IMG/VR virus record: IMGVR_UViG_3300042878_001709
Location: 106,590-126,589 of that record
Strand: one strand, 5' to 3'
Source of the DNA: an uncultured virus (IMG/VR IMGVR_UViG_3300042878_001709)
Lineage: Duplodnaviria; Heunggongvirae; Uroviricota; Caudoviricetes
Length of the DNA stretch: 20,000 nucleotides
The notes below the pieces were generated by a model. That model was not told the DNA's origin and did not search any database. It saw only the letters and a list, made by a program, of their open reading frames with translations. The stretch's first letter is position 1. The number at the start of each line of letters is the position of its first letter. The position numbers and the translations under genes are program-made. This document shows positions 1 through 20,000 of the stretch, in pieces.

Positions 1-435
1 TATTTTTCTTATTGTACTTTCGTTAATAGTACTTTTAACAGTTTCATTTACATTAGAAACTTTGTTAGTTTTTTTAGGTTGGTTATTAGTTCTTTGTTCA
101 TTCACCAATAACTCAGGAACATCTTCTAACTCAAATGTATGGTATGGTGATTCTGGAATATCTATTGGATTATCTATCATCGCCCTTTTAATTGCTTCAG
201 GCATTTTAGATTTATTTATGTTTCTATATTTACCATTTACTGGGGCTACTGAGGAAGAAGAGGTTCTTTGGTTTTCCCTAATAAAATTTTCAGTTAAATT
301 AGGTATTTCTTTTTCTTCACTACTATATTCATTACTTTGACTTCCATTAGAAGTTGATCCGTGGTTTTGCTCCGTAATTTGCATAACCGCTTTTGATCTA
401 CTTAAAATTTCTTTTAATCTTTCTGCATTACTCAT
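1..435 (-). CDS. Phage hypothetical protein, 3'-partial (runs off the window start; absent from the ORF track)
   Basis: Manual translation from the ATG at 435 is open for 145 codons to position 1 (MSNAERLKEILSRSKAVMQ...KSKMPEAIKRAMIDNPIDIPE...INESTIRKI). It starts 2 nt after the stop of the co-oriented 438-806 gene. Confidence 0.85.
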   Translation of the reverse strand, partial: MSNAERLKEILSRSKAVMQITEQNHGSTSNGSQSNEYSSEEKEIPNLTENFIRENQRTSSSSVAPVNGKYRNINKSKMPEAIKRAMIDNPIDIPESPYHTFELEDVPELLVNEQRTNNQPKKTNKVSNVNETVKSTINESTIRKI

Positions 436-437
436 TT

Positions 438-806
438 TTAATCAAATTTTAAAATTTTATAAATCTGTATCATATCCTTGTCTCCACTAGGATTAAATAG
501 TGGTCTAGGTTCTTCAAATGTACCACCTAACATTTCTAAATTATCCATTCTATCAACCCTAAACGTTTTCCATCCAGGTTGGATTGTTTTAGTATCTCCA
601 CCTATCTGATAAACTCGAACCATATCATTATTTCTTTTTGAGATTCCATAACAATATATTTCAATCCATCTTTTATTCTTACCACCTGGATCTTCACCAT
701 CGTCATAATAAACAGAAGCTAAACGTTTTCCGTCCATTATTTTTTTAACAGTTTCTTTATTTGCTAATTCAAGTATAAGTCCTTCGGCTAAATAGTAAAG
801 CTTCAT
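438..806 (-). CDS. Stand-alone WYL-domain protein
   Basis: VYY...KRWIEIYCYG...MVRVYQ...GWKTFRVDRMDNL matches the WYL pattern (R.IEPY.L...W(R/K).FR.DRI..L). No HTH domain is visible in 122 aa. Confidence 0.75.
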   Translation of the reverse strand: MKLYYLAEGLILELANKETVKKIMDGKRLASVYYDDGEDPGGKNKRWIEIYCYGISKRNNDMVRVYQIGGDTKTIQPGWKTFRVDRMDNLEMLGGTFEEPRPLFNPSGDKDMIQIYKILKFD

Positions 807-814
807 TTTATATA

Positions 815-1159
815 TTATTGATTATTATTAAATATATAGTTAGGATAGTAAGGTTTACTTGGACCGTAACCATTAGGTCCTGTAGGGTTACCATATTTTG
901 ATTCATTTCTAGCGATTAATTGTTTTCTACCACTACCTGGATAAGTAGGGTTACCATTGATGTCTATATCGTTTCCACCATTAATAGTATTTAATTGATC
1001 ACTATTACCACTAGTACCTCTACCTTTATTATCACCATCTGATAATGCGTTTGGGTGAGTAGGTCCGTACTTTTTACCATCACTATCTAAGTATACGTTT
1101 TTAATTACGTTATCAACTCTAAATTGATCACCTAATTCCATTAATTTAGTCTTTCCCAT
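815..1159 (-). CDS. Hypothetical protein, Gly/Asn/Pro-rich, probably low-structure
   Basis: 114-aa ORF tightly packed in the minus-strand run; contains HPNALSDGDNKGRG; no family recognised. Confidence 0.7.
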   Translation of the reverse strand: MGKTKLMELGDQFRVDNVIKNVYLDSDGKKYGPTHPNALSDGDNKGRGTSGNSDQLNTINGGNDIDINGNPTYPGSGRKQLIARNESKYGNPTGPNGYGPSKPYYPNYIFNNNQ

Positions 1160-1164
1160 AGTTT

Positions 1165-1713
1165 TTATATTTTAGATTCATATATTATTAATTTTTGTAT
1201 TTTTAAAATTTCTTCATAAACAGGTTTTCCTCTCGATAATTGTCCACTTATATCTTTACTAAGTTTAGGTAATTTCATCTTCAATGTTTGACTATTAACT
1301 TTATTAGTATCTTTTTCGTGTTGTTTAATAAATTGATTTGACAAACCTGTTTCACTTTTTATTTTTTTAGGTGCTTTAATAGACTGTGTTTCTTTATTAA
1401 GAGTTGAGTCTACCCAATTGTGCATTGTTTTACCGCCATTAAGTCTATATTCGATATCCTCATGTTTACCATCATAATTATCGAACCAGTTTTTTATCCT
1501 TTTCATTTGTTTGTATTCTATTTTTTTATTTTCTAGAATACCTTTAGCTCTTTTATATCCCTCAGTAGCTTTATTATTACTGATATCTTCTTTTTTTAAA
1601 GTTTCATAAGTTTTTACGGCATTGGTAACTGCATTAAGTACATAATTTGGGCAATTATAATATTTCCCATGTAACTTACTATTACCACCTTTATTTTCCT
1701 TCCTGCTCGCCAT
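1165..1713 (-). CDS. Hypothetical basic protein, possibly with a head-morphogenesis-associated helical domain
   Basis: 182-aa ORF overlapping its upstream gene. GYKRAKGIL...MKRIKNWF...LNGG...W loosely resembles a G..RA..L...KRM.SFF...LWGG...W domain I recall from phage head proteins. Function tentative. Confidence 0.65.
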   Translation of the reverse strand: MASRKENKGGNSKLHGKYYNCPNYVLNAVTNAVKTYETLKKEDISNNKATEGYKRAKGILENKKIEYKQMKRIKNWFDNYDGKHEDIEYRLNGGKTMHNWVDSTLNKETQSIKAPKKIKSETGLSNQFIKQHEKDTNKVNSQTLKMKLPKLSKDISGQLSRGKPVYEEILKIQKLIIYESKI

Positions 1714-2530
1714 ACTTTATTTTATCACCAATTATTTCTCTATGTTCTTCTTTCATACTATAAATATCTAAATTATCAATTAAGTGGTTCAATAATATTC
1801 CCAACTCATCACCTTTTAGATTTTCTTTATGTATTAAATCCAATAGACTATTTATTTTTCTTATAACCATTGGTTTTTCATGTACATCTTTTAATTCGCT
1901 AATGTCTGCTATTTTATCCATCCCTACTATAATATCAGACTCTTTCATTTTTTTAACAAAATCTCTAGTAGTATCTTTTTTGTTTCTAATTATCTCATCA
2001 ACCAATGATTTCATAGAATCTTCATTTTCTGTAATATCAAAATCAAATTTAGTGTCATTAGGTAATTTATAATTTCTCCACTCATCTGATGGTAAATGAT
2101 CATATACAGGATCAGATTGTCTGAAATAATGTGAACTTATATCTTTATCCGCCATTTTTTTGGCTTCCCTATACTTTCTTTCTTTATCGTCTCTACTATA
2201 TTTTTTAGATGGTACAACATCCAACTCATCATAGATTTCTTCAGTATCACTATCTAAAATATTTTCTTCTTCATTAACAATATATGCGTAATTGATACCA
2301 TAATATGGTCCACCATATATAAAGTATGCCTCAGGTCCTTGAGTAGAACTTCTAACATAATCATCAGTAGTTTTTTTAGCTTTTATAAAATTTCTATTTT
2401 GTTTGTAGCTATTACTAGGATTAATTAATGCCCCATTGGTACCTATTAATTCATTTAACTCATTCTCCCTCAGAACATTTTTTTTACCTAAATACGTATT
2501 AATATCGGACTTTTTAAATGTTTTATTCAT
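1691..2530 (-). CDS. Hypothetical protein (charged, 279 aa), first gene of the minus-strand unit
   Basis: Long ORF divergent from the fibre gene and preceded by the ATATTTAT motif; no family recognised. Confidence 0.75.
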   Translation of the reverse strand: MNKTFKKSDINTYLGKKNVLRENELNELIGTNGALINPSNSYKQNRNFIKAKKTTDDYVRSSTQGPEAYFIYGGPYYGINYAYIVNEEENILDSDTEEIYDELDVVPSKKYSRDDKERKYREAKKMADKDISSHYFRQSDPVYDHLPSDEWRNYKLPNDTKFDFDITENEDSMKSLVDEIIRNKKDTTRDFVKKMKESDIIVGMDKIADISELKDVHEKPMVIRKINSLLDLIHKENLKGDELGILLNHLIDNLDIYSMKEEHREIIGDKIKYGEQEGK

Positions 2531-2546
2531 AATAAATCTTTTTTAT

Positions 2547-2575
2547 ATAAATATAACACAATTCTAAATATTTAT
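2547..2575. promoter_or_regulatory. Divergent pair of ATATTTAT motifs (putative phage late promoters)
   Basis: ATATTTAT on the minus strand at 2547-2554 (16 nt before ATG 2530) and on the plus strand at 2568-2575 (14 nt before ATG 2590). The same motif precedes other genes. Confidence 0.5.
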
Positions 2576-2589
2576 TTAAAAATAAAGTT

Positions 2590-5500
2590 ATGCCTATAAA
2601 TAAATTTACAACATTATTAGATCTTTCAAGACAAGCTAAGATAATAACTGGTGAAACTGCAACTTTTGACGGTAAAATACTATCAGGGATACCATTTAGT
2701 GGGTATCCAACAGGTGTTAATACCGCAACAACTGTTTCATTAGGGGTTGTTTCAACGGAAAACGCAGTGTTTAGCGGAAATACAGGAACTACCGTTTTCG
2801 ATGTCTCAAACCCATTATCACCTTATTACAATCCACTTTTTAGTGGGTATACCGCAACCACTTGGACTAATCCTTTATTTTCGGCTACGACTTCGGGGTT
2901 AACATTACCCATTACAATACTGAGTGCGGACACACAAGTGGTTGGTCCGTTTTGGACATTAACACAAACAGGGTATACTGGTGACTATATAATAGGTACA
3001 GAATATACTGGTTATAGTGTAACATATAGTTTTATCAATGTATCTCAATTTAATCCCAATGTATTTAGTGGTGTCACAAGTGCTTCCCAAGAAAACTTTT
3101 CTGCGGGTACCTTAGATTATAAAGGACCGTTAGATTATTTATCATCTAAAGAAAATATATCAGTAGATGGTAGATTAATTACAAATAAAATTACTATAAG
3201 TAATGGTGCTAGTTCAGCGACAACTAATTATGTATTGACTCAAATAGATGATACGGGTAAAGGAGGTTGGAGCTCCGTATCTTCATTACTTTCAGGATCA
3301 TGTTTACCGATAGTTAATTTAGAAACAATAAATGATTGTTCTTCAGGTATCACATTCAATTCGGATGTTACTATAAATGGTGATGTAATTGTAAATGGTT
3401 CTGCCACTACAATAAACACAGAAATTATTAGATCTAAGGATAATAATATAATTTTAAATTATAGTGGAACACATTTAACCGCAATCGGTGGTGGTTTTAC
3501 ACTGGAAGATGGTGTCAGTAATGGTGTCGATTCTAGAATATATTCGGACTCAAACGGTGTTTGGTTATTTGACCCATCATTAAGTGCGAATTCAGGAACA
3601 ATAATTAATTTTTCTGCAGATACAATAGGTTCGTCAGGAGATTGTGTCAATGATTTATATGTATCGAACATACATTCATGCTCCCCATTAAATATAAACC
3701 CTTTAAACGAAGGGGATGTTTATTTTGGTTCCACAAGTGGAGTCACAATTGATGTCACCCATAGTAGGATAGGTATTGGGACTGATTCACCTAATTACCC
3801 ATTACAAATTTTAGGGGGTAATAGTACATTTTATTATGATCCCACATCGTTGGGGGGTGATTCACGAATTAGTGGGAATACAAATCTACCTAGATATACT
3901 GTATCAATTGCACCATATTTGACTAAACCATCTGCAGGAAGTCAATTCGGTATGAGATGTTGGGACGATGCAACTTCTCCCAATTATGGTAAAGTAGGGG
4001 ATACATTTATGTATGCGGGTAATGCGTCAAATGGGTTAAACTTAATTAATTCACCTGGTACAGGTACCGAAGACTATATTAGATTATATGCGGGACAAAC
4101 TGTAAATGGTACGACTCCTGATATACATATACAAGGTAGTGGTGTAACAAGAGGGTACGTTGGTATTAGTACATCTAACCCACAATATTTATTAGATATT
4201 GTTAACACAAATTCTAGACTTTTTTATGATCCAACATCCGTAGGGGGTAGATTTTCAATAAGTGGAAAAACAAATGTTCCTAGATTTGGTGTGGAGGTTC
4301 CACCATATTTAACAAAACCACTGGCAAGTGCTAGTTTAGGTATAAGGGCTTGGGATGATTTATTATATCCAGACTATGGTAATCCGGGAGATGTTCATTT
4401 ATATGCAGGTGTAAACGCTTACGGTTTAAATATTATAAGTGAATACGGTGCTACTAGTGCAGATTATATAAGATTTTATGCTGGTCAAGATGCGTCTTCA
4501 GGAAATACACCAGACATACATATACAAGGTAGTGGTGTAACAAGAGGATATGTTGGTATTGGTACTAAAACACCTACGGAAAGATTAACAGTTAGTGGTA
4601 CATCGTTTTTTAAAACGTCTTCATTAACAACAGGTACATCACCATCTTTTTATTATTTAGACGGAGTTTCAACACCTACGGACACATCTACTATAAAATC
4701 TATATACAAAGAATTTAGACCAACAACCACATCATCATCTAATGTTGTTGGTGACGGTACACTATTATATCCAAACATAACATCACCAACAAATGGGGAA
4801 TTTTATTCAAAGGCAAATCTAATATTATACACAGGTGATTTATCATTATTAAATAGTAATGAAGCTTTAACATCCGAAATTAATGTAGTACAAATTCAAA
4901 CAAACACAGGAACTTACAATGATATAGTTAAAAGTTCGTCATCTGTATTAAGGAATTTGACTGCAGGTGGTACTATAAATGAGTATGTTGGTTTTTGGAT
5001 GAATGGTTTTGATATAACTTTAACCCATAATGGATCAACAAATAATATATATGGGTTTTATATGGATGATCAATCCACTAGATCTGGAAATATCCCCCCA
5101 CCGACAAATAGATGGGGTATATATATAAAAGATGCGGGATATAACTATATTGCAGGTTATTTAGGTATTGGGACTACGACACCATCTGAAAAACTAGATG
5201 TTAGTGGTAAAACAAAAACAACAACTTTACAAGTTACATCTGGAGCAACAAATGGTTATGTTTTAGTTTCAGACTCTATCGGTAACGCCACTTGGCAATC
5301 GGCATCGGGTGCCACATCAGGAGTAACATTTTGGACGGCATCAACAGGTGTAGACGCAATAGTGGTTAAAAATAGTGGATCAGTCGCTAGTGGTTTATTA
5401 TCATTGGCTCAGGGTTATCAGACAACCGCAAGTGGTGATACATCACATGCGGAAGGTTATCAAACAATTGCAGGTGGAAACTTTGGTTCACACGCTGAAG

Positions 5501-8500
5501 GATTCCAAACAACTGCTAGTGGTGATTTTTCACACGCAGAAGGGGCGGATACATTTGCAATTGGGATTATGTCACACTCTGAAGGGTACTTCACAAGTGC
5601 TATCGGTGATTATTCACATGCTGAAGGTAATTTATCAACCGCAAGTGGGGCTACATCACATGCGGAAGGATTTCAAACAATCGCAAGTGGGGTTACATCA
5701 CACGCTGAAGGGGATAATACAATTGCAGGTGGAATTGCTTCACACGCTGAAGGTATACTAACTATTGCATTAGGAAATTATTCACACGCAGAAGGATCTT
5801 CAACTACTTCATCAGGAAGTTATTCACACTCAGAAGGAGCTAGTACTTTGGCATCAGGACAAGGTTCACACGCTGAAGGTGCTATTACAACTGCATCAGG
5901 AACTGCTTCACACGCTGAAGGAGATGGAACTTTGGCATCAGGAACTGCTTCACACGCTGAAGGTTATTATAATATTGCATCAGGAGATTTTTCACACGCT
6001 GAGGGTGGGGCATATTTTGGTAAATTAGGATTACAATCATTTCCAACAAGTGCAACAACTTACTCTTCTCACGCTGAAGGTGTAGGTACATTGGCATCAG
6101 GACAAGGTTCACACGCTGAGGGGTGGTTTGGTATTTCGTCAGGTGCGTGGTCACACTCTGAAGGTCAAGGTACAACATCACTAGGTCAGTATTCTCACTC
6201 AGAAGGTGGTGGGTCTTTAGCAGGAGGTGTTAGTTCACACGCAGAAGGAATAAATACAAACTCTAACGGTACTGGTTCACACGCAGAAGGTGTTGGGACG
6301 TTATCACTAGGTCAATATTCGCACGCAGAAGGTGATGGATCAATATCTTCAGGTAATAGTTCACACGCTGAAGGTGCTTTGACGTTATCTCTAGGTGATT
6401 ATTCACACTCTGAAGGATCGGGAACAACTGCATCAGGACTATATTCACACGCTGAAGGTGTAGAAAATGTGGCATCTGGTACTGCTTCACACGCAGAAGG
6501 TGGGGCATATTTTGGTAAATTCGGATTACAGGCTTTACCAACAAGTGCAACAACTTACTCTTCACACGCTGAAGGGATAGAGACTTTGGCATCAGGACAA
6601 GGTTCACACGCTGAAGGTTATCAGACATCTGCAACTACTTTCTATTCACATTCTGAAGGGGTAAGTACTTTGGCATCAGGACAAAATTCACACGCTGAAG
6701 GTATAGGTACTTTGGCATCAGGACAAGGTTCACACGCTGAGGGGGGAGGTACTTTGGCATCAGGACCTCTTAGTCACGCTGAAGGTGATAATACTTTGGC
6801 ATCAGGACAAAGTTCACACTCTGAAGGATCGGGAACAACTGCATCAGGACCTCGATCACACTCTGAAGGAGGTACAACTATTGCATCAGGAATTTACTCA
6901 CACGCTGAAGGTAAATATACTATTGCATCTGGAGATTCTTCACACTCTGAAGGTTATCAGACAACCGCAAGTGGTGTTTATTCACACGCTGAAGGTTATA
7001 CAAATATTGCGTCAGGAACTGCTTCACACGCAGAAGGTGGGGCATATTTTGGTAAATTAGGATTACAATCATTTCCAACAAGTGCAACAACTTACTCTTC
7101 ACACGCAGAGGGTACAGGTACTTTGGCATCAGGAATAGGTTCACACGCAGAAGGGTTTTTATCTATCGCATCTGGTAATAGTAGCCATGCTGAAGGTTAT
7201 AATACTCAGTCATTAGCGGAAAATTCACACGCTGAAGGTATCAATACTTTGTCATCAGGAAATGGTTCACACGCTGAAGGTCAAAATACTTTGGCATCAG
7301 GAATAGGTTCACACGCTGAAGGACTTTCAACATCTGCCACTACTACATACGCTCACGCTGAAGGAGGAAATACTTTAGCATCGGGGTTATATTCACACGC
7401 TGAAGGAGAGAGTACAATCGCAAATGGGGTTACATCACACGCTGAAGGACTTTCAACAACCGCAAGTGGGGATTACTCACACTCTGAAGGTTATTTTAAT
7501 ATTGCTTCAGGTATTGCTTCACACGCTGAGGGTGGGGCATATTTTGGTAAATCTGGATTAGTGGCAAAACCGACAAGTGCAACAACTTACTCTTCTCACG
7601 CAGAGGGTACAGGTACTTTGGCATCGGGAATTGCTTCACACTCTGAAGGTATCAATAATATATCATCGGGAGAAGGTTCACACGCTGAAGGTAACTATAC
7701 TTTGGCATCAGGAATAGCTTCGCACGCTGAAGGACTTTCAACATCTGCCACTACTTCATACGCTCACGCTGAAGGTGATAATACTTTGGCATCAGGAAAT
7801 GGTTCACACGCTGAAGGTGGTAATACTACTGCTTCAGGAAATGGTTCTCACGCTGAAGGATCAGGTAGTTCTTCATTAGGGATATATTCACACGCTGAAG
7901 GAGGTGGTACAATTGCATACGATAACGGTTCACACTCTGAAGGTCTATCAACTAGAGCAATAGGGTTATATTCACACGCTGAAGGTAACGCAACAAGTGC
8001 AACGACTTCTGGTTCTCACTCTGAAGGCTGGGGCACTATTGCTTATGAAAGTTATCAACACGTATCTGGTAGATGGAATACTACAGGTAATACGAATCAA
8101 TACTTCATTATCGGTAGAGGTACCAATAACGCTTCTAGATCAAACGCATTTAGAGTTGATTCGTCTGGTAACGTTTATGGTGCAGGTGCTACATATAACT
8201 CTGGTGCGGATTACGCTGAATACTTTGAATCTTTATCAGGAGATTCAATACCTTACGGTACAGTAGTCGAATTAGTAGATGATAAAATAAAAGTTTGTGT
8301 TGACGCAAATAACGCTATGGGTGTTATTTCTTCTAACCCTACACTTATCGGAAACAATGAAGGTGGTACTGCTGATGAATGGGTAGGAAAATATGAAAAA
8401 GATGAATGGGGTAGATATATTATGGAAGACTATTCATATGATGCGATAGATTATATGACTGAAAGTGAAACAACCATTTACAAAACAATAACGGAACAAA

Positions 8501-8682
8501 CACCAAAATTAAGTCAAGATTTTAATCCTAATATGACATATATTCCTAGATCTGAAAGACCTGAATGGAATGTTGTTGGGTTAGTCGGTCAAGTAAGGGT
8601 ACTGAAAAATCAACAGATACCAAGTAGGTGGATAAAAATGAAAGATATAAATAATGATATCGCCCTATATTTAATTAGATGA
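2590..8682 (+). CDS. Giant tail fibre/adhesin with YadA-like beta-roll repeats and a C-terminal Peptidase_G2-type autoproteolytic intramolecular chaperone
   Basis: 2030 aa; GIGTxxP fibre motifs; 59 H[AS]EG repeats of mostly 14-aa period. The C-terminus from 8203 (GADYAEYFE...GVISSNP...W.GKY.KD.WG...YIPRSERPEWNVVGLVGQVRV) is typical of phi29 gp12-like chaperone domains. Confidence 0.85.
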   Translation: MPINKFTTLLDLSRQAKIITGETATFDGKILSGIPFSGYPTGVNTATTVSLGVVSTENAVFSGNTGTTVFDVSNPLSPYYNPLFSGYTATTWTNPLFSATTSGLTLPITILSADTQVVGPFWTLTQTGYTGDYIIGTEYTGYSVTYSFINVSQFNPNVFSGVTSASQENFSAGTLDYKGPLDYLSSKENISVDGRLITNKITISNGASSATTNYVLTQIDDTGKGGWSSVSSLLSGSCLPIVNLETINDCSSGITFNSDVTINGDVIVNGSATTINTEIIRSKDNNIILNYSGTHLTAIGGGFTLEDGVSNGVDSRIYSDSNGVWLFDPSLSANSGTIINFSADTIGSSGDCVNDLYVSNIHSCSPLNINPLNEGDVYFGSTSGVTIDVTHSRIGIGTDSPNYPLQILGGNSTFYYDPTSLGGDSRISGNTNLPRYTVSIAPYLTKPSAGSQFGMRCWDDATSPNYGKVGDTFMYAGNASNGLNLINSPGTGTEDYIRLYAGQTVNGTTPDIHIQGSGVTRGYVGISTSNPQYLLDIVNTNSRLFYDPTSVGGRFSISGKTNVPRFGVEVPPYLTKPLASASLGIRAWDDLLYPDYGNPGDVHLYAGVNAYGLNIISEYGATSADYIRFYAGQDASSGNTPDIHIQGSGVTRGYVGIGTKTPTERLTVSGTSFFKTSSLTTGTSPSFYYLDGVSTPTDTSTIKSIYKEFRPTTTSSSNVVGDGTLLYPNITSPTNGEFYSKANLILYTGDLSLLNSNEALTSEINVVQIQTNTGTYNDIVKSSSSVLRNLTAGGTINEYVGFWMNGFDITLTHNGSTNNIYGFYMDDQSTRSGNIPPPTNRWGIYIKDAGYNYIAGYLGIGTTTPSEKLDVSGKTKTTTLQVTSGATNGYVLVSDSIGNATWQSASGATSGVTFWTASTGVDAIVVKNSGSVASGLLSLAQGYQTTASGDTSHAEGYQTIAGGNFGSHAEGFQTTASGDFSHAEGADTFAIGIMSHSEGYFTSAIGDYSHAEGNLSTASGATSHAEGFQTIASGVTSHAEGDNTIAGGIASHAEGILTIALGNYSHAEGSSTTSSGSYSHSEGASTLASGQGSHAEGAITTASGTASHAEGDGTLASGTASHAEGYYNIASGDFSHAEGGAYFGKLGLQSFPTSATTYSSHAEGVGTLASGQGSHAEGWFGISSGAWSHSEGQGTTSLGQYSHSEGGGSLAGGVSSHAEGINTNSNGTGSHAEGVGTLSLGQYSHAEGDGSISSGNSSHAEGALTLSLGDYSHSEGSGTTASGLYSHAEGVENVASGTASHAEGGAYFGKFGLQALPTSATTYSSHAEGIETLASGQGSHAEGYQTSATTFYSHSEGVSTLASGQNSHAEGIGTLASGQGSHAEGGGTLASGPLSHAEGDNTLASGQSSHSEGSGTTASGPRSHSEGGTTIASGIYSHAEGKYTIASGDSSHSEGYQTTASGVYSHAEGYTNIASGTASHAEGGAYFGKLGLQSFPTSATTYSSHAEGTGTLASGIGSHAEGFLSIASGNSSHAEGYNTQSLAENSHAEGINTLSSGNGSHAEGQNTLASGIGSHAEGLSTSATTTYAHAEGGNTLASGLYSHAEGESTIANGVTSHAEGLSTTASGDYSHSEGYFNIASGIASHAEGGAYFGKSGLVAKPTSATTYSSHAEGTGTLASGIASHSEGINNISSGEGSHAEGNYTLASGIASHAEGLSTSATTSYAHAEGDNTLASGNGSHAEGGNTTASGNGSHAEGSGSSSLGIYSHAEGGGTIAYDNGSHSEGLSTRAIGLYSHAEGNATSATTSGSHSEGWGTIAYESYQHVSGRWNTTGNTNQYFIIGRGTNNASRSNAFRVDSSGNVYGAGATYNSGADYAEYFESLSGDSIPYGTVVELVDDKIKVCVDANNAMGVISSNPTLIGNNEGGTADEWVGKYEKDEWGRYIMEDYSYDAIDYMTESETTIYKTITEQTPKLSQDFNPNMTYIPRSERPEWNVVGLVGQVRVLKNQQIPSRWIKMKDINNDIALYLIR
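3766..4548 (+). repeat. Tandem duplication of a ~130-aa module within the fibre gene
   Basis: Units 3766-4155 and 4156-4548 share YDPTS.GG, PYLTKP, WDD...P.YG, DYIR.YAGQ and TPDIHIQGSGVTRG. An identical 32-nt stretch lies at 4123-4154 and 4516-4547. Confidence 0.9.
5401..8070 (+). repeat. Coding tandem array of 42-bp SHAEG units with a higher-order period
   Basis: The core TCACAC(G/T)C(T/A)GAAGG recurs about every 42 nt; 59 H[AS]EG units counted. Four 25-aa long units (GAYFGK.GL...PTSATTYSSHAEG) begin at 6007, 6502, 7039 and 7534. Confidence 0.95.
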
Positions 8683-10439
8683 GTAATATATACCAACATA
8701 ATTTTGACAATTGTTTAAAAATGAGATTAAGTAACAGTGACTACTGGGACTTATTTTTATGTTATGATTGTACAGACGAACAAGATAATGATCAAATATT
8801 AGAGGATTGTATTTTAGTAGACATTGATATTGATAATGATGCGTGTTACTCAGGAAATACTCTTTATAGTTTAACTACTTGGACAGGTGCAACAATCAAT
8901 GGTAGTGGAATCACATTAAATGATATTGGTTTGACGGGTATTGATAATGGTTTTATAATATACGATTGTAATACACCAACCAGTGGGGCAACTTTTTTAT
9001 CATCGTTTACAGGATCATCTTTAACATTAACATCAGCAGATACAAGGTTCTCTATGACTAGAGTTACTGGTTGTACATACGATTACCCAATAGATGTTCT
9101 TACGGACTTAGAGGTAGGTAGATATTCTCAATTATGTGGTGGGTTTTATCAAGGATTCTTTAAATTATCTGATATCACCTATTTCAATGAAATAAGTGAT
9201 AATAAATTTATTTGGCCGTTAGATTGGTTTAGATGTCCTACTATTTGTAGTGGAGACACCGTAACTGATTGTTGTGGTACGGGTGATACAACAGGACAAA
9301 CTTGTACTGTCGATCCGAATAAGGCGTATCAATGTTATTTAGATACAAAACCAATTCCATACAATTATCAAATATTACCTGAAAGATTAGGTGGTTTAGA
9401 TGTCGAATGTTTAGATGGGTGGACGGCAACGTTCTTATTAAATAAAAGTTCCGAATCTTGTGTAGGTAATACACTTAATAATACATACCCTAATAATAAA
9501 GGATTTTTCTTTTATATGGGTACTAGGGCAGAAAATAAGTTTTGGGATTTATTTAGTGGTGAAACTGGGTATACTACCTCATCAGGATATCCTTTACCCC
9601 CACCTGTGATTTCAGAAGAAGTGTTAAATAATAATCCTTTTTTAGTATATCAACCATCAAGTTGTTGTTGTTTTAGTGGTATAACTACAGAAATAACACA
9701 AGAAAAAGATAAAAATGCGGACATTATAGATAACGCATTAGGGTTTAGAATTAAGGATGATGGAAGTATAGGGTTTAGAACTATAATATTGACAGGAGTT
9801 TGTTCGGCAGTTACGGCAACGACAATAGTAGATTGTCATGAACAATGTGGATGTGGGTGTACAGGAACTACTACGGCAACTTCGGTAACCACAAAATATG
9901 TTACAGGAACTAGTATTTATGAATGTTATAGTTCTCCTGGTATTATATCAGAAGATGTGTGGACAAATGTTGCAATAAGGTTTAAACCTTATGAACAATA
10001 TACCCAATGTGAATTAGTGAATAAACCTAGAAGAAAAGGTGTATTAACAGTTTATGTTAATGGATATTTAAAATGGACTTTAGAGGATTTTGATGAGTTT
10101 ATTTTTAGGGAATTAGATGAATATAGAGAAAAACAACAAGGTGTCCCATTTAATTACAGTTTAGGTGGGGGTACTCAAGGATTAATAGAATCTAATACAG
10201 TTAATGGTCCTGATATTAAGGACGAAAACTTAGTACTACAAGAAAATTTTGCTGGTACTTTTGAAGGTGGGATTAGTAAATTTAAATTGTATGGTTGTAG
10301 TTTAGATATTACAACTATAAGAGAAGGATTTAGTAGTTATACACCACCGATACCACCAGATCAAATTCTTATTAATCCGATACTTACTCAGAATGGTGAA
10401 TATATGAGTGTTGGTGGGGATTTTTACTTAATTTTTTAA
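8679..10439 (+). CDS. Cys-rich virion-associated protein with a C-terminal LamG/concanavalin A-like domain
   Basis: ATGA overlap with the fibre gene. WTNVAIRF...LTVYVNGYLK...FEGGISKFKLY..SL is a LamG-like pattern. 27 Cys in 586 aa. Confidence 0.7.
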   Translation: MSNIYQHNFDNCLKMRLSNSDYWDLFLCYDCTDEQDNDQILEDCILVDIDIDNDACYSGNTLYSLTTWTGATINGSGITLNDIGLTGIDNGFIIYDCNTPTSGATFLSSFTGSSLTLTSADTRFSMTRVTGCTYDYPIDVLTDLEVGRYSQLCGGFYQGFFKLSDITYFNEISDNKFIWPLDWFRCPTICSGDTVTDCCGTGDTTGQTCTVDPNKAYQCYLDTKPIPYNYQILPERLGGLDVECLDGWTATFLLNKSSESCVGNTLNNTYPNNKGFFFYMGTRAENKFWDLFSGETGYTTSSGYPLPPPVISEEVLNNNPFLVYQPSSCCCFSGITTEITQEKDKNADIIDNALGFRIKDDGSIGFRTIILTGVCSAVTATTIVDCHEQCGCGCTGTTTATSVTTKYVTGTSIYECYSSPGIISEDVWTNVAIRFKPYEQYTQCELVNKPRRKGVLTVYVNGYLKWTLEDFDEFIFRELDEYREKQQGVPFNYSLGGGTQGLIESNTVNGPDIKDENLVLQENFAGTFEGGISKFKLYGCSLDITTIREGFSSYTPPIPPDQILINPILTQNGEYMSVGGDFYLIF

Positions 10440-10533
10440 TCCACCACAACTAATTAACCCTATTTTAATAGAAGAGAATGAGTATTTAATCATTGGGGTG
10501 AATGAATATTTACAATATAATGGAATATTATAA
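10438..10533 (+). other. +1-frame coding extension of the 8679-10439 gene (second copy of its C-terminal motif)
   Basis: After ATT TTT TAA the +1 frame reads NPPQLINPILIEENEYLIIGVNEYLQYNGIL*, paralleling PPDQILINPILTQNGEYMSVGGDFYLIF just upstream. It has no start codon of its own near its 5' end. Confidence 0.7.
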
Positions 10534-10541
10534 AAATAACG

Positions 10542-10549
10542 ATATTTAT
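10542..10549 (+). promoter_or_regulatory. ATATTTAT motif (putative late promoter)
   Basis: 18 nt upstream of ATG 10568, followed by an A-rich leader. Confidence 0.45.
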
Positions 10550-10567
10550 AAAATAAAATAGAATTTT

Positions 10568-11971
10568 ATGGCACTTACTGGAAAAACAATCGGTCAATTA
10601 ACATATCTATCTGGAGTATCAAATGATACATTATTTCCTGTAGAATTAAATGGCGACACATACCATATTAATTATTCATCCATTACAAAAAATGAAGAGG
10701 TAACTTACTCAGAACTTGTAAATAAGATTACGGGTGAGACATTAACACCAAATAGATTCTATTTGATGACTGATTATCAAACGTGTTATGATCAACCAAA
10801 CTTTGATGCTAATGGTTCGGCAATAACAACGGGTAACTATAAAACAGGAACAACAGAACCAATATTATTGCTAGCAATTTCAACAACAGGATTCTCCCCT
10901 ACAGTTTATTCAACACTATATCCACAAGATAAAATCTCTTATGATATTACTTGGAATGCAACTGAAGTTACAGATAATCCTGCTAAAGGTAGAATTACTG
11001 AAAGAATTGACGAGTTTAATAACAGAACAGATTATGACCATAGACAAGTGGTATTTAAACGATACGAAACATCACTTTCAAGTGGTATTTATACAGTAAT
11101 TAAAGATAATGGGAATCCTTACATTGATGATATTCCAACTTTTGGAACAGGTTGTTATTCTAATAAAATAGGGAACTTTTATACCACCTTAGATTTAAAC
11201 AATACAGGTTTTATTTTATCAAATAATATATTTGATGATGATTGTTGGGACAATACAACAGGGGCAGATTTTTATAATAATACAATCGGTTCAATAGTTT
11301 ATGAAAATAAATTTGGGGATTCATGTCATGATAATGTGATAGAAGGAGATGCTTATAACAATGTGGTAAATAACAACTTTAGTTTAAACACAATAGGTGG
11401 TCAATTTTATAATAATACCATATTCAATGGATTTAGATTAAATGTGATAGGGTCACAATTTGAAGGAAATGAAATTTTAAGTGGATTTAGAGAAAATCAA
11501 ACATCTGCAGGATTTGCTAAAAATAGAATTGGTTATGATTTTAGAAATGTAGGTATAACTATTGGAACAAACTTTTTAGATAATCAAATAGGGAACAATT
11601 TTACTGATAATATTGCTATTGGAGATGACTTCCAAAATAATGTGATAGGTAACAATTTTCAAGAAAATAACATTGGAAATGGATTTTTTTCAAATCAAAT
11701 AGGAAACCAATTTACTAATAATACTTGTTATGGTTCATTCCAATGGAATATTGTTAATACCGAAGTTAATAATGTTTGTTTAAGTACGGGTATGTTATTT
11801 GATATCACAACAGTTAATGTATTTAGAAATAAAAATGGTGATGATAGATTATCGTATTACGATGAATTAGATGTTCTAACAATAGAAACATTAACTGAAG
11901 CTCCTTGTTTAGGCGGATTAAACGCATTAGACATACCAGAAAATGATTTGAATTTCGGATTAATATTATAA
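10568..11971 (+). CDS. Putative tail fibre/spike protein with Asn-rich parallel beta-helix repeats
   Basis: N-terminal KTIGQLT and TYSELV...FYLMTDYQT modules resemble those of phage tail proteins. The C-terminal half has many ~9-aa F..N.IG.. repeats (FYNNTIGS, FLDNQIGNN, FQNNVIGNN, FFSNQIGNQ). Confidence 0.7.
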   Translation: MALTGKTIGQLTYLSGVSNDTLFPVELNGDTYHINYSSITKNEEVTYSELVNKITGETLTPNRFYLMTDYQTCYDQPNFDANGSAITTGNYKTGTTEPILLLAISTTGFSPTVYSTLYPQDKISYDITWNATEVTDNPAKGRITERIDEFNNRTDYDHRQVVFKRYETSLSSGIYTVIKDNGNPYIDDIPTFGTGCYSNKIGNFYTTLDLNNTGFILSNNIFDDDCWDNTTGADFYNNTIGSIVYENKFGDSCHDNVIEGDAYNNVVNNNFSLNTIGGQFYNNTIFNGFRLNVIGSQFEGNEILSGFRENQTSAGFAKNRIGYDFRNVGITIGTNFLDNQIGNNFTDNIAIGDDFQNNVIGNNFQENNIGNGFFSNQIGNQFTNNTCYGSFQWNIVNTEVNNVCLSTGMLFDITTVNVFRNKNGDDRLSYYDELDVLTIETLTEAPCLGGLNALDIPENDLNFGLIL

Positions 11972-11998
11972 ATAAATAAAAAATAAAAAAACAAAAAA

Positions 11999-13069
11999 AT
12001 GATACAAGGAATTAGAATAACAAGCACAAATTTATCAGGACTAACGGCAAACATTACTTTTTTACCAACAACTGGTGGAACCTTTAATTTAGGGTCTGAA
12101 GTAATACCATTTAACAATATTTCGGATTATCCTTACGGAACATACGAATTAGACGTTCCATTATATGATAGAACATATGAAATAGTTGTACCAGCACCAT
12201 TAACAGGTCAGAGTGCATATACTGAAACAGTAAGAACTGTTACCGTTGACGGAGGAGTACAACCATTCTCAGGAGCGGTATTATCTGAAGTATGGGGAAC
12301 ATATACAACAAAGTATATCACAAATGAAGGAATACCATCAACTGATATTATTTTAGCTGAAGGTATTTGTTCTGACGATGTTGACGCATCATACTTACCA
12401 AACAATATTGGTCAATGGCCCAATAGTATTAACTCATTTTTAGGTCCATTTATGTCAGGAGGTTTGGCTGGGTTCCCATTTGTTGGGACAGTTGGATACG
12501 GTGCATTCTCAAGTCACGTTACAAACACTGGAACTTTATTTGTCACAAGTATGCCACACATCGGTGTTACTGAAGATGGTCGTTCAGGTAGAATGTTGAG
12601 AAGGGGTAAAGATGATAGTCTTACAGATAATACCTGTGGTGCGGTTTGGGGGGCAATTAATCAAGTTGTCAATGTATTAACCAATGCCCCAAATATAGAA
12701 AATCCACCATTTGACAATGGTAACTATTCTTTTTGGAAATTAACTGATATTTTATGGCCGCACAAATATGCATTAACAGATTTTACTGGTACTTCTGAAG
12801 AAATATATAATAATCAAATGATTTTGGCGACACAAATAATTAGAGACGCCGCATACGATTATATCATTACAAATTTACCGTCACAAACAGAATCGTTTAC
12901 TGAAAATCCAGTTTACTTTTTAAGTGGTATATTTATTAATTCAGATGTTAATGTGGGTACAACACAATTTGAATCGTATGTTGTAGTCGATAAAGTTATG
13001 AAATATGTATTTGATGATCAGTGGTATGATATAACATCAGATTATAAGTTAGGGTTACCAATTGATTAA
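11999..13069 (+). CDS. LCIB/LCIC-family (theta-class) carbonic anhydrase with a ~70-aa N-terminal extra module
   Basis: Family motifs in the expected order: C124-S-D126-D, F.SGGLAGFPFVG.VGYGAFSSHV, P-H187-IGV..DG..G...R.G, T-C213-GA. The putative Zn ligands (Cys/His/Cys) and the Asp are present. Confidence 0.85.
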   Translation: MIQGIRITSTNLSGLTANITFLPTTGGTFNLGSEVIPFNNISDYPYGTYELDVPLYDRTYEIVVPAPLTGQSAYTETVRTVTVDGGVQPFSGAVLSEVWGTYTTKYITNEGIPSTDIILAEGICSDDVDASYLPNNIGQWPNSINSFLGPFMSGGLAGFPFVGTVGYGAFSSHVTNTGTLFVTSMPHIGVTEDGRSGRMLRRGKDDSLTDNTCGAVWGAINQVVNVLTNAPNIENPPFDNGNYSFWKLTDILWPHKYALTDFTGTSEEIYNNQMILATQIIRDAAYDYIITNLPSQTESFTENPVYFLSGIFINSDVNVGTTQFESYVVVDKVMKYVFDDQWYDITSDYKLGLPID

Positions 13070-13081
13070 ATAAATAAAAAA

Positions 13082-13138
13082 ATGGTAACAAAATACATAG
13101 TAGATAACTTAAAAAAACAAATAATAGATATTTATTAA
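13082..13138 (+). pseudogene. 18-codon relic ORF resembling the N-terminus of the next gene
   Basis: MVTKYIVDNLKKQIIDIY* versus MAKTKYIVNNLLGQKI at 13151; it has its own A-rich leader. Confidence 0.55.
13128..13135 (+). promoter_or_regulatory. ATATTTAT motif (putative late promoter)
   Basis: 15 nt upstream of ATG 13151. Confidence 0.45.
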
Positions 13139-13150
13139 TAAAATAAAATT

Positions 13151-13708
13151 ATGGCAAAAACAAAATATATTGTAAATAATTTATTAGGTCAGAAAATTGG
13201 AGGAGAATCATTAATTCCAATGTATAGTCAATCAATAATTTATACAGGAAATCAAATAAATTGTTTAAATGTTAATAGTGGTATGACCCTAACTGAAGTT
13301 GTTGAATCAATTGGTAACACATTTTGTTCGACACCTCCTATTTATACGTGTGGAGACTTTGTATTAATAACTAATCCAATTGGGGAGTGCCAAAACCCGT
13401 TACAATATCTATTTAATCAGTCAATTTTATCTTGGTGTGAAGAACATCCACCAGTAGTTCCTTGTACAAGTAATGTAAATTCTTTAGATTACTTATTCGA
13501 TCAAGTAATTGAAAATTGGAATAACGAACATCCTCCTGTGGTACCTTGTACAAGTAATGTTAATTCTTTAGATTACTTATTTGATCAAATAATTGAAAAT
13601 TGGAATAACGAACATCCGCCATTAGTTCCTTGCACAAGTAATGTAAATTCTTTAGATTACTTATTCGATCAAGTAATTGAAAGTTGGGAAAACCAACAAT
13701 TAGTTTAA
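13151..13708 (+). CDS. Hypothetical Cys-containing protein with three 28-aa C-terminal repeats, probably virion-associated
   Basis: IIYTG...CL....G.TLTEV....C module followed by EHPPVVPCTSNVNSLDYLFDQVIENWNN x3. Confidence 0.75.
   Translation: MAKTKYIVNNLLGQKIGGESLIPMYSQSIIYTGNQINCLNVNSGMTLTEVVESIGNTFCSTPPIYTCGDFVLITNPIGECQNPLQYLFNQSILSWCEEHPPVVPCTSNVNSLDYLFDQVIENWNNEHPPVVPCTSNVNSLDYLFDQIIENWNNEHPPLVPCTSNVNSLDYLFDQVIESWENQQLV
13442..13690 (+). repeat. 84-bp coding tandem repeat, 3 copies
   Basis: Units start at 13442, 13526 and 13610 (GAACATCC...); differences are mostly at third codon positions. Confidence 0.95.
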
Positions 13709-13733
13709 AATAAAATAAAATAAAAAATGAAAA

Positions 13734-14357
13734 ATGAAAGAACAAATTATGAACACAATAAATGAAATTTTAGACAGAACTCTTGATAAGGGAATATTAC
13801 AGAGTAATAATGAGTTGGACATTTGTTGTCCAGACTGCGTTCAAAATATGAACGATAATAATGTTAGTATATATACAATTTCATCTGTTGAGACATTTTT
13901 AAAATTTTCCGAAGCGATTGGTTTTAACAGAGGGATTACCCCAACTTGTTGTCCACAGATAACTGCATCAGTAGAAACCAGTTTAAAATTTAATGAGGCT
14001 TTTGGGGATTCACCAACAAATCCTGTACCGTCATGTCCAACAAACTTTAATGAATGTATGAACACTCTTAAAAACTCTTTGACAAGTGAAGGTGTTGACC
14101 GAATATTGGATAAAGGAGTTGTTGAGTATGGGTCGTTAAGTGGATTTTCACAAATATGTAGAATTGATGAATTTATTGATTTATCGATAAGTTTAGACCC
14201 TCAATCAGGAACTAAAGAAGAAATAATTGATAGAATTATTGATAAAGGTATTGTTGTTAGTTGTTATGATGACGAAATTGTTATTTCTTCCGTTGAGACT
14301 TGGTTAAAATATGCAGAGGCAAATGGTTTAACTTATACAATGGCAATACCTGCATAA
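13734..14357 (+). CDS. Hypothetical Cys-rich protein with internal repeats
   Basis: 207 aa; DR.(L/I)DKG(I/V) x3 and (S/A)SVET.LK..EA.G x3; CCPDC and CCP motifs. Confidence 0.75.
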   Translation: MKEQIMNTINEILDRTLDKGILQSNNELDICCPDCVQNMNDNNVSIYTISSVETFLKFSEAIGFNRGITPTCCPQITASVETSLKFNEAFGDSPTNPVPSCPTNFNECMNTLKNSLTSEGVDRILDKGVVEYGSLSGFSQICRIDEFIDLSISLDPQSGTKEEIIDRIIDKGIVVSCYDDEIVISSVETWLKYAEANGLTYTMAIPA

Positions 14358-14462
14358 AACACACATCCATAATTATAACGAATCTTCCTACCTTAAAATA
14401 GATTTACACGAATCAGATTAAGTCAAAGAATCGCAAAATATTTTCAAAAAATAAATTAACTA

Positions 14463-14470
14463 ATATTTAT
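14463..14470 (+). promoter_or_regulatory. ATATTTAT motif (putative late promoter, very short leader)
   Basis: 5 nt upstream of ATG 14476. Confidence 0.4.
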
Positions 14471-14475
14471 ATTAT

Positions 14476-14844
14476 ATGGAATTTTTTATCAACAAAAATA
14501 GTACATTACCAAAACTAAAAATGGAATTAGTTAATGATGGTAGAAATGATTTTCGTAAATTTTATGAAAAAATACAAAATGCTACCATAACATTTACTAT
14601 GTACAATGTAGAATCAAAAGTTAAAAAGATTTCATGTTCACCATCATACATAGAAATGTCGGTTGCCAATGATTGCGAAAATAGTGAAACTCCAACATAT
14701 TTTATAACATATAAGTTTACAGAACAACAAACAAATAAGTCTGGAAGATATAATGGGTACTTTACAATTAATTTTCTAGATGGTACAGGTACATTAATCG
14801 CACCTATTAGAGACGAATTATTTATAAATGTTTTAGATAATTGA
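14476..14844 (+). CDS. BppU N-terminal-like baseplate/fibre attachment protein
   Basis: FFINKNSTLPKL...ATITFTM...YKF...T.KSG.Y.GYFTINF.DG....P....I.V fits the BppU_N-like Ig-fold pattern. Confidence 0.6.
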   Translation: MEFFINKNSTLPKLKMELVNDGRNDFRKFYEKIQNATITFTMYNVESKVKKISCSPSYIEMSVANDCENSETPTYFITYKFTEQQTNKSGRYNGYFTINFLDGTGTLIAPIRDELFINVLDN

Positions 14845-14871
14845 TATATTAAAAATAATTTAGTATATTTG
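14841..14871 (+). promoter_or_regulatory. Bacteroidota-type housekeeping sigma promoter (-33/-7) for the DNA polymerase gene
   Basis: TTG (14841-14843), 20-nt spacer, TATATTTG (14864-14871) matches the TTG-N19-21-TAnnTTTG consensus; 28 nt before ATG 14900. Confidence 0.65.
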
Positions 14872-14899
14872 TATTTAAAAAGTTTTTAATAAATAAATT

Positions 14900-17725
14900 A
14901 TGCTTGCTTCAGTAGATGACATTAAAGAATATTTAGAGGGTTACGATGAACAAAAATATATAGTAGGTGTTGAATCGTCTTACTATGAAAACAAAGTTTA
15001 TCTTATCATACACGATCCAGAAAATGGTAAACGTATAGAAAAACATAAGTTCACTCCTTTCTTATGGATGAAGAGTATTGACTTAAGTAAGCTATATGGT
15101 GGAGATAGAAGGGAAATTAGAAACAAAATCAAAGAATATAAAATTAAGTTTATACCATTATCAATAAAAGATGAAAATGATGATACAGTATCACGTTTAG
15201 AAAATGGTTATAAATTTTTAGTTAGATCAAGAGGTACTTATGGGGATTTATTAAATTTTTTCAAAAAGGGAAAGATGGATATATTCTCAGAAGAAAATAG
15301 AAGTAATTTTTTAGCTATCAGTCCTACTGAACAATTTTTAATACAATCAGGTAAAAGACTTTTTAAGGGGATGGATGAATATGATGATGTGCATAGATTT
15401 TCATTTGACTTAGAAACAACTGGATTAGACCCTAAAACTTGTAGGATCTTTCAGGTTGGTATGAAGGATAATAGAGATTTCCAACATGTACTTTCTATAA
15501 ATGGAGATACAGAAGAAGAAATAAACGATAGAGAAGCAGAAGCAATAACAACATTTTTTAAAGTTATTAACCATCTTAAACCAGCAATTATATCTGGATA
15601 TAATTCAGAGAACTTTGACTGGTATTTTATAGTTGAGAGATGTAGGATATTAGGTATTGATATTACAAAAATTGCCAAGACATTAGGAAGTATCCCATTT
15701 TATAGAAAAACTCAAACACTTAAAATGGGTCCTGAAATGGAACATTATGAACAGACACATATGTGGGGGTATAATATTATGGATGTATATCACGCAGTTA
15801 GAAGGGCACAAGCGATTAATTCTTCTATTAAAGAGGCAGGATTAAAATATATTACAAAATACTCCAATGTGGCAAAATCAAATCGAGTTTATATACAAGG
15901 TGATAAGTTAGGTAAGATATATGGAGATACTGAAAATGATTATTGGTTAGACGATAGTAATGGTGAATGGGGTAAAGTTATAGATGATATATTACCAGAA
16001 AATACTATTAAAGTTAAAGGTTGTGATATTGTAGAGAGATATCTTATAGATGACTTATGGGAAACAGAAAAGGTAGATAATATTTTCAATCAAGCAACTT
16101 TTCTTTTATCTAAAGTTTTACCAACATCATTTATGAGATCATCCACAATGGGTACTGCGGCAACATGGAAATTACTTATGTTAGGGTGGTATTATAGAAG
16201 TGGTATTGCAATCCCACATACTATGCCATCTAAAGGGTTTATAGGTGGTTTATCTAGATTATTAGAAGTAGGTTTTAGTCAAAATGTAGTTAAATTTGAC
16301 TTTGCTTCCCTATACCCATCTATTCAGTTGACACATAATGTATTTACTGATTGTGATGTTATGGGTGCAATGAGAGGGTTATTACAATATAACTATGACT
16401 ATAGAAATCTTTATAAAGAATTAAAGAAGAAATATGAGGTTGAGGGTGATTCAGAAAAATCTTCATATTATGATAAAAAACAATTACCGCTTAAAATTCT
16501 TAATAATGGAATGTTCGGTTCTATTTCTGCGCCAAACGTTTATCCTTGGGGTGATTCAGATATGGGTGAAAAAATTACATGTACAGGTAGACAATATCTG
16601 AGACATATGATTAGATTTTTCGCATCAAAAGGATTTAAACCATTAGTGGGTGATACAGATGGATTCAACTTCTCTGTACCAAACGATGTAGATAGATATG
16701 TTTATACGTCAAATGGTAATCATCATTTCAATAAATTAGGTAAAACATATAAAGGAATGTCTGCAGTAGTTTCTGAATATAATGATAAATATATGAAAGG
16801 TGTGATGGGATTAGATGTAGATGAAATATGTTCCGCAACTATTAACTTAGCAAGAAAAAATTACGCAGATTTAATAGATGGTAAAGTTAAATTAGTGGGT
16901 AACTCTATTAAGTCTAAAAAAATGCCAGTTTATATTTCTGAATTTATCGATAAAGGTATCAGACTTCTTTTAGATGGTAACGGATTAGAATTTGTGACAG
17001 AATATTATGAAACAATAGAAATGATTTATAATCAAGAAATACCACTTTCTAAAATTGCCAATAAATCTAGAGTAAGGATATCTTTAGATGAGTACAAAAA
17101 GAAAATGAAAACCACAAATAAATCTGGTGGGTCGATGGCTAGACAAGCTCATATGGAATTAATTATTAATGAAAATTTAAATGTTAATTTAGGCGACACA
17201 ATTTATTATGTAAATACAGGTAGTAAAAAATCACATGGAGATGTTCAGACAAAGGCACATAGTAAATTTACTAAAAAAGAAACTGAACTTTATTATATTA
17301 ATAATGGTAAGATGCCTGAACCCTCAAAAGTGGATATTGTTGTAAATTGTAGATATATACCAAATAATCTTTTAGAAAATGATCCAAATGCGACAGGTGA
17401 ATACAATGTAGAAAGATATTTAGATGCGTTCAATAAAAGAGTAAAACCATTATTAGTATGTTTCGATCCCTCTGTTAGGGAAGATATAATGATAACATCA
17501 CCATTAGAAAGAAAGTATTTTACTGCACAAGAATTAACTTTAACATCAGGTAAACCATTTAACGAAAGTGATCAAGATAAATTAATAGATTTATTAACTA
17601 TAACTGATGAAGAATTAGAATTCTGGAACCGTATAGGTATATCTCCTACATATATGTTCGAGGACTATGGAATTGCAGATGAATTCTCATATGACGTAAA
17701 GACCCAAAGGTCGATAAGTCAATGA
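14900..17725 (+). CDS. polB: Family B DNA polymerase with 3'-5' exonuclease domain
   Basis: ExoI FDLETTG, ExoII GYNSENFDW, ExoIII YLIDD; motif A DFASLYPS, motif B KILNNGMFG, motif C GDTDG, and KKNYA-like RKNYA. No intein apparent. Confidence 0.95.
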   Translation: MLASVDDIKEYLEGYDEQKYIVGVESSYYENKVYLIIHDPENGKRIEKHKFTPFLWMKSIDLSKLYGGDRREIRNKIKEYKIKFIPLSIKDENDDTVSRLENGYKFLVRSRGTYGDLLNFFKKGKMDIFSEENRSNFLAISPTEQFLIQSGKRLFKGMDEYDDVHRFSFDLETTGLDPKTCRIFQVGMKDNRDFQHVLSINGDTEEEINDREAEAITTFFKVINHLKPAIISGYNSENFDWYFIVERCRILGIDITKIAKTLGSIPFYRKTQTLKMGPEMEHYEQTHMWGYNIMDVYHAVRRAQAINSSIKEAGLKYITKYSNVAKSNRVYIQGDKLGKIYGDTENDYWLDDSNGEWGKVIDDILPENTIKVKGCDIVERYLIDDLWETEKVDNIFNQATFLLSKVLPTSFMRSSTMGTAATWKLLMLGWYYRSGIAIPHTMPSKGFIGGLSRLLEVGFSQNVVKFDFASLYPSIQLTHNVFTDCDVMGAMRGLLQYNYDYRNLYKELKKKYEVEGDSEKSSYYDKKQLPLKILNNGMFGSISAPNVYPWGDSDMGEKITCTGRQYLRHMIRFFASKGFKPLVGDTDGFNFSVPNDVDRYVYTSNGNHHFNKLGKTYKGMSAVVSEYNDKYMKGVMGLDVDEICSATINLARKNYADLIDGKVKLVGNSIKSKKMPVYISEFIDKGIRLLLDGNGLEFVTEYYETIEMIYNQEIPLSKIANKSRVRISLDEYKKKMKTTNKSGGSMARQAHMELIINENLNVNLGDTIYYVNTGSKKSHGDVQTKAHSKFTKKETELYYINNGKMPEPSKVDIVVNCRYIPNNLLENDPNATGEYNVERYLDAFNKRVKPLLVCFDPSVREDIMITSPLERKYFTAQELTLTSGKPFNESDQDKLIDLLTITDEELEFWNRIGISPTYMFEDYGIADEFSYDVKTQRSISQ

Positions 17726-18829
17726 TTTGTTTAAATTTTCTGCCTCTAAAGCTTTATTCTCCAATTGTTTTACGTTAGATAATCTTTCTAATCTTAAATC
17801 CAATTGTTCTAATAACTTTAATTGTTCTTCTTTACCTTCATTAAGTAAACTATCAAAATCCATAGTTAACTCAGCGTCTGGTACTTTTAATGCTCCACTA
17901 AATTTACCTCTTACTCTACCTAAAGATTCTTTAAATAATGCAGTTAAATATCTTCTAACCCAAATCTTTGTAGGTTCATTTAAATCAGAGTATCTTAATT
18001 TAGATAATGGTACATCATTAGGTAATTTTATAATGTCAGAGTTTTCTGCTAAACATTTATCTCTATCATCTCCCGATTCATAGTAGTGGTACCAAACTTT
18101 TGTACCCGATATCCCTAATTGCCCACCTTGTAAACCTGCAGATGCAAAAGATATTCTACTACCAGGTATCGGCATAAGATGTAATAATCTAGTACCATTA
18201 GGTCCTGCAGTAACTTTATAAGATAACTCACTTCTTAATAATTTAGATTTTAAACTAAAATCAGCTGCCCTAAGTAATACATCAAAAGCGGGTGCTACAT
18301 AAAATCCACCATTACCTAATCCACCACCTTGTCCCCAACCAGCGTAAGGTACTTGACCAAAACCACCACCAAAACCATAATCACCAAATCCCGCAAATGA
18401 ATATAGAGCGTGATTAGTAGAGTTTGGGGTTAACCATAATATTTCATTTATTTCTCTTCCTGCAGGTATCTGATAAACTTGTTGGTTCCTTATGATAGTC
18501 ACATAATCTTTCTTTAGTTCCCAAGGACCTCTTTGTTGTAACCCTACTTGTTTAGAATACGCATAAGAAAAATTACTTTCAAAATCCAATGATCTTGTTG
18601 TCAATGCGAATGCAATATCAATTTTATCTGCTTGTTTCCCTAATACTGAAGACCATTGGTTTTCTATCAACCAATCTTGTACTCTTTGAGCATAATCCTC
18701 AATTGCGGTTTCTAAAAGGGAATTCATCTGATCCCAATCTAACTCAATTTTTCGAATTGGTGCACCTAATCTATGTTTTATTTGAGTAAATAATTCATTT
18801 TTTAAGTCATCATTTAAATAATTTGGCAT
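17687..18829 (-). CDS. Neck/head-completion protein, T4 gp13-like
   Basis: N-terminal IKHRLGAPIRKIELDWDQM...AIEDY and C-terminal WVRRYLTALFKESLGRVRGKF.G...L..EGKEE..KL resemble gp13 neck proteins; Gly/aromatic-rich central insert. Confidence 0.8.
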   Translation of the reverse strand: MPNYLNDDLKNELFTQIKHRLGAPIRKIELDWDQMNSLLETAIEDYAQRVQDWLIENQWSSVLGKQADKIDIAFALTTRSLDFESNFSYAYSKQVGLQQRGPWELKKDYVTIIRNQQVYQIPAGREINEILWLTPNSTNHALYSFAGFGDYGFGGGFGQVPYAGWGQGGGLGNGGFYVAPAFDVLLRAADFSLKSKLLRSELSYKVTAGPNGTRLLHLMPIPGSRISFASAGLQGGQLGISGTKVWYHYYESGDDRDKCLAENSDIIKLPNDVPLSKLRYSDLNEPTKIWVRRYLTALFKESLGRVRGKFSGALKVPDAELTMDFDSLLNEGKEEQLKLLEQLDLRLERLSNVKQLENKALEAENLNKSLTYRPLGLYVI

Positions 18830-18836
18830 AACTGAT

Positions 18837-18854
18837 ATATTTATTAATAAATAT
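18837..18854. promoter_or_regulatory. Perfect 18-bp palindrome ATATTTATTAATAAATAT (two inverted ATATTTAT motifs) between divergent genes
   Basis: Self-complementary. The minus-strand copy is 17 nt before ATG 18829 and the plus-strand copy is 40 nt before ATG 18885. Confidence 0.55.
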
Positions 18855-18884
18855 CTAATAATTGATAAATGTAAAGTAAAAAAT

Positions 18885-19256
18885 ATGAAAGAGGAACTAG
18901 TAATAAAATTTGTCGGAATGCAACAACAGTTTAGAGTATTACATTGGCAAACTAAATCATATGCAAAACATAATGCCTATGGTAGTATTTATGATTCATT
19001 AGACGATTTAATCGATGGATTTATCGAAACGTATATGGGTAAATATGGTAGAGTATCTTTTGAAAGTGGTGAGGGTAACATTATATTAAAAAATACTGAT
19101 ACATTAGATTTAAATTCATTTATAAAAGAAAATATTTCTTGGTTAAAGAGTTTGAGTGAAAAACTTAATTCCGAAAACGATAGTGACCTTTTAAATATGA
19201 GAGATGAAGTTATGGCTGAATTAAATAAATTAAGATACTTGTTGTCGTTAAAATAA
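18885..19256 (+). CDS. Ferritin/Dps-like four-helix protein (DUF5856-like)
   Basis: LHWQTKSYAKHNAYGSIYDSLDDLIDGFIETYMGKYGR parallels the Dps HW...H...Y...D...E ferroxidase pattern; ends in NKLRYLLSLK. Confidence 0.75.
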   Translation: MKEELVIKFVGMQQQFRVLHWQTKSYAKHNAYGSIYDSLDDLIDGFIETYMGKYGRVSFESGEGNIILKNTDTLDLNSFIKENISWLKSLSEKLNSENDSDLLNMRDEVMAELNKLRYLLSLK

Positions 19257-19624
19257 TGAAATTTGGTGATATCATAAAGGAATCTTATACAAATGAATTA
19301 GGTGATCCCCTTAATGGTAGAGATAATGCTTGTATGTCATCACTACATAAGGCACAACAATTACTGATAGACGCTTTAAGGTTAATTGAAAACGCTTATC
19401 AGGAATGCGATGATGAGGAAAAAAGAAAGGAAATCATTGAATTTAAAAAAGATTTGGTACATGATTTAGGTCACAATGACGGTGAGGGTTTTGGTCATGT
19501 CGAAGACAATGAGAATGAGAATAACTTAATCAATAGAATCGCAAAATTTATCGACAAACATACACCCAAAAATTGGGACTCAAATATACATGATGAAATT
19601 AATCCAGAAGAAAGTGGTTCTTAA
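19256..19624 (+). CDS. Hypothetical acidic protein
   Basis: TAATG coupling to the upstream gene; 122 aa; no family recognised. Confidence 0.7.
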   Translation: MKFGDIIKESYTNELGDPLNGRDNACMSSLHKAQQLLIDALRLIENAYQECDDEEKRKEIIEFKKDLVHDLGHNDGEGFGHVEDNENENNLINRIAKFIDKHTPKNWDSNIHDEINPEESGS

Positions 19625-19868
19625 CTAATTCTACTGCCTCATCAATCGTATTAAAAGATTTTTCTGGAACAAATGCGGTTCTATCAATTAGTATTGCGGG
19701 TAAAAATTCATTGTCAACCTTTTTAGAAAAGGTTTCATATAACTTTTCATTTTCATCAATATCGATTTCAATATAATCTATATTATTTTCATTTAATTTA
19801 TTTTTCAGATTTTCACAATGAGGGCAACCTTTCATCGAAAATACTTTTACTCTAACATCATTTTCCAT
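19599..19868 (-). CDS. Glutaredoxin / NrdH-like thioredoxin-fold protein
   Basis: VKVFSMKGCPHCENLK...YIEIDID...FLPAILI (CxxC plus cis-Pro). The ATG at 19868 is preferred to the TTG at 19874. Confidence 0.85.
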   Translation of the reverse strand: MENDVRVKVFSMKGCPHCENLKNKLNENNIDYIEIDIDENEKLYETFSKKVDNEFLPAILIDRTAFVPEKSFNTIDEAVELVKNHFLLD

Positions 19869-20000
19869 TTTCAATATTTTTTAAAAATTCATTTATTATT
19901 TCATCTTCACCCATTATAGTTCCGATAATTTTTCTTTTTTCATTTAATATGTGCCATATTAAAGTATCAATAGTTTCATCTATCAACATATAATAAATAT
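19858..20000 (-). CDS. C-terminal end of a probable SNF2/SWI2-family helicase, 5'-partial (absent from the ORF track)
   Basis: Manual translation ...IYYMLIDETIDTLIWHILNEKRKIIGTIMGEDEIINEFLKNIENGK* resembles the segment after motif VI in SNF2/HARP-like helicases (IYYL...TI(D/E)..I...L..K..I). The stop overlaps the glutaredoxin start region. Confidence 0.6.
   Translation of the reverse strand, partial: IYYMLIDETIDTLIWHILNEKRKIIGTIMGEDEIINEFLKNIENGK

Follow-up and report, generated by a model that had tools for sequence, protein, structure and literature searches.

A lake-water phage gene for an LCIB/theta-type carbonic anhydrase that is probably displayed on the virion

The carbonic anhydrase gene and its neighbors

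The DNA analyzed here (the window) is a stretch of 20,000 nucleotides that forms the end of the linear virus record IMGVR_UViG_3300042878_001709, which is 126,589 bases long, with 29% G+C and an estimated completeness of 39%. Terminase, T4-like portal, protease, and capsid genes are present in this record, and 21 of the 24 listed runs containing it are lake-water DNA. The host is probably a member of the Bacteroidota, judging from Shine-Dalgarno-like sites before only 5 of 111 genes and from the nearest cellular relative of the enzyme described below, a Chitinophagaceae MAG protein. The best capsid matches include Flavobacterium phage immuto and a Microcystis phage. The genes and the motif of the window on which the analysis centered were as follows.

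2590..8682, plus strand: fiber-like protein of 2030 aa with YadA-head-like repeats and a Peptidase_G2 autocleavage domain (PF11962, E = 1.7e-35; phrog_25468; phrog_4775, pre-neck appendage)
8679..10439, plus strand: low-charge protein of 586 aa, rich in [ST]GxT (open reading frame without a family match)
10543..10549, plus strand: TATTTAT motif, by motif counts a candidate late promoter for the upstream gene and, by read-through, for the carbonic anhydrase gene
10568..11971, plus strand: low-charge repeat protein of 467 aa (the upstream gene), beta-helix-like by eye, of a family with TATTTAT in 16 of 16 cases
11999..13069, plus strand: LCIB/theta-type carbonic anhydrase (CA) gene, encoding protein P0001 of 356 aa (open reading frame, Pfam, and PDB sequence matches)
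13151..13708, plus strand: low-charge protein of 185 aa downstream of the CA, with its own TATTTAT at 13129 (open reading frame and motif)
17687..18829, minus strand: head-tail adaptor (neck) gene, a context marker (phrog_211, E = 6.7e-10; TATTTAT in 22 of 22 relatives)

The 185-aa protein contains three tandem repeats of ~26 aa, and a DUF5856 protein (phrog_858) is encoded at 18885-19256 of the window.

The initial annotation had placed the CA gene in a fiber gene cluster, 27 nt behind a "beta-helix" gene, on the same strand and without a visible terminator. Spacing and strand were correct (the upstream gene ends at 11971), and none of the three terminator-like sites found between 8000 and 15200 lies between the two genes. 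As to the beta-helix label, the repeats on which it was solely based are there, but the protein has no Pfam or PHROG match. The description as a fiber cluster holds in this window, whereas the cluster of relatives is less purely structural, with glycosyltransferase, pirin, and PolB genes adjoining the CA. Across related loci, 27 of 54 immediate upstream and 25 of 59 immediate downstream neighbors of the CA were low-charge proteins, compared to 96 of 504 further off. The [ST]GxT motifs, said to be common to the CA and the structural proteins next to it, were more frequent than in shuffled sequences in the neighbors (24 versus 8.0, 12 versus 1.1, and 3 versus 0.9), while the signal in the CA protein alone was weak (2 versus 0.6).

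Several other genes were seen at related loci. A gene for an Fe/Mn superoxide dismutase (SOD; L001:17823-19400) adjoins the neck gene, has TATTTAT in 13 of 15 copies, and, from its sequence context, may encode another late or packaged enzyme. L005:3390-6782, L009, and L014 encode, upstream of the fiber genes, a large low-charge protein with a C-terminal papain-like C1 peptidase after Pro/Thr linkers. The phage genome itself has, at G000:C1:4909-6894 and 30508-32577, genes for a CUB and GEVED protein with an apparent signal peptide and for a PAS histidine kinase together with a response regulator.

P0001 has the predicted fold and the active-site residues of the LCIB/theta family

The assignment to the LCIB/theta-CA family was borne out. 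Pfam LCIB_C_CA (PF18599) matched residues 103 to 330 of P0001 with an E value of 1.3e-30 and 106.8 bits (cut-off 25), and seven of seven matches in a PDB sequence search were LCIB-family proteins. At a threshold of E ≤ 0.001, 206 relatives were found; identity was 75 to 94% for the best 120. Structure prediction agreed: an AF2 model of residues 68 to 356 (pLDDT 89.7, pTM 0.90) matched LCIB structures, with a Foldseek E value of 6e-15 to 5b5y. LCIB-family chains made up the top 8 Foldseek and the top 6 VIA rows, at Z scores of 19.7 to 26.8 versus 12.2 for the next row and about 12 for beta-CAs; for PtLCIB4 and 6kfs, VIA gave Z scores of 26.4 to 26.8 and an rmsd of 2.2 to 2.3 over about 240 residues. 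The sequence motifs were found where they had been claimed to lie (CSDD at 124, GGLAGFPFVG at 154, PHIG at 186, with H187, CGA at 213, SGLT at 13, and TGGT at 25), and the gene could be divided as follows.

11999..12199, plus strand: mobile N-terminal module, aa 1-67, a probable virion anchor (module profile matches; dN/dS 0.225)
12200..13066, plus strand: catalytic domain, aa 68-356 (Pfam match on aa 103-330; AF2 model; dN/dS 0.20)
12368..12376, plus strand: C124-S125-D126, presumed first zinc ligand, equivalent of PtLCIB4 S47, and presumed catalytic Asp (C124 and D126 kept in 60 of 62 viral copies)
12404..12421, plus strand: N-I-G-Q-x-P segment, conserved in the phage clade, seldom seen in cellular homologues (column frequencies)
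12515..12517, plus strand: H173, equivalent of PtLCIB4 H88 (62 of 62 viral copies)
12557..12559, plus strand: H187, presumed second zinc ligand (62 of 62 viral copies)
12599..12601, plus strand: R201, conserved active-site Arg (62 of 62 viral copies and 75 of 75 genome-collection domains)
12635..12637, plus strand: C213, presumed third zinc ligand (62 of 62 viral copies)

From what is known of beta- and theta-CAs, we take C124, H187, and C213 to be the zinc ligands and D126 the catalytic Asp. Together with H173 and R201, these residues were kept in 60 to 62 of the 62 different viral domains, with gaps in the two exceptions, and the six are invariant at 36 to 89% identity and across many carriers. 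The residues changed in the PtLCIB4 mutants S47R and H88A, mapped on 5b60 and 5b5z, correspond to S125 and H173. The dN/dS values of 0.20 for the catalytic domain and 0.225 for the module, from 23 sequences, indicate purifying selection.

Behind the CSDD motif, the phage clade has a segment of its own. Among 51 phage-clade and 58 other sequences, the frequencies were 0.98 versus 0.00 for N136, 1.0 versus 0.14 for G138, 0.84 versus 0.07 for Q139, and 0.96 versus 0.12 for P141. This N-x-G-Q-x-P segment need not signal a new substrate, since PtLCIB4 has G-E at the matching place. According to a review, some LCIB proteins (of the Chlamydomonas LCIB family) are inactive although their zinc motif is intact (PMC5876011), and activity of the phage CA, to which its intact predicted site points, is therefore only likely. 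By analogy with PtLCIB4, the enzyme would be expected to dimerize.

The N-terminal module is found on unrelated proteins

The initial annotation had set apart some 70 N-terminal residues, and residues 1 to 67 do form a separate unit that also occurs on unrelated proteins. When these residues were searched alone for fusions, their profile matched 444 proteins of 350 to 2000 aa. The best 120 of these comprised 40 CAs and 80 other proteins, namely 32 with a DUF5122 propeller, 2 with a LamG lectin domain, 1 with PF27998, and 45 without a Pfam domain. The module was N-terminal in all 79 non-CA partners checked, was followed by a Pro/Thr linker in 57 of them, and was joined to proteins of low charge (K+E+R median 0.063, never above 0.10). 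These partners may be virion-surface-type proteins. At viral loci, it was also found nearly alone or on proteins of 667 to 910 aa, and one copy is present in this 39%-complete genome. Searches of Pfam, PHROG, PDB sequences, and Atlas gave no match for the module, nor did a single-sequence search of longer proteins, and a full-length CA model built from close relatives was poor (pLDDT 48.6). Asked whether it belongs to ordinary cellular theta-CAs, the bacterial theta-CA loci fetched, with proteins mostly of about 231 aa, lacked it. Weak matches of the module and of leaders in immuto (E values of 0.002 to 0.003 within a set of 53 proteins) were set aside.

Phage CAs form one clade mounted on different carriers

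A wider-alignment scan of viral contigs confirmed 151 stretches, and 80 loci were kept. In a 55-taxon tree that included cellular CAs, all 33 phage-type sequences formed one clade (UFBoot 100) with a stem of 0.65 substitutions per site; 15 of the 33 are database proteins placed by similarity and come from no known viral contig. The same clade was recovered in a 109-taxon FastTree (support 0.998), and the nearest cellular branch was the Chitinophagaceae MAG protein (L108, UFBoot 97). The clade spans at least four phage groups, crAss-like phages included. The CAs of one phage group fall into two distinct subclades, and one of these has its place among the crAss-like copies; this suggests transfer of the CA between phage groups. 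L102, a 1571-base contig in a bacterial MAG, has a phage-clade CA with a crAss-type leader and is probably a piece of phage DNA that binning placed in the MAG.

Apart from leaderless copies, about ten different carriers bear a phage-clade CA. In addition to the aa 1-67 module of P0001, the CA was found inside a core protein of roughly 500 aa encoded near the capsid genes, where it replaces, in frame, a 9-residue SGxTG loop. This insertion occurs in 2 of 62 loci with a measurable segment (80 fetched), with flanks 91 to 92% identical to a CA-free copy; the insertion loci are L061:7644-9974, L062, and L085, and the CA-free orthologue is G000:C1:83430-84836. The core protein had no Pfam, PHROG, or PDB match and fell into virus-only Atlas clusters, with a CBM96-like lead at 14% of members. 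Variable loops, such as the core-protein loop of L184-L263, are also where [ST]GxT is located, and many glycosyltransferase genes lie close by; from its sequence setting, [ST]GxT is a possible glycosylation site of virion proteins.

A third carrier is a leader common to 17 non-CA proteins of low charge. Three of the six partners tested are phrog_25468 fibers and one has YadA-head repeats, and at one locus with this leader (L270) the CA lies between the capsid and head-tail adaptor genes. The leader of L065, where the CA is located between the neck block and the tail sheath, is common to three neighboring proteins. In crAss-like phages, the CA has a short leader and was found downstream of a crAss-type capsid gene (L099); for two of the four such leaders tested, one non-CA protein was weakly matched. 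For this leader, a Cellulophaga "structural protein" of 1957 aa also came up but was discarded, as the match had an E value of 2 and fell in the protein's middle part. The sixth carrier is a C-terminal extension common to low-charge neighbors, and for four further leaders, none of 904 ORFs gave a match outside the CAs. A related fiber-base protein carries a C1 peptidase. In the fourth phage group (five loci), a long-leader CA and a leaderless CA stand in tandem (L088:7605-9729 and, at about 5000-7050, L301-L304), with ATAAATA upstream in four of five; by analogy with LCIB/LCIC, the pair is possibly an anchored heterodimer. The CA is not part of a structural block at L077, L088, or L301-L304. 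A search of 50,697 GenBank phage records with P0001, the inserted CA, the core protein, and two of the leaders came back empty, and protein P0134 gave one match only, with an E value of 0.7.

The phage CAs are poor in charged residues

Low charge is a mark of exposed virion proteins. Among the 126 ORFs with 100 aa or more (median K+E+R fraction 0.204), only one falls below the 0.081 of P0001, and the fiber proteins beside P0001 have 0.083 to 0.109. Over homologous columns, 32 phage-clade loci had 0.052 to 0.097, compared to 0.118 to 0.191 for 23 bacterial loci, so that the charge content of the phage-clade CAs is half that of the bacterial homologues and matches that of the fiber proteins. Of 19 phage-clade database proteins, two were exceptional at about 0.18, and 35 other database proteins had 0.092 to 0.179. 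The cell-like value of 0.178 was found for P0125 and P0143; P0125 had no locus in the viral contigs. Other phage enzymes are normally charged (thymidylate synthase, 0.19; PolB family, 0.22).

A motif common to structural genes suggests late expression

The sequence TATTTAT, which occurs in the window at 2569, 10543, 13129, and 14464, as well as genome-wide and in L298-L300, lies 10 to 40 nt before start codons. It precedes 50 of the 111 genes of this genome (4.3 expected), those for terminase, portal, protease, adaptor, and fibers included. Across related loci, it was found before 22 of 22 adaptor genes and 16 of 16 genes for the upstream repeat protein, compared to 1 of 30 PolB genes, 1 of 9 helicase genes, and 0 of 23 and 0 of 17 members of two glycosyltransferase-type families; the class does include non-structural genes, with SOD at 13 of 15. 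In cultured Flavobacterium phage immuto, counted over annotated genes among 53 picked from three regions, TATTTAT stands before 8 of 15 structural genes and 0 of 15 replication or metabolic genes. We take the motif to be the reverse complement of the T4-type ATAAATA and regard it as a candidate late promoter. No description of such a role was found in the literature search, and a sigma-70 promoter scan stayed at chance level (50 versus 50.1 expected).

An upstream ORF was present for 33 CA genes. TATTTAT lies directly before 14 of these genes, and 12, including the one in this window, stand behind a gene that has it; four were not assessable and three lie behind a motif-less pirin gene, making 26 of 29 assessable genes positive. 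The pattern suggests that the CA is expressed late, with the structural genes. In RNA runs, short pieces of relatives covered the CA gene in one sediment library only, where DNA carry-over is possible, and these reads were not counted as a sign of expression.

Proposed role and alternatives

The explanation that we favor overall, at a probability of roughly 0.5, is a late-made theta-CA clipped onto the virion that converts CO2 and bicarbonate. The phage would encode a theta/LCIB-type zinc CA with an intact active site and make it late in infection, and the aa 1-67 module would clip it onto the outside of the particle, with interconversion of CO2 and bicarbonate as its predicted reaction there. 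The outer virion surface is quite probably the location of this late-made protein. Display is likely in view of the mobile module with its surface-type partners, the repeated grafting, the fiber-like composition, and the structural-gene motif. Against display stand the mixed neighbors of the CA in relatives, the CA copies that are not in structural blocks, the three CA genes behind a motif-less pirin gene, the non-structural members of the motif class, the leaders that matched no non-CA protein, the cell-like charge of P0125 and P0143, and the lack of any match among the GenBank phage records. The enzyme most likely still hydrates CO2, since its pocket is no different from that of the cellular enzymes, and we give about even odds to the enzyme being on the virion and also still hydrating CO2. 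Since bulk water is near carbonate equilibrium, such an enzyme would be effective only where the particle meets local disequilibrium, most plausibly at carbonate mineral or in dense cell aggregates. CA is reported to speed calcite dissolution, and the benefit might consist in freeing particles from calcite or etching the crust around host cells, rather than in feeding host metabolism; this is the most speculative part of the proposal. A wider picture is tentative and, in our judgment, rather doubtful: unrelated freshwater phage groups would swap an old phage-specific CA horizontally and mount it via at least ten carriers (leaders, loop insertion, and tandem pairs in which an anchored subunit holds a leaderless partner), and free virions would catalyze carbonate chemistry, dissolving or nucleating calcite.

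Handling of pH or CO2 at the host surface, as proposed in the initial annotation, is physically weak. A diffusion estimate gave a CO2 excess of 0.007 to 0.23 μM at a cell respiring 0.3 to 10 fmol C per hour, which makes sensing or acidifying the host surface implausible; the idea that virions sense the CO2 of respiring hosts was dropped on the same estimate. A free virion should gain little from CO2 hydration, and this small benefit is one argument for a virion-borne CA whose zinc site acts on another target, by ester or carbamate hydrolysis or anion binding at the host envelope or matrix, as an accessory receptor-binding or matrix-opening enzyme. Lectin and propeller domains on the same carriers, the C1 peptidase on the related fiber-base protein, and the clade-specific segment after CSDD would suit such a function as well. 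A diatom theta-CA may have esterase activity, which would also count in its favor; our literature search found no paper on it. We nevertheless consider a changed target unlikely, as the core of the pocket has the residues of the cellular enzymes, of which some are encoded directly behind PEP carboxylase (3 of 3 tested), and PtLCIB4 has G-E at the place of the segment.

Less probable still is a late enzyme that stays off the virion and supplies bicarbonate or buffers pH inside the infected cell, with leaders that are incidental or tether it to assembly sites. A cytoplasmic enzyme needs no repeated fusion to fiber-type leaders and no insertion into a core-protein loop, thymidylate synthase (0.19) and PolB (0.22) keep normal charge while that of the CA is halved, and metabolic genes are without TATTTAT. 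These observations weigh against the adjacency of bacterial homologues to PEP carboxylase, the SOD within the late motif class, the CA copies that are leaderless or outside structural blocks, and the CAs listed as auxiliary genes in two reports (PMC13037468; 10.64898/2026.05.02.722434). The initial annotation had also raised the possibility of a CA fold co-opted as a purely structural domain, which is unlikely in view of the invariant catalytic residues. An inactive fold that serves the virion as a spacer or decoration would have a parallel in the inactive Chlamydomonas LCIB-family proteins with their intact zinc motif (PMC5876011), but with six invariant active-site residues and the S47 and H88 equivalents kept, we regard it as very improbable.

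The preferred reading, a displayed and active CA, would matter in several respects. Enzymes of phage particles are known mainly as polymer-degrading, and a CA among them would, if true, be a new job for an extracellular virion; a gene scored as an "auxiliary carbon-metabolism gene" would then not act in host metabolism. The repeated independent grafting of the CA implies that selection for it has lasted. On large phages with probable Bacteroidota hosts, the 67-residue module and the tolerant core-protein loop could be natural display handles. As the small CA domain has a good model and is easily expressed, its activity, substrate, and effect on calcite are directly testable. P0001 is a real member of a known enzyme family, in a location that is probably new.

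Comparison with known systems

The phage CA resembles two LCIB-family theta-CAs with a beta-CA-like fold, PtLCIB4 from Phaeodactylum tricornutum and the LCIB_C_CA protein in PDB entry 6kfs, in its modelled fold, in the Cys/His/Cys, Asp, and Arg residues, and in the S47 and H88 equivalents. They are only about 21% identical to it, and the phage CA differs by its mobile module, half the charged residues, and the post-CSDD segment. Bacterial theta-CAs, mostly from Bacteroidota, likewise have the family and the catalytic residues in common with the phage CA, but are mostly single-domain proteins of ~231 aa with cytoplasm-type composition, encoded in a metabolic operon, and at most about 38% identical over the best segments. 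In three of three tested loci (L112:2356-5870, L126, and L133; Bacteroidota MAGs, Prolixibacteraceae-type), the bacterial gene stands directly behind that for PEP carboxylase. This pairing fits an ordinary bicarbonate-supplying role of the cellular family, and the two are likely a bicarbonate-supply pair.

Among viruses, a giant virus (PMC13037468) and a Nitrosospira temperate phage (10.64898/2026.05.02.722434) have CAs that were classed as auxiliary genes; in the passages concerned, they are interpreted as intracellular and their class is not stated. Giant-virus CAs in BFVD matched the phage CA only weakly (best E = 0.005). The literature searched, in which subscription journals are largely absent, held no description of a phage LCIB/theta-CA or of a virion-borne CA. 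Moraphages, as described in the main text of PMC12619734, are similar in being large fresh- or brackish-water phages with a T4-like capsid, neck protein, PolB, glycosyltransferases, and predicted Bacteroidota hosts; that main text does not contain the word "carbonic". Immuto is likewise a large phage with a T4-like capsid, neck protein, glycosyltransferases, the TATTTAT motif, and a known Bacteroidota host, but has no CA match.

A classical auxiliary metabolic gene is host-like, unfused, and nested among host sequences, whereas the phage CA is fused, forms its own long-stem clade, and has a shifted composition. Virion-displayed tailspike depolymerases and esterases combine an anchor with a swappable catalytic domain and act on host polymers. 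The phage CA resembles them in its anchor-plus-enzyme modularity, with leaders common to fiber and lectin proteins and a late-type context, and differs in that they are trimers with host-polymer substrates, while the phage CA is a predicted dimer.
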